From contig CAWFCQ010000005.1 of the NCBI GenBank assembly GCA_963814375.1, forward strand, positions 64,001-128,000: DNA of 64,000 bases, in the 5' to 3' direction. The notes beneath the pieces were generated by a model that was given only the letters and a program-made list of their open reading frames with translations, was not told the DNA's origin and did not search any database. This stretch comes from an uncultured Chloroflexia bacterium. Its GTDB lineage: Bacteria > Chloroflexota > Limnocylindria > QHBO01. Below are positions 1-64,000 of the stretch, piece by piece. A program made the translations under genes and the position numbers. Position 1 is the first letter of the stretch; the number at the start of each line of letters is the position of its first letter.

Positions 1-40
1 TGGTGGCCGATGGGTGGCGACGGCGCAACCGATCTCGTCC

Positions 41-301
41 TCAGTCGCGAGCAATGGCGCGCAGCACGAAAATCACGAGGATCGAGCCCAGCACGGCCAC
101 GACGATGGCGCCGAGCAGGCCGCTCGACTCTGCCTGGCCGAGCACGTTCACCCACAGCCAGCCGCCGATGAGGCCGCCGGCGACGCCGATGAGCATCGTG
201 CCGAGGCAACCGTATCGCTGCCGCCCGGGCACGAAGGCGCCGGCGATCGCGCCGGCGATCAGGCCGACGACGATCCATCCGAAGATCCCAAGGTCAGGCA
301 C
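41..301 (-). CDS. GlsB/YeaQ/YmgE family (transglycosylase-associated) small membrane protein
   Basis: 86 aa, three hydrophobic Gly-rich segments, WIVVGLIAGAIAG...GVAGGLIGGWL pattern; GGAGGAG RBS upstream of GTG. Confidence 0.85.
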   Translation of the reverse strand: MPDLGIFGWIVVGLIAGAIAGAFVPGRQRYGCLGTMLIGVAGGLIGGWLWVNVLGQAESSGLLGAIVVAVLGSILVIFVLRAIARD

Positions 302-342
302 ACGCTCCTCCTGTGCGGTCGCGCGGATGATGCCATCGCATG

Positions 343-825
343 CTAGTCATCGATCGTGCGGGTCAGGTCGACGACGACCGCGCCGCCATCGACCTGCACC
401 GGGAACCGATCGAGCCGCGGGTCGGCCGGATCGAGCGGCAGCCCGTCCAGGGTCCAGGCGCGACCCTCGCAGTCGGTGAGGCGATCGGCGCCGATCTCGA
501 GCGGGCAGTCGGCGGTGACCGGGCTGGCCGCGCTGACGGCGGCGATGCTCCCGAACGGCGAGGGCGACACGATGATCGTGATCGCGACGCGGCCGTCACC
601 CGCGTCGCGCTCGCCGTCCCAGCCGTACGACCGCGACAGCAGCAGCTCGCGCTGGACCGGCCCGCTGGCGACCGCGGCTGCAGTGCCGACGGTGACGATG
701 CTGTCGTCGCGCGGCTCCGCGAACGTGAAGATCGCCGGACGCACGAGGAGCGCGACGATCAGCCCGGCGACCACGAGCAGGAGGCAACCCACCGCGTAGC
801 GGCGGATCGGGACGGGCTCATCCAT
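343..825 (-). CDS. Membrane-anchored Rieske-like protein lacking Fe-S ligands
   Basis: ATG at 825 overlaps the stop of the upstream gene; N-terminal TM helix; C-terminal AVSAASPVTADC...LTDCEGRAWTLDG...LDRFPVQVDGGAVVVD resembles a Rieske domain. Confidence 0.65.
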   Translation of the reverse strand: MDEPVPIRRYAVGCLLLVVAGLIVALLVRPAIFTFAEPRDDSIVTVGTAAAVASGPVQRELLLSRSYGWDGERDAGDGRVAITIIVSPSPFGSIAAVSAASPVTADCPLEIGADRLTDCEGRAWTLDGLPLDPADPRLDRFPVQVDGGAVVVDLTRTIDD

Positions 826-1507
826 CGGCGGCAGCCGCCGGAACCAGCTCGATGAGCGTCGCGCCGGTGCAGTTGTAGAAGAGCGTGTCGCCCACGAAGG
901 CGCACCGCGCGTCGATCCCCCGCCGGACAAGGGCCGTGTGCCCGTGCAGCCACAGCGGCGGCGCGAGCCGGCTGTTCAGCCATCGGAAGGAGCGGAAGCC
1001 ACGATGGGCGACATCGGTGTCGTCGTTGATGCCGCGGGGCGGCGCGTGGCTCACCACGATCACCGGTCGCGCGTGCGTGGCGCGCAGCCACCCCATCGCG
1101 ACCTTGCCCCACATCCCTGCCGCCGATACCTGCATCCCCTCCCGGTTGTAGACCGGCGAGCCCGAGAAGCCGATGAGCCGCAGGCCGGCCTCCTCCACGA
1201 GGCGAGCGTCGGGCATCGGCTGCGGCAGCAGTACAGCCTCCGTGTGGGTCCACGCAGACCCCACGTCGTGGTTGCCGCGGACGTAGCGCAGCGGCGCGTG
1301 GAACGCGTCGGTCACGAAGGAGAGGTACTCGGGCTGAAGGTCGCCGGCGCCGACGATGAGGTCGATCGTTCCGAGCCCGTCGCGTGTTGCGGCGGAGTCG
1401 AGCGACGGGTCCGGCTCGTCGGATATGGCGAGGATGCGGATCGGCCGCCCGTCGCGATCGGCGAACGGGGCCGGATCGGGCCAGCGCAGCTGAAGGCGAT
1501 CGGTCAC
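818..1507 (-). CDS. Calcineurin-like metallophosphoesterase
   Basis: Motifs ISDE, GAGDL, RGNHD, SHAPP, LHGHT. Confidence 0.9.
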   Translation of the reverse strand: MTDRLQLRWPDPAPFADRDGRPIRILAISDEPDPSLDSAATRDGLGTIDLIVGAGDLQPEYLSFVTDAFHAPLRYVRGNHDVGSAWTHTEAVLLPQPMPDARLVEEAGLRLIGFSGSPVYNREGMQVSAAGMWGKVAMGWLRATHARPVIVVSHAPPRGINDDTDVAHRGFRSFRWLNSRLAPPLWLHGHTALVRRGIDARCAFVGDTLFYNCTGATLIELVPAAAADG

Positions 1508-2157
1508 GTGCCCGCTTCGTCGTCGCGGAGGAGGTCCTCGCGAGAGACACTGTCCGACGCGCTGCGCTGCTCGACGGTGCGTGAGCTGCGGCCACTGCCT
1601 GCCTGGCGCACCTCGGCATGGCCGATGAGGCTGCTGGCATCGAGCCTTGCCTGCCCGGGCTGCGCGACGCCCGGCAGCACGAGCTGGGTGACGTCGGCGT
1701 CGATCGCGACCGCACGCGCCAGGCGGGCGGCGGCGACCCGGTTGTGGCCGTCCTCCACCCAGTACGTGTCGCCGACCTGGACCAGGTCGACCGGCGGAAG
1801 AACCTCCAGGCGGTCCATGGCGCGGTTGATTCGCTGCCAGCGGGCGCCCCAGTTCGCGCCGCGCAGGCGCGGAAGCGGCAGGAAGTCGGCCATGTTCTGC
1901 GAGGGATGGCGCGTGGTGCCGACGATGCGATCGAGCGGGACCGTCCTGAGACCGTACGGTCGCCGCGGCGCCCTCGTGGCGCCGGGATGCGCGTCATAGA
2001 GCGACGGCAGAACCGTCCGCTCCGCTGCGCGGCGATCGGCCCCGGCATCGGCACGCCGCCGCCACGCCGTCCAGACGCGGCTCGCGAGAGCCGCCACGAT
2101 CAGGACAGCCGAGAGGCGGGCGACGATCCAGCGAAGGCTGGTCAGAACGAGTGGCAT
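1504..2157 (-). CDS. ParB/Srx N-terminal-like domain protein with N-terminal hydrophobic segment
   Basis: VPLDRIVGT...LPPVDLVQVGDTYWVEDGHNRVAAAR (ParB-type DGHxR); no HTH seen. Confidence 0.8.
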   Translation of the reverse strand: MPLVLTSLRWIVARLSAVLIVAALASRVWTAWRRRADAGADRRAAERTVLPSLYDAHPGATRAPRRPYGLRTVPLDRIVGTTRHPSQNMADFLPLPRLRGANWGARWQRINRAMDRLEVLPPVDLVQVGDTYWVEDGHNRVAAARLARAVAIDADVTQLVLPGVAQPGQARLDASSLIGHAEVRQAGSGRSSRTVEQRSASDSVSREDLLRDDEAGT

Positions 2158-2276
2158 GGCATGAGGGCTGCATTAGGGATGCGCGGTTGCAGCCCGTACT
2201 ATGATGCGTTCCCCGAGCGTGGGCCACGTGCCCAGCGCCCTCCGATCGTGCCGTGGCAATTAGGAGCGAGGACTCG

Positions 2277-3368
<1,092 letters not shown>

Positions 3369-3455
3369 CGGCGGCCCTCTCGCAGAGCCGCCGATCCCGG
3401 ATCAACTGGACGAGCGCGGCCAAGCCGCGCCTCTCACGCATGGTGGAGGAACCGA

Positions 3456-4772
3456 ATGAGGAAGTTTCGATACATAGCGCCGATGATCGCGGGCATTCTC
3501 GCCCTGTCGGCATGCACGCCGGGCGACGAGTCCGGGGGCAGCGATGGCGCTAGCGACGGCGGCGAGCTGGCCGCGGGCGACGGGACCATCGAGGTCACCT
3601 CGCTGTGGGGTGGCGCCGAGGCGGAGGCCTTCCAGGCCGTCCTGGACGCCTTCAGTGAGGCAAGCGGAGTCGAGGTCACCTACACCTCGGTCCGCAACGA
3701 ATACGCGACGGTCCTCAACAACCGCATCGCGCAGGACGACGCTCCCGACGTCGCGATCATCCCGGGCATCGGCTTCGTTCGAAGCTTCGCCCGAGACGAC
3801 CTGCTCATCCCGCTCTCCGATCTCGGCATCGATGCCAGTGCGATCGAGGGCAACTACGCGCCGGGCATCCTCGATGTCGGCGTCGTCAACGACGAGCTCG
3901 TCGCCCTGATGGTGAAGTACAACAGCAAGGCGACCATCTGGTTCAAGCCGCCGACCTTCGAGGAGAACGGCTACGAGATCCCAGCGACCTGGGACGACCT
4001 GACGGCGCTCACCGACCAGATGAAGACCGACGGCCTGACGCCGTGGGCGGTCGGGGCAGGCGACTCCTGGAACCTGACCGACATGTTCGAGATGATTTAC
4101 CTGACCACCGCCGGTGAGGAGGCGTACGACACGCTCTTCAGCGCGGAGGGCAACTGGACTGACCAGACCGTCATCGACGCCGCCAACCAGATGACCGACC
4201 TCTACACCGACGAGAACATCGCCGGCGGCATCACCGGCGCGCTTGCGACGCTGTTCGTCGACGGCATCGGCCAGGTGTTCAGCCCGAACGCCGACGCCGA
4301 GCTGTTCTACGAGGGCGGCTTCGTCGGCGGCATCGCCACCGGCGACGTCAATCCGGAGCTCGTGCCGGAGGAGACGATCGACTTCTTCGACTTCCCGCCG
4401 GCCGGCAAGGTCACCATCGGTGGTGACGTCATGGCGGCCTTCCGGGCCGACACCGACGTGGCGGAGTTCATGGAGTACCTGACCACGGTCGAGGCCGGAA
4501 CGGTCTGGGCCGAGGGCGGCACGATCATCTCTCCCATCCTCGGCGTGGAGACGAGCGTCTACGAGGACGTGAGCCCGCTCGCCGTCAAGGAGGCTGACCA
4601 GATCGCAAACGCCGAGGCTGCACGCTTCGACGGATCCGACCTGCTGCCGGCCGGCGCCGATCTCGGCGCGATCCTCCAGGCGATCCTCCAGGATCCGAGC
4701 GCTGCGGCGTCGCAGTTCGAGACGTTCCAGGCCACCGTCGACCAGGCCTGGGCCGACGAGGAGGGCGGCTGA
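3456..4772 (+). CDS. Carbohydrate ABC transporter substrate-binding lipoprotein
   Basis: Lipobox LSAC, acidic SBP_bac_1-like sequence, GGAGGA RBS. Confidence 0.9.
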   Translation: MRKFRYIAPMIAGILALSACTPGDESGGSDGASDGGELAAGDGTIEVTSLWGGAEAEAFQAVLDAFSEASGVEVTYTSVRNEYATVLNNRIAQDDAPDVAIIPGIGFVRSFARDDLLIPLSDLGIDASAIEGNYAPGILDVGVVNDELVALMVKYNSKATIWFKPPTFEENGYEIPATWDDLTALTDQMKTDGLTPWAVGAGDSWNLTDMFEMIYLTTAGEEAYDTLFSAEGNWTDQTVIDAANQMTDLYTDENIAGGITGALATLFVDGIGQVFSPNADAELFYEGGFVGGIATGDVNPELVPEETIDFFDFPPAGKVTIGGDVMAAFRADTDVAEFMEYLTTVEAGTVWAEGGTIISPILGVETSVYEDVSPLAVKEADQIANAEAARFDGSDLLPAGADLGAILQAILQDPSAAASQFETFQATVDQAWADEEGG

Positions 4773-4800
4773 TCCAGAGCCTCAGGGCTCGCACAGACGA

Positions 4801-4828
4801 TCAGGGGCGGCCGCATGGCCGCCCCTGA
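4801..4828 (+). terminator. Stem-loop after the SBP gene (mRNA stabiliser or partial terminator)
   Basis: TCAGGGGCGGCC-GCAT-GGCCGCCCCTGA perfect 12-bp stem. Confidence 0.6.
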
Positions 4829-4852
4829 GTTCATCCGGCAGCGGAGCGAACG

Positions 4853-5773
4853 ATGACCGAGACCACCATCCCGAGGGAGGCGACCCGGCCCGGCGGACCC
4901 GGCTTCCTGCGTGGCTGGAACTGGACGGCCAGCCTCTTCCTGGCGCCGGCGATCCTCCTGCTCGCCGTCCTCATGCTCTATCCGACGATCAGCACGATCA
5001 TCCTCTCCTTCGACGAGGGGCTCGACAACTACGTCCGCCTCTTCACTCGCGACCCGGCATTCCTCGACCTGAGCACGTTCCCACCGTCGGGCGCCCTCTT
5101 CAACAACCTGCTGTGGGTCGTCTTCTACACCGGCGGATGCCTCTTCTTCGGCCTGCTGGTGGCGGTGATGGCGACGCGCGTGCGCTACGAGGCCGGGATC
5201 AAGGCCATCGTCTTCATCCCACAGGCGATCGCCGCGACGGCGCTCGGCGTCATCTGGCGCTTCGTCCTCTTCCCCGACCCCGACACGGGTCTCGCCAATG
5301 CCGTTATCGGCGTGTTCGGGCTCGGGCCGATCGCCTGGCTCGGGGATGTCAACTGGGTGAATACGGCGCTTATCACCGTCGGCGTCTGGGGCTCGGTCGG
5401 CTTCGCGACCGTGATCCTGTCGGCCGCGCTGAAGGGGATCAGCACCGAGATCCTCGAGGCTGCGCGCGTTGACGGCGCGAAGGAGGGCCAGATCTTCTGG
5501 CGGATCATCGTGCCGATGCTGTCGCTGCCGATCAGCGTGGTGGCGGTGACGCTCATCATCAACGTCGTCAAGCTCTTCGACCTGATCTTCGTCATGACCC
5601 GCGGTGGGCCAGGGACGGCGAGCCGGGTCATTGCCTTCAGCATGTACCAGGAGGCGCTGCCGGCCAGGAACTTCGACTACGGCGCGACGATCGCCGTGGT
5701 CATGCTCCTCCTCCTCCTTCCGGTGATGTTCTACAACGTCCGCCGATTCCGCTCCGAGAGGGTGATCCAATGA
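4853..5773 (+). CDS. Sugar ABC transporter permease (MalF-like)
   Basis: Multiple TM helices, EAARVDGA motif. Confidence 0.95.
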   Translation: MTETTIPREATRPGGPGFLRGWNWTASLFLAPAILLLAVLMLYPTISTIILSFDEGLDNYVRLFTRDPAFLDLSTFPPSGALFNNLLWVVFYTGGCLFFGLLVAVMATRVRYEAGIKAIVFIPQAIAATALGVIWRFVLFPDPDTGLANAVIGVFGLGPIAWLGDVNWVNTALITVGVWGSVGFATVILSAALKGISTEILEAARVDGAKEGQIFWRIIVPMLSLPISVVAVTLIINVVKLFDLIFVMTRGGPGTASRVIAFSMYQEALPARNFDYGATIAVVMLLLLLPVMFYNVRRFRSERVIQ

Positions 5774-6669
5774 CCAGCGCGACACTGGGCGAGCCGCCGG
5801 TCCTGGCGCCGCCGCGCACCCCGGCTGAACGGATCATGCGCACCCTGAACAAGGCTCCGGTCCATATCGCGCTCGGGCTGATCGCCCTCATATGGCTGCT
5901 CCCGACGATCGGCCTGTTCGTCACCTCCTTCCGGCCCCGGAGCGAGATCCAGAACACGGGATGGTGGGAGACCTTCTTCGCAGGCGTCGGCGTCACGCTC
6001 GAGAATTACCAGCTCGTCCTCAACAACCCGCAGGCGGACATGCTGGGCGCGTTCATCAACAGCGTCCTGATCACCGTGCCGTCGACCGTGATCCCGGTGG
6101 TCATCGCGTCGTTCGCGGCCTATGCATTCGCATGGATCGACTTCCCGGGCCGCGACACCCTGTTCCTGGCGGTCATCGCGCTCCTCCTGATCCCGATCCA
6201 GATGGTGCTCATCCCGCTCAGCGCGCTGTACGGGACATTCGACATCTTCAGCACGTTCATCCCCGTCTGGCTGACGCACATCACGTTCGCCCTGCCGTTC
6301 GGGATCTTCCTGCTGCGGAACTTCTTCATCACCCTGCCGAGAGACCTCATCGAGGCGGCACGGATCGACGGCGCAACGAACTTCGGGATCTTCCGCAACG
6401 TGGTGGTCCCGCTCTCCGTGCCGGCGCTGGCGAGCTACGCGATCTTCCAGTTCCTGTGGGTCTGGAACGACCTACTGATCGCCCTCGTCTTCACGCGAGG
6501 CGAGCAGGCGCCGATGACGGTCCAGATCACTTCGCTGCTCGGCACCTACGCGTCGGAGTGGAATCTCCTATCCGCTGCGGCGTTCCTGGTGATGGCCGTC
6601 CCGCTCATCGTCTTCTTCAGCCTCCAGCGCTTCTTCGTTCAGGGCCTGCTGGCGGGCTCGGTCAAGTAG
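5770..6669 (+). CDS. Sugar ABC transporter permease (MalG-like)
   Basis: EAARIDGA, FLWVWND, LQRFFVQGL; ATGA overlap. Confidence 0.95.
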   Translation: MTSATLGEPPVLAPPRTPAERIMRTLNKAPVHIALGLIALIWLLPTIGLFVTSFRPRSEIQNTGWWETFFAGVGVTLENYQLVLNNPQADMLGAFINSVLITVPSTVIPVVIASFAAYAFAWIDFPGRDTLFLAVIALLLIPIQMVLIPLSALYGTFDIFSTFIPVWLTHITFALPFGIFLLRNFFITLPRDLIEAARIDGATNFGIFRNVVVPLSVPALASYAIFQFLWVWNDLLIALVFTRGEQAPMTVQITSLLGTYASEWNLLSAAAFLVMAVPLIVFFSLQRFFVQGLLAGSVK

Positions 6670-6773
6670 TCGCAACGGCGGGGTGCCCGATGAGTCGGGC
6701 GCCCCGCGCAGTCACCGGGGCTACGTCATTCGTCGTAGGCGACGCGCGACCGTGAGCCGCTAGGCTCAGGGCG

Positions 6774-9599
6774 ATGACCGCCGAGCGCGCCGAAGCCCGT
6801 CCCACCACCATCCACCTCGTACCGCACACCCACTGGGACCGGGAGTGGTACCGGCCGTTCCAGAGCTTCCGGATGCAGCTGGTCGACCTCGTCGACCGCG
6901 TGCTCGACATGCTCGAGGCGGACCCGGACTTCGCCTTCACCCTCGACGGCCAGCTGGCGACGGTGGACGACTACCTCGAGATCCGCCCTGAGCAGGAAGA
7001 GCGCCTCAGGGGCCACGTCCAGAGCGGGCGCCTCGCCATCGGCCCGTGGCAGATCCTGATGGACGAGTTCCTCGTCAGCGGCGAGACGCTCGTCCGTAAT
7101 CTCGAGATGGGCTGGGAGCGCGCCGAGGAGTTCGGCGGACCGATGCGCATCGGGTACCTGCCGGACATGTTCGGTCACGTCGCCCAGATGCCGCAGCTGC
7201 TTCGAGCCGCCGGACTGGCCGATGCAGTCGTGTGGCGCGGCATCCCGGGCTCCATCGACCGCCACGCGTTCCGGTGGGAGTCGCCGGATGGCTCGTGGGT
7301 TCGTGCCGAGTACCTGCCATCCGGCTACGGGAACGCCGCAAGCATGTTCGCGGTGCCCGACGGGCTCAAGGCCGCGTCCGAACGATTCCTCGACTGGTCG
7401 CATCCATGGTTCGGCGCCGACCCGGTGCTGGCGATGTACGGGACCGATCACACCGCGCCCGTCCCCGAGCTTGCGGCCCTGGTGAGCCGGCTGAACGAGG
7501 TCCAGGACGCATCGAGCATGCGGATCGGGACGCTGGCGCAGTACGTCGCGGCGGCGGCGCCCCTGACCGAGTCCGACCCATGCTGGCGCGGCGAGATGCG
7601 CTCGGGTGCCCGGGCCAACGTGCTGATGGGCGTGGCCAGCGCTCGGATCGATATCAAGCAGGCCGCCGGACGGGCGGAACGATGGGTCGAGCGCTACGCG
7701 GAGCCGCTCACCGCTCTCCACGTCGCGGTCGATGCCTGGCCGAAAGCCTTCCTGCGCCTCGCGTGGCGGAGGATGATCGAGAACTCGGCGCACGACTCGA
7801 TCTGCGGGTGCAGCATCGACCCGGTCGTCGACCAGGTCCTCGTCCGCTTCGCCGAGGCGGAGCAGATCGGCTCCACGCTGGCACGCCGGGCGGCCGCCAC
7901 GGTCGCCGCCGGAGTCGGGCGCGGGGCGATCGCGGTCCTCAATCCATCGCCGGCGCAGCGTCCGGGAGTCGTCGAGGTCGAGGTGCCGGTTCCCGAGGAG
8001 TGGAGCGAGGTCGCGCTCGAGCTTCCGGACGGGACGCGGCTGGCGACGCAGGAGCTGGCGCGCAAGGATCCCCTTCTCTTCGACCAGTCGCTGCGTGGAG
8101 GCGATGTCGAGGACCTCTTCCGCCGTTTCCATGGGCGGGAGATCTTCGATCACTCGTGGAACGGCTATCGCATCGAGGGTCGCAACATCACCTTCGAGGT
8201 CGACAACGATGCTGATCCTGCGTGGCTGGACGTCGACGGGCTGCGGGCCGAGGTGACGGCGGCGCTGCAGGCCAACGGCAATGAAATCTGGCAGGCGCGG
8301 ATGGTTGCGCGCTCGCGGCGGACGCTCGCCGCGCTGGTGCCGGCCCCGGCCCTCGGATGGACGGCGATCCGCGCGGTCTCCGGCTCGGGCGATGTCGCCA
8401 ACCCGGTGCGCATCGGCTCCGATGAACGGTCGATGACGAACGGGCTGCTTGCGGTCTCCGCCGCGGAGGACGGGACCCTGAGGCTCGAGGCGGCGGACGG
8501 CACCGCGGTGACGGGACTGGGCCGCATCGTCGACGGGGGCGACTTCGGCGACTCCTACAACTACGGGCCGCCGGAGAGGGACCGGATCGTCGAGACGCCG
8601 GACAGCATCAGCGTGACGGTGACCGAACCGGGACCGATCCGCGGGCGCCTCGTCATCCGTCGCTCGTACGGCTGGCCGCGTGGCCTCGACCTCGATGGGT
8701 CGGGCCGAAGCGGCGACACGGAGCCGACCGAGGTCATCGTCGAGGCCGAGCTTCGCGCCGACGAGCCGTTCGTTCGGATCAACGTGTCGTTCGTGAACCA
8801 CGCGGACGACCACCGTGTCCGGTTCCACGCTCCCCTTCCGAGACGGTCGGAGGGCTCGGCAGCCGAAGGCCAGTTCGCGGTCGTGCAGCGCGGGCTAGTG
8901 GCGGAGGGCGGGTATCGCGAAGTGCCGCTCGCCACCTACCCCGCCCATGGCTGGGTCGACTCGGGGGGCCTGGCGGTGCTGCTCGAGCACCTGGCGGAGT
9001 ACGAGGTCATTCCGGATGGTTCGGAGCTCGCGATCACGCTCCTGCGCTCGACGGGTCTCATCAGCCGCAACGCGAACCCGTACCGGCAGGATCCCGCCGG
9101 CCCCGAGATGCGGATCCCGAACGCCCAGATGCGCGGGCCGCGCCGGATGAGCTTCGGCCTGCTTCCCCATCGCGGCGACTGGGCCGCGGGTGACGTGGCG
9201 AAGGCGTCGGAGCGATACCGCCACGGGTTCATCACCTTCCCCGGCTCGGCATCGTCCGAGGCGCCGTGGCCGCCGCCCGGCGCGGGGATCGATGCCCTGG
9301 CCCTCGACGACGGGCACGTGGCGCTGACGGCGCTCCGACGGCGTGACGACGGGTGGCTGGAGGCTCGGATCGTGAACCTCGCGGATCAGGCTGCCACCGC
9401 CACGCTTCGCGGTGACCTCACCGACGCCCGGGAGGCGAACCTTCGCGGTGAGCCCGGAGCGCCGCTTCAGATCGCCGACGGCCGGCTCACGATCAAGCTG
9501 CGGCCGGCCGAGATCCGCACGGTGCAGCTGCGTCGCGTCGAGTCGGCGTCCGGGCGCGCCGAAGTTCTCGACGCCGCCGGCCCGCGCCAGAACGCATGA
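6774..9599 (+). CDS. Glycoside hydrolase family 38 alpha-mannosidase (MngB-like)
   Basis: HTHWDREWY, LDGQ, YLPDMFGH, HDSICGCSID. Confidence 0.92.
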   Translation: MTAERAEARPTTIHLVPHTHWDREWYRPFQSFRMQLVDLVDRVLDMLEADPDFAFTLDGQLATVDDYLEIRPEQEERLRGHVQSGRLAIGPWQILMDEFLVSGETLVRNLEMGWERAEEFGGPMRIGYLPDMFGHVAQMPQLLRAAGLADAVVWRGIPGSIDRHAFRWESPDGSWVRAEYLPSGYGNAASMFAVPDGLKAASERFLDWSHPWFGADPVLAMYGTDHTAPVPELAALVSRLNEVQDASSMRIGTLAQYVAAAAPLTESDPCWRGEMRSGARANVLMGVASARIDIKQAAGRAERWVERYAEPLTALHVAVDAWPKAFLRLAWRRMIENSAHDSICGCSIDPVVDQVLVRFAEAEQIGSTLARRAAATVAAGVGRGAIAVLNPSPAQRPGVVEVEVPVPEEWSEVALELPDGTRLATQELARKDPLLFDQSLRGGDVEDLFRRFHGREIFDHSWNGYRIEGRNITFEVDNDADPAWLDVDGLRAEVTAALQANGNEIWQARMVARSRRTLAALVPAPALGWTAIRAVSGSGDVANPVRIGSDERSMTNGLLAVSAAEDGTLRLEAADGTAVTGLGRIVDGGDFGDSYNYGPPERDRIVETPDSISVTVTEPGPIRGRLVIRRSYGWPRGLDLDGSGRSGDTEPTEVIVEAELRADEPFVRINVSFVNHADDHRVRFHAPLPRRSEGSAAEGQFAVVQRGLVAEGGYREVPLATYPAHGWVDSGGLAVLLEHLAEYEVIPDGSELAITLLRSTGLISRNANPYRQDPAGPEMRIPNAQMRGPRRMSFGLLPHRGDWAAGDVAKASERYRHGFITFPGSASSEAPWPPPGAGIDALALDDGHVALTALRRRDDGWLEARIVNLADQAATATLRGDLTDAREANLRGEPGAPLQIADGRLTIKLRPAEIRTVQLRRVESASGRAEVLDAAGPRQNA

Positions 9600-9644
9600 G
9601 CGCGCGGTAGCATACGCGCCACCCTATCTCGCAAGGCAACGGAG

Positions 9645-10061
9645 GTGACCGTGGAGCTCGAGCAGCAACTCGCATCGGTGCCGCTCCTGGCAGGGCTCAA
9701 TGAGAAGGTCCGCCGCCGCCTGGCGGAGATCGGCAAGCGGCGCACCTACGCCGCCGATGAGACGATCGTGCGCGAGGGCTCGACCGGAACGGCCCTCTAC
9801 ATCGTTCTCCGCGGACGCGCGCGCGTCGAGCGCGAGGGCACGGCGATCGGCCAGCTGTCGGCCGGCGACTTCTTCGGCGAGCTCGCCCTGATCGAGGAGC
9901 ACCCGCGTTCGGCCACGGTCGTCGCCAACGAGGAGACCGATTGTCTCCTCTTCCCGGCGTGGGAGTTCACCGCGCTGCTCGAGGAGCATCCGGAGATCGC
10001 CGTGCCGATCATGCGCGAGCTGATCGGGCGACTGCACCGCCGCGAGCACCACGGAGCCTGA
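9645..10061 (+). CDS. Stand-alone cyclic-nucleotide-binding domain protein
   Basis: GDFFGELAL...PRSATV phosphate-binding cassette. Confidence 0.9.
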   Translation: MTVELEQQLASVPLLAGLNEKVRRRLAEIGKRRTYAADETIVREGSTGTALYIVLRGRARVEREGTAIGQLSAGDFFGELALIEEHPRSATVVANEETDCLLFPAWEFTALLEEHPEIAVPIMRELIGRLHRREHHGA

Positions 10062-10064
10062 CCC

Positions 10065-10724
10065 ATCGGCCTGCGCGTCGTCCTCGAGGTCGCGCCAAAG
10101 AAGGCCTTCGCCAGCGCGCTCGATTGGCCGGGGTGGTCCCGCGGTGCGAAGACGCCCGATGAGGCACTCGAGCAGCTCCTGAGGTATTCCTCCCGCTATC
10201 GCCGTGTCGCGCAGCGCGCGAAGCTCGCCTTCTCACCGCCAAAGACGGCGCGAGGCATCGAGATCGTGGAGCGCCTCAAGGGCAGCGCCGGAACCGAGTT
10301 CGGCGTGCCGAGCGCAGCCGCGTCAGCCGAGGACGACCCGATCTCCTCCGCCGACCTCAAGCGCCTCGTCGGCCTCCTGGAGGCCTCGTGGGCGACGTTC
10401 GACGCCGCGGCATCGAAGGCCAAGGGCGTTCAGCTGCGCCTCGGTCCCCGCGGCGGCGGCCGGCAGGTGCCGAAGATGATCGGTCACGTGCTCGAGGCGG
10501 AGGCCGCCTACGTGCACCAGATCGGGACGCAGAGCCCCGGCGCCACGGCGCCGATGAAGCAGATCCGCCAGGCAATGGTCGACGCCATCGGCGTGCTGGC
10601 GCGCGGTGAGGAGCTCCCGGAGCCGAACAAGGTGCGCCGCCCATGGTCGCCGCGCTACACGGTGCGCCGATCGGCGTGGCATGCCCTCGACCACGCCTGG
10701 GAGATCGAGGACCGCTCGACCTGA
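10065..10724 (+). CDS. Conserved protein with HicB-like N-terminus and DinB-like C-terminus
   Basis: Frame is open from 10062: LRVVLEVAPKKAFASALDWPGWSRGAKTPDEAL...HVLEAE...RRSAWHALDHAWEIED; only ATC/CTG available as a start. Confidence 0.7.
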   Translation: MGLRVVLEVAPKKAFASALDWPGWSRGAKTPDEALEQLLRYSSRYRRVAQRAKLAFSPPKTARGIEIVERLKGSAGTEFGVPSAAASAEDDPISSADLKRLVGLLEASWATFDAAASKAKGVQLRLGPRGGGRQVPKMIGHVLEAEAAYVHQIGTQSPGATAPMKQIRQAMVDAIGVLARGEELPEPNKVRRPWSPRYTVRRSAWHALDHAWEIEDRST

Positions 10725-10727
10725 GGC

Positions 10728-11519
10728 TCAGCCGAGCCGCGTCAGGATCGCCTCGCGCTCGAAGATCCAGTTGCCGGCGACCAGCGCGATCCCGATCAGG
10801 ATCGCGACGACGAGGTCGCCGAGGATGACCTGCTGCATTGTGAACGAAGCCTGTCCCGAGAAGAAGCCGGCCACGGCGATCGCGATGATCGGGATCACGA
10901 TGAACCCGCCGATCTGCTGCGCGGTGCGCGGGTCGTTGACGCGCGAGCTGACGATGATGCCGAGCAGGACGCTGAACATGCAGATGAGCGGGACGAGCGT
11001 CAGCATCGCCACGGTCCAGACGTCGTTGAAGATGAGCCGGGTCAGGATCGGATCGGCGATGGCGCCGTTCACGAACCCGTAGAGCAGGAAGACACCCCAG
11101 GTCGCGAGCACCGCCGGCGTGGCGGCCGAGATGGCCTTGCCGACCAGCAGCTCGCTCACCTCCATCGGCGTCGCCAGCTGGGGCTCGAGAGCCCGCGTCG
11201 TCTTCTCGCCGATGATCGACTGGGTGGCGATCGCCATCGGCACCATGGCCGGAATGAGGAGGAAGTAGGCCATGAAGTTGAGGACGATGAACCCCTGCGC
11301 CGCGAGCTTCGGGTCGAGGTTCGGGAACTGGGCGATGTAGCCCTCGATCTCGCTGAGCTGGTTGGGGTCGAGCTCGTTGGCCTGGATGAAGGCCACGATC
11401 CCGGTCGGGATGGCGGCGAACACGAGGGCGGGGAAGACGACGGCGCCGAGCAGCAGGCGGTTCGCGAGGAGGTCGGTCACCTCCTTCGTGAGCACCGCCC
11501 AGATGTACGACGGTCGCAT
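10728..11519 (-). CDS. ABC-2 type transporter permease
   Basis: IIGEKTTRALEPQLATP motif, about 6 TM. Confidence 0.9.
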   Translation of the reverse strand: MRPSYIWAVLTKEVTDLLANRLLLGAVVFPALVFAAIPTGIVAFIQANELDPNQLSEIEGYIAQFPNLDPKLAAQGFIVLNFMAYFLLIPAMVPMAIATQSIIGEKTTRALEPQLATPMEVSELLVGKAISAATPAVLATWGVFLLYGFVNGAIADPILTRLIFNDVWTVAMLTLVPLICMFSVLLGIIVSSRVNDPRTAQQIGGFIVIPIIAIAVAGFFSGQASFTMQQVILGDLVVAILIGIALVAGNWIFEREAILTRLG

Positions 11520-12466
11520 CAGGCCGCCACCCGCTCGTCTCGCGTCGGCGACTCGCCGACGAGGTCGAGATACACCTGCTCGAGCGTGACCGCCTCCTCC
11601 GCAACGCCCACGATCCGGGCTCCCGCACCGACCAGCGCGCGGACGAGCTCGGGGTTGTCACCGCGCGGATCGGTGACTTCCACGAAGAGGCTGCCGTCGA
11701 GCGCACGCGCAGCCTCGACGAAACGCAGGTCGCCGAGCAGATCGAGGAAGGACTCCGGGCGCCGCGCGCCGACGAGGTCGACGCGGACCGATGCCGTCCC
11801 GTTGCGGCGCCGCAGGCGCGCCGGGGTGTCGACCCGGAGGAGCGTGCCACGCATGATCCCCATCCGGTCGCAGAGCCGCTCGGCCTCATCGAGATTGTGC
11901 GTGCAGACCACGATCGAGCGGCCGGCGTCGCGAAGGGTGGCCACGAAGTCGCGGATCGTCTTCGCCGCCGATGGGTCGAGGGCGCTGGTCGGCTCGTCCA
12001 GGTACAGCACCTCGGGCTCGTGCAGGAGGGCGCGCGCGATCGCCACCTTCTGCCGCATCCCCTTGCTGAAGCCCCCCACCCGGCGGTCGCCCTCGTCGGA
12101 GAGGCCGACGATGCCGAGGTATCGGTCCACCGCCCGCCGCAGGGCCGCCCCGCGCAGCCCGTAGAGGCGCCCGTAGTAGCCGAGGTTCTGGCGTGCCGTC
12201 AGCTTGTCGTGGAGCCCGGGCGACTCGGTCAGCACGCCTGTGATGGAGCGGATCGCCTGCGAGTCCGGGCCGAGCTCACGGCCGTTGACCTGCGCGGTCC
12301 CTGTTGACGGCGCGATGAGCCCCGCCAGCATCCGGATCGTGGTCGTCTTGCCCGCGCCGTTCGGGCCGAGCAGCCCGAAGATCTCGCCGTCTCCGACCGT
12401 GAACGACAGGTCGTGAACGGCCGTCAGGTCTCTGAACTGCTTGCCGAGGCCGAGGGCGTTGATCAT
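11519..12466 (-). CDS. ABC-2 type transporter ATP-binding protein
   Basis: GPNGAGKTT, FSKGMRQK, LDEPT; start at MINALG (12466). Confidence 0.92.
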   Translation of the reverse strand: MINALGLGKQFRDLTAVHDLSFTVGDGEIFGLLGPNGAGKTTTIRMLAGLIAPSTGTAQVNGRELGPDSQAIRSITGVLTESPGLHDKLTARQNLGYYGRLYGLRGAALRRAVDRYLGIVGLSDEGDRRVGGFSKGMRQKVAIARALLHEPEVLYLDEPTSALDPSAAKTIRDFVATLRDAGRSIVVCTHNLDEAERLCDRMGIMRGTLLRVDTPARLRRRNGTASVRVDLVGARRPESFLDLLGDLRFVEAARALDGSLFVEVTDPRGDNPELVRALVGAGARIVGVAEEAVTLEQVYLDLVGESPTRDERVAA

Positions 12467-12538
12467 CGGTGCGGCGCATGCTAGCCGGGTTCCGGTGCGC
12501 CCGCCCACCGTACGATCATCGGGCTTACGATGCGTCGC

Positions 12539-13066
12539 ATGGAGGAACGAACGCTCGACAGCCGCCCCGCGTGGAGCGGGCGCGTGATCTCCGTCCGCGT
12601 CGACGAGGTCGAGCTGTCCGATGGGCGGCGCAGCGCGCGCGAGATCGTCGACCATCCCGGCGCCGTCGCGATCCTCGCCTGGGACGGCGAGCGGCTGGCC
12701 ATGGTGCGCCAGTGGCGTCATGCCACCGGCCAGGAGCTGCTCGAGGTCCCCGCCGGCACCCTCGAGCCCGACGAGGCGCCCGACGCGACCGCTCGACGCG
12801 AGCTGTCCGAGGAGGTCGGCCTGGCGGCCGCGGGCTGGGAGGCCGGCCCGACCTTCTACACGGCACCCGGCTTCTGCACCGAGCTCATGCACCTCTACCT
12901 CGCGACCGACCTGACCGAGGCGCTGGCCGATGGCGACGAGGACGAGGAGCTCGAGGCGAGCTGGATGACGCTGGATGACGCGCTGGCGGCGACCGACGAT
13001 GGCCGCATCGTCGACGCCAAGACGATGGTCGCACTCGCCTGGCTGGCGCGACGCCTGGGGCGCTGA
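12539..13066 (+). CDS. NUDIX hydrolase (ADP-ribose pyrophosphatase, NudF-like)
   Basis: EVPAGTLE...ARRELSEEVG Nudix box, HPGAV, FYTAPGF, DAKT. Confidence 0.9.
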   Translation: MEERTLDSRPAWSGRVISVRVDEVELSDGRRSAREIVDHPGAVAILAWDGERLAMVRQWRHATGQELLEVPAGTLEPDEAPDATARRELSEEVGLAAAGWEAGPTFYTAPGFCTELMHLYLATDLTEALADGDEDEELEASWMTLDDALAATDDGRIVDAKTMVALAWLARRLGR

Positions 13067-13103
13067 CGCCGCTGGCACGCGAGTTGCCTCCGCCGCCGTC
13101 CAC

Positions 13104-14186
13104 ATGGCAATCGAGCTCGACAATCCGGTCGCCTCGGCCGAAGACGCCGGCCTGCGGTACCTCCCCGATACGGTCCCTGGCGTTCGGCGCCGCCGCGCCG
13201 GGCGAGGGTTCACGTACGAGGATCCCGACGGCACCCGCATCTCCGAACCTGGTCGCCTCGAATGGATCCGCGGGCTCGCCATTCCGCCGGCCTGGACCGA
13301 TGTCTGGATCAGCCCGATCCGACGCGGTCATCTCCAGGCCACCGGCCGAGATGCGCGGGGGCGCAAGCAGTACCGCTATCACCCGCGCTGGCGTTCGGTC
13401 CGTGACGAGGCCAAGTACGGACGCCTGATCGAGTTCGCGCGGGCGCTGCCGAGGATCCGGCGCCGAACCGACGCCGACCTGCGACGCCGCGGCATGCCGC
13501 GCGAGAAGGTGCTGGCGCTCGTGGTCAAGCTCCTCGAGGCGACCCTGATCCGGGTCGGGAACGAGGAGTACGCGCGGGACAACAAGAGCTTCGGGCTCTC
13601 GACGCTGCGCGAGCGTCACGTGACGATCGACGGCGGCGAAGCGCGCTTCACGTTCAAGGGCAAGTCCGGACGGGAGCACGAGGTCCCGATCCGTGATCGA
13701 CGCCTCGTCCGCCTCATCCGCCAGTCCCTGGAGATCCCGGGCCAGGAGCTGTTCCAGTATCTCGACGAGGAGTGTCAGCGGCGCCCGATCGACTCCGGCG
13801 ACGTCAACGACTACCTGCGTGACATCAGCGGCGAGGCGTTCACGGCCAAGGACTTCAGGACCTGGGCGGGCACCGTCGCCGCATCCCTGGCCCTCCAGGA
13901 GTGGCTCGAGATCGACGACGAGGCAGGCCGCAAGCGCGCGATCGTGCGGGCGATCGAGGAGGTGGCCGAGCAGCTCGGAAACACCCCGGCCGTGTGCCGA
14001 GCCTGCTACGTCCATCCTGACGTCATCGGCTCCTACCTCGACGGAACCCTCGTCGACGCCCTCAGCGAGCGCGCTCGCGGCGCGGGTCGCGGGGCCCACG
14101 CCCTGCGTCCCGAAGAGGCCGCCGTGCTGGGTCTGCTCCAGGCTCGGCTGGCTCGGGAGTCACGTTCGCGGCGGTCCGCCGCCTGA
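13104..14186 (+). CDS. Bacterial DNA topoisomerase IB
   Basis: IPPAWTDVWI, GRDARGRKQYRYH, IRVGNEEY, FKGKSG, AKDFRTW, LGNTPAVCRACYVHP. Confidence 0.95.
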   Translation: MAIELDNPVASAEDAGLRYLPDTVPGVRRRRAGRGFTYEDPDGTRISEPGRLEWIRGLAIPPAWTDVWISPIRRGHLQATGRDARGRKQYRYHPRWRSVRDEAKYGRLIEFARALPRIRRRTDADLRRRGMPREKVLALVVKLLEATLIRVGNEEYARDNKSFGLSTLRERHVTIDGGEARFTFKGKSGREHEVPIRDRRLVRLIRQSLEIPGQELFQYLDEECQRRPIDSGDVNDYLRDISGEAFTAKDFRTWAGTVAASLALQEWLEIDDEAGRKRAIVRAIEEVAEQLGNTPAVCRACYVHPDVIGSYLDGTLVDALSERARGAGRGAHALRPEEAAVLGLLQARLARESRSRRSAA

Positions 14187-14217
14187 GCGTCGCCGATGAC
14201 GCGCTCATGGCGCCGGG

Positions 14218-14589
14218 TCAGGCGGCGTCGCCGATGCGCTCGAGCGCGCGGCGGTAGTCCTCGTTCGTTGGCTTCATGCGCACCGCGAGTCGGAGGTGGC
14301 GGCGCGCCGTCCGAACGTCGCCAAGCCGAGCGCGCGAGAGGCCGAGGCCGAAGTGCGCGTAGTGCGCGAGGGGGTCGGCCTCGACGATCGCGCCGAAGCG
14401 GTCCGCCGCGAGCTCGAGCTCGCCCTGGTTGAAGTACGCCTGCCCGAGGGCCTCGAGGATGGACGCCTTGCCGGGCTCGAGCGCCAGCGCGCGCTCCAGG
14501 AGGACGGCCGATGCGCCGAAGTGCTGCTCGGCGAGCATGCGCGACCCGCGCTGGAAGAGCTCGTAGGCCGATTCGCGCGCGGACTGCAT
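14218..14589 (-). CDS. Tetratricopeptide repeat protein
   Basis: About three TPR-like repeats (ALGQAYF, HFGLGLS). Confidence 0.85.
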   Translation of the reverse strand: MQSARESAYELFQRGSRMLAEQHFGASAVLLERALALEPGKASILEALGQAYFNQGELELAADRFGAIVEADPLAHYAHFGLGLSRARLGDVRTARRHLRLAVRMKPTNEDYRRALERIGDAA

Positions 14590-14598
14590 CGGTCAAGC

Positions 14599-15630
14599 CT
14601 AGCGCTCGAGGTCGACCGGCTCCAGCCTCGGGTTCTCGCTCATGCCGGGGATCCTGCCGCGCTTCGCAACCGGCCGGCCATCGACTTCCTTGAGGTCGCC
14701 GGTAAAGTCGATCGGACTGGCCTTGCTGATCGCGCTGCCCACCGCGAACGAGTCGACCGGCGCTTCTGCGTCCTTGAAGACGCCGATGCGGTCCACGTCC
14801 ATGCCCCCGGAAACCACGATCTTCACGTCCGGGTGCCCGGCGAGGTCGAGGCGAGCGCGCACCTCCTTGACGAGCTCGGGGGTGACCCGGCCGCGCTCGC
14901 TCGGAGTGTCCAGGCGCACGCCCCACAGGTGGTCGCCGAGCGCCTCGGCCACCCGCAGCGACTCCTCGGCTTCGTCCTTGAAGGTGTCAACCAGAATCAC
15001 CCGCGGGATCTCGGGGTCAATGTGGCGGTCGAACGCCTCGGCCGCGCGGACGGTGTCGCCGAAGATGAGGACGAGCGCGTGCGGCATCGTTCCGGTTGGT
15101 GCAAGCCCGGCGAGGCGTGCGCCGGCGGGCGTGGAGGCGCCGATGCAGCCGCCAACGACCGACGCGTAGTCCATCTGGTCGGCGACGCTGGGGTGGACGT
15201 GGCGCGCTCCGAAGCCGATGACGGGGATCGGCGCCGCGGCATCGACCACGCGCCGCGCCGCGGTCGCCCATCCGGAGCTGCTGGCGAGGATGCCGAGGAT
15301 GGCGGTCTCGTACAGGCCGAAGGCCGAGTAGCGAGCCCGGATGCGCATCACCACTTCCTTCGAGCTGAACGTGTCGCCGTCGTGCAGCGACTCGACCAAC
15401 GGGCGCACCTCGCCGTTGGCCTCCGCGAAGATCTCGCGAAGGTAGGCATGCGCCTCCTCGGCGCCGCAGAGGATTCCCTCGCCCCGCGAGAACACCTCCA
15501 TCGTGACGACCGGGTCGAGGCCCTCGGCTGCCAGGATCGTTCGCGCGCGGTCGAAGTACACGTCCGCCGTCTCCCCCGAGAGCACGTCGGCCGCCGTCGG
15601 GAAGCGCGGGGATGGTCGCTCCGCCGTCAT
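14599..15630 (-). CDS. pncB: Nicotinate phosphoribosyltransferase (archaeal/short type)
   Basis: TADVYF, FGARH, GTMPH, LVDTF, VRLDTP, VSGG, FAVG. Confidence 0.88.
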   Translation of the reverse strand: MTAERPSPRFPTAADVLSGETADVYFDRARTILAAEGLDPVVTMEVFSRGEGILCGAEEAHAYLREIFAEANGEVRPLVESLHDGDTFSSKEVVMRIRARYSAFGLYETAILGILASSSGWATAARRVVDAAAPIPVIGFGARHVHPSVADQMDYASVVGGCIGASTPAGARLAGLAPTGTMPHALVLIFGDTVRAAEAFDRHIDPEIPRVILVDTFKDEAEESLRVAEALGDHLWGVRLDTPSERGRVTPELVKEVRARLDLAGHPDVKIVVSGGMDVDRIGVFKDAEAPVDSFAVGSAISKASPIDFTGDLKEVDGRPVAKRGRIPGMSENPRLEPVDLER

Positions 15631-17570
15631 GGCGCAGCAGTGTACGACGCGCGGCGCCGGAAGAGGACCACCGCGATGGCCACGAGCAGCACGACGATGA
15701 GCACCAGGCTCGCCAGGCGCACCACCCCGCCGAGCTCGGAGGCGCTGGTGAGGCGCTCGGCCTCGGCGATGGCCTCGGAGGCGCCACGGAGGTCTCCCTC
15801 GGCGAACCGGCCGTTTGCCATCGCCAGGGCCGCCTGCGGATCGTCGCCGCCGATGAGCCCGACGCGCGACAGGAAGGTCCGGGGAGCGTTGACCAGCTCG
15901 GCCGCGGCGACATAGGCCTCGGCGACCCCGCGCTCGGCACTGAGCTCGGGGGTCGCCTCCGGGCCGCCGCCGGATGTCCGATACGCCTCCTGGAGGCGAT
16001 CGGGCGCCTGGAGTCCCGCTGCCTCGAGCTCGGCGAGGAGGCGGTCGCGCTCCTGCAGCCAGTCGGACGCCGCGGCCATCTCGGTCATGGCCTCGTCAAA
16101 GCTCCATGCCGTCATCGCGGCGAGGACGGGGTCGGGCGCTCCCCATCCGTCGGCCTCGACCAGGAGCGCCTCGAGCGCCGTCCGAGCTTCGGCGCGAGGC
16201 TCGAGCAACGCCACGTCCGCCTCGGTCAGGACCTCCGCCGCGAAGATGTCGGCCACCGGCTCGCCGGACACGTTCTCGAGCTGGTCGAGGAACGACCGGC
16301 TCGTCAACGGCAGGTCCGGCGGCCTTGCCATCTCACCATCGGGATCCGGAGCCAGTTCGCCGGGCTCGTACGGTCCAAGAGACGCCGCAGTGCGGGCGAG
16401 GACAGTCTCGAGCACTCCGTCGCCGACGGCCTCGTCGATGGCGCCGATCACCGCCCAGGAAGCGGCGTAGCCGTATGTCTCTGCCCCGACATCCGCGGTC
16501 GGGCCCCAGGCGTCGAGCGGGAACGCGCTGCCGGCGTTGTCCTCCGCGACCTGGGTCGGGTCGTACGGAATCTCGACGCCGATCTCCGGCGCGACTCTGG
16601 CCGCCACGAAGCTCGCCCAGCCCTCGCGGATCCAGCGCGACTCGACGAGGTCCGGCGAGAGCCAGACATGTGCGACCTGGTGGAGGGCGGTGAAGTCGGG
16701 CTGGTCGTACGAGACGAGGATCTCGGTGCCGCCACCGTCCGCTCCCTCACCGAAGCCGGATCCGTCGCTGCTGACCACCTCGGTCAGGATCAGCTGCCCA
16801 AGCCGCGGATAGGGCAGGCCGACCGCCTCCTCGATGCGCGGCAGCGCCTCCCCCATGAGGGCCAGGAGGCCCTCGCCCCACTCCTCATCGTCGGCGAACG
16901 AGCGAACGCCAACGTCCGCCGTCCCACCGTTCAGCGGGACCGTGGCCTCGAAGGTCGTGAGCTCTCCCGGCTGGACAGCGGTGACGAGGGCGAGCCAGGC
17001 GGTCGGGTCGGTGATCGGCCCGCTGACGAGCAGGTCTCCCTCGGCCGTGAGCGGATCGCCGTCCACGCGGACCTCGTAGCCGGCCGGGACCGCGACGCTG
17101 ACGGACCCGCTCGTGCCGAAGCTCCAGGCCGGGAAGCGGACGACCGATGGCCGCACCCGAAGGGAGCCGTCCGTATCGGGCAGGGTGTAGGTGAGGTCGA
17201 TCGTGACCGAGTCCTCGAAGCGCAGCGGGTCGCGCAGCTCGATCGTCGCCACGTTGACGCCCCCCGTCACCGCCGTCCCGACCGTGACCGGACCCTCCGG
17301 GTCGCGGGCGCTCACCTCGACCGCCTCGTCGTGGATGGCCACCTCCAGCTCGTCGAAGACGCTGAACGCTGTCGCCGTGTCCGGCGTCGTGTTCGTGAAG
17401 GCGAGCTCGACGCTCACCCCGATCGTGCGCTCGTCGGGCTGCACGTCATATGTGGCCTGGCTCGCGAGCGTGTATTCGGCCGCCCGTGCCGGCGTCGCCG
17501 AGCCGGGTGCCAGCAACCAGGCGAGCGAGAGCAGGACCGCGCCGATCACCCCAACCGATCGGTGTCGCAT
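15627..17570 (-). CDS. Secreted, C-terminally membrane-anchored gluzincin (M1/MA-like) protein with HQXXH variant
   Basis: Signal peptide, ALHQVAHVWL...RWIREGWASF, YGYAASW, helical region, C-terminal TM followed by RRR. Confidence 0.75.
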   Translation of the reverse strand: MRHRSVGVIGAVLLSLAWLLAPGSATPARAAEYTLASQATYDVQPDERTIGVSVELAFTNTTPDTATAFSVFDELEVAIHDEAVEVSARDPEGPVTVGTAVTGGVNVATIELRDPLRFEDSVTIDLTYTLPDTDGSLRVRPSVVRFPAWSFGTSGSVSVAVPAGYEVRVDGDPLTAEGDLLVSGPITDPTAWLALVTAVQPGELTTFEATVPLNGGTADVGVRSFADDEEWGEGLLALMGEALPRIEEAVGLPYPRLGQLILTEVVSSDGSGFGEGADGGGTEILVSYDQPDFTALHQVAHVWLSPDLVESRWIREGWASFVAARVAPEIGVEIPYDPTQVAEDNAGSAFPLDAWGPTADVGAETYGYAASWAVIGAIDEAVGDGVLETVLARTAASLGPYEPGELAPDPDGEMARPPDLPLTSRSFLDQLENVSGEPVADIFAAEVLTEADVALLEPRAEARTALEALLVEADGWGAPDPVLAAMTAWSFDEAMTEMAAASDWLQERDRLLAELEAAGLQAPDRLQEAYRTSGGGPEATPELSAERGVAEAYVAAAELVNAPRTFLSRVGLIGGDDPQAALAMANGRFAEGDLRGASEAIAEAERLTSASELGGVVRLASLVLIVVLLVAIAVVLFRRRASYTAAP

Positions 17571-18142
17571 CACGTCCGCCCCAGGATGCGGGAGAGCAGG
17601 CTTCGACGCCGCGCCGCGGGCAGCGCCGGCTCCCAGGCCGGCATCGCCGCCTCGACTTCCGCCGCGTATGCCTCGAGCAGTGGCGCATTGCGCCCGCTGC
17701 GGCCGGTCCAATCGGGAAGAACGCCCCGGTCCGCGATCGCGTTGGCGGTCTCGTCGAGCAGCCGATCGGCGACGACGGCCAGGCGCGCCAGGCCGCGGCC
17801 GAGCTCGTGCCGATCCATCCCGGCCGTTGGCAGCTCCGTCATCAGCATCGGTCTGTCGTCATCGGTGAGCGCGAATTTCACGAACGGGTAGTCGAAGTTG
17901 GCGCGCAGCATCCGCGCGTAGATGCGCTTCGGAATCTCCATCGACTCGAGCCCGTAGTACGCCCACAGCGAGCAGCCGATGCCGGCCACCCAGGCGATCG
18001 TGACCCGTAGATCGAACCGGCGGCGGCCGTCGATGACGACATCCCGGCTGAGCGTGCCGGTTGCGGGATCGCCGGCCACGGCGACCGGCTCCAGCCCCAG
18101 CTCGCCGAGCCAACGATCGATGGGCGGCGCCGCCTCCGTCAC
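17570..18142 (-). CDS. YbjN domain-containing protein
   Basis: YARMLRANFDYPFVKFAL pattern of the YbjN/T3SS-chaperone fold. Confidence 0.7.
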   Translation of the reverse strand: MTEAAPPIDRWLGELGLEPVAVAGDPATGTLSRDVVIDGRRRFDLRVTIAWVAGIGCSLWAYYGLESMEIPKRIYARMLRANFDYPFVKFALTDDDRPMLMTELPTAGMDRHELGRGLARLAVVADRLLDETANAIADRGVLPDWTGRSGRNAPLLEAYAAEVEAAMPAWEPALPAARRRSLLSRILGRT

Positions 18143-19407
18143 GAGGCGGCCGAGGCGGCAAAGATCGTCTCGCCGGACGCGAGCGTGTCGCTCGTGCCGA
18201 AGTCGCGCTCGATGACCCCGGGGTCGATTCGGCAGTTCCGCCCGATGGCGACGCCGCGAGGCACCCGTGCTCGCTTGCCGACAAGGGTGATACCCGAGGC
18301 GAGCCGCTCCGGCTCAGTGCGGTTCGGCTTCATGTCGTCCCCCACCCCGACGCGCGCCCCGGCGCCGATGACCGCCTCCTTGTCGACGATCGCGCGATCG
18401 ATGACGGCCCCCTCGCCGATCGTCGCGTCGAACATGACGATCGAGTCCCGGACGGTCGCGCCGGCCTCCACCCGAACGCCGGGCGACAGGACGCTGTGAT
18501 CGACGCTCCCCTCGACAACGCAGCCGTGGCTGATCATCGACCGCGTCACGACGGCATCCGGCCCGATGCGGGCGGGCGGCCGTTCCTCGCTCTTGGTGTA
18601 CACGAGCCAGCCACGGTCGTTGAGCTCGATGCCCGGCGCGTCGCTGAGCAGGTCGAGGCTGGTCTGCCAGTAGCTCTCGATCGTGCCGACGTCCTGCCAG
18701 TACCCGCCGAACTCGTACGCGAACGCGCGGCGCCCGCCCGCCACCATCCATGGGAGGACGTCGCGTCCGAAGTCGACCCGCTCGGCGCTCAGCAGGTCGC
18801 GCAGGAGAGGCCAGGTGAAGACGTACACGCCCATGCTGACGAGGTTGGAGGGCGGATTCGGCGGCTTCTCGATGAAGTCGGTGATCCGGCCGTCGGTGTC
18901 GGTGGCGATGATGCCGAACCGATGCGCCTCCTCGATCGGGACCCGGCGCACGGCGCAGGTGACGTCCGCGCTGCGATCACGGTGCTGGTCGATGAAGGGG
19001 CGGTAATCCATCTTGTAGACGTGGTCTCCGGCGAGCACGAGCACCAGCTCGGGTGAGCGGTCCTCGATGAAATCGAGGTTCTGCATGACGGCATCCGCCG
19101 TCCCCTGGTACCAGTCCCGCGCTCGGCCGCGCCCGATAAACGGCTGGAGCAGCGCGACGCCGCCCCGGCTGCGGTCGAGGTCCCACGGTCGGCCCACCCC
19201 GATGTGGTCGATGAGGGAGCGGGGCGCGTACTGGGTCAGGATTCCGACGTCGGTCAGTCCGGAGTTCACGGCATTGCTCAGGGCGAAGTCGATGATCCGG
19301 TACTTCCCGCCGAAGGGGACGCCTGGCTTGGCCCGAACCTGCGACAGGATGCTGAGCCGCTCACCTTCGCCTCCGGCGAGAATGAGGGTCAGGACCGAGG
19401 ACGACAC
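18139..19407 (-). CDS. glgC: Glucose-1-phosphate adenylyltransferase
   Basis: LAGGEGERL, RAKPGVPFGGKYRIIDF, GTADAV, GDHVYKMDY, FIEKP, YWQDVGT. Confidence 0.93.
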   Translation of the reverse strand: MSSSVLTLILAGGEGERLSILSQVRAKPGVPFGGKYRIIDFALSNAVNSGLTDVGILTQYAPRSLIDHIGVGRPWDLDRSRGGVALLQPFIGRGRARDWYQGTADAVMQNLDFIEDRSPELVLVLAGDHVYKMDYRPFIDQHRDRSADVTCAVRRVPIEEAHRFGIIATDTDGRITDFIEKPPNPPSNLVSMGVYVFTWPLLRDLLSAERVDFGRDVLPWMVAGGRRAFAYEFGGYWQDVGTIESYWQTSLDLLSDAPGIELNDRGWLVYTKSEERPPARIGPDAVVTRSMISHGCVVEGSVDHSVLSPGVRVEAGATVRDSIVMFDATIGEGAVIDRAIVDKEAVIGAGARVGVGDDMKPNRTEPERLASGITLVGKRARVPRGVAIGRNCRIDPGVIERDFGTSDTLASGETIFAASAAS

Positions 19408-19441
19408 GCGCCGATTCTAGCGACGGCGCCGATCTCGACGG

Positions 19442-22192
19442 TCAGTCGTCGCCCCCGCCGCCGCCGCCGCCTCCGCCGCCACCGCCGCCTCCGCCGCCGC
19501 CGCCGCCGCCGCCGCCACCGCCGCCTCCGCCGCCACCGTCGTCGTCGGGCGGCGGTGTGGGTGCGGGGCTGCCGCTCGGCCGAGGCGTCGATCGCGGACG
19601 CGCGACGCGCTCTCCGCAGACGGATGGGAAGCCAGACTCGCCGTACAGCGGCGCGATCTGGAACTGGACCCGCAGGTCCTCCTGGTAGTCGGCGGGGTCG
19701 CCTCGCGCCCCGGTCTGGCCGTTGACGACGCGGTCCGACCAGGTGTCGGCGGCAGCGATCCAGCTGTCCGGCCGATCGGTCTGCGCCACGTACTGCTCGA
19801 GGTCGAGGCACCCGCGGCCGTGGACATTGTCGAGGGCCGGCACGGAGCCTTCCAGGAACGGCGCCGTGATGACGTCGCCGCATCCGTTGGTCGCCGCCAT
19901 GCCGGTCCAGCGGCAGACGTTCGCCATCACGATGCCAGCGGGCTGCGGGAAGCTCGTCTGCCCCACCGGGGTCTGGCCGTTCCAGTCCCACGGCTGGTTG
20001 AGGGCGACTTCCATGAACTCGTGCCACAGGAAGAGCGGCCCGTCGGCGCTGAAGAGGCCGCCGGAGAACTCGTTCGACATCGGCTCCTGGTTGTTGTTCC
20101 CCATCCACACGCCGGTGGTGAGGCTGCCGGGCACGTAGCCGAAGCCGGAGACGTCGCGGAAGTCGTTCGTGGTCCCCGTCTTGAAGCCTGCCGGCCGGCG
20201 CTGGCCGTCCGGGGTGTTGAGCTGGGCCCGCTCGCCCCACAGCAGGTTGCGGTCGGGATCCGTGTTGCCCTCGAGGATGTAGTGCGGCAGGTAGGCCTCG
20301 GCCTGGGTCATCGGCTCACTCACCTGCGGCCCGTTGTCCTCGCGCGTGTAGATGACGCGGTTGTCGCGGTCCCGGATCTCGATGATCGTGGTGGCGGGGT
20401 TCAGCCGGCCCTGCATCGCGAAGGTCGAGTACGCCTGGGTCATGTTCGTGAGGTTGACCGGGACCGATCCGAGCGCCAGGGAGAGGCCGGGATCCTGGCC
20501 CATGATGTACTCGGCGCTCGCGATGCCGAGCGACTCGGCGAAGTCCGCGGTCGTCTGCGACCCGACCAGGTACTGCATCTGGACCGAGGGGATGTTGAGC
20601 GAGTAGCGCAGGGCGTCCATCGCCAGCACCGGACCATGCTCCTTGATGTCGGCGTTCGTCGGCCGGTACGACCGCTCCGGCGTGATCGGCGGCAGGCCGA
20701 ACTCGGTCATCGCGTCGACGAGCATGGTCGAGACGGTTGCGTCGCGCGACTTGAAGGCCGACGCGTACGTGATCGGCTTGAAGGCGGAGCCGGGCTGGCG
20801 CCTTCCGAGGCCGGCGACGTCGAACTGGCCCTGCACCTCGGGCGCCTCGCGGTTGAAGTAGTCAACCGAGCCGACGTAGGCGACGATCTCGCCGGTCGCC
20901 GAGTCGATCGAGACCAGCGCGGAGTTGTTGACGTTGAAGCCCTGGAGCGTGTTGACCCACTTCTCGACGAGCGCGTGGGCCTGCTGCTGAAGGTCGTAGT
21001 CGAGGGTGGTGATGATCCGGTAGCCGCCGGTGCGCACCGCCGCCGCCGGATCGTCGACGCCCGGGAGCGATCCGAGGATGCGCTCGGCCTCCTGGCGCAC
21101 CCGGAAGCTGAAGTGCGGCTCCTGAAGCACGCTGACGATCCGGCCGGGATTCATCTGGGCAAACGTCGTCGCGCGAGCCTCGTTGTACTGCGCGCGGGTG
21201 ATGTAGCCCTCCTCGAGCATCGCGCCGAGGACGAGATCCCGCTCGCGCAGCGCGTCGGCGGCGCCGGCCTCCGGATCGTCGGGGTTGAAGTTCGGGTTCT
21301 GGTACGGGTCGAGGAACGACGGCGCCTGCGGCAGCGCCGCCAGGAACGCCGCCTGCGAAACGGTCAGCTGCGAGAGGTCCGGCTGCTGGAAGTAGTTCGC
21401 CGCCGCTGCGCGGATCCCATACGACCCGTTGCCGTAGTAGATGAGGTTGAGGTAGGTCTCGAGGATCTTCTCCTTGCCGGGACGGCCCGGGTAGGCGCCG
21501 GTGACCTGCATGGCCAGGATGTTCTCGCGGATCTTGTCCTCGATCTCGGTTGAGTTCTTGGGCGTCGGCGGCTGGCAGACATCCGTCTCTTCCTCGGCCT
21601 CCTCGCCCTCGGTGGCCGGCGCGTCCGGGTCGGGCACGGCGACGCTCGGCGCGGGGGTGGCGTCGGCGTCGGGCTGGACCGAGATCCCCTCCTCCTTGAG
21701 CACCCGGGCATAGTCGATCACCTGTTGGGTGATGGTCGAGGCGCCCTGCCGAATCTCGCCGGCCTCCAGGTTGACGAGAGCCGCCCGCACGATGGCCTGG
21801 AAGTCGACGCCGTTGTTCTCCCAGAAGGTGCGGTCCTCGCTCGCGACCGTCGCCTGCCAGATGTGGTCGGGCAGGTCGCCGAAAGTGACCGCCTCTCGGT
21901 TCTGGCACTCGAATCGGGCAAGCAGATGCTCACCGGAGCGGTCGTACACGTACGTCGACTCGGCCGGCTCGATCCCGGTCAGGATGTCCGGGTCGGGCAG
22001 ATCGGACGCGAAGTAGGTGTACGCCGCGAACATTCCGCCGGCGGTGCCCATAACCGACCCGACGAAGGTCAGGCCGAAAACGCCGAGGACAACGAGGAGG
22101 AACGTCGCCAGGCCGCGCCGCTGCGAGCCACGGCGCGTCGTGCGGCGCGTCATCATCAGATGACGACGCCGACGCTGGAGAGCCGGATGCAT
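19442..22192 (-). CDS. Class A penicillin-binding protein (transglycosylase/transpeptidase)
   Basis: EDRTFW, GASTITQQ, YLNLIYYG, GSAFKP (SxxK), SLN, KTGT; poly-Gly tail. Confidence 0.95.
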   Translation of the reverse strand: MHPALQRRRRHLMMTRRTTRRGSQRRGLATFLLVVLGVFGLTFVGSVMGTAGGMFAAYTYFASDLPDPDILTGIEPAESTYVYDRSGEHLLARFECQNREAVTFGDLPDHIWQATVASEDRTFWENNGVDFQAIVRAALVNLEAGEIRQGASTITQQVIDYARVLKEEGISVQPDADATPAPSVAVPDPDAPATEGEEAEEETDVCQPPTPKNSTEIEDKIRENILAMQVTGAYPGRPGKEKILETYLNLIYYGNGSYGIRAAAANYFQQPDLSQLTVSQAAFLAALPQAPSFLDPYQNPNFNPDDPEAGAADALRERDLVLGAMLEEGYITRAQYNEARATTFAQMNPGRIVSVLQEPHFSFRVRQEAERILGSLPGVDDPAAAVRTGGYRIITTLDYDLQQQAHALVEKWVNTLQGFNVNNSALVSIDSATGEIVAYVGSVDYFNREAPEVQGQFDVAGLGRRQPGSAFKPITYASAFKSRDATVSTMLVDAMTEFGLPPITPERSYRPTNADIKEHGPVLAMDALRYSLNIPSVQMQYLVGSQTTADFAESLGIASAEYIMGQDPGLSLALGSVPVNLTNMTQAYSTFAMQGRLNPATTIIEIRDRDNRVIYTREDNGPQVSEPMTQAEAYLPHYILEGNTDPDRNLLWGERAQLNTPDGQRRPAGFKTGTTNDFRDVSGFGYVPGSLTTGVWMGNNNQEPMSNEFSGGLFSADGPLFLWHEFMEVALNQPWDWNGQTPVGQTSFPQPAGIVMANVCRWTGMAATNGCGDVITAPFLEGSVPALDNVHGRGCLDLEQYVAQTDRPDSWIAAADTWSDRVVNGQTGARGDPADYQEDLRVQFQIAPLYGESGFPSVCGERVARPRSTPRPSGSPAPTPPPDDDGGGGGGGGGGGGGGGGGGGGGGGGGGGGGDD
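19451..19537 (-). repeat. GGN trinucleotide low-complexity tract encoding 29 Gly
   Basis: Mostly (GCC)n with ACC/TCC interruptions on the + strand. Confidence 0.9.
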
Positions 22193-22235
22193 CGCGCGGA
22201 GGGTAACAGCCAGGCGGGGTTCGGTCGAATCGCCC

Positions 22236-22874
22236 TCAGGGCAAGACGACGAGCAGCCGCGCGTCGAAGACCAGCGCCAGGACTGCGCCGCCCACCAGGA
22301 ACGGTCCGAACGGGATGTAGCTGCGCATGCCGACCCTTCGCGTGGCGAGCAGAATCAGGCTGGTGGCGGCCGCCAGGAATGCCGCGGCGAAGAGGGCGGT
22401 GAAGATCACCGGCCAGCCGAGCATGAGGCCGATCGGCGCCACCAGGTAAAGGTCGCCGGTCGCCAGCCCGCCGCGGATGACGAGTGCCAGCGCACCGAGG
22501 AAGGCGACGGCCGCCGCCGCGCCGATCAGCGCGTCGGTCGGCTTAACGCCCGGGTTGAACGGGACGAAGATCACGGCCAGCAGGATGAGCGGGTCGAGCA
22601 CGAGGTGCGGCAGGCGGCGCTGCTCGAGGTCGGTCGCGGTGAGGACGATGAGGAGCGCGAGCAGGACGAGATAGACCGCCGTCGCCCACCACGGCAGCTG
22701 TGAGCGCGCGACGATCGCCGCGGCCGCCGCCCCGCTGGTGGCGGCGAGGAGGAGCGTTCGGATCCCGATCGAACGGCCCTGAGCCTCCTCGGCGGGCCAC
22801 ACGCTGGCCAGCCGCTCCGCCGCGGCGCCGATGGCGCCGAAGAGAACGCCCGCCGCAGCAGCCTCGATGGTCAC
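22236..22874 (-). CDS. Prepilin peptidase A24 family protein (no Zn/methylase N-domain)
   Basis: TDLEQRRLP, GLATGD, IPFGPFL. Confidence 0.85.
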   Translation of the reverse strand: MTIEAAAAGVLFGAIGAAAERLASVWPAEEAQGRSIGIRTLLLAATSGAAAAAIVARSQLPWWATAVYLVLLALLIVLTATDLEQRRLPHLVLDPLILLAVIFVPFNPGVKPTDALIGAAAAVAFLGALALVIRGGLATGDLYLVAPIGLMLGWPVIFTALFAAAFLAAATSLILLATRRVGMRSYIPFGPFLVGGAVLALVFDARLLVVLP

Positions 22875-23042
22875 ATGTCCTCCTGTCGCGGGATGCGGGG
22901 GTGCGTCGCCGCACCACCCATCCTACGGTCGCGAGCCATCGCGACCATGGCCCGATCGTTCATCGGCGTGGCGGGCTGGCATGCGGCGTGCGTTGAGCCG
23001 GCTGCCGGCACCGGCCGGCAAACTGCACCGGGAGGAGAACTG

Positions 23043-23231
23043 ATGGACAGCGATCGCATCGAGGGCCCGCTCAAGGAAGCCGGCGGCAAGGTCAAGGAAG
23101 AGTTCGGCGATCTGACCGACGACGCCTCGACCGAGGCCGAGGGCAAGAAGGAGCAGGTCGAAGGCAACATCCAGAACGAGTGGGGCGAGGCCAAGGACGA
23201 GGTCCGCGACGCGGTCGACGACGACCGCTGA
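23043..23231 (+). CDS. CsbD family stress protein
   Basis: MDSDRIEG..KEAGGKVKEEFGDLTDD..EAEGK.EQVEG; GGAGGAG RBS. Confidence 0.92.
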   Translation: MDSDRIEGPLKEAGGKVKEEFGDLTDDASTEAEGKKEQVEGNIQNEWGEAKDEVRDAVDDDR

Positions 23232-23248
23232 GCCTCACCCGGTATTAC

Positions 23249-23278
23249 GAGAGCCCCGTCCTCCCGGGCGGGGCTCTC
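23249..23278. terminator. Probable bidirectional terminator between csbD-like gene and pepA
   Basis: GAGAGCCCCGTCC-TCCC-GGGCGGGGCTCTC hairpin between convergent genes. Confidence 0.65.
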
Positions 23279-23301
23279 CGCATGCCCTCGAGCGTCCGCG
23301 C

Positions 23302-24783
23302 TCAGGCCCGACCGGGGCTGCGCCCGAACTCGAGCGCCAGGCGGACGAGCGCCGCCACCGCCGCGCCGGTCGCACCCTTCGGCCCGTACGGCTTCTCCGC
23401 GCTGAGGTATGCGGTGCTCGCGATGTCGACGTGGACCCACGGGACGGTCACGAACTCGCTGAGGAAGATGGCGGACTTGATGAGCGAGCCGTCGCGACCG
23501 CCGGAATTGACGATGTCGGCGTGCGGCGAGTCGTAGGTGGCACGGTACTCGGTGACGAGGGGCATCTCCCAGAACCACTCCCCCGCCGATTCGGCGGCCC
23601 GGCCGACCTCCTCCCCCCACTCGCGCGGACGGGCGAAGTACGCGCTCACCTGGTCGCCGAACGCGATCGCCTGCGCCCCGGTGAGCGTGGCGACGTCGAC
23701 GATGTGGGACGCGCCCTCGCGCTCGGCCCAGGTCATGGCATCGGCGAGGATGAGCCGGCCCTCGGCATCGGTGTTCGTGACCTCGACGGTCATTCCGTTG
23801 AGCGCCTTCACCACGTCGCCGGGTCGCTGCGCGTTCCCGCCCGGCATGTTCTCGACCATGGGCGCGACTGCCATGAGCGGAGTGTCCGGCGCCAGTCGCG
23901 CAACGGTGCGAGCCGCCGCGATGACGGCGGCGGCGCCCGACTTGTCGTGCTTCATGTCGCCCATGTTCTCGGCGGGCTTGATGCTGATGCCGCCGGAGTC
24001 GAAGCAGACTCCCTTCCCGACGATGGCGAGACGACGTTCGCCGCCCTTCTTCCATCCCGGGAGCCGGACGACGACGAGACGCGGCTCGTGGGCAGCGCCC
24101 TGCCCGACGCCGAGCAGGAGGCCCATCCCGAGCTTCTCCATGTCGGACGGCTCGAGCACCTCCACGGTGCACCCATCCGCCTCCAGCTCGCGGGCGACCT
24201 CGGCCATCCGCTCGGGGTACAGGTCGTTCGCGGATCGGTTTGCGAGGTCACGGCCAAAGGCCATCCCCTCGCCGATGACGACGCCCTCGTCGAGCGCAGC
24301 CTGCTCCGCGCCGAGGACGAGCACCTCGTCGACGCTGCGCCCCATCGCATCGGTGTCACGCACCCGCCCGTAGATCGCGGTGGCCCGATACGTGCCCGCG
24401 ACTGCCCCGGCGGCCGCCGCGGCCCATGCATCGCGATCCTCGCCGTCGCGCAGCCACAGCGCCAGGCTGCGGGCGCCTCGACCATTCAGGCGCCGCGTCG
24501 CCGTCGCCGCCATCCGACGGGCGCGCCACGCTCCGCGTCCACGCGTCCCGCCGTTGAGCAGCAGCAGCTTCCCAGCCGGCAGGCTGCCGGCGTCGACGAG
24601 CGCCAGGGGATGCTCGACGGCGTTGAACTCGCCCCATCCGATCGCGTCGCTGATCGCGCCGCCCGAGGCGGAGTCCAGCTCAGCCAGGTCGCCGGTCAGG
24701 TCGGCATCCTCGCGGTAGATCGGCACCGCGAGCACATCGGCTTCGACGGTGGCAGGGGTGGCCATGACGGCGCGCACGCGCAT
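23302..24783 (-). CDS. pepA: Leucyl aminopeptidase (M17)
   Basis: VGKGVCFDSGGISIK, MKHDKSG, NTDAEGRL, ATLTGA, WVHVDIA. Confidence 0.93.
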   Translation of the reverse strand: MRVRAVMATPATVEADVLAVPIYREDADLTGDLAELDSASGGAISDAIGWGEFNAVEHPLALVDAGSLPAGKLLLLNGGTRGRGAWRARRMAATATRRLNGRGARSLALWLRDGEDRDAWAAAAAGAVAGTYRATAIYGRVRDTDAMGRSVDEVLVLGAEQAALDEGVVIGEGMAFGRDLANRSANDLYPERMAEVARELEADGCTVEVLEPSDMEKLGMGLLLGVGQGAAHEPRLVVVRLPGWKKGGERRLAIVGKGVCFDSGGISIKPAENMGDMKHDKSGAAAVIAAARTVARLAPDTPLMAVAPMVENMPGGNAQRPGDVVKALNGMTVEVTNTDAEGRLILADAMTWAEREGASHIVDVATLTGAQAIAFGDQVSAYFARPREWGEEVGRAAESAGEWFWEMPLVTEYRATYDSPHADIVNSGGRDGSLIKSAIFLSEFVTVPWVHVDIASTAYLSAEKPYGPKGATGAAVAALVRLALEFGRSPGRA

Positions 24784-24839
24784 GCTGGTTGAAGCTCCTT
24801 CGGATGGCGGATGAAGACCGGCGCGAGTATATCCGGTGG

Positions 24840-26192
24840 CTAGCGACAGTCCTTGATTCGGGCGGAGTACAGGTTCATGCGGGAGCCGCGCACGAGCTCA
24901 GTGCCGGCCGGCGGCTCCTGGTCGATGATCCCCTTCGGCTGGTCCGAGTCCTGCGCGCAGTGGACGACCCAGTCGAGATCCGCCGCGTCGGCGGCCGCGA
25001 TCGCATCGGCCGTGGCCATGCCGACGAAGTCGGGCACCGTCACGACTGGCGCCGGCGCGGGAGGCGACGACGATCGCGGCGTCGGCGACGGGTCGGACCC
25101 TGCCTCGGATCGCCCCAGATCGAGCAGCGGCACGATCACCAGGACGACCACGAGTGCGGCTGCCCCGAGCAGGAGCAACATGCCGATCACGCCCCACGCG
25201 CCGCCTCCCCGGCGTGCAGGAGGTGGAGCCGCGGCCGGCCTCGGTGGCGATGTTGGAGCTTGAGTCGGGACCGCGGGCGGGACATAGCCCTCCTCCGCGC
25301 CGGGCTGGCCCGATCGCGCGTGCGGCGTGGCGATGACCATCGTCTCGTCGGCTCGTGACTCGGCGATGGCCTCTGCCGCGGAGCCGAGCGCCGCGCTCAT
25401 GGCCTCGGCGCTGAGGAAGCGGGCACCCGGGTCGCGGCGCAGCGCCTGGAGGATCGCCGCGTCGAGCCGGCCAGGAACCCCCTCCACCAGGGTCGAGGGC
25501 GGACGGACGGCCCCGGCGGCATGCGCGGCGCTCAGCTCGTCCGGCGTCGCGCCGGCGTAGGGCAGGCGACCGGTCAGCGCCTCGTAGAGGGCGGCGCCGA
25601 GGCTGAAGAGGTCGCTCGCGGGCGTCAGCGCCTCGCCGTGCAGCTGCTCGGGCGACATTGAGCGAAGCGACCCGAGGCTGGTGTCCCCCTCTTCGCCGAG
25701 ATGGGGCGGCGTGGCGATCCCGAAGTCGATCAGCTTCGCCGGCCCGGGGCCGATCATGATGTTCGCGACCTTGACGTCGCAGTGGACGAGGCCGTGCTCG
25801 TGCACCACCCGCAGGCCCCTGAGGAGGTCCTGGCCGATGCTCAGCACCTCGTCGGGCGGGATGACGCCGCGCCGGTCGAGCTCCTCGCGCACGGTTCGGT
25901 ACTGGTCGAGCAGCTCCATCACGATGAAGTGGGCCTCGCCGTCGGTGCCCGAGTCGTAGACGTGGACGAGGCTCGGATGCGACAGCGATGCCGCCAACCT
26001 CCCCTCGTCGAGGAAGCGGGCGGTGAAGCCGTCATCGGCGGCATAGGGCTCCGCGAGGACCTTGATCGCCACGTCCCGTTCGAGGCGCCGATCGTGCGCC
26101 CGGTAGACCAGCGACATCCCCCCACGCGCCAGCAGCGTGTCGATCCGATAGCGATCCGACAGCGTCCTCCCCACCAGCGGTGCGTCCGTCAT
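24840..26192 (-). CDS. Membrane Ser/Thr protein kinase with one PASTA domain (non-RD)
   Basis: GGMSLVY, VAIK, HCDVK, DFG, SPEQ; Pro-rich linker, TM, VPDFVGM PASTA; start MTDAP at 26192. Confidence 0.9.
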   Translation of the reverse strand: MTDAPLVGRTLSDRYRIDTLLARGGMSLVYRAHDRRLERDVAIKVLAEPYAADDGFTARFLDEGRLAASLSHPSLVHVYDSGTDGEAHFIVMELLDQYRTVREELDRRGVIPPDEVLSIGQDLLRGLRVVHEHGLVHCDVKVANIMIGPGPAKLIDFGIATPPHLGEEGDTSLGSLRSMSPEQLHGEALTPASDLFSLGAALYEALTGRLPYAGATPDELSAAHAAGAVRPPSTLVEGVPGRLDAAILQALRRDPGARFLSAEAMSAALGSAAEAIAESRADETMVIATPHARSGQPGAEEGYVPPAVPTQAPTSPPRPAAAPPPARRGGGAWGVIGMLLLLGAAALVVVLVIVPLLDLGRSEAGSDPSPTPRSSSPPAPAPVVTVPDFVGMATADAIAAADAADLDWVVHCAQDSDQPKGIIDQEPPAGTELVRGSRMNLYSARIKDCR

Positions 26193-27052
26193 GGCATCCC
26201 CTCGGCGGCGATTGCCGCGCGCAGCGTTTCGAGCTGCCTCAGCTCCGACGCCAGCCGGGATAGCGGTGCAGCCGTCACCGCGTTGCCGCCCTCGGCGATG
26301 GCAATGAGCAGCGCGCGATCCGCGCTCACGGCATCCGGGCCGAGCGCGGCGACCGCCCCGGCGGCCGACTCCACCGCCGTCGCGTCGCCCCGCTGCGTCG
26401 CGGTCACGAGGTCGTCCACCGCGGCGATCATCGCATCCGTGGTATCCACCCACACCGGCAGCGTCACGACACCAACCTCCCAGGCGGCGATGGCGTCGTG
26501 GTCCTCGCGTGCGGCCGCCACGTGGTCGGCGGCGGCATCTGGGTCGCCCGACTCGAGGGCGACGAGCGCGTCCTCGAGCGACGCCGTCACCGCTTCGGCC
26601 CGCTCGCGCATCATGACGAACTCGTCGCCGGCGTCAGCCGACGCCGCCAGCTGGCCGGCGATCGAGGCGAGCGCAGCCGGGTCGGGAGCGGACGGGAGTG
26701 GCTCGGCAGCCGGCTGCCGCGCGCGGAGCGCCGACTCGAGGGCATTGCGCGCGTTGCGCGCCGCGACCGCTTCGGGTATCGCCTCGGTCACGAGCCGCGA
26801 CGCCTCGCGCAACGGCGGGCCTGGTTCGGCATCGCCGGCGACGACCCGGGCGGCACCGCGCCGGCCCTCGTCGAGCGCCGCTGCCAGCTCGAGCTCGAGA
26901 GCGTCAAGCGCAACGTCCGCGTCGGCTGTCCGCTCTCGCACGAGCGCGTCGGCGCCGGCGACGACCTCCGGCCGCGTTGCTCCCGGGCCGATCGCAGCGA
27001 TCACCACCACCCCGACGGCGGCGGCGGTGGCAGCCGACCGGGTCCCTATCAT
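26189..27052 (-). CDS. Hypothetical exported alanine-rich helical protein
   Basis: N-terminal hydrophobic segment; stop overlaps kinase start (ATGA); start uncertain. Confidence 0.6.
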   Translation of the reverse strand: MIGTRSAATAAAVGVVVIAAIGPGATRPEVVAGADALVRERTADADVALDALELELAAALDEGRRGAARVVAGDAEPGPPLREASRLVTEAIPEAVAARNARNALESALRARQPAAEPLPSAPDPAALASIAGQLAASADAGDEFVMMRERAEAVTASLEDALVALESGDPDAAADHVAAAREDHDAIAAWEVGVVTLPVWVDTTDAMIAAVDDLVTATQRGDATAVESAAGAVAALGPDAVSADRALLIAIAEGGNAVTAAPLSRLASELRQLETLRAAIAAEGMP

Positions 27053-27058
27053 GGGCCG

Positions 27059-28087
27059 ATGGACGCCGAGTCGGTGCGGGCGCTGCCGAAGGCGGAGCTC
27101 CACCAGCATCTGGATGGCTCGTTGCGGATCGAGACCGCAGTTGACCTCGCAGCCGAGATCGGCATGTCACTCGACGCGGCGACGGCCAGGGCGCGGATGG
27201 TCGGGCCGCGCCGCTGCGCCAACCAGGCGGAGCTGCTGTCGTTCTTCGACGTCCCGATCGCGCTGCTGCAGACGGGCGGGGCGCTGGAGCGCGCTGCGGC
27301 CGAGCTCGTCGAGGACCTTGCCGGTGACGGGATCCGGTATGCCGAGATCCGTTGGGCGCCCCGGCTGCACCTCGAGCGCGGCCTCTCGGTCACCGACGTG
27401 ATCGGGGCCGTGGCCCGCGGGGTCGCCCGCGCGACCTCGGTCACCGGCGCGCCGATCGTGCGGCTGATCGTGACGGCGATGCGGCAGCATCCGCCCGGTG
27501 CGAACGCCGAGCTGGCGCGTGTGGCCGGCGCGATCGGGCCGCCGGTGATCGGGTTCGACCTGGCCGGGCCCGAGGCCGCCTGGCCGGCGGCGCCGCACGC
27601 GGTCGCCTTCGCGGCGGCGGCCGACGCGGGGCTCTCGCTGACCGCCCACGCCGGGGAGACTCCCGGCAGCGCGCACGTGCGCGAGGTGCTCGACTTCGGC
27701 GTGCGTCGCGTTGCGCACGGCGTGACCGCGGCCGACGATCCGGCGCTGCTCGATCTCCTGCGCGAACGCGACATCACGCTCGATCTGTGCCCGACCTCGA
27801 ACGTCCAGGCGGGGATCGCCGCCTCCCTCGAGGAGCATCCGGTCGCGACGCTCCATCGCGCCGGGGTGAGCGTCACGATCTCGACCGACGATCGGACGGT
27901 CACCGGCACCTCGCTCAGCCAGGAGCTGGCACAGACCGCGGTTGCCCTCGGCCTGGAGCGGCGGGAGCTTGCCGAGATCGCGGTCAACGCATTCCGTCGG
28001 GGTTTCGCCGCCGATGCAGCTCTCGCGGTCGCCACCGCGGACGCCGAGCAGGCGTGGGCTGCATGGAGCTTCCCCATCACCGGCTGA
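27059..28087 (+). CDS. add: Adenosine deaminase
   Basis: LPKAELHQHLDGS, YAEIRWAP, GFDLAGPE, HAGE, HG, CPTSN, STDD. Confidence 0.88.
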   Translation: MDAESVRALPKAELHQHLDGSLRIETAVDLAAEIGMSLDAATARARMVGPRRCANQAELLSFFDVPIALLQTGGALERAAAELVEDLAGDGIRYAEIRWAPRLHLERGLSVTDVIGAVARGVARATSVTGAPIVRLIVTAMRQHPPGANAELARVAGAIGPPVIGFDLAGPEAAWPAAPHAVAFAAAADAGLSLTAHAGETPGSAHVREVLDFGVRRVAHGVTAADDPALLDLLRERDITLDLCPTSNVQAGIAASLEEHPVATLHRAGVSVTISTDDRTVTGTSLSQELAQTAVALGLERRELAEIAVNAFRRGFAADAALAVATADAEQAWAAWSFPITG

Positions 28088-28928
28088 CGCGATCCAGCAG
28101 CAGATCTCGGACGGCGGCGGGGCCGGCGGCGATCGCCTCGGGTGCTCGCTCACCGACGAGGCCTGCGGCGACGTCGGCATCGGCGACGCCGGTCAGCACG
28201 AGGATCGCGGCGCACCCGGCGCGGTGGGCGGCAACCACGTCCGCATCGGGGTTGTCACCGACCACGATGCTCTCGTCGGCCCCGATGCCGCTCGCCTCGA
28301 GGATGGCCTGGAACATCTGCGGGGCGGGCTTCCCGATCACGAGCGGAGCGACGCCCGTCGCGGTCGAGAGCGCCGCCACGATCGCGCCCGCGCCCGGCAG
28401 GAAGCCCTTCGACGTCGGATAGCGCGCATCCGCGTTCGTGGCGATGAGGCGCGCTCCGTCGGCGACCGCCCGCATGGCGATTCCCAGGCGCCGGTAGTCG
28501 ACATGGGGGTCGAGACCGACGATGACGGCGTCGAAGCGTCGGTCCAGCGCTTCCCCGGCGTGCACAGCGGCCGCCGCATCGGACATCGTCACGTCGAGGC
28601 CGGCGGCGATGAGCTCCTCGCCCATCCCATCGGCGCCGATGGCGAGGACGGTGTTGATCTCGGGTGCGTGGATGCGCAGGTGCTCCACCGTTGCCCAGGT
28701 GGAAGTCACGATCTCGTCGCTGGCTGTCGGAATGCCCATGCCGCCGAGACGCTCGACGTAGCCAGCGCGCGTCACGGTCGAGTTGTTGGTCGCGAAACGG
28801 ACGACGACGCCGCATTCATGGAGCCAGCCGACAAGCTCCGCCGCACCGGGGATCGCATCCGCCCCCCGGTAGATCACGCCGTCGAGATCGAAGATGACGA
28901 GGCGCACGCGAGCGGGCAGGTCGGACAT
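28077..28928 (-). CDS. HAD-IIA (NagD-like) phosphatase
   Basis: FDLDGV, TNNS, TNAD, GKP, VGDNPDADV. Confidence 0.92.
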   Translation of the reverse strand: MSDLPARVRLVIFDLDGVIYRGADAIPGAAELVGWLHECGVVVRFATNNSTVTRAGYVERLGGMGIPTASDEIVTSTWATVEHLRIHAPEINTVLAIGADGMGEELIAAGLDVTMSDAAAAVHAGEALDRRFDAVIVGLDPHVDYRRLGIAMRAVADGARLIATNADARYPTSKGFLPGAGAIVAALSTATGVAPLVIGKPAPQMFQAILEASGIGADESIVVGDNPDADVVAAHRAGCAAILVLTGVADADVAAGLVGERAPEAIAAGPAAVRDLLLDRVSR

Positions 28929-29109
28929 CCGGCCGATCATAGCGGTGAGGCCCGCCGGCTCGGCATGTGCCCGCTCCCCTTGAGCGCCGAGAGAGCGAGG
29001 CAGTATGATGCCGCAGATTCAGGGGCGGGCGCCCATGCCCCGTGCCCTTCGGAGGCGCCGCGAGCACTCGCGGCTGAGCGCACCCGGATTGCGGTGTGGA
29101 GGAGATTAG

Positions 29110-30352
29110 ATGCGGAAGCAAACCAGCTCGTGGGTGGCGATCATCGCCATCCTGATGCTGATCCTGTCGGCGTGTTCGAGCGACGGCGGGGAGAACCCAG
29201 ATGCGAGTGAGCCCGTCGGCAGCGAGCCGGCCGCCAGCGAGCCCGCCGGCAGCGAGCCGGCCGCCAGCGAGGCGCCGACCGGCTTGGCCGCGTGCGGCGA
29301 GCAGGAGGGCGGCGACGAGTGGCTGATCGGCGGCGTGACCGACGTCGGGCAGCTCGAGGACAAGTCCTTCAACGAGGGCGGCTGGTGCGGCACGATCGCC
29401 GGCGCCACCTCCGTCGGCGGCAGTGCCGAGGTCATCGTGACCGAGGACCCGGCCGACTATGAGCCAGAACATCTCGACGTTCGTCGACCAGGGCTACCAG
29501 ATCGTCGTGACCTACGGCTTCGCACTCGGGAACGCCACCGCCGTCGCGGCCAAGGCGAACCCGGATGTGTGGTTCATCGGCCTCGACCAGCCGGGTGGTC
29601 GAGCCAACGGCGACCCGGACCCGACGTTCACCTGCGAGGGTGACGCGGCGAGCTGCTGCCGAACTACCAGGGTCTGATCTTCTCGGAGGCCCAGGCCGGG
29701 TACCTGGCCGGCATCGTGGCCGCCACCCTCACCGAGACGAACGTCATCGCGAACGATCGGCGGCATCGAGTCGATCCCGGCGGTCGTGAAGCTGTACATC
29801 GGCGGCTACCACAATGGCGCGCGTCGCGTGAACCCGGACGTCGAGGTCGCGATCTCGTACGTCGCGAGGACATCACCACCGCCTTCAACGACCCGGCAAC
29901 GGGCGCGTCGCTGGCGGAGCAGCAGATCGGCCAGGACGTCGACGTCCTCTTCCAGGTCGCCGGCCGTCCGGGCCAGGGCGTGCTGGAGGCTGCGTGCGAC
30001 GCAGGTGGCGTCTACGGCATCGGCGTCGATGTCGACCAGTGCGCTCGCTCTCCGCAGCGCGACTGCATCGTGACCAGCGCCGAGAAGAAGCTGGTCGACG
30101 CGATCGACGAGGCGATCCAGCGCGTGGTCGATGGAGAAGCGGTTGGCGGCTCCGTCGTCCTCGATGCGGCTTCCGAGCCGCCGAAGGTCGGCGTCTCCGC
30201 GTTCCACAACCATCCCGACCTGCTCACGCCGGAGACGCAGACGCGCTCGACGACGCGACGGCCGCGATGGCATCCGGCGAGCTGAATCCCTGCGAGGGCG
30301 AGGGCGCGTACGCCGCGAGGCTATCGCCGGAATAGCGCTCGGATCGGTCTGA
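29110..30352 (+). CDS. BMP family nucleoside ABC substrate-binding lipoprotein (multiple frameshifts)
   Basis: Lipobox LSAC, DVGQLEDKSFN, GDVLFQVAG-like segment, IGVDVDQ, TSAEK spread over three frames; end approximate. Confidence 0.8.
29204..29277 (+). repeat. 15-bp imperfect tandem repeat encoding an (A/G)SEP(A/V) linker
   Basis: ASEPVGSEPAASEPAGSEPAASEAP. Confidence 0.7.
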
Positions 30353-30367
30353 GCATCCAGGCAAACT

Positions 30368-30398
30368 GAAGGGCGGGTCCATGCGTGGCCCGCCCTTC
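30368..30398 (+). terminator. Stem-loop after BMP gene
   Basis: GAAGGGCGGGTCCA-TGCG-TGGCCCGCCCTTC followed by TT. Confidence 0.55.
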
Positions 30399-30425
30399 TT
30401 GCATCACCGCCTCGGCGGGAGTCCG

Positions 30426-32008
<1,583 letters not shown>

Positions 32009-32012
<4 letters not shown>

Positions 32013-33220
32013 GCCACCGACCTCGAGTCACGCACCGAGACGGCTGCGCGCGGAGCACCCGCCGCAGGCGTCGGTGCCCGACGAGCCTCCGCGGGGAGTC
32101 TTCGGCCGCCGGGTGACAAATGGCGATCATCCCGCTCGCCGCGATCGCGGGTGGGCTCATCGTGGGCGCGGTGTCATGATCCCTCGAGCCTCCCTCGGGA
32201 TCGGCTTCGACCCGCTCCTGCCGCTCACCGGCCTACGCGCCTGGTCGCCGGATCGTTCGGCATCGTTCGATGCGATCAGCTTCAACATCGCTGGTGCCAG
32301 GCCACGCCCCTCGTCCTGACGGGACTGGCGGTGGGCCTCGGCTTCAAGGCGGGGCTCTTCAACATCGGCGCCCAGGGCCAGTTCCTCATCGGCGCCCTGC
32401 GGCGCCGCGGTCGTCGTCGCGAACTGGCGGCCTCGCCTCCGATCGTCGCCATCCCGGCCGCGTCGGCGCCGGCATGCCTCGCCGGGGCTGGCCTACGGGA
32501 TTCATCCCCGGCTTCCTCAAGGCGTGCACCGGTGCCCACGAGGTGGTGACGACGATCATGCTCAACTACATCGCGATCCAGTTCATCGCCTACATCGGCG
32601 TCCGGTCCACTGCGCGGCGAGGACGTCAGCTTCGCGCGGACCGACACGATCAGGACCGCGGCCCTGCCGGTGATCGTCGGACGGGACGTCCACATCGGCG
32701 TCTTCTTCGCGTTCGGCCGTCGTGCCGATCGTCTAGGTGGCTGCTCTTGCGCAGCACGCTCGGCTTCGAGATCCGCACCGTCGGCGCCAACCCCGATGCG
32801 GCACGCTACGCCGGCATGCACCCCGCCGGCCTGATCGTCCTGACGATGTCGCATCGCCGGTCTGCTCGCCGGCCTCGCCGGCGCCACGGAGATCCTCGGC
32901 TCAGGTGGGCACATGCCCGCCTCCTACGCGACGTCAGCGTCGGCTTCGACGCGATCGCGGTTGCGTTGCTGGGCCGCGCCCACCCGGTCGGCATCCTCTT
33001 CGCCGGCGCTCCTGTTCGGAGCGATGCGCGCCGGGGCCGGGCTCATGCAGATCCAGGCCGGCATCCCGGTCCAGATGGTGAACATCCTGCAGGCCGTGAT
33101 CCTCTTCTTCCTCGCCGCCGAGGTCGTCGTCCGCTACCTCTTCCGATTCCGACGACCGGGCTCGAGCCGTCGGAGATGCAGACGATCACGCGCTCGTACG
33201 GCGAGCAGACGGCGAAGTAG
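32009..33220 (+). CDS. Nucleoside ABC transporter permease 1 (multiple frameshifts)
   Basis: GLFNIGAQGQ, GAHEVVTTIMLNYIA, GFEIRTVGANPDAARYAG, GFDAIAVALLG. Confidence 0.82.
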
Positions 33221-33224
33221 ACCG

Positions 33225-34339
33225 ATGGAGTTCCTGTACGGCCTGCCCGTCATCGGCTATGTCTTCCAGTTCATCGGGTACCTGATCGAGGTCATGCCGA
33301 TCATCGCGCCGACGATCGTCGGCGCTGGCCACCGCGATCGCCCTCGGCGCCCTCTGCGGGTTCATGAACGAGCGCTCGGGAGTCGTCAACATCGGCATCG
33401 AGGGGATGATGCTGACCGCCGCCTTCGTTGCGTGGTGGACGGCGTCGATCAGCGCCCAGCTGGTACCGGCCGGGACGATCGGCCCGCTCGGAATCTCGGC
33501 CCCGCTCCTCATCGGGCTGGCGGCGGCCGTGGCGGCTGCGATGCTCGTCAGCCTCGCCCACGCGTGGCTGTCGATCACGGTGCAGGCCGACCAGATCATC
33601 TCCGGCACGATCATCAACATCTTCGCGGTGGGCATCACCGGCTACCTCAACCTGCTCATCAGCCAGGACGCGCCTCCGTCCGCCGGCCAGTTCGCCCAGT
33701 GGCAGCCTCCCGCGGTCCTGACCGACCTGCCTCTGGTCGGATGGCTGCTTCGAGGCGCTCCTCGCCCAGGGGCCGATCGGGCTGAGCCTGCTCGTGTCGG
33801 TGATCGTCCTGCAGCTCCTGCTCTTCCGATCCCGGTGGGGCCTGCGGACGCGGGCGGTCGGGGAGCACCCGGAGGCAGCCGAGACGGTGGGGATCGACGT
33901 GATCGGCCTGCGCTACCGGAACGTGATCCTCGGCGGCATCTTCGCCGGCCTGGCCGGTGCCTACCTCACGATCGAGTTCGGGAACTCCTTCCAGGGCGAG
34001 ATGACGAATGGCCGCGGCTTCATCGCGCTGGCGGCGCTCATCTTCGGCCGCTGGACGCCGATCGGGGCATTCGGAGCGGCGCTCCTCTTCACCGCCTCGG
34101 AGGGAATCCAGCGCGCCGTCCGCTTCGGGCCGCCGGAGGGGGCGCTCGGAGAGTTCCTGTCGGCCATTCCGACCCAGTTCTACAGCGCGCTCCCCTACCT
34201 GATCACGATCATCGTGCTGGCGGGAGTCGTCGGACGCTCGATCGCGCCCGCCGCAGTCGGGAGGCCATTCACGCGCGAGAAGCGGGAGAAGCGCGGCGGG
34301 ACCGTTACGCCCGCCGCGGAACCTGCGACCGAATCCTAG
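33225..34339 (+). CDS. Nucleoside ABC transporter permease 2 (frameshifted)
   Basis: ERSGVVNIGIEG, GEHPEAAETVG, GRGFIALAALIFGRW, LPY. Confidence 0.85.
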
Positions 34340-35082
34340 GCGGAGGCGGCCTCTGGGGCGAGGTGCGAGCGGACCGCCGGCGGCTCGCGCAGCAGGTCGA
34401 TCGACCGCCCCGCCGACGCCATGTCACGCACGACCGAGAGATGGTCGTAGTCGACCGCCCGGAACCCGACGGCGATGTCCGGCTCGCCAATGTAGATCAC
34501 GGCGTAGCGGGCCCGCGCATCGCCGTCCGTCCCGCATCCGACCGACCCACACGCCACGACGTGAGCCTGCCCGACGACCCGGTGGAACGCCTCGTGGGTG
34601 TGCCCGAAGCAGAAGAGATCGTCGGCCTCGTCGCTGGCGAGGCGCGCGAAGACACGTGACGGGCGCGCCGCCCACATGTACTCGCTCTGCCTGATCGGCG
34701 AGCCGTGGAAGAGGAAGACGGATCGGCCGCCGAGCGTGATGCGGAGCGTCTGCGGAAGCTGGCGCAGCCACGCCTTGTTCTCATCGGTCAGGCACTCGGC
34801 GGTCCAGGCCATGGAGGCGTTGCCTTCGGCCTCCGCATCGGCCGTGGCCCAGGAGGCACCGGTCTGCTCGCGGTCCATGCCGACCGCCTCGTCCCAGTTC
34901 CCCTGCACGGTCGGGATCTCGAGGCGCCGAAGCTCCTCGACCACCTCGTTGGGATGCGGCCCGCGGCCGACGACGTCACCGACGCAGTACAGAGCCTCGG
35001 CGCCGATGCGTGCCACGTCGTCGATGACCGCCCGGAGCGCCGGGAGGTTGGCGTGGATGTCGCCCATGACCGCGATGCGCAT
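34336..35082 (-). CDS. Metallophosphoesterase family protein
   Basis: GDIHAN, GDVVG, GNWD, HGSP, GHTH. Confidence 0.92.
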   Translation of the reverse strand: MRIAVMGDIHANLPALRAVIDDVARIGAEALYCVGDVVGRGPHPNEVVEELRRLEIPTVQGNWDEAVGMDREQTGASWATADAEAEGNASMAWTAECLTDENKAWLRQLPQTLRITLGGRSVFLFHGSPIRQSEYMWAARPSRVFARLASDEADDLFCFGHTHEAFHRVVGQAHVVACGSVGCGTDGDARARYAVIYIGEPDIAVGFRAVDYDHLSVVRDMASAGRSIDLLREPPAVRSHLAPEAASA

Positions 35083-35191
35083 GGGCGGATTCTGCCGATG
35101 GGTATCTTCGGCGGCAATCCCCCGACCGGAGAGCGAGCAAGGGGACTTCGGAGCCGGGTCCCCGGAGCGGTCCTGACGGGTTGGGGGTGGT

Positions 35192-36280
35192 TCAGGCCAC
35201 TGCGGTGCCGATTGCCGTGGGAGCGGCCAGTACGCTCACCTTGCCGGCCACGGTCCGGGCGACCTCCCGCAACGCGGCCGCGGCGGCGGAGTCCTCCCCG
35301 CCCGGATACTGAGTCGAGGTGATCGGTACGCCGGCATCGCCTCCGGCGCGCACGCCGGGCTCGATCGGGATGCGGCCCAGCACCTCGAGATCGAGCTCGC
35401 GAGAGAGCTTCTCTCCACCGCCCGAACCGAAGATATCGTGCTCGCTGCCGCAGTCGGGGCAGACGAAGCCGCTCATGTTCTCGATCACCCCGAGCGTGCG
35501 CACGTTGACCTTGTTGAACATTCCGACCGCCTTGCGGGCGTCGAGAAGGCTCACCTCCTGGGGCGTGGTGACGATGACGGCACCGGTCAACGGGATGATC
35601 TGCGAGAGCGAGAGCGCCGCATCGCCGGTGCCGGGCGGCAGGTCGATGACGAGGTAGTCGAGGTCGCCCCACTCCACGTCGCGCAGGAACTGGTTGATGG
35701 CGCTGTGGATGAGCGGCCCGCGCCAGATGACCGGCTGGTTGGGATCGAGGAAGTACTGGATGCTCATCATCTTCACGCCGTGCGCGGAGACCGGGTTCGG
35801 ACGCCCGCTGGTGCCGGTGACATGCGATCCCTGGGTGCCCATCATGAGCGGCACGTTCGGACCCGTGATGTCGGCGTCGAGCAGGCCGACCTGCGCGCCG
35901 TCGCGCGCCAGGCTGACCGCGAGATTCACCGCCACGGTGGACTTGCCGACGCCCCCCTTGCCGGACGCAACGGCGATCGTGTTTCGCACGCCCGGGATCA
36001 GGTCGGCGGCCGGTCCCCCGAACGAGCGCTTGACGTTGCTCGCCCAGTCGACCCGGACGAGGCTGGCACCGAGGCCGGAGAGCGCCTCGCCGATGTCGTT
36101 CTCGATCGTCGCCTTGAGCGGGCACGCCGGCGTCGTCAGCTCGACGGTCAGGTCGACGACGCTGCCGTCGATCGCGATGCTCTTGACCATACCGAGCGAT
36201 ACGAGGTCGCGCCCGATCTCGGGATCCTTCACCCCGCCGAGCGCGGCGAGGATGTTCTCGTCTGTCAGCTGATTGGACAT
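35192..36280 (-). CDS. mrp: Mrp/ApbC (NBP35) Fe-S cluster carrier ATPase with DUF59 domain
   Basis: VKDPEI, TTPACP, SGKGGVGKST, WRGP, DLPPGTGD, ENMS, CPDC. Confidence 0.95.
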   Translation of the reverse strand: MSNQLTDENILAALGGVKDPEIGRDLVSLGMVKSIAIDGSVVDLTVELTTPACPLKATIENDIGEALSGLGASLVRVDWASNVKRSFGGPAADLIPGVRNTIAVASGKGGVGKSTVAVNLAVSLARDGAQVGLLDADITGPNVPLMMGTQGSHVTGTSGRPNPVSAHGVKMMSIQYFLDPNQPVIWRGPLIHSAINQFLRDVEWGDLDYLVIDLPPGTGDAALSLSQIIPLTGAVIVTTPQEVSLLDARKAVGMFNKVNVRTLGVIENMSGFVCPDCGSEHDIFGSGGGEKLSRELDLEVLGRIPIEPGVRAGGDAGVPITSTQYPGGEDSAAAAALREVARTVAGKVSVLAAPTAIGTAVA

Positions 36281-36370
36281 GGGCTTCTGATCGGGACCTC
36301 AATGCGGGGCCGATGCGGCCGATTGAGCGTAGCAGAGCCTGCTGCGGGCTTCACACAACCGATGTTGAGG

Positions 36371-37237
36371 CTACGGGAGTCCCTCGAAGAGGCCGCGCTC
36401 GGAGGACTCCTCGCCACCTGCGGCAACCGGCAGCGCCGATGCCGCCAGGCGATAGTGCTCGGCGGCGAGGAAGGCGTCACGCGCCGCCGGGCCCCAGTCG
36501 TGGAACGGCCCGGATGACCCGGTCTGGGAGATGTGGCGGCTGATCGCGGCGAGCTTCAGCTGGGAGAGCTCACCGAGCTCGATCGAGAGTGTCGGTGTCG
36601 TCGGCGAGCCGTATCCGTCGGCCGGCAGCCGCGGCCCGAGCGCCTCGTATGCGCTGGGCGGAACGACGAGCTCGTACAGCTTGGCGGCCTGCCAGGCAAC
36701 CTGGTCCTCCTCGAGGTCGTCCTCGTAGTCGAGGGGCTGTGCCGCACGCTGGTAGGCGGCGGCGGCGGCGCGCGCGAGCACGACGTGGTCGCCGTCGCCG
36801 GTCGCGCCGTCCGGGCCGAAGGAGACGATCACATCCGGCCGATGCATCCGGATCGGCTCCACGATCCGGCCCACCAGCTGATCGAAGTTGGCGCGATCGA
36901 GGTCACCCTCGGCGTAGTCGAGCATGCGGACGACGCGCACGCCGAGCACCGCCACGGATCTGCGCAGCTCATCCTCCCGCACGGTGTCGAGGTTGCGCCA
37001 GTTGATGGCGGCGTCCTTGACGTCCCGGTTCTTGCCTCCCGGGAGGGGCGATGCCACGCGCAGCCGGGCGTCGAACCATCCGCGCGTGACGCACACCACC
37101 ACGACGTAGGCGCCCTCCGCCGCGGCGCTCGCGATTGCGCCTCCGAAGCCGAAGGCCTCGTCACCCGGATGGGCGACGATGACCATCAGGCTGCGGGTTG
37201 GTGCGCGCTCGCGAACCGGCCGCCAGATGGAGGACAC
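36371..37237 (-). CDS. PIG-L/LmbE family deacetylase-like protein with variant motifs
   Basis: AHPGDE, REDEL, GDGDH, HISQ. Confidence 0.8.
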   Translation of the reverse strand: MSSIWRPVRERAPTRSLMVIVAHPGDEAFGFGGAIASAAAEGAYVVVVCVTRGWFDARLRVASPLPGGKNRDVKDAAINWRNLDTVREDELRRSVAVLGVRVVRMLDYAEGDLDRANFDQLVGRIVEPIRMHRPDVIVSFGPDGATGDGDHVVLARAAAAAYQRAAQPLDYEDDLEEDQVAWQAAKLYELVVPPSAYEALGPRLPADGYGSPTTPTLSIELGELSQLKLAAISRHISQTGSSGPFHDWGPAARDAFLAAEHYRLAASALPVAAGGEESSERGLFEGLP

Positions 37238-37260
37238 GGCCGGAGTATAGGAGGCTCGAT

Positions 37261-38329
37261 TCAGACCTCGACGGGGATCGCCGCATGGCCGTTCGGGCCA
37301 CCGTCGCGGCCTGCCACGGAGCTGTCGATGACCGGTGCGCGGTCGAGGAAGCTCGCCTGCTCACCGACGTCGATGACGCGCTTCACCTCGTCGAGCGAGA
37401 GGATCTCGTTGCGCATGAGCATCCCGAGCTCGTCGCGCAGGTAGCTGCGCAGCATCTCCGGGCCGTCGGTGCTGACCGTGAATCGGACCTGGTGATCGAC
37501 CAGAGCACGGACCACCCTGCGCACCTCGGGCACACCTCGCAGCACGCCGGTGCTGAGGTTCGAGCTGGGGCACACCTCGAGCACCGTCCCGCGCTCGTGC
37601 AGCATCTCCAGCACGGCCGGATCCTCGGCGCTGCGGACGCCATGGCCGATGCGATCCGGCTCGAGCGCCTCGAGTGCGTCGCGGACCTCGTCGGCGCCGC
37701 CCGTCTCCCCGGCGTGGACCGTGAGGCCCAGCCCGGCTCGCCGGCAGGTGGCGTAGATCTCGGAGTAATCGGCGAAGTCGAAAGCCGTCGACGACCGGTC
37801 CGGCGATGTCGATTCCAACGACCCCGCGGCTCTGCCAGGCGATCGCCTTGGCCGCGATGATCTCGTTCAGCTCCCGGCTGAAGGCACGGTCGAGGCAGAA
37901 GATCAGGCCGGCCCGGACCTGGGGATACTCGAGCACGGAGCGGTCCATCCCGCGCACCGCCGCGGCGATGATGTGGTCGAGATCCTGCTCGCCGCCGCGG
38001 TTGCGCTTCATCGGATTGAAGCGCAGCTCGAGCTTGGTCACGTTGTTCTTGCGATAGGCGCCGCCGATCACCTCGTACACGCTGCGCTCGACCGCGATCG
38101 GGCTCGACTGAATCAGCTCGGTCCAGTGGAAAAGGTCGAGATAGGCCTCGAACGACCGACGGCGGCGCCCGGCGGTGATGAGCTCGCGAAACGCCCAGTA
38201 GTCCTTCGTCGGCAGGCGGATCCCCTGCGCGTGGGCGATGCCCCACATGATGGCGGGCGTCACTGCCGCTCCGAGGTGCACGTGGAGCTCGCTCAGCGGC
38301 GTCCGGGGATCAAGGCGCTGGCGCGACAT
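37261..38329 (-). CDS. Second adenosine deaminase family protein (one frameshift near 37795)
   Basis: ELHVHLG, ELRFNP, GIDIAGP then frame change to HAGE, RIGHG, CPSSN, STDG. Confidence 0.85.
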
Positions 38330-38395
38330 CTGGCTCCGCTGCTCGCGTGTTCGGCGGAGTGTAACGCACGGGCCCGATGCTAGAATCGCGGCGGC

Positions 38396-38797
38396 ATGGA
38401 GGTCATTCGCGACGCCATCGAGTGGGCCGCCACCGAGACGGTGTCGGTCACGGCGACCCTCTTTCCCTACCTCCTCATCGGCCTGCTCGGGCTGTGGGTG
38501 CTGTGGGTCGTCATCGGCTACCTGCGCGTCAGCCAGATCGGCCTCGGAGAGGGCCGCGACCAGCAGGCGGTGGCCTTGCCCGGCCCGACCGAAGCCGGCG
38601 ACGAGACTCGACCGCGCGGGCTCCCCTATTGCGCCGTCGACAACCTCCAGTTCCCGCTCGGCGCCCGGTTCTGCACGCAGTGCGAGCGCGATCTCATCCT
38701 CGACTGCGTGAACTGCGGCGCAACCCTGGGCGGCGGTGACGCGTCCTGCTACCGATGCGGCACCCCCACCGGTGCCGACGCCGCTCTCTCGCCCTGA
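38396..38797 (+). CDS. Membrane protein with double zinc-ribbon (DZR) C-terminus
   Basis: TM helix then CAVD, FCTQC, CVNCG, CYRCG. Confidence 0.8.
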   Translation: MEVIRDAIEWAATETVSVTATLFPYLLIGLLGLWVLWVVIGYLRVSQIGLGEGRDQQAVALPGPTEAGDETRPRGLPYCAVDNLQFPLGARFCTQCERDLILDCVNCGATLGGGDASCYRCGTPTGADAALSP

Positions 38798-38835
38798 CCG
38801 GCTGACGCCGGTCGCCTCGTCCGGCCGGTCCAACG

Positions 38836-39717
38836 GTGATCACGATCGTCCCGCTCCTGCTCGTCGCCGCGCTCATCTGCCTTCTTGCCGCCACCGCCCT
38901 CGGCATCGCCGCGGTGGTGGCCATGGCGGCTCGGCGCTCACCGGCCCCGGCGATCGCCGGCACCTCCGGCTCCGTGACCGCCGCTCCGGCTCACGGGTGG
39001 CTCGACCGGGCGTCGACGGTCGCGCTGATCGTCGCGTTCGTCCTGCTGGTCGCGGCGCTGGTCATACGAGCCCTCGACGCGGGACACGCTCCCTGGTCGA
39101 ACCTGTACGAGTTCAGCCTCGCCTTCGCTGCCGCGCTCATCGGGACCTACCTCCTCCTGCTTCGCGACTTCGCCATCGCCGGGCTGGGGATCGGGATCGC
39201 CCTGCTGGCCGCGGCGATCGTCGGGTTCGCGCTCGGTCTCGACAGCGGCGTGGATCCGCTCGTGCCAGCGCTCCAGCAGCCGGTCCTGCTGACCATTCAT
39301 GTCGGCGCCGCTGTCCTGGCCTACGCAGTCGCCGGCGTCGCCTTCGTGGCCGCGGTTGCCGAGCTCGTTCAGCGCGGGACGGGCGATGCGATCCGCGCCC
39401 TGCCGACGGCATCCACATCTCGCGTGGTCGGACATCGAGCGGTGCTGATCGCGTTCCCGATCCTCACCATCGCCATCGCGCTCGGCTCGGTGTGGGCGAA
39501 CGTGGCGTGGCGCTCCTACTGGAGCAACGACCCGAAGGAGCTGGCGGCAGCGGCGACGTGGTTCGTCTTCGGCGCGTACCTGCACGTCGCGAACCGCCGT
39601 GATGGGCTCGAGCGGTTGGCGCCGTGGCTCATCGTGATCGGCTTCGTCGGCGTGCTCTTCACCTTCATCGGGGCCGGTCTCTTCATCGTCGGCGAGCACA
39701 GCTACGGCACCTCGTGA
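38836..39717 (+). CDS. ccsA: Cytochrome c biogenesis protein CcsA/ResC
   Basis: HAPWSNLYE, PALQ, WANVAWRSYWSNDPKE (WWD domain), YLH, GEHSY. Confidence 0.9.
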   Translation: MITIVPLLLVAALICLLAATALGIAAVVAMAARRSPAPAIAGTSGSVTAAPAHGWLDRASTVALIVAFVLLVAALVIRALDAGHAPWSNLYEFSLAFAAALIGTYLLLLRDFAIAGLGIGIALLAAAIVGFALGLDSGVDPLVPALQQPVLLTIHVGAAVLAYAVAGVAFVAAVAELVQRGTGDAIRALPTASTSRVVGHRAVLIAFPILTIAIALGSVWANVAWRSYWSNDPKELAAAATWFVFGAYLHVANRRDGLERLAPWLIVIGFVGVLFTFIGAGLFIVGEHSYGTS

Positions 39718-40181
39718 CGCGCCTGATCGGAGTGGCGTTGCTGGTGACGGTGCTCGCCGCCGGGTGCGGCGCCGCCCCCAGACCGAGTACGACCGGTCTG
39801 CGTTTCGAGGAGGTGTCGGCGGCCGATGCGCGCGAGATGCCGCCCGCCGTCGGGCAGCGAGAGGGCCGGCCGGGGCCTGACGGCGGCACCATCCTCGTGG
39901 CGACCTCGGCGCTGATCGATGCCGGCGTGCCCTACCGCTTCAGCCTCGGCCACTGCGGGCTCTTCTCTCCCGTCGACGTCGACGGCGCCTTCTGGGACGC
40001 CATCGATGGCGTGTCGAGCAGCGGAGGGGCGGTCGACCTCGACAGCGACGGTGAGATGATCAACGCCACGCCAGGGGTGATCGTGGTGATCGGCGACGAG
40101 GCCAGGTTTCGAACGGAGAGCGGGTCGGTCATCCGCTTCAGGCGCCATGACGGCGAGAAGGAGTTTCCCGGCTGCGACTAG
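39714..40181 (+). CDS. Hypothetical lipoprotein
   Basis: GTGA overlap, lipobox AAGC, GHCG motif and C-terminal GCD (probable disulfide). Confidence 0.75.
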   Translation: MTRLIGVALLVTVLAAGCGAAPRPSTTGLRFEEVSAADAREMPPAVGQREGRPGPDGGTILVATSALIDAGVPYRFSLGHCGLFSPVDVDGAFWDAIDGVSSSGGAVDLDSDGEMINATPGVIVVIGDEARFRTESGSVIRFRRHDGEKEFPGCD

Positions 40182-40189
40182 CCGGCATC

Positions 40190-40588
40190 ATGGAGACGCG
40201 CGAGCTCGTCATGGAGACGGGCGCGACCTCGGGCCTGAGCGATCTGACCGATGCCTGCGCCCATTTCCTGCGTGAGATCGCCGCCGGTGACGGGCTGCTG
40301 ACCGTCTTCGTTCCGCACGCCACCGCTGGGCTGGTCGTGGTCGAGCTCGGCGCCGGGTCCGATTCCGATCTCCTCGCCGCCCTGGATCGGCTTCTGCCGC
40401 GCGACGCGCGCTGGCGCCACGCCCACGGCAGCCCGGGGCACGGCGCCGATCACGTCGTGCCGCTGCTCGCGTCCCCGTCGCTCGTGGTGCCCATCGTCGA
40501 CGGGCACATGACGCTCGGCACGTGGCAGTCGATCGCTCTCCTCGACACGAACCGCGACAACCCGACTCGCACGGTCCGGCTGACGTTC

Positions 40589-40600
<12 letters not shown>
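40190..40600 (+). CDS. yjbQ: YjbQ family (secondary thiamine-phosphate synthase)
   Basis: FVPHATAG, HGADH, LGTWQ. Confidence 0.9.
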
Positions 40601-42642
<2,042 letters not shown>

Positions 42643-42702
42643 GTCGGTCAGTGTGGCATGCGGACCGCTGAGGGCCGCGCGCGCGGAAGGACGATCGCCG
42701 GG

Positions 42703-44605
42703 TTAGCCCGCGGACTCCACTGCGAATTGCTCCTGGTAGAGCTTGGCGTAGAGGCCCTCCTGGCGAATGAGCTCGGCGTGCGTGCCGCGCTCGACGATGC
42801 GCCCGCGCGCCATCACCAGGATCTGGTCGGCGCGCAGGATCGTGCTGAGCCGATGCGCGATGGCGATCGTCGTGCGGCCCTGCTCGAGTCGCGCCAGGGC
42901 GGCCTGGATGAGCCGTTCGCTCACGGTGTCGAGGGCGGAGGTGGCCTCGTCGAGAATGAGGATCCGCGGGTCCTTGAGCAGGACGCGCGCGATGGCCACC
43001 CGCTGCTTCTCGCCGCCGGAGAGCTTGTAGCCGCGCTCGCCGACCACGGTGTCGTACGCCTCGGGCAGCTCGAGGATCCGATCGTGGATCGCGGCGGCGG
43101 TCGCGGCAGCCTCGATCTCCTCCATCGTCGCCTCGGGCTTCGCGTAGCGCAGGTTGGACAGCACCGTGTCATGGAAGAGGTAGGTCTCCTGGGTGACGAA
43201 GCCGATCTCCCGCCCCAGCGACTGGAGCCTGATGCCGCGCACATCGATCCCGTCGATCAGGATCGACCCCGCGTCGACGTCGTAGAGGCGCGGGATGAGG
43301 TAGGTCGAGGTCGTCTTTCCGCCGCCCGATGGCCCCACCAGCGCCACCAGCTGGCCCGGTGCGGCGGTGTAGGTGATGTCCGCGAGGGCGAAGGGCATGA
43401 CGCGGCTCGGCATCGCGCGGCCGTCGGCCTCGGCCTCGACCATCTCCCGGGTCGCGTCGAGCTGCCCGGTCGACCACCGGGTAGTGGAAGGAGACGCCAT
43501 CGAAGCGAACCTCGCCGCGCATGGTCTCGGGGGTCAGCGTGACGGCGTCGGGCGCATCGACGATCTCGTGGTCCATCTCGAGGTACTCGAAGATGCGGTC
43601 GAAGAGCGCGAGGGCGCCCTGGATCTCGACCTGGACGTTGAGCAGCTGTCCGAGCGGGAAGAAGAGGCGCGACTGAAGGGTGGTGAACGCCACGATCGTC
43701 CCGATCGTAACGTCCGCCTCGCCGCCGATGATGAAGCTGCCCGCCAGCAGGTAGACGAAGGCCGGCATGATGCTGAAGAAGGTGCCGATGAGGGCGAAGA
43801 ACCAGCGCCCGATCATCTGGCCGCGCACCTGGAGGTCGCCGAGGCGCTGCGACTCGGCGCGGAATCGCTCGATCGACGCCTCCTGCTGACCGAACGTCTT
43901 GCTGAGGAGGATGCCCGAGACGCTGAGCGACTCCTCGGTGATCGCGCTCATCTCGGCCATCGATCGCTGGGTCAGAGTCGAGACCTCGCGCCGAACCTTC
44001 CCGACGCGGTAGGTGATGTACGCGAAGATCGGGAGCAGGCCGAGGCTCAGGATCGTGAGGCGCCAGTCGAGGATCCACATCGCGATGACGGTCGTGGCGA
44101 CCGTGGCGAAGTTCGAGAGGATGGAGGCGGCCGTATCGGTCACCACCGCCTGGACACCGCCGACGTCGTTGGCGATGCGGCTCTGGATCTCGCCGGTGCG
44201 CGTCTCGGTGAAGAAGCGCAGCGGCATCCACTGCAGGTGGCGATAGAGGGCGAGCCGCAGATCGTTCATGACCCGCTGGCCGACGACGTTCGACAGGTAC
44301 GACTGCCACACCCCGAGGGCGCTGGTGATGATCGGCAGGACGATCATGAGCCCGCACTGGATCCAGAGCAGGCTGAGGTCCTGCGGGCCGGTCAGGTTGT
44401 CGATGACCAGCTTGAGCAGGATCGGGTTGACCACGCCGATGCTGACGGTCACCAGGATCAGGACCGCGATGAAGGCGAGCCTCGCGCGGTAGGGCCTGAA
44501 GAAGCCGGCGATCCGCCGCAGCGTCGGCCCTTCGCTCCCCGGCCGTCGGCTCAGGTCCGGCTCCGGGCCGCCACCCCACATGCCACCGCCGCCGCGCCGG
44601 GTCAT
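42703..44605 (-). CDS. ABC exporter, fused permease + ATPase (frameshift near 43480)
   Basis: [15 protein letters not shown]; [25 protein letters not shown]. Confidence 0.9.
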
Positions 44606-45330
44606 TCGAGGATGATCGAGGCGAACGCCTGTGCCATGCCAATTCCCTGCGGCTCACCGACCATGCGAGCCCGCTCTTTCATCCGCTCGGTCACCTCGTC
44701 GGCCTCGACCTGGCTGGCGTGGGCCAGGATGGCGCGCAGACCGGTCTCGAAGGTGGCTTCCACGTCCACCCACAGATTGGGCTCGTCGACGCCCGAGATC
44801 AGCACCTGGCGCACCTTCCATGGCTCGAGATGCTCCTGCTTCCACAGCTCCGGGAAGTTGAGATGATCGCGTGCCGCCGGATAGACCGATGCGAGCGTGG
44901 CCTCGCCCGTGGCGAGGTGGTCGGGATGGCCGATGTACGGGTTATGGTCCAGGCGCCGCTGCGGGTTCTGGGTGATGACAAGGTCCGGTCGGAACCGGCG
45001 GATCTGCCTCGTGATGTCGCGCCGCAGGTCGAGCGACGGCTCCAGGTACCCGTCCGGGTAGCCGAGATGCACGATATCGGTCACGCCGAGGATGTCGGCA
45101 GCATCGCGCTGCTCCGCGATCCGCGTCGCCGCAAGCGCCTCCGGGGCGACGTCCGGATCCTCCGTCCCCTTCGCGCCGTCCGTGGTCACGACGTAGTCGA
45201 CCCGCGCCCCGGCGGCAGTGAGGGCCGCGATCGTCGAGCCGGCGAGAAACTCCGCGTCATCGGGATGGCTGACCACGACGAGCGCCCGCTCCAGCGGGCG
45301 GATCAGCTCATGGCGCTCCAGCGTGGTCAC
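44602..45330 (-). CDS. PIG-L family deacetylase
   Basis: SHPDDAE, TDGAKG, GHPDH, HASQ. Confidence 0.9.
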   Translation of the reverse strand: MTTLERHELIRPLERALVVVSHPDDAEFLAGSTIAALTAAGARVDYVVTTDGAKGTEDPDVAPEALAATRIAEQRDAADILGVTDIVHLGYPDGYLEPSLDLRRDITRQIRRFRPDLVITQNPQRRLDHNPYIGHPDHLATGEATLASVYPAARDHLNFPELWKQEHLEPWKVRQVLISGVDEPNLWVDVEATFETGLRAILAHASQVEADEVTERMKERARMVGEPQGIGMAQAFASIILE

Positions 45331-45365
45331 GCCGTCATGCTACCCGCATCCGGCGGCCCGCTCGA

Positions 45366-45407
45366 TTGACCGCCCAGTGCCGCGCTCACATACTGCCCCG
45401 CAGTATG
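45366..45407 (+). promoter_or_regulatory. csoR promoter with overlapping palindromic operator
   Basis: TTGACC-17nt-CATACT; CATACTGC-CCC-GCAGTATG inverted repeat at 45389-45407 includes the ATG. Confidence 0.7.
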
Positions 45408-45755
45408 AGCACCGATGCGCCGGCACCACACTTCCGCCACTCCTACACGCAGGACAAGCACCAGCTCGTGACGCGCCTTCGGCGCATCGAGGGACAGGCG
45501 CGCGGCATCCAGCGCCTCGTCGAGGAGGAAGCGTACTGCCTCGACATCCTCCAGCAGGTGGAGGCCCTCACCGCGGCTGCCGACCAGGTTGGCCTGCTCC
45601 TGATCGAGGACCACATCGACGGGTGCCTCACCCATGCCATCGAGACCGGGCAGGGCCGACCCTACGTCGACGAGGTGATGACCGTGGTCCGGCGCGCGAT
45701 GGGCCGCCGTGCGAGCAGCAGGCGGTCTGATCGGCCGGCTCAGAAGGCTGACTGA
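45405..45755 (+). CDS. csoR: CsoR/RcnR family metal-sensitive repressor
   Basis: RLRRIEGQARGIQRL, YCLDIL, HIDGC (C-H-C ligands). Confidence 0.88.
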   Translation: MSTDAPAPHFRHSYTQDKHQLVTRLRRIEGQARGIQRLVEEEAYCLDILQQVEALTAAADQVGLLLIEDHIDGCLTHAIETGQGRPYVDEVMTVVRRAMGRRASSRRSDRPAQKAD

Positions 45756-45792
45756 AAGGGAGTGCCGCAGGGGGGAACCACGGCACTCCCGA
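45755..45792 (-). ncRNA. Candidate small RNA (C-rich loop hairpin); alternatively a terminator
   Basis: Minus strand: TTACTC-17-TAGACT, then GGGAGTGCCG-TGGTTCCCCCCTG-CGGCACTCCC-TTT. Confidence 0.35.
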
Positions 45793-45841
45793 GCCTGAGT
45801 CTACGACTCGCTCGGAGAGCGAGTAAGCGAATTCGAACTGG

Positions 45842-48622
45842 CTACTCGCCGAACATCGTCAGCTGCTCGCCACCGCGCTCGATCAGCGGATCCAGGCCGA
45901 GGACCGGCTCCAGCCACTCCATCCGGGCACCTGGGCGCGCGGCGAGGGTGGCGAGGTGCTGCCACTTCAGCACGTGCCAGTTCTGCCGGTCCATCTCGTC
46001 GCGCAGCCACGGAGAGCGCTGAATCTTCAGGCGCAGCAGCTCGGAGCGCTCGGCGGGGATGACGAGGAACCGTGCCTGCTGGTCGCCGACGGGAATCTTC
46101 CGGCCCCGAGTGAGGACGGCGTCGCCGACCATCGCGGTCCACTCCACCTCGAACAGGAACGCCAGCTTGCCGCGCACGTACCACAGCGCGTCCACCGCTC
46201 CCAGGGCCTCGACCGGCGCCCGGATCACCAGGGGCAGGTAGACGCGGCGCTCGTCGTCGTTGAGGCGGCTCGAGAGCCGCTCTCCATCGACCACGCGGTC
46301 GTGCTCACGAGCCGCGATCCAGGACCGCAGGCCGAGCCGATGTCCGTAGTCGGCGAGTGTGGCCAGAACGCGGGCGTGGTCCTCGGTTCGTCGCGCGAGG
46401 TCGTCATCGGTCGCGAGCGAGCCGAGCTCACCCGGCGCGACATAGGCGGCCAGGCACGCTCGCACCAGCTCTTCGTCAGGAGCCGCGAGGCCGGGGAAGA
46501 GCCGGAAGATGCGGTCGAAGAACCCGGCCTCGTCGATTCGTCCGGCCGTCGCGAGCACGGACCAGGTCGCCCACTCCACCCGGTCCGCCAGCGGCTGCTC
46601 GGCCACCTCGGGGTTGCGGAGCCACCACAGCGGCCTCGCTTCGTCACCGATGCGGACGAGCGAGGGATGGTCGTCGCGCCACAGCTCCTCGCGCACCAGC
46701 GAGCCCAGCATGTGCGGCCCGCTGCCCTCGATGCGATCCTCGGGAGCGTCGTCGTCGCCAGCCCGCGTCACGGCGATACGCCGCAGCAGGCCGGAGCGAC
46801 CGAGCTCCGCGACGATGGCCGCGACCATGCGCGTCAGCCCCGCCGGCTCGCCGCGGTCGCGGAGCAGTGCCGAGGCGGCGCCATCGATGCCGGCCGCCAG
46901 CTCGGGATAGGTCAGGTGCCCACCCTCGACACCGAGACGCAGGGGGCTCGGCGTCACCGCACGCCGAAGGCGATCCTCGGCCGAGGGCTTGCGCAGGTGG
47001 AGCACGACGCCATCGCCGGTGCGGCCCGACTCGCGGTGAATGACGTCGACCAGCTCCAGGCCCGCGGCAGCACCGGCAACCGCGGTGGCGAGAAGCCGGT
47101 CCGGATCGGCATCCTCGATGAGAAGCGTGCACCAGCCGCCCGGCTTGAGGGCGCCGGCCGCAGAGCTGAGCCCGTGCCTGAGGGCAGTGGCCTCGGCCCC
47201 GGATGCCTGCCCGCCGCTGCCGAAGATGGGCTCCAGCCGCAGGGTCTCGGCCGCCTCCCTGCCGAGGATCCAGGACGTTGCCAGGTACTCGTACGACAGC
47301 TCGTCGATCGATGGGCTGGCGGGAGGCGCCGCCACGACGAGATCGACGCCCTCGGCCGGAACGTACTGTCCGACCACTGCGGGCCGTGACCTCAGCCACA
47401 GAACGTTCGCCGCACCCATCCCACCCAGCTCACCGTAGTCCGCGGCAAAGCGCGCCTCCTGGCGGTCGCGAGGCAGGGCGGCGATGGTCGCCCGCACGTC
47501 CGCGAACGAGGATTCGAAGGCGCGCCACACGTTGACCTCGCGCTGATGGCGGCTCGCCGGCTGTCGGACGTGGCCGCCCGAGATCCTCAGCGACGCGACG
47601 CGGCCCGGATAGCCGTTGAGCCGGCTTGCGGGGAGCAGGCACGCCGCGAGGGCCAGGCGCATCGCCGCGACCGTCCCGGCGTCGCGGAGCTCCGACTCGA
47701 TCTTCGAGCCGATGGCGTGGAGCGCGTAGAGGTTGCGCGCGGTGTACAGGTCGAGGAGCTCCTCGACGAGGTCATCGCGGCCGTCGAGCACCGGAAATCG
47801 TGCCCGGAGCTCGAGGTACTGCGGGCTGTGGCGCACGCCGCCGGCGGCCGCAGCGACCGGCACCGGATCGGGGCGCACGGTCGATGCGAAGCGCGGGCCA
47901 TCGCCCAGCGGCGGATCGGTGACAGCCGGCGGTGGCGATGGCGGCCCGCCCGCCTCGCCGAATGGCTCGTCGTCCGCCCCGGGCAGCGGCGGGTCGGGCT
48001 CGGTCAGGCCGACGGGCGCCGGGGGAAGGTCGTCGGCAGCCGCATCGGGAACGCTGGGTCCGTCCCCGAGCTCTCCGCGCTCGATCCCGAGCTTGGCGAG
48101 GTCGACTTCGTCCACCGGGGCGGCACGCTCCTCCGGGCCGCCGAGCGACGCGTCGCAGCTCGCGCAGCGGTAGAGCTTGCGTCCCGGAGCGTCGCCGTCC
48201 CGGGGCCAGATGAACTGGTCGGCAACGACGGGACGCCGGCAGGTCCCGCAGCGCGTCGCGTACAGCTCCTCGATGTGCTGACGCAGCGGCACGTCGACGC
48301 GGCGCGAGCTGGCGAGCTGGGCAAACGCCGCATCGAGCACCGCCGGATCCGGGGCAGACAGGAAACAGATCGCCGCGAGCTGGTTGAAGGGGCTCGGATC
48401 GGCAGCCACGGCCCGCATGCCATGGCCGATCGCGCGCCGCGCCGTCCAGCCGGTGCCCGCCCAGGGATCGAGGACGGTGTCGCCGGAGGACGCGAAGGCG
48501 CTGAGCTCGGCGTCGAGCAGGTTGTCGGCCGGTGGCGGCCGATAGCGCTCGAGAAGGGCGAGGCCGGGGCGCCGTCGCGGGAGGACGACGTGGTCGAGTC
48601 CTGTCCGCTCCGGCTCGCTCAT
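45842..48622 (-). CDS. DNA methyltransferase-like protein (degenerate catalytic motif) with Zn ribbon and C-terminal PD-(D/E)XK-like domain
   Basis: VLDPWAGTG, CGTC..CASC, YTARNLYAL, EVNVW, VDLVVAAPPA, LKPGG, VDALW...FEVEWT, terminal EQLTMF. Confidence 0.75.
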   Translation of the reverse strand: MSEPERTGLDHVVLPRRRPGLALLERYRPPPADNLLDAELSAFASSGDTVLDPWAGTGWTARRAIGHGMRAVAADPSPFNQLAAICFLSAPDPAVLDAAFAQLASSRRVDVPLRQHIEELYATRCGTCRRPVVADQFIWPRDGDAPGRKLYRCASCDASLGGPEERAAPVDEVDLAKLGIERGELGDGPSVPDAAADDLPPAPVGLTEPDPPLPGADDEPFGEAGGPPSPPPAVTDPPLGDGPRFASTVRPDPVPVAAAAGGVRHSPQYLELRARFPVLDGRDDLVEELLDLYTARNLYALHAIGSKIESELRDAGTVAAMRLALAACLLPASRLNGYPGRVASLRISGGHVRQPASRHQREVNVWRAFESSFADVRATIAALPRDRQEARFAADYGELGGMGAANVLWLRSRPAVVGQYVPAEGVDLVVAAPPASPSIDELSYEYLATSWILGREAAETLRLEPIFGSGGQASGAEATALRHGLSSAAGALKPGGWCTLLIEDADPDRLLATAVAGAAAGLELVDVIHRESGRTGDGVVLHLRKPSAEDRLRRAVTPSPLRLGVEGGHLTYPELAAGIDGAASALLRDRGEPAGLTRMVAAIVAELGRSGLLRRIAVTRAGDDDAPEDRIEGSGPHMLGSLVREELWRDDHPSLVRIGDEARPLWWLRNPEVAEQPLADRVEWATWSVLATAGRIDEAGFFDRIFRLFPGLAAPDEELVRACLAAYVAPGELGSLATDDDLARRTEDHARVLATLADYGHRLGLRSWIAAREHDRVVDGERLSSRLNDDERRVYLPLVIRAPVEALGAVDALWYVRGKLAFLFEVEWTAMVGDAVLTRGRKIPVGDQQARFLVIPAERSELLRLKIQRSPWLRDEMDRQNWHVLKWQHLATLAARPGARMEWLEPVLGLDPLIERGGEQLTMFGE

Positions 48623-48628
48623 CGGTCG

Positions 48629-49478
48629 CTACGTCTCTTCTACCAGCTCCTCTTCGAGCTCGGGCTCACCGGAGTACTCCGGAAGGGTGGTGTCGAGCTC
48701 CTCGACCTCCTCCGAGTCCTCGTCGGCCTCCTCCACCTCGTCCTCGTCATCGTAGCGAAGCGCGCTGCCCTTGATGTACGGTCTGACGCCACCGCCTCCC
48801 TGCGTGACCGTCGGGAACGAGACCTTTCCGAAGTTCGCGGGAGCGGTGAAGACCTCGCGGATGATGATCGTGACGTCGCCGCCCGCCTCGTGGATGGTGG
48901 TGAGCGCCGCCTCGTATCGGTTCCCGCTGGTGATCAACTTGAGGAGACGAGCGGCGATTCGTGGCTCGACGCTTCCGATGGCGGACTTGCCGACACGAGC
49001 CACCAGCTCGTCGCCGCTGGCATCGAGATCGACCGCATCGCCGGGCGACAGCGGCGCGAGGACGCGCGGGGCGGCCAGGTTGATGAGACGGGCGCGCCCG
49101 GTCTTGCCCATCTCCTCGATGAAGAGGGTCGCCGGCGCCTTGTCGGTCCGGCCCTTGCCGTCGTACGGCGGGACGGTCGGCGGAGCTCAGGACACGCAGG
49201 CGTTCGACATTGCGCTGCGCGATCCGGTTCGTCGCATCCCGTTCCAGGGCCTGCTCGTAGGCATCGAGCGCCTCGCCGTGCCGATTCAGCTCGGCGAGGG
49301 CCTTGCCGAGGCGGTTGTACCCATCGATGTCGGGGCCGAGCTCGAGCAGGGCGCGGTTGGTGTCGACCGCGGCTTCCCACTCACCGCGCGTCGCCTGCGC
49401 GATCGCTGTCTCGCTCAGCTGGCGGCGTTGTCGGGTCGTGGCGTCGGCTTCTCCAAGTGCCATGGGCGGTGAAGGCAT
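48629..49478 (-). CDS. TPR + HIRAN-like domain protein with acidic tail (frameshift near 49180)
   Basis: YNRLGKAL TPR; FIEEMGKT, LSPGDAVDL, IGSVEPRIAARLLKLITSGNRYEA; D/E-rich C-terminus. Confidence 0.75.
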
Positions 49479-49524
49479 CTCCGACTAAGGACATCCGGAC
49501 GGCGGGAAGGGCCGAGGGCGCACA

Positions 49525-49553
49525 CTTTTACCACCGGCCATGGGGGGTGTCAA
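49525..49553 (-). promoter_or_regulatory. Sigma70-type promoter for the TPR-HIRAN and MTase-like genes
   Basis: TTGACA-17nt-TAAAAG with TGG extended -10. Confidence 0.65.
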
Positions 49554-50351
49554 CGCGGGGCTGCCAGTCCCCCGCCCATCGCCGACGCGAGCAGGCCGAC
49601 GACCAGCCCGAGGATCATCAGCGACCCGTACTCGGTCGCGACCGCTCGACCCGACGCATCACCGCGAAGGGCGTCGACCGCGCCCGGCCCACGTGTAGAA
49701 GGCGAGCGCCATGAGGGCGGCCATCACGGCGCTCGAAATGTCGAGCAGCACGGATGCCACCCCGATCTGGATGATGACGAGGAGGTGCAGCACCGCCTGG
49801 CCGAGCGCCTGGACCCCCATCGTCCCTCGCGCCTCTGCCGAGCGAATGGCAACCGGCAGCGTGAGGCCGGCCACGAGGATGAACGGCGTGGGCCACACGC
49901 GGGCCCCGAAGAGGCCGAGGATGCCGGCTGCGGCGGTGAAGACGATCGACGTCAGCAACAGCTCGCCGATGGTGCGTCCGCCCGTACCCCGCTCGATGCG
50001 CAGCTCCAGGTAGGTCACCGCCCACAGCAGGACCGCCACGATCGGGATCAGCAGGAGGCTCAGGCCGCCTGGGATGAGACGCCCGAAGAGGGTCGCGGCG
50101 ATGCCGGCCACCGAAGGCATCGCGTATCGCGCCAGGCCGAGCTCGGAGCGCGCGGGCCCGATCACGTACACGGCGGCCAGGCCACCCAGCACCAGCTGGG
50201 CGGCGATGACCACCGCGAGCACGACCGGATCCGCGAACCAGCCGACCGCGGCGACCAGCGCCTGGAGCACGGCGATCAGGACCGCGGCGGGCCGGTCGAT
50301 GCGGCGTAGGACGGAGAGGCGCCGTCGGTCGGCCAGGACCCTCCCGATCAC
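49550..50351 (-). CDS. Polytopic membrane protein (DUF5656-like; frameshift near 49685)
   Basis: GTG overlaps polX stop; about 8 hydrophobic segments; removing one base extends it to ...VATEYGSLMILGLVVGLL; family call tentative. Confidence 0.65.
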
Positions 50352-52099
50352 GCGAGCACCTCGAGCAGCGCCGTAGCCGAGCGCGTGGCGAGGAGCTGGT
50401 CGGGCTCGAGCCAGGCACGGCGCGCGAGGTCGACGGCGTAGCGCTGCTGGTCGAGCTCCTCGGTCCGGTGCGCGTCCGAGGCGAGCGTCAGGCGCGCCCC
50501 GGCGCGCGCCGCCGCCCGCGCGAGCGGGTCGTCGAGGTCCAGCCTCGGACTGCCGTTGATCTCGAGCGCGGTGTTGCATCGCGCCGCGGCCTCGAAGACG
50601 CGTGGCCAGTCGATCGGGAGGGGGTCGCGGGTGTTGACGATACGCCCGGTCGGATGGGCAAGAACGTCGACGTGCGGATGCTCGACCGCGGCGAGCGCGC
50701 GGCGGGTGAGCTGCTCGGACGACTGGCCGCGACCGGTGTGGATGCTTGCGATGACGACCTCGAAGCGCTCGAGGAGCTCGTCCGGATAGTCGAGGGTGGC
50801 ATCCGCCCTGATCTCGAGCTCGGTGCCGTGGAGCACACGGAATGGGGCGAGCTCCGCGTTGACCCGCGCGATCTCGGCACGTTGCTCCTCGACGCGGTCG
50901 GGGAGGAGGCCGCGGGCCACCCCGAGCGAGGGTGAATGGTCGGTCAGGACGATGTACTCGTGGCCCCGATCCCGCGCCGCCCGCGCCATGACCTCGATGG
51001 AGTCGACCCCGTCGGTCCAGTTCGAGTGGGTATGGGTGTCGCCGCGAACGTCCCGGTGGGTGACGAGGTTGGGAAGCCGCCCATCCCTGGCGGCCTCGAT
51101 CTCGCCTGCCGCCTCGCGGAGCTCCGGCGGGATCCACGGGAGCCCGAGGCGCTCGTAGACGTCGGCCTCCTCGGCGTCGAGCAGCAGGTCACCGGTCTCG
51201 ATGACCTTGAAGCCCTTCTCCGAGAGCGACCAGCCACGGTCGAGGGCCATCCCGCGCAGCGCGATGTTGTGATCCGCGTTCCCCGTGAAGTGGACGAGAT
51301 GCGAGCCCCAGGTCTCCGGCGGGCAGACCATGAGGTCGACGCGCGGTCCGTCGGCGAGCAGGATGCTCGTCTTGTCGGTCCCGGCGGCCACGACCTTGTC
51401 GACCTCGCGCAGCCGGTCCAGCGCCGCGATCACCGCCGGTGGGTCATCGACGGCAGCGAGCAGGTCGATGTCACCGATCGTCGTGCGCCGCCTCCGCAGC
51501 GACCCGGCCCGCTCGATGCGGCTCACGCCCCGTGCTTCCCTCAGCTGGTCGATCAGCCCGGCGACGAGCTCATCGGCGTCGTGGAGCAGCATCCGGTCGT
51601 AAACGCGCTCCATCCGCGCGATGCCGTCGATGATGTTCGCTTCCGTTCGTTCGGAGAGGCCCTTCACGTGCCGCAGGCGGCCCTCCTCGGCGGCCGCTCG
51701 TAGCGCTTCGACGGAGTCGATGCCGAGCTCGGTGTGGAGCAGCCGGACCGTCTTGGGGCCGACGCCAGAGATCCGAAGGATCTGGAGGAGGCCGTCTGGC
51801 ACCTGCGCGCGCAGCCGCTCGTAATATTCGAGGCGTCCGGTTTCCGCCAGCTCCGCGAGCTTGGCGGTCAGTGCCTCGCCGGCGCCGGGGATCTTCGGTG
51901 GCTGGCCGCGACGGTAGAGCGCAGCGACGTCGTCGGGATAGCGCTCAACCGCATCGGCGACGCGGCGGTAGGCGACGGCCTTGTACACCACCTCGCCGAG
52001 GATCTCGAGCATGTCGCCGATCTCGTTGAAGATCCGCGCCAGCTCCGCGTTGCTGATGACGGTGCCGTCGGTGCGCGACACGCTCCTGGGTCGAGGCAT
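50348..52099 (-). CDS. polX: DNA polymerase X / PHP 3'-5' exonuclease
   Basis: GVGPK HhH, GSLRRRRTTIGDIDLL, RVDL, HFTG; PHP motifs HTHS..DG, TDHS, HPTGR, SDAH. Confidence 0.95.
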   Translation of the reverse strand: MPRPRSVSRTDGTVISNAELARIFNEIGDMLEILGEVVYKAVAYRRVADAVERYPDDVAALYRRGQPPKIPGAGEALTAKLAELAETGRLEYYERLRAQVPDGLLQILRISGVGPKTVRLLHTELGIDSVEALRAAAEEGRLRHVKGLSERTEANIIDGIARMERVYDRMLLHDADELVAGLIDQLREARGVSRIERAGSLRRRRTTIGDIDLLAAVDDPPAVIAALDRLREVDKVVAAGTDKTSILLADGPRVDLMVCPPETWGSHLVHFTGNADHNIALRGMALDRGWSLSEKGFKVIETGDLLLDAEEADVYERLGLPWIPPELREAAGEIEAARDGRLPNLVTHRDVRGDTHTHSNWTDGVDSIEVMARAARDRGHEYIVLTDHSPSLGVARGLLPDRVEEQRAEIARVNAELAPFRVLHGTELEIRADATLDYPDELLERFEVVIASIHTGRGQSSEQLTRRALAAVEHPHVDVLAHPTGRIVNTRDPLPIDWPRVFEAAARCNTALEINGSPRLDLDDPLARAAARAGARLTLASDAHRTEELDQQRYAVDLARRAWLEPDQLLATRSATALLEVLA

Positions 52100-52136
52100 C
52101 GCCGGCCATTCTACGGCCGGCTGGCGCGCGTGCCCG

Positions 52137-52295
52137 TCAGCCGATGAGGCGGCGTCCCAGCACGGTCAACCCGAAGCGCGTCGCCCGACGCCGTGGCCTG
52201 ACGCCACGTCGAGAGACCTCTCGCAGCAGCTCCTGCTCGTGCAGCTCGGCCTGGATGTCGATGAGGCTCGTCGAGCGGAAACGGTGTCGTTCCAT
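52137..52295 (-). CDS. Small hypothetical protein (52 aa)
   Basis: GGAG RBS; MERHRFRSTSLIDIQAELHEQELLREVSRR...GLTVLGRRLIG. Confidence 0.6.
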   Translation of the reverse strand: MERHRFRSTSLIDIQAELHEQELLREVSRRGVRPRRRATRFGLTVLGRRLIG

Positions 52296-52309
52296 GGTTG
52301 CTTCTCCGA

Positions 52310-52420
52310 TCAGATCGCGCGATGCGGCTCGTCGTCGAGCGAGGGTCGGCTGTCGCTGCCCTTCAGCGAGGCGAGGACCGCAGCCACGATCAGGATGAGG
52401 AGGATCAGCGCCAGTTCCAT
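52310..52420 (-). CDS. Small single-TM protein (36 aa) with GSDSRP motif, absent from the ORF track
   Basis: GGAG RBS; MELALILLILIVAAVLASLKGSDSRPSLDDEPHRAI; high-GC3 codon use. Confidence 0.7.
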   Translation of the reverse strand: MELALILLILIVAAVLASLKGSDSRPSLDDEPHRAI

Positions 52421-52436
52421 GATCGTCAGCTCCGAT

Positions 52437-52516
52437 GTAACTACTATGAAGGCTCTTATCGGTTACCAGCATGGTAGGCTTCGGCAGTAACCATGTCAAG
52501 GCTATGATATGGTTAC
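52437..52516. promoter_or_regulatory. Divergent promoter region with two GTAAC-N20-GTTAC sites
   Basis: Sites at 52437-52466 and 52487-52516; minus-strand TTGACA-17-TACCAT; plus-strand TATGAT at 52503. Confidence 0.75.
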
Positions 52517-52523
52517 ATCTGAG

Positions 52524-53171
52524 ATGACCGATCCGCACGAAGGCCGGCCCGAGCCCGCCCATCCGTCCGAGCTGTTCGTCGATTTCGCGAACCGCTCGCG
52601 GCTGTCCAGCTCGGAGCCTGCCGATCCCGCCCGGGAGCTCACGCGCCTGGCCGCGTGGCTGGCCGAGCAGTCACTGGTGACCGATGGAGCCTCGCGCGCT
52701 CGACTGAAGCCTGAGCTCCCCGCCTTCCGGGACCTGCGGGAGCTCATCCAGGACGTGGCGCAGCGGCTCGATGACGGCGCTCCCCCCACCCGCGCGCAGG
52801 TGGCCGCCATCAACGAGGTCATGCGCGAGGGCCTGCACTACCACGCGCTGCGGGCCGACGGTGCCGGCTCGCGCTTCACGATGACGCCGGTGGGCGACGA
52901 GCTCGACCAGGCGCGGTCGGCAATCGCCGGGTCGCTGGCGCACTATCTCGCCGAGCACGACCGTCGACGGCTGCGGGTGTGCGCCGACGGGACGTGCCGC
53001 TGGCTCTTCGTCGACCGCTCCCCCGGCGGGCGTCGCCGCTGGTGCGACATGCGCACCTGTGGCAATCGCGCCAAGGTCGCACGCCATCGCGCGCGGCAGA
53101 CCGCTGTAACTTCTCCTCAGCGGGACCGCGCCCGAAGGGTCAGGCGCCGATCGGGTGCCAGACCGTCTTGA
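52524..53171 (+). CDS. ABATE/CGNR zinc-finger putative transcriptional regulator
   Basis: VDFAN; C-x4-C-x-WLFVDRS...RRWCDMRTCGNRAKVARHR. Confidence 0.93.
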   Translation: MTDPHEGRPEPAHPSELFVDFANRSRLSSSEPADPARELTRLAAWLAEQSLVTDGASRARLKPELPAFRDLRELIQDVAQRLDDGAPPTRAQVAAINEVMREGLHYHALRADGAGSRFTMTPVGDELDQARSAIAGSLAHYLAEHDRRRLRVCADGTCRWLFVDRSPGGRRRWCDMRTCGNRAKVARHRARQTAVTSPQRDRARRVRRRSGARPS

Positions 53172-54129
53172 CCTCGACGAACTCGCCGATGAAGTACGGC
53201 GACTGCGCCTCGGGCGCGCGCCAGTCGTAGCGATCGAGCCCGGCGGCCGGCGGGCGCACGAAGCGCTTCACGTTCTCGACCGCGACCTCCTCGAGGGTGG
53301 CTGCCTCGTCCGGTGAGGCACCGAACGCGTCCAGCCCGTTGACGTCCATGTGGCCCGCCAGGTGCCCGACCAGCTCCTGCCGCAGCCCGGTCACCAGGTT
53401 GACGACGCCACCCGGCACGTCGGACGTCGCGAGGACTTCGGTCAGGGTCACCGCCGGGAGAGGCCGCCGCTCCGAAGCGATGACGACCGCGGCATTGCCG
53501 CTGACGACGGCCGGAGCGAGCCGGCTCACCAGGCCGAGCAGCGACGATGACTCGGGCGCGATGACTCCAACCACGCCGGTCGGCTCAGGGACGCTGAAGT
53601 TGAAATAGCTGCCGGACACCGGGTTGACCGTTCCGATCAGCTGGGTGTACTTGTCGGCCCACCCGGCGTACCACACCCAACGATCGATGGCCGCGTCGAC
53701 ATCCTTGGCTGCACGCGGCCGCGAGATGCCCTCGGCGGCGATCACCTCGGCCACGAACTGGTCGCGCCGGCCCTCCATCAGCTCCGCGATGCGGTACAGG
53801 ATCTGGCTGCGGTTGTACGCGGTCTTCCCGGCCCAGCCCGGCTGTGCCTTGCGAGCGGCCCGCACCGCCTCGCGGATGTCCTTGCGGGTTCCGCGCGACG
53901 CGTTGGCGAGCAGCTGGCCCTTCGCCCCGAAGATCTCGTACGCACGCCCGGACTCGGTGCGAGGGAAAGCGCCGCCGATGTAGAGCTTGTACGTCTTGCG
54001 CACCCCAATGCGTTCCCCGCGACCAGCCGAGCCGTTCGTCGTCGCCAGGGGCTGCGCCGACCGTTGATTGAGCACCGACGCTCCCTGAAGCCTGCCTCGC
54101 TTCGTCGCTGCTGGACGTCTTGCGGCCAT
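53140..54129 (-). CDS. Truncated aldehyde dehydrogenase-like protein (NAD-binding part only)
   Basis: KTYKLYIGGAFPRTESGR, WYAGWADK, EPTGVVG, KTVWHP; no ELGGK or catalytic Cys. Confidence 0.85.
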   Translation of the reverse strand: MAARRPAATKRGRLQGASVLNQRSAQPLATTNGSAGRGERIGVRKTYKLYIGGAFPRTESGRAYEIFGAKGQLLANASRGTRKDIREAVRAARKAQPGWAGKTAYNRSQILYRIAELMEGRRDQFVAEVIAAEGISRPRAAKDVDAAIDRWVWYAGWADKYTQLIGTVNPVSGSYFNFSVPEPTGVVGVIAPESSSLLGLVSRLAPAVVSGNAAVVIASERRPLPAVTLTEVLATSDVPGGVVNLVTGLRQELVGHLAGHMDVNGLDAFGASPDEAATLEEVAVENVKRFVRPPAAGLDRYDWRAPEAQSPYFIGEFVEVKTVWHPIGA

Positions 54130-54482
54130 CAGGAGGAACCCTCCTCGCCGTATTGCTTCGTATCGGATCGTTCGACGAGGAGTGCGTAGGCCGGTCCGGC
54201 ATCGGCGACCGGCCGATGGCGCTGACCCCGCGGGACGAGGAAGATCTCGCCCGGCGACAGATGCGCCGCCGCGCGGCCCTCGAGCTCGATCCGAAAGGCG
54301 CCGCGCCAGCAGAGGAACAGCTCGTCCTCGGCATGGTGGTGCCAGGCAAACTCGCCCTCGAGGCGTGCGAGCCGCAGTGTGGCTTCGTTCACCACCGCCA
54401 GGTCGATCGGCTTCCAGGGCTCCGTCAGCGCATCAGCCACTGCGTCGAGCGCGATCTCGCTGCCGGTATCCGGGACGATCAT
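54129..54482 (-). CDS. Cupin domain protein
   Basis: GEFAWHHHAEDELF...VPRGQRHRP; ATG at 54482 overlaps ALDH stop. Confidence 0.88.
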   Translation of the reverse strand: MIVPDTGSEIALDAVADALTEPWKPIDLAVVNEATLRLARLEGEFAWHHHAEDELFLCWRGAFRIELEGRAAAHLSPGEIFLVPRGQRHRPVADAGPAYALLVERSDTKQYGEEGSS

Positions 54483-56002
54483 CGGCCGCTTGATCCGTTG
54501 CCCGACAGGTCGAGATAGGCACCGAGGCCGTGGATGCCGCCCTCGCGGCCGTAGCCGGACTCCTTGTAGCCGCCGAACGGGCTGGTCGGGTCGAAGCGGT
54601 TGAAGGTGTTGGCCCACACCACTCCGGCGCGCATGGCCGAGACCATCTTGAAGATGCGGCTGCCCTTCTCGGTCCATACCCCGGCGGAGAGGCCGTAGGG
54701 CGTGTTGTTCGCCTTCTCGATCGCCTCGTCCGGCGTGCGGAAGGTGAGCACCGAGAGGACCGGCCCGAAGATCTCCTCCTGCGCGATCCGGTGGCTCTGG
54801 CTCACGCCGGTGAAGAGGGTGGGGCGGAAGAAGAAGCCCTTGTCGGGCAGCACACAGTCGGGCTGGAAGATCTCGGCGCCCTCGGCGATGCCCGACTCGA
54901 CCAGCTCCTGCACCTTCGCGAGCTGGCCGGCCGAGTTGATCGCCCCGACATCGGTGTTCTTGTCGAGCGGGTCGCCGACGCGCAGCGTGCCGAGGCGTGC
55001 CTTGAGCTTGTCGAGCAGTGGCTCGTACACCGACTCCTGCACGAAGAGGCGCGAGCCGGCGCAGCACACCTCGCCCTGGTTGAAGTAGATGCCGTTGATG
55101 ATGCCCTCGATGGCCTGGTCGAGCGGCGCGTCGTCGAAGACGATGTTCGCCGCCTTGCCGCCGAGCTCGAGCGTAACCTTCTTGCCCGTCCCCGCGAGGG
55201 CGCGCGCGATCATCTTGCCCACGGCCGTCGAGCCGGTGAACGCGACCTTGGCCACGTCGGGATGGGTGACGAGCTCCATCCCGATCTCGCCTGGCCCGGT
55301 GATGATGTTGACCACGCCCGGCGGCAGGTCGGCCTGGCGCACCACATCGGCGAAGAGGTAGGCGGTCAGCGGCGTTGTCGAGGCCGGCTTGAGGACGACG
55401 GTGTTGCCGGCGGCCAGTGCGGGAGCGATCTTCCAGGCCAGCATGAGCAGCGGGAAGTTCCACGGGATGACCTGGGCCGCGACGCCGAGGGAGCGGGGCT
55501 TGCGGTTCGGGAATGCGTACTCGAGCTTGTCCGCCCAGCCGGCGTAGTAGAAGAAGTGCGCCGCGGCGAGCGGCACGTCGACGTCACGCGACTCCTTGAT
55601 CGGCTTGCCGGAGTTCATCGACTCGACCACCGCGAACTCGCGGCTGCGCTCCTGGAGGATGCGCGCGATGCGGTAGAGGTACTTGGCGCGCTCTCGGCCC
55701 GGCAGCTTCGCCCACTCGGACCGATGCGCCTCGCGGGCGGCGGCGACCGCACGGTTGACGTCCGCCTTCGAGGCGTGCGCGACCTTGGCCAGTGGCTCCT
55801 CCGTCGCCGGGTTGATGACGGTGAACGTCTTGCGCGGCTTCGACGGGCGGAACTCGTTGCCGATGAAGAGGCCGTACTCGGGCTCGAGGTGGATGTGATC
55901 GGTCGCCTCGGGCGCCGGGGCGTACTCCCAGGGATGGTCTCCGGCGGCCAGGCCCCACGAGGCCGGGGCGGGGCGGCTCTCGGGCTTCTTGGTGAGCGTC
56001 AT
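54479..56002 (-). CDS. Aldehyde dehydrogenase
   Basis: PWNFP, FTGST, LELGGK, NQGEVCCAG, EEIFGP, PFGGYKESG. Confidence 0.95.
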   Translation of the reverse strand: MTLTKKPESRPAPASWGLAAGDHPWEYAPAPEATDHIHLEPEYGLFIGNEFRPSKPRKTFTVINPATEEPLAKVAHASKADVNRAVAAAREAHRSEWAKLPGRERAKYLYRIARILQERSREFAVVESMNSGKPIKESRDVDVPLAAAHFFYYAGWADKLEYAFPNRKPRSLGVAAQVIPWNFPLLMLAWKIAPALAAGNTVVLKPASTTPLTAYLFADVVRQADLPPGVVNIITGPGEIGMELVTHPDVAKVAFTGSTAVGKMIARALAGTGKKVTLELGGKAANIVFDDAPLDQAIEGIINGIYFNQGEVCCAGSRLFVQESVYEPLLDKLKARLGTLRVGDPLDKNTDVGAINSAGQLAKVQELVESGIAEGAEIFQPDCVLPDKGFFFRPTLFTGVSQSHRIAQEEIFGPVLSVLTFRTPDEAIEKANNTPYGLSAGVWTEKGSRIFKMVSAMRAGVVWANTFNRFDPTSPFGGYKESGYGREGGIHGLGAYLDLSGNGSSGR

Positions 56003-56028
56003 CGCGCTCGATTATCGCACCCGCCGCC

Positions 56029-56427
56029 CTACTCCACGGAGCCGAAGAGGGTGACGCCCTCGGCCCAGCGCACGCCGTTCGCCTCCTCGAGGCCTTCGAC
56101 GTCGTCGAGGTCGAGCCCCTCGACCGCCATGCGGGCGCCCCCGCACTGGGGCGGGAACGACTCGGCGATTGCGTCGCAGATGAGGACGGTTCCATCGGCT
56201 GCAACGAACAGCGCGCCGCTCACCGCGACCAGGTCGTCGGTCGGGCCGTGCGTGGCGCCATCGACGACGGAGAGGCCCGCTCCGTCGATCACGCCCCCAT
56301 CGGCGGCGACGACCAGCGTCCAATCGTCGTCCACGGCCGGTGGCGGCGCATCTGTCGGGTCATGAGGCAGCAGGCCGGCGCAGCCGGCGAGCAGCGAGGC
56401 AACGAGGAGGGAGGCGGTGAGACGCAT
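56029..56427 (-). CDS. Hypothetical lipoprotein
   Basis: Lipobox LAGC; C...ESFPPQC motif. Confidence 0.75.
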   Translation of the reverse strand: MRLTASLLVASLLAGCAGLLPHDPTDAPPPAVDDDWTLVVAADGGVIDGAGLSVVDGATHGPTDDLVAVSGALFVAADGTVLICDAIAESFPPQCGGARMAVEGLDLDDVEGLEEANGVRWAEGVTLFGSVE

Positions 56428-56463
56428 CGGCTCGGCAGGCTCCGTGAGGGTGTCGGTTGCCCC

Positions 56464-57102
56464 TCAAACGCTCCCCGACCCCGGATCGTTCCCCGGCAGG
56501 ACTCCCTCGAGATGAAGCAGGTAGCGCTTGCGCTCGAGGCCGCCGGTGTAACCGCCCAGCCCGCCGCCGGTATGGAGCACCCGATGGCAGGGCACGACGA
56601 TCGGCATCGGGTTCGAGCCCAACGCGTTGCCGGCGGCGCGGTACGCGTTCGGAGAGCCCGCCGCCACGGCGATCTCGCGATAGCTGGAGACGCTTCCGAA
56701 CGGGATGCGCGCCGCGGCGCGCAGGACCTCGGCGCGGAAGCCTGCCAGCAGGCGCCAGTCGATCGGCAGGTCGAAGCGACGGCGGCTCCCGGCGAAGTAC
56801 TCGTCGAGCTGGCGGCGGATCGTGTCAGTCCGCTCGGGGGCGGCCAGCACCCGTGGTGAGATCGTGGCGGCGAGCTCGTCGAGCTGAGCGTCGATCGGCT
56901 CCCCGGGGTACGAGAGGCGCACGAGGCCGCGGGGCGTCACGAACGCCGTCAGGGCTCCCAGGGGCGAGTCGAGGCTGCCGTAGGCGACGTCGAGGATGCC
57001 ATCGGCCGCCGCCCGTCGCGCGAGGGATTGGCGCAGCGCGGTGAGGTCGAGAGGCGCGCCCGTCGGCGGATCGCCGAGGCGGCGCTCGAGGTCGTCGGTC
57101 AT
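56464..57102 (-). CDS. ogt: Methylated-DNA--protein-cysteine methyltransferase
   Basis: IPFG..SY, RAAGNALGSNP, VPCHRV, GGYTGG. Confidence 0.93.
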   Translation of the reverse strand: MTDDLERRLGDPPTGAPLDLTALRQSLARRAAADGILDVAYGSLDSPLGALTAFVTPRGLVRLSYPGEPIDAQLDELAATISPRVLAAPERTDTIRRQLDEYFAGSRRRFDLPIDWRLLAGFRAEVLRAAARIPFGSVSSYREIAVAAGSPNAYRAAGNALGSNPMPIVVPCHRVLHTGGGLGGYTGGLERKRYLLHLEGVLPGNDPGSGSV

Positions 57103-57566
57103 GGCGCCACCTCCCTGCGCAGCCGCCGGAGCCCGGCGCTCACGTTCTGCCGGGCGGCCTCCTCGCTCGTGCCCATCCGAGCGCCGATCTCGGCGTAGGC
57201 GAGGTCGAGCACGAACCGATGCACGATCGCCGCCCGCTGCTTGGCGGGCAGCTCGCGCACCGTCGACCACAGCCCATCGTCCGCCGGCTCGGGCGATGCC
57301 GCGGCGACCGGGTCGATGGCGGCGAGGTCGCTCGTCGGGCGACGCGCGCGGCGACGGACGGCATCGGTGGCCTTGCGCTGGGCGATCGTGTACAGCCAGG
57401 CACGGAGGTTCTCAGCGTGGCGGATGCGCGGATAGGCGCGGAGCGCGGACATGAAGGTCTCCTGGAGGCAGTCGTCCGCCTCGGTCGGGCCCACGAGGCC
57501 CACGAGGAACCGATGCAGCTCGTGCGCGTGATCGTCGACGAGCGACTCGAACGGCGGCAGGTGCAC
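57099..57566 (-). CDS. ECF RNA polymerase sigma factor
   Basis: ADDCLQETF, RAWLYTIA (region 2); LPAKQRAAI..YAEIG (region 4); coupled to ogt. Confidence 0.9.
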   Translation of the reverse strand: MHLPPFESLVDDHAHELHRFLVGLVGPTEADDCLQETFMSALRAYPRIRHAENLRAWLYTIAQRKATDAVRRRARRPTSDLAAIDPVAAASPEPADDGLWSTVRELPAKQRAAIVHRFVLDLAYAEIGARMGTSEEAARQNVSAGLRRLRREVAP

Positions 57567-57613
57567 GCTGAGTGGAACGCCCTACGCCGGCTCGACGTGA
57601 GATCGGCCGGCCC

Positions 57614-58333
57614 TCACGTGGCGTCCGCCGCTCGCCGCAGAAGATCGTCGATCGCGGTCGGGTCGTCGGCGATGATGCGAGCCTCTCCGCCGCCGAATCC
57701 ATCCTCCACCCAGGCCGTCTCGATTCCCGGATTCTGGGCATTCGTTCCGTCCGGCGCGAAGAGGTGGGCGGACCCGCGCACTTCGTCGCCCGCGGCGACC
57801 GCCCAGTCGTCGAGCAGCTGCCGCCTCGCGCGGCCGTCGTCGAGCGCAGCGGCCAGGGCGGCGACATCCACGGAGTCCGCCTCGTTCGCCACCTCGAGGA
57901 TGACGTGGCGCAGGCTGATGCATCGGCTCTCGCCGAAGAATGCGCGCCGCAGGCCACGGTCGAGCGCCTCGGACGCTGCCAGCGACTGCTCCTTGGCGGC
58001 GATCACGGCCTCCATCGGCGGCAGCATCGTCACCGGCCACCCGTGATCGGGCGCCGCCCACGACTGCCAGCCGGCTCGAGGGGCCAGCCGCTCGGCCACC
58101 GGCCACTCGGCGTCGAAGCGCGCGCGCGGCGTCGGCTCGCTGTTGAAGAGCTCGAGCGGGAAAGCGTGATGATCGAAGGCGACGCGACTGTCCAGGCCGA
58201 GCCGGCGCCGTGAGTCGTGGAGCCGCCAGACCACCGCGTGCGACCACGCGCAGCCGATGTCGGACCACACGGCGATCGTGCCCGGCGCAGCCCCGACCAC
58301 CTCAGGTGTCGCCCAGCTGGTCCGGGTCGACAC
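57614..58333 (-). CDS. DsbA/FrnE-like thioredoxin-fold protein
   Basis: WSDIGCAWS, FPLELFN, LRRAFFGESRCIS, VRGSAH; start uncertain. Confidence 0.75.
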   Translation of the reverse strand: MSTRTSWATPEVVGAAPGTIAVWSDIGCAWSHAVVWRLHDSRRRLGLDSRVAFDHHAFPLELFNSEPTPRARFDAEWPVAERLAPRAGWQSWAAPDHGWPVTMLPPMEAVIAAKEQSLAASEALDRGLRRAFFGESRCISLRHVILEVANEADSVDVAALAAALDDGRARRQLLDDWAVAAGDEVRGSAHLFAPDGTNAQNPGIETAWVEDGFGGGEARIIADDPTAIDDLLRRAADAT

Positions 58334-59135
58334 GAACGTCGACGGCTCGATCGTCGAGCACGCTGACGTTGAGGTCGTTGTTGATCAGGATGTTGCCGGT
58401 CACCACCACGCCGTGGGCATCGGCATCGATGAGCACGCCCCAGTGCGCGTTGGTGATCGTGTTGCCCTCGACGCGCAGGTTCTCCGGCCCCGGATCGTGG
58501 AAGACGTGGATCGCGCCGCCCGACAGGCCGTCCGCGTCCAGCGTGCAGTCGCGCACAGTGAGGTCGCGCACCGGCCCCGGCCCGGGGTAGATGAGATGCT
58601 CGGTCCATCGGCCGGCGGGGGCGTCGCGATGGTTCCCGGTCATGGTGAGGCGCTCGAGCGTGATCCCCTCGGACGGGCCGTTGATGACGAGCACGCCCGT
58701 GTCGAGCGGCTCGTAGCCGGTGATCGTCATGTCGCGGATCGTGACGTTCGAGATCTGGTCGAGGATGAGGAACGATCCGGTGCCATCGCCGTCGAAGGTG
58801 GCGATCTCGCCCGGGTAGCCGGCGAAGACGATCTGCGCACCGGGCTCGCCGCTCGCCGCCCAGCCATCGCCACCCTGGCCGGTGTACCGGCCGCCCCGCG
58901 CCAGGAGCGTGTCGCCGGGGCCAAGGACGTCTGCCGCGTGGAACATCGAGCGCCACGGATCGTCGATCGCGCCGGTGCCCTCGTCCGATCCTTCGGGGGA
59001 GAGGTAGTACACCGTGCCCGTCCCGATCTCTCCGCTCTGCGCCGGCGCGGCCAGGGGCGCGGGAGCGGGCGGCACCGCGCACGAGGCCAGCAGCAGGATG
59101 ATCCCCACCAGTGGCAGCCTTGATGTGCGGGGCAC
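58302..59135 (-). CDS. Right-handed parallel beta-helix lipoprotein
   Basis: Lipobox LASC, YYLSPEGSD.GTG..DDPW, PGDTLLARGGRY, beta-helix repeats. Confidence 0.8.
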   Translation of the reverse strand: MPRTSRLPLVGIILLLASCAVPPAPAPLAAPAQSGEIGTGTVYYLSPEGSDEGTGAIDDPWRSMFHAADVLGPGDTLLARGGRYTGQGGDGWAASGEPGAQIVFAGYPGEIATFDGDGTGSFLILDQISNVTIRDMTITGYEPLDTGVLVINGPSEGITLERLTMTGNHRDAPAGRWTEHLIYPGPGPVRDLTVRDCTLDADGLSGGAIHVFHDPGPENLRVEGNTITNAHWGVLIDADAHGVVVTGNILINNDLNVSVLDDRAVDVRVDPDQLGDT

Positions 59136-59139
59136 CGAG

Positions 59140-60103
59140 TCAGTCCAGGGTGAAGTAGTCGGCGCCGGAGTAGCGGCCGGTGCGCTCCTTGCGGATCTGC
59201 ATCAGGACGTCGTTGAGGAGGCTCGATGCGCCGAACCGGAACCGGTCAGGCGTCATCCAGTCCGGCCCCAGCGTCTCGTACAGCGTCGTGAGGTAGGCGA
59301 TCGCCTCCTTCGAGGTGCGAATCCCGCCCGCCGGCTTCATCCCGACCGCTCGGCCGGTCTGGGCGTGGAAGTCGCGGATCGCCTCCAGCATCACGAGCGT
59401 CACCGGCAGCGTCGCCGCCGGCTGGACCTTGCCGGTCGATGTCTTGATGAAGTCGGCGCCGGCGGCCATGGCCAGCACCGATGCGCGCCGCACGTTGTCG
59501 TAGGTCTCGAGCTCGCCCGTCTCGAGGATCACCTTGAGGTGCGCGTCTCCACAGGCCTCCTTGACCGCGGTTATCTCGTCGTAGACCGATGCATAGTCGC
59601 CGGCCAGGAAGGCGCCGCGGTCGATCACCATGTCGATCTCGTTGGCGCCCATCTCGACCGCCGCGCGCACGTCGGCCAGCTTCACCTCCAAGCGGCGCCT
59701 GGCCGGACGGGAAGTAGGTCGCGACCGCTGCGACCTTCACCGACGAGCCGGCGAGCGCCTCGACCGCGACCGGGACCATGTTCGGGTAGACGCAGATGGC
59801 GGCGACGCTCGGGATCGAAGGATCGGTCGGGTCCGGGCGGCGTGCCTTCCCGCACAGGGCCCGCACCTTGCCCGGCGTGTCCTTCCCCTCGAGGGTGGTC
59901 AGGTCCATCATGCGGATGGCGAGGTCGAGCGCCCAGAGCTTCGCCTCGCGCTTGATCGAGCGCTTGGCGAGCGACGCGGCACGCTCCTCGATCCCGACCG
60001 CATCGACGGCCCAGACGCGGCCGAGGAGGCTGCCCAGGTGCTGGTGCCGCTTGGTGATGAGATCGCGGCGTGCGTTCGCGCGCGTCGGGCTCGTGGTCGT
60101 CAT
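59140..60103 (-). CDS. deoC: Deoxyribose-phosphate aldolase (frameshift near 59695)
   Basis: DLTTLEG, CVYP, FPSG then GANEIDMV, LKVILETGEL, FIKTSTGK, KPAGG, FRFGAS. Confidence 0.92.
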
Positions 60104-60150
60104 CGGCCGCTGATTGTACCGCCCGATCGGACTGCTACCCTTCGGAGCCG

Positions 60151-60522
60151 ATGGCCGCCGATCCGATCGTCTACTGCCTGACGCGTGACCGAGACCTCGC
60201 CGCCGGGCTCGACGAGGGCCTGGTCGGCGCGATCGCCTTCTTCTACAACGATGCGGCGCGGCTCCACCAGGCAGTCACGCTGCGCAGCCCGCACCTCGTG
60301 CTGGTGGACACCGGCGCCATTCGCGCCGAGTACGGCGATGCCGGGCTCGGGCCGGTGGTCGAGTTCGTGCGCGATCGAGCGGCCGGGGCGCGGATCCTGG
60401 TGCGACCGGCCGCCGGCGTCGATCGCCTCGTGGCCGCGGAGGCCGGCGCCGGCGTCGAGATCGTGCCCTCGGCCTCCGAGGGCTGCATCGCCGCCGTGGT
60501 CGGCGCATGCGCGAGCCCATGA
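60151..60522 (+). CDS. Hypothetical protein, degenerate receiver-like alpha/beta domain
   Basis: PHLVLVD segment; stop overlaps next ATG. Confidence 0.55.
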   Translation: MAADPIVYCLTRDRDLAAGLDEGLVGAIAFFYNDAARLHQAVTLRSPHLVLVDTGAIRAEYGDAGLGPVVEFVRDRAAGARILVRPAAGVDRLVAAEAGAGVEIVPSASEGCIAAVVGACASP

Positions 60523-60887
60523 CGCCGAGCGAGCTTCTCTCGGCTCACGCGGCCGACCGGGTCTGCCACCTCCAGACGATCGGGCGGACGTCGGGACGGC
60601 CGCGCACGATCGAGATCTGGTTCGCGACCGATGGCGCGCGGATCTACCTCCTCGCCGGCGGTGGCGATCGCGCGCACTGGGTCCGCAACCTGCGCGCGGA
60701 CCCGCGCGTGCGCGTGCGCATCGGCGGGAGAACGGTCGCAGGCGCGGCCCGAACGATCGAGGGAGAGGAGGCGGAGAGCCTCGCGCGTCGGCTGCTTGCC
60801 GCGAAGTACCAGGGCTGGGTGGAAGGGGCGCCGCTCAGCTCGTGGGCGGCAGGCTCCCTCCCGGTCGAGATCGCGCTCGACGACTGA
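60519..60887 (+). CDS. Deazaflavin (F420)-dependent nitroreductase family protein
   Basis: LQTIGRTSGRPRTIEIWF, WVRNLRADPRV. Confidence 0.88.
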   Translation: MTPSELLSAHAADRVCHLQTIGRTSGRPRTIEIWFATDGARIYLLAGGGDRAHWVRNLRADPRVRVRIGGRTVAGAARTIEGEEAESLARRLLAAKYQGWVEGAPLSSWAAGSLPVEIALDD

Positions 60888-60889
60888 GC

Positions 60890-61339
60890 TCAGTGCCCGG
60901 CGACGAGCGCCTCGGGCACGGCACAGGCGGGCTCCCCTCCCTCGTCGACCGGCTCGAGCGCCTGCGGGGCAGCCGGGATCAAGCCGATGCGGTCGATCGG
61001 CCAATAGCGATAGAGCGCGCGCCATTCGACGGCATCGGACGGCACGGCGCCGAAGGCACGCCCGTCGGTGCTGGCACTGGGGTTGTCGCCGCGGAGGCCG
61101 ATCTCGCCTCGGTCGAGGCGAGCCACGCGCTTGACGAGCTCGCGGCCCGGCGCTCGCGGATCGGCCGCCAGGACCACGTCGCCCCGCCGAGGCGGGACGC
61201 GTGCCACGAGCAGACGGTCTCCGGGGAGCAGCGTCGGGGCCATCGACCGGCCTCGAACCTCGACGACGTCCAGCCAGCGCCGGGCCGCCACGCCGACGAG
61301 GATCGCGATGAGCGCCCAGGTCACGCCGCTGGGGCGCAT
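60890..61339 (-). CDS. sodX: Nickel-type SOD maturation protease
   Basis: S26-like GRSMAPTL, LVKR, GDN..STDGR.FG; downstream of sodN. Confidence 0.88.
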   Translation of the reverse strand: MRPSGVTWALIAILVGVAARRWLDVVEVRGRSMAPTLLPGDRLLVARVPPRRGDVVLAADPRAPGRELVKRVARLDRGEIGLRGDNPSASTDGRAFGAVPSDAVEWRALYRYWPIDRIGLIPAAPQALEPVDEGGEPACAVPEALVAGH

Positions 61340-61346
61340 CGGTCCC

Positions 61347-61778
61347 TCAGGAGGGCCGGCCGTTCACGCGAGTCTTCTCGGGACCGCCGGTCGCCTTCCA
61401 CATCTCGTCGATCGAGTCGATCATGAGCAACAGCTCCTTGGCCGCGCCCGCATCGAGCGATTGCTTCACCTTCGAGGCCTGCTTCGTCGCCTTCCAGAAG
61501 GTCTCGTGGATCCCTGGGTGCTTCTCGAGGTGCTCCGGCTTGAAGTAGTCGTGCCACAGGACGTCGAGGTGGTGCTTCACGAGCTCGGCCCGCTCCTCCT
61601 TGACGTGGATGCAGCGTGCCCTGAAGAGCGGGTCGTCGCTGGCCTCGTATTTCTCGATGATGCGGAGGCAAGACTCCGCCTCTATGCGCGCCTGCTCCGG
61701 GTCGTAGACGCCGCACGGAATATCGCAGTGCGCGTCGACGATGCGGGTGGGGCGCAGGATGGTGCGCAGGGAAAGCAT
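61347..61778 (-). CDS. sodN: Nickel superoxide dismutase
   Basis: Ni-hook AHCDIPCGVYDP after a short leader, LWHDYFKP; GAGGAG RBS. Confidence 0.96.
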   Translation of the reverse strand: MLSLRTILRPTRIVDAHCDIPCGVYDPEQARIEAESCLRIIEKYEASDDPLFRARCIHVKEERAELVKHHLDVLWHDYFKPEHLEKHPGIHETFWKATKQASKVKQSLDAGAAKELLLMIDSIDEMWKATGGPEKTRVNGRPS

Positions 61779-61867
61779 CGGTCTCCTCTCAAGTGAGCGT
61801 TCGCTTGGTTGGCGTGGGTTCATCCTAAGCCTGTGCAAGCCGCGCGCCTGCGGGACCCGTGGGCAGG

Positions 61868-62623
61868 TCAGCTCCCCATCACGATGCCGCCGTCGACGCC
61901 GAGCACCTGTCCCGTGACGTAGCGTGCCTCGTCGGAGGCGAAATAGACGGCGGCGCCGGCTACGTCGTCGACGGTGCCAACGTATCCGAGGGGAGTCGCC
62001 GATGTGAGCGCCTCGGTCGCGGCAGCCGGAAGGTCGGCCGTCAGATCGGTCTCGATCAGGCCGGGCGCGATGGCATTGCAGGTGATGCCGCGGCTGGCCA
62101 GCTCGCGCGCCGTGGTCTTCGTCAGGCCGATCAGCCCGGCCTTGGCGGCGGCGTAGTTGGCCTGTCCGGGATTCCCCATCCGGCCGGCGGCGCTGCTCAT
62201 GTTGATGATGCGACCGGAGCGCGCCTTCATCATCGGCCGGGCGATGGCGCGCGTCATCCAGAACGGTCCACCCAGGTTGGTGTCGATCACCGCGTCCCAC
62301 TCCTCGGCGTCCATCCGCATCAGGAGGTTGTCGCGCGTGATACCGGCGTTGTTGACGAGGATGTCGACCGAGCCGAGTCCGTCGATCGCGGCCTTCACGA
62401 TCGCCTCGCAGGCCTCACGCCCCGCGCTCGTGTCGCCCTGGACGGTGACTGACCGACGGCCCAGCGATCCGATCGCACTGGCGACCTCGTCGGCTGCCTC
62501 GACATTGCCGCGGTAGTTGATGGCCACGTCGGCACCCTGCCCGGCGAGCGCGATCGCGATTGCGCGGCCGAGCCCGCGGCTTCCGCCGGTGACGAGCGCG
62601 GTCTTGCCGGTGAGATCGAACAT
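61868..62623 (-). CDS. fabG: 3-oxoacyl-ACP reductase
   Basis: TGGSRGLG, NNAGITRD, GNPGQANYAAAK. Confidence 0.93.
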   Translation of the reverse strand: MFDLTGKTALVTGGSRGLGRAIAIALAGQGADVAINYRGNVEAADEVASAIGSLGRRSVTVQGDTSAGREACEAIVKAAIDGLGSVDILVNNAGITRDNLLMRMDAEEWDAVIDTNLGGPFWMTRAIARPMMKARSGRIINMSSAAGRMGNPGQANYAAAKAGLIGLTKTTARELASRGITCNAIAPGLIETDLTADLPAAATEALTSATPLGYVGTVDDVAGAAVYFASDEARYVTGQVLGVDGGIVMGS

Positions 62624-63699
62624 CAGATGCCGACCCCGGCCAGCTCCCCAGCACCTCGTTGGGGCTGGCCCATCCGCGTCTGCGAGCCGGGCGCCAGGAA
62701 GGCGCGCGCGGGATCGGCCGTCCATTCGACCACCGCTGCCCCCGCCGTGTAGCCGGCGCCGAAGGCCGCCATCAGGAGGCGGTCGCCCTGCTTGATGCGA
62801 CCCTCGGCGATGGCCTCGACGAGCGCCATCGGCACCGATGCCGCCGAGGTGTTGCCGTAGCGCGCGATGTTGAGGTACGTCTTGTCGCCCGGGATGCCCA
62901 CCGCGTTCTGCACGCTCTCGATGATCCGCAGGTTCGCCTGGTGGAAGAGAAACTGGTCGACGTCGTCGACGGCCAGGCCGGCGTCCGACAGCGCCGAGCG
63001 GGCCGACTCCGCGAGCTGGCGCGTCGCGTACTTGTAGACCTCCTTGCCGGCCATGTGCACGAAGTGGCCGCCCTCGGCGATCGTCTTCGCCGTCGTCGGG
63101 CACGCGGAGCCTCCGGCCGGGAAGATGATCCCCTCCTTCCCGCTGCCGTCGCTGTACATGTCGAGGCCCATCAAGCCGCCGGGCTGATCCGATGCGGACA
63201 CGATGACCGCACCCGCCCCATCGCCGAACAGCACGCAGGTGTTGCGGTCGGTGTAGTCCAGGAACCGGCTCAGCAGCTCGACCCCGATGACCAGCACGTT
63301 GCGGTACATGCCGCTGCGCACGTAGGCGGTGGCGGTCGCGAGCGAGAAGACGAAGCCGGAGCAGGCGGCCATCAGGTCGAAGCCGGCAGCGCGGGTCGCG
63401 CCGAGCTCGTGGCCCACGAGCACCGCCGTGGCGGGCATGTAGTAGTCGGGCGAGCAGGTGCCGACGATGACGAGGTCGAGCTCGGTCGGCGTCATTCCGG
63501 CCACCGCCAGCGCGTCGCGCGCGGCGTGAACGCTCAGGGTGGTCGTCGTCTCGTCGTCGGCCGCGATGCGACGCTCGCGGATGCCGGTCCGGCTGACAAT
63601 CCACTCGTCGCTGGTGTCGACCAGCCTGGTGAGATCCTCGTTCGTCATCACCCGAGCCGGTGCGTACATTCCCCAGCCGGTAATCAGGGCGTTCGTCAT
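62623..63699 (-). CDS. fabH: 3-oxoacyl-ACP synthase III
   Basis: DTSDEWI..RTGI, AACSGF, FGDGAGA, HQAN, GNTSAAS. Confidence 0.95.
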   Translation of the reverse strand: MTNALITGWGMYAPARVMTNEDLTRLVDTSDEWIVSRTGIRERRIAADDETTTTLSVHAARDALAVAGMTPTELDLVIVGTCSPDYYMPATAVLVGHELGATRAAGFDLMAACSGFVFSLATATAYVRSGMYRNVLVIGVELLSRFLDYTDRNTCVLFGDGAGAVIVSASDQPGGLMGLDMYSDGSGKEGIIFPAGGSACPTTAKTIAEGGHFVHMAGKEVYKYATRQLAESARSALSDAGLAVDDVDQFLFHQANLRIIESVQNAVGIPGDKTYLNIARYGNTSAASVPMALVEAIAEGRIKQGDRLLMAAFGAGYTAGAAVVEWTADPARAFLAPGSQTRMGQPQRGAGELAGVGI

Positions 63700-63733
63700 C
63701 GTGGTCGTGCTCCTTCCCGGCGCTCCCGCCGGG

Positions 63734-64000
63734 TCATCGGGGGTCGATCTCCATCAGGGGCTGCTTGCGCTTCACGAGCGTGCCGTTCTCGACCATCACG
63801 CGCGTGATCCGGCCGGATGCATCGGACTTGATCTCGTTGAACAGCTTCATCGCCTCGATCAGCCCGACCACCTGACCAGACGCGATCTCGTCCCCCTCGT
63901 TGACATACGACCGCGCTCCGGGCGAGGGCGCCGGATACCACACGCCGGTGAGCGGAGCGCTCACGAAGCGCATGCCCGGCGCAGGCTCGCCGAACGGTGT
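63734..64000 (-). CDS. accB: Biotin carboxyl carrier protein (5' end outside window)
   Basis: EAMKLFNEI biotinylation motif; frame open to window edge. Confidence 0.88.
   Translation of the reverse strand, partial: TPFGEPAPGMRFVSAPLTGVWYPAPSPGARSYVNEGDEIASGQVVGLIEAMKLFNEIKSDASGRITRVMVENGTLVKRKQPLMEIDPR

Follow-up and report, generated by a model that had tools for sequence, protein, structure and literature searches.

The open reading frame examined here, in a window that comprises the whole 64,000-nucleotide stretch of DNA, is best read as encoding a protein that descends vertically from a family of clamp-tethered, single-chain DNA methyltransferase-nucleases and is dead for methylation. 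A more specific reading is that the protein, hereafter the target, is a domesticated, clamp-recruited, DNA-binding nuclease, whose substrate and role we infer to belong to replication-coupled DNA maintenance and not to restriction. This is tentative, with slightly less than an even chance of being correct. All genomes sampled from its class contain the target, which therefore probably takes part in maintaining DNA at the replication fork.

Events at the replication fork are set by the proteins bound to the sliding clamp. A methyltransferase-nuclease of restriction-modification type that switches its tail between a PIP box and a QLxLF motif according to the host clamp would be a new class of clamp client in both prokaryotic domains, and the dead-methyltransferase branch shows such an enzyme retained through divergence worth hundreds of millions of years, in a phylum of soil and fresh water. 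In addition, no known mismatch repair was found in the class, so that a question of replication fidelity can be tested with one recombinant protein and a clamp. No description of a methyltransferase-nuclease fusion with a clamp motif was found in the literature searched, subscription journals and supplementary files being outside the search.

Domain organization of the target protein

The following features were assigned to the target gene:

45842..48622, minus strand: target ORF, 926 aa plus stop, supported as a real gene by full-length homologues and the codon-position GC pattern
48449..48472, minus strand: motif I (SAM loop) LDPWAGTG, residues 51-58, read from the translation
48113..48259, minus strand: four-Cys zinc ribbon, C125-x2-C128 ... 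C153-x2-C156, within the methyltransferase fold
47837..48070, minus strand: disordered Pro/acidic insertion, approximately residues 185-262, with pLDDT <50 at 194-197 and 202-258
47408..47836, minus strand: helical, target-recognition-like region with invariant R296 and E362-x-N364-x-W366
47318..47335, minus strand: degenerate motif IV site VAAPPA, residues 430-435, which replaces the FTDPPY of intact relatives
46412..46915, minus strand: two tandem winged-helix domains, residues 570-737, from VIA-align matches
45908..46411, minus strand: restriction-nuclease-like domain with D811, E825 and E827, PF27126 NmeDI_C by precomputed annotation
45845..45907, minus strand: flexible C-terminal tail PVLGLDPLIERGGEQLTMFGE, with the clamp-type motif QLTMF at 45851-45865

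The target aligns end to end with its homologues at 73-83% identity. Its GC content (0.727, against 0.701 for the whole window) is host-like, as had been remarked in the first-pass annotation. The SAM-binding motif, the CxxC..CxxC ribbon, the Pro/acidic insertion and the EQLTMFGE end named in that annotation were all located by translating the coordinates. Its nuclease-like motif, given as VDALW-x8-FEVEWT, needs a small correction: both blocks are there, VDALW at residues 810-814 and FEVEWT at residues 824-829, but nine residues and not eight lie between them.

Sequence searches with the target protein gave few matches. Local Pfam and NCBIfam scans returned no significant match, with PF01555 scoring 12.7 bits against a gathering cut-off of 26.7 and covering residues 40-69 only, and the best hit of a PDB sequence search had an E of 0.065. 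The PADLOC model MTase_II PDLC03312 matches residues 286-526 with an E of 6.5e-9. A sequence profile of the C-terminal part gave no meaningful match; the assignment of this part to PF27126.1 NmeDI_C is a precomputed annotation (P0001 row) and not a score from this analysis, and no mention of the accession PF27126 was found in the literature search.

In the full-length AlphaFold2 model (pLDDT 87.1, pTM 0.86), a methyltransferase fold of class I, which is split, is followed by two winged helices and a domain resembling restriction nucleases, and the tail is floppy. The predicted methyltransferase fold (model residues 8-546) is matched by Trm11 6zxv_B (Z 19.6, rmsd 3.0, 177 aligned) and by TrmN 3tma (Z 19.5, rmsd 2.2, 170 aligned), and BsaXI, M.BseCI, M.TaqI and EcoKI M are weak Foldseek matches to the target. 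The winged helices resemble an 80S ribosome-bound chain (6zmo/7xnx/6zvh), ORC/Cdc6 and cullins at VIA-align Z values of 8.0-9.3, and the DNA-binding domain of DpnI at Z 7.3. For the nuclease-like domain, the small subunit of R.BspD6I (2p14_A) is a middling match (Z 7.9, rmsd 4.1, 145 aligned), followed by N.BspD6I 2ewf_A (Z 7.0) and EcoT38I (Z 6.6), and Foldseek with the C-terminal model found none at E <=0.001, the best being 0.064.

Amino-methyltransferases depend on a DPPY-type catalytic loop, which is essential for their activity. The replacement of this loop by VAAPPA, pointed out earlier, is confirmed by a column-for-column alignment with the FTDPPY of intact relatives. Among close homologues, the former D position is Ala in about 80%, and conservation at the Y position reaches only some 30%. 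The target's clade retains motif I and the motif II Asp, and in the 120 close homologues each position of motif I, as well as D75, D811, E825 and E827, is at least 80-90% conserved. As these sites are conserved while the DPPY site drifts, selection appears to act on them in the target's clade. The least conserved part of the target among close homologues is the Pro/acidic insertion.

Intact and degenerate relatives

The relatives of the target form two groups, which are separated in a tree of 27 intact and 50 degenerate proteins by a single branch of length 1.11 with an SH support of 100. The intact relatives are uncharacterised proteins of about 820 aa (for example P0243, P0252 and P0261) that combine N6_N4_Mtase with NmeDI_C; their hosts are archaea, DPANN among them, and a scatter of bacteria. 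They share with the target the domain order, the zinc ribbon, the E-x-N-x-W motif, the winged helices, the D..ExE residues and a C-terminal clamp-type motif. In contrast to the target, they have kept HK[YFW]WARKP, DPFxGSG and DPPY, and their PF01555 scores of 73-77 bits exceed the Pfam cut-off of 26.7; they carry PF27126 NmeDI_C as well. These scores, together with the single well-supported branch, bear out the restriction-modification descent that had been suggested for the target.

Motif I and DPPY are each found in 120 of 121 intact proteins, and FEVE[NH][TS] in 119. Three ribbon cysteines (C114, C117 and C144) and the E, N and W of E-x-N-x-W are also on their list of invariant residues. 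The FEVENT block, in which D696, E710 and E712 are invariant, aligns with D811, E825 and E827 of the target. A profile of the intact relatives matches M.RsrI (4.6e-9), CcrM (9.5e-9) and M.MboIIA (1.4e-8). A scan of 185,579 species genomes gave 271 confirmed matches, and these rare and scattered proteins differ from the target clade, which is class-wide.

The degenerate representatives are from Chloroflexota, a taxonomic range that is based on a phylum sample and Atlas labels. A DPPY-like loop is present in none of the 50 and GxG in two, whereas the four ribbon cysteines, R296, E362 and W366 are present in all 50, N364 in 49 and Q920 in 48. The nuclease-like site noted earlier exists as D..ExE in the target clade, but it has been lost from most degenerate representatives and is kept in only 17/50. 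Cutting is therefore not the function common to the whole group. In family f9, for example, the gene and its tail are kept (13/13 genomes) and the D..ExE residues are gone.

The C-terminal tail and the sliding clamp

The beta-clamp-binding consensus is of the QL[SD]LF type, and the DinB protein of the same genome carries QLTLF. The target ends in EQLTMFGE, with QLTMF at residues 920-924 of 926. The tail is predicted to be flexible, with a pLDDT of 78 falling to 50 in the last two blocks, and each tail position shown is conserved in at least 80-90% of the 120 close homologues. A clamp motif lies within the last 16 residues of all 120 close homologues, which agrees with the conservation proposed earlier, and of 45 of the 56 diverse homologues. 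The same loose pattern is essentially absent (fraction 0.000) from 6656 internal 16-residue windows of the close homologues, and is found in no more than 0.2% of internal windows of the close and diverse sets. The motif at the terminus is therefore far beyond chance.

The type of motif in the intact relatives follows the clamp of the host, archaeal proteins having a PIP box and bacterial ones a QLxLF-type motif. Among those with named archaeal hosts, 45/58 have a PIP-type tail and 0/58 a bacterial-type tail; among those with named bacterial hosts, 10/20 have a QLxLF-type and 3/20 a PIP-type tail. As the intact methyltransferases already carry these motifs, the motif did not arise with domestication. 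For the same reason, the motif alone is no argument for repair over defence.

Binding of the target tail to its own DnaN receives weak support from modelling. The predicted complex of DnaN (L033:1489-2619, minus strand) with target residues 885-926 scored 0.51, against 0.11 for the best of three controls; this passes a mark that is reached by 58/80 solved complexes and 2/110 mismatched pairs, although passing scores at or below 0.60 belong to just 7 of the 80 solved complexes and to both passing mismatches. At least 56% of the contacts agreed between runs, and the partner pLDDT was at least 43. Since complexes of clamps with peptides have already been solved, the pass may reflect solved structures that the predictor had learned.

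Distribution and gene neighbourhood

The target gene is present in all 31 genomes of its class, at one locus each and with conserved synteny, which fits the housekeeping-like, non-patchy distribution anticipated earlier. In the phylum sample, it was found in families f1 (12/12), f2 (7/7), f9 (13/13) and f21 (3/3), and the identity of its homologues drops with taxonomic distance. The following genes lie upstream of the target:

48629..49478, minus strand: TPR protein gene with an acidic tail, which ends 6 bases before the target ATG
49659..50345, minus strand: small membrane protein gene between the PolX and TPR genes, a hydrophobic ORF found at 6/6 f1 loci
50348..52099, minus strand: PolX (DNA polymerase beta-like, PHP domain), with Pfam DNA_pol_B_thumb, HHH_8, HHH_5 and PHP

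The TPR gene lies upstream of the target on the same strand at 11/11 f1/f2 loci and at 8/8 other loci of the class. In this assembly it is read in two frames with an offset of 1, and in relatives it is a single 286-aa ORF (L014:7139-7999). PolX is found upstream at 11/11 f1/f2 loci and at 0/8 loci of the other class families. No Pfam family was found for the small membrane protein gene. In agreement with the first-pass annotation, no restriction-modification partner or mobility gene was found among 14 neighbouring ORFs scanned. These ORFs also include no other methyltransferase. Outside the class, the neighbours of target homologues are unrelated housekeeping genes.

Some further observations were made at these loci. 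In the other class families, the TPR gene and the target are separated by an ORF of about 590 aa without a Pfam family; a search for likeness to the 555-aa ORF of the window found none. Sequencing runs matched the sampled words at 0.12 or less in any run, and the contigs obtained derive from relatives. Metatranscriptome run X15 gave short contigs on the TPR gene, across its junction with the target (48564-48667) and at two small places within the target; the library may contain DNA, and these contigs are no proof of expression. The apparent frameshift in the TPR gene, at about 49130-49210, is bridged by none of the contigs listed.

Proposed role and alternative explanations

The preferred reading, a clamp-recruited nuclease in DNA maintenance, suggests the following mechanism. 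The tail would dock in the cleft of DnaN and so bring the protein to clamps that stay behind after replication or repair. DNA would be bound by the two winged helices together with the zinc ribbon and the region once used for target recognition, the kept SAM loop may still hold a cofactor as a signal, and the NmeDI_C-type nuclease domain would cut or nick. Probable partners are the TPR protein, presumably co-transcribed, and PolX in two families. That the dead methyltransferase pocket reads or flips bases, with nicking, is something we only infer, and the overall interpretation of the first-pass annotation, which included this step, is partly supported.

The target may instead be a non-catalytic, clamp-bound DNA-binding factor, such as a scaffold or a protein that regulates replication or the handling of the chromosome, with the SAM loop and nuclease residues of its lineage as relics; this is unlikely, though its chance of being right is appreciable. 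What stays constant across the 50 degenerate proteins is the ribbon with R296, the E-x-N-x-W motif and the motif in the tail; neither enzyme domain keeps its catalytic residues throughout, and the TPR partner is a protein-interaction module. This reading is harder to reconcile with the target's own clade, in which the SAM loop, D75 and the D..ExE residues are strongly conserved next to a drifting DPPY site. It is distinctly unlikely that the target is still a defence enzyme, such as a modification-dependent nuclease in which the dead pocket or the winged helices read a modified base and the host clamp gives access to replicating phage DNA. The nearest intact relatives do resemble single-chain restriction-modification enzymes (PF01555 and NmeDI_C) and are rare, R.NmeDI is a proven restriction enzyme in the available text of PMC2095814, one winged helix is like the DpnI DNA-binding domain, and one distant homologue adjoins a DUF1156/N6_N4 methylase. 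On the other hand, the single syntenic locus throughout the class, the divergence that follows taxonomy, the lack of defence or mobile genes in the neighbourhoods scanned and the many members that keep the gene without its nuclease residues argue against defence. It is very improbable that the target still methylates by way of an unorthodox catalytic loop, or that its terminal motif does not bind the clamp. The former could draw on the retained motif I and motif II Asp, but DPPY has lost its D and its Y, and conservation at both positions is poor even in close homologues; the latter could draw on the weak DnaN complex score, but would hardly explain why the tail switches with the host clamp type.

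A sharper form of the preferred reading is that the target is a nuclease of mismatch or lesion repair which replaces MutS-MutL or NucS in the class. Among the 31 class genomes, all with the target, MutS_I and the MutL DNA_mis_repair domain were found in none (0/31 each), with searches that were positive in 11/14 model genomes, and NucS_C matched only in part, over no more than 66 of its 124 profile positions, with three matches slightly above the cut-off. As in NucS/EndoMS, a nuclease-like fold is combined with a terminal motif of the host's clamp type. We nevertheless regard this form as quite improbable. Strong MutS_V (E 1e-77 or better) is present in 23/23 target-bearing genomes outside the class, which rules out a general anticorrelation between target and MutS; family f12 has only weak MutS_V, yet the target is found in 0/4 of its genomes; and no mismatch-binding element was recognised in the target. 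A broader proposal, that the whole family is an undescribed class of clamp-riding enzymes (on PCNA in archaea, on DnaN in bacteria) and that in this class the dead form is the strand cutter of a third kind of replication-coupled mismatch or lesion repair, together with the TPR protein and PolX, where searches found no MutS domain I, MutL or NucS, has a small chance of being right.

Comparison with known systems

R.NmeDI, a Type II enzyme of Neisseria meningitidis, is the source of the name of PF27126, which is annotated on the C-terminal part of the target. In the available text of PMC2095814, it is a nuclease of 351 aa that stands alone, the methyltransferase being encoded by a gene of its own. 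R.NmeDI lacks the methyltransferase fold that the target has. NucS/EndoMS is a clamp-activated mismatch endonuclease with a restriction-nuclease-type fold and a C-terminal clamp motif, found in lineages without MutS-MutL, as described in the available parts of PMC6159515 and PMC8228993. The target and NucS/EndoMS are alike on paper, but their sequences are unrelated, with no match of the target to the NucS families (PF01939 and its partner) in a Pfam scan at E up to 1, and the target is far larger and of another architecture.

The target differs from Type IIG/IIC fusions and beta-class methyltransferases in having the motif order I ... IV together with a large insert, and in the loss of its catalytic loop. 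To our knowledge, the Type IIG/IIC fusions (for example BsaXI), M.RsrI, CcrM and M.MboIIA carry no clamp motif. In eukaryotes, the maintenance methyltransferase DNMT1 is brought to the fork by PCNA via a PIP box, which resembles the apparent case of the archaeal intact relatives. DNMT1 is, however, an unrelated C5 methyltransferase without a nuclease domain, and the target has lost its methylating loop.

Two observations concern single homologues of the target. One distant homologue overlaps the gene of an MrfA-like helicase, which is followed by an RNase_H_2/TPR gene, and is without the tail motif. The TPR protein beside the G012 homologue belongs to a different family from the TPR partner of the class.

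Sequence and fold of the fusion protein

The open reading frame at window 45842-48622 (-) belongs to an old, vertically inherited line that derives from a family of methyltransferase-nucleases with a clamp motif. The frame is single and unbroken over 926 codons and has the codon-position GC pattern of a real gene. All motifs that the first-pass annotation had named were found at their positions after translation of the coordinates, except that nine residues, not eight, separate VDALW from FEVEWT. Its statements of host-like GC (0.727 for the ORF versus 0.701 for the window) and of a missing restriction-modification partner or mobility gene (0/14 neighbouring ORFs scanned) also held.

Motifs of the target protein
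Residues 51-58: LDPWAGTG (motif I)
C125-x2-C128 and C153-x2-C156: paired cysteines
Residues ~185-262: Pro/acidic stretch
Residues 430-435: VAAPPA, at the former DPPY site
VDALW, nine residues, FEVEWT: nuclease-like motif
Terminus: EQLTMFGE

The sole match in a local Pfam scan was a sub-threshold N6_N4_Mtase hit (12.7 bits versus 26.7), and PADLOC placed a Type II methyltransferase profile on residues 286-526 (E 6.5e-9). The target and many homologues carry the precomputed Pfam domain PF27126, named NmeDI_C in the protein atlas; R.NmeDI is a characterised Type II restriction enzyme (PMC2095814). With 56 relatives as input, AlphaFold2 gave a confident model (pLDDT 87.1, pTM 0.86), in which pLDDT falls to 78 and then 50 in the final blocks. 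Residues 8-546 fold as a class-I methyltransferase, broken by the zinc ribbon, a disordered insert and a helical region, with Trm11 (6zxv_B; Z 19.6, rmsd 3.0, 177 aligned) and TrmN (3tma; Z 19.5) as best matches. A separate model covering residues 570-926 (pLDDT 87.9) contains two winged helices (Z 8.0-9.3), and residues 738-917 resemble restriction nucleases with middling Z values; Foldseek alone gave no match at E 0.001 or better for this C-terminal model.

Restriction-nuclease matches to residues 738-917
R.BspD6I small subunit (2p14_A): Z 7.9, rmsd 4.1, 145 aligned
N.BspD6I: Z 7.0
EcoT38I: Z 6.6

Intact and degenerate relatives

The homologues in the representative library, which number 1236 at E 0.001 or better and 711 at 1e-10 or better, form two groups. 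Intact relatives have about 820 residues and pass the PF01555 cut-off at 73-77 bits; their profile matches M.RsrI, CcrM and M.MboIIA (4.6e-9 to 1.4e-8). Among those examined, a motif I of the DPFxGSG type and DPPY were each present in 120/121, and FEVE[NH][TS] in 119/121. The degenerate, Chloroflexota-type group, to which the target belongs, was counted over 50 representatives, leaving out P0248, P0258 and P0266, which are apparently frame-shifted, and three intact rows. None of the 50 has a DPPY-like loop, bearing out the loss expected in orthologues, and methylation by the known mechanism is impossible for the target. The GxG of motif I remains in two (the target and its nearest cluster) and D..ExE in 17, while all four cysteines, R296, E362 and W366 are present in every representative, N364 in 49 and Q920 in 48. 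One branch of length 1.11 (SH support 100) parts these 50 from 27 intact proteins in a FastTree tree; because the tree is unrooted, a single origin of the degenerate group is allowed, not proven.

The SAM loop and the nuclease residues are retained in the target's own lineage. In 120 close homologues, whose mean column identity is 0.78, conservation is at least 80-90% for each of motif I, D75, D811, E825, E827 and the entire tail. Drift is seen at the former DPPY site, where the position preceding the D-equivalent is conserved in under 10% and the Y-equivalent in about 30%.

The C-terminal tail

Conservation of the clamp-type C-terminus had been put forward as a check, and the loose bacterial pattern indeed lies in the final 16 residues of 120/120 close homologues (the strict pattern in 108/120) and of 45/56 diverse homologues; internal windows of the same proteins carry it at 0.2% or less. 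In 86/121 intact relatives the C-terminus reads Qxx[LIMV]xx[FYW], which is the spacing of the PIP-box. Tails were compared with hosts over 80 loci with organism-naming titles (L065-L144), two being dropped as N-terminal matches only. The rows are kin and non-independent: archaeal intact relatives have a PIP-type tail in 45/58 and a bacterial-type tail in 0/58, and bacterial ones a bacterial-type tail in 10/20, PIP-type in 3/20 and neither in 9/20. Even so, a motif spacing that switches with the host clamp is hard to account for except through clamp binding. Many of the archaea with PIP-box-like tails are DPANN, Bathyarchaeia and methanogens, and the bacterial tails are QLxLF-like. Two bacterial-labelled records, from Desulfobacteria (L096) and Stahlbacteria (L094), have archaeal-type tails, which may reflect gene transfer or mis-binning.

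The DinB homologue of the target's own genome carries QLTLF. When DnaN from this genome (alignment of 25) was folded with target residues 885-926, the predicted complex scored 0.51, the best of three controls reaching 0.11, with contact agreement between runs of at least 56% and partner pLDDT of at least 43. This is weak support: the mark was passed by 58/80 solved complexes and 2/110 mismatched pairs, and at 0.60 or under by 7 of the 80 and both of those mismatches. Since clamp-peptide complexes have already been solved, the pass may reflect memorised structures.

Distribution and gene neighbourhood

A target match is present in 58/201 genomes of the phylum sample, wholly filling families f1 (12/12), f2 (7/7), f9 (13/13) and f21 (3/3); these tallies take in three genomes flagged unpublished (G038, G145, G173), on which no claim is based. 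With a profile of the C-terminal part, one locus each was found in 31/31 genomes of the class Limnocylindria. Identity to the target is 74-77% within the genus, 67-70% within the family and about 30% in other classes.

Six f1 loci keep the order PolX, membrane protein, TPR protein, target, CsoR-like, PIG-L and ABC exporter, and upstream PolX and TPR genes occur in 11/11 f1/f2 loci. Elsewhere in the class, 8/8 loci from other families have the TPR gene upstream on the same strand; PolX was not found in the stretch in these eight, and two loci examined have a gap of about 2 kb with an unknown ORF of about 590 residues. Co-transcription of the target with the TPR protein is predicted. Loci outside the class have unrelated housekeeping genes as neighbours, with the exception of genome G020. 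There (L028, G020:C16, 4428-10328 (-)) a distant homologue without the tail motif shares 4 bases with the start of a DEAD/MZB (MrfA-type) helicase gene, after which comes an RNase_H_2 and TPR gene (MrfB-like). At L029 (G002:C42, 10681-12762 (-)) a homologue directly adjoins a 693-residue DUF1156 and N6_N4_Mtase protein, which is a DNA methylase of a different, zinc-ribbon type. At ten loci of intact relatives the neighbours are mostly housekeeping genes, with one integrase, one transposase, one ParE and no constant partner gene.

Mismatch repair and possible roles

Domain searches of 31 genomes, with controls positive in 11/14 model genomes, detected no known mismatch repair system in the class. 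MutS_I and the MutL DNA_mis_repair domain were each found in 0/31, and NucS_C gave partial matches only (at most 66/124 positions, three just above the cut-off). MutS_V is weak in the class, mostly E ~1e-32 to 1e-35 with two genomes at 1e-18 and 1e-26, versus ~1e-80 elsewhere. Base-excision glycosylases are reported lost in one family of Limnocylindria (PMC13212565); the accessible part of that paper does not mention the target gene.

A stand-in for mismatch repair is an attractive role within this class, but not a general one: the phyletic comparison with mutS that had been suggested revealed no general complementarity. MutS_V reaches 1e-77 or better in all 23/23 genomes that carry the target outside the class, and family f12 has weak MutS_V without the target. 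The idea of a defence nuclease is weakened by the distribution of the gene. A non-catalytic clamp-bound factor is a rival favoured by the features that are invariant across the whole degenerate group and weakened by selection on catalytic residues within the target's clade. In the preferred reading, a replication-coupled nuclease, the target would be recruited by DnaN, would bind DNA through its zinc ribbon, former recognition region and winged helices, and may cut or nick during maintenance. No clamp-motif methyltransferase-nuclease family of this kind was found in the literature outside subscription journals.

Assembly features and neighbouring genes

The genome assembly has 8 contigs and 89% completeness, and at least two window neighbours, the TPR gene and the ABC exporter, are split in two frames and single-frame in relatives.

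48629-49478 (-): TPR/acidic-tail gene directly upstream of the target, running from 49478 to ~49190 and then 49111-48629, offset 1
42703-44605 (-): ABC exporter, membrane part 43169-44605 and ATPase part 42703-43500 overlapping in different frames
53140-54129 (-): 329-residue ORF
54479-56011 (-): full-length aldehyde dehydrogenase gene

In relatives the TPR gene is a single 286-residue ORF (L014:7139-7999), so its break here must come from an indel in the assembly or from a genuine frameshift. The exporter, whose two parts follow one another in a single frame in relatives, is the second apparent frameshift of the window. A second, dnaN-like gene that lies outside the window (L034, G000:C5:280207-283413) is apparently frame-shifted and split over overlapping ORFs 1213-2070 and 1469-2533 (-); the normal dnaN lies beside recF on contig 3. 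The 329-residue ORF, which adjoins the aldehyde dehydrogenase gene, may represent a truncated copy: its match to the aldehyde dehydrogenase profile of 461 positions is confined to positions 15-232.
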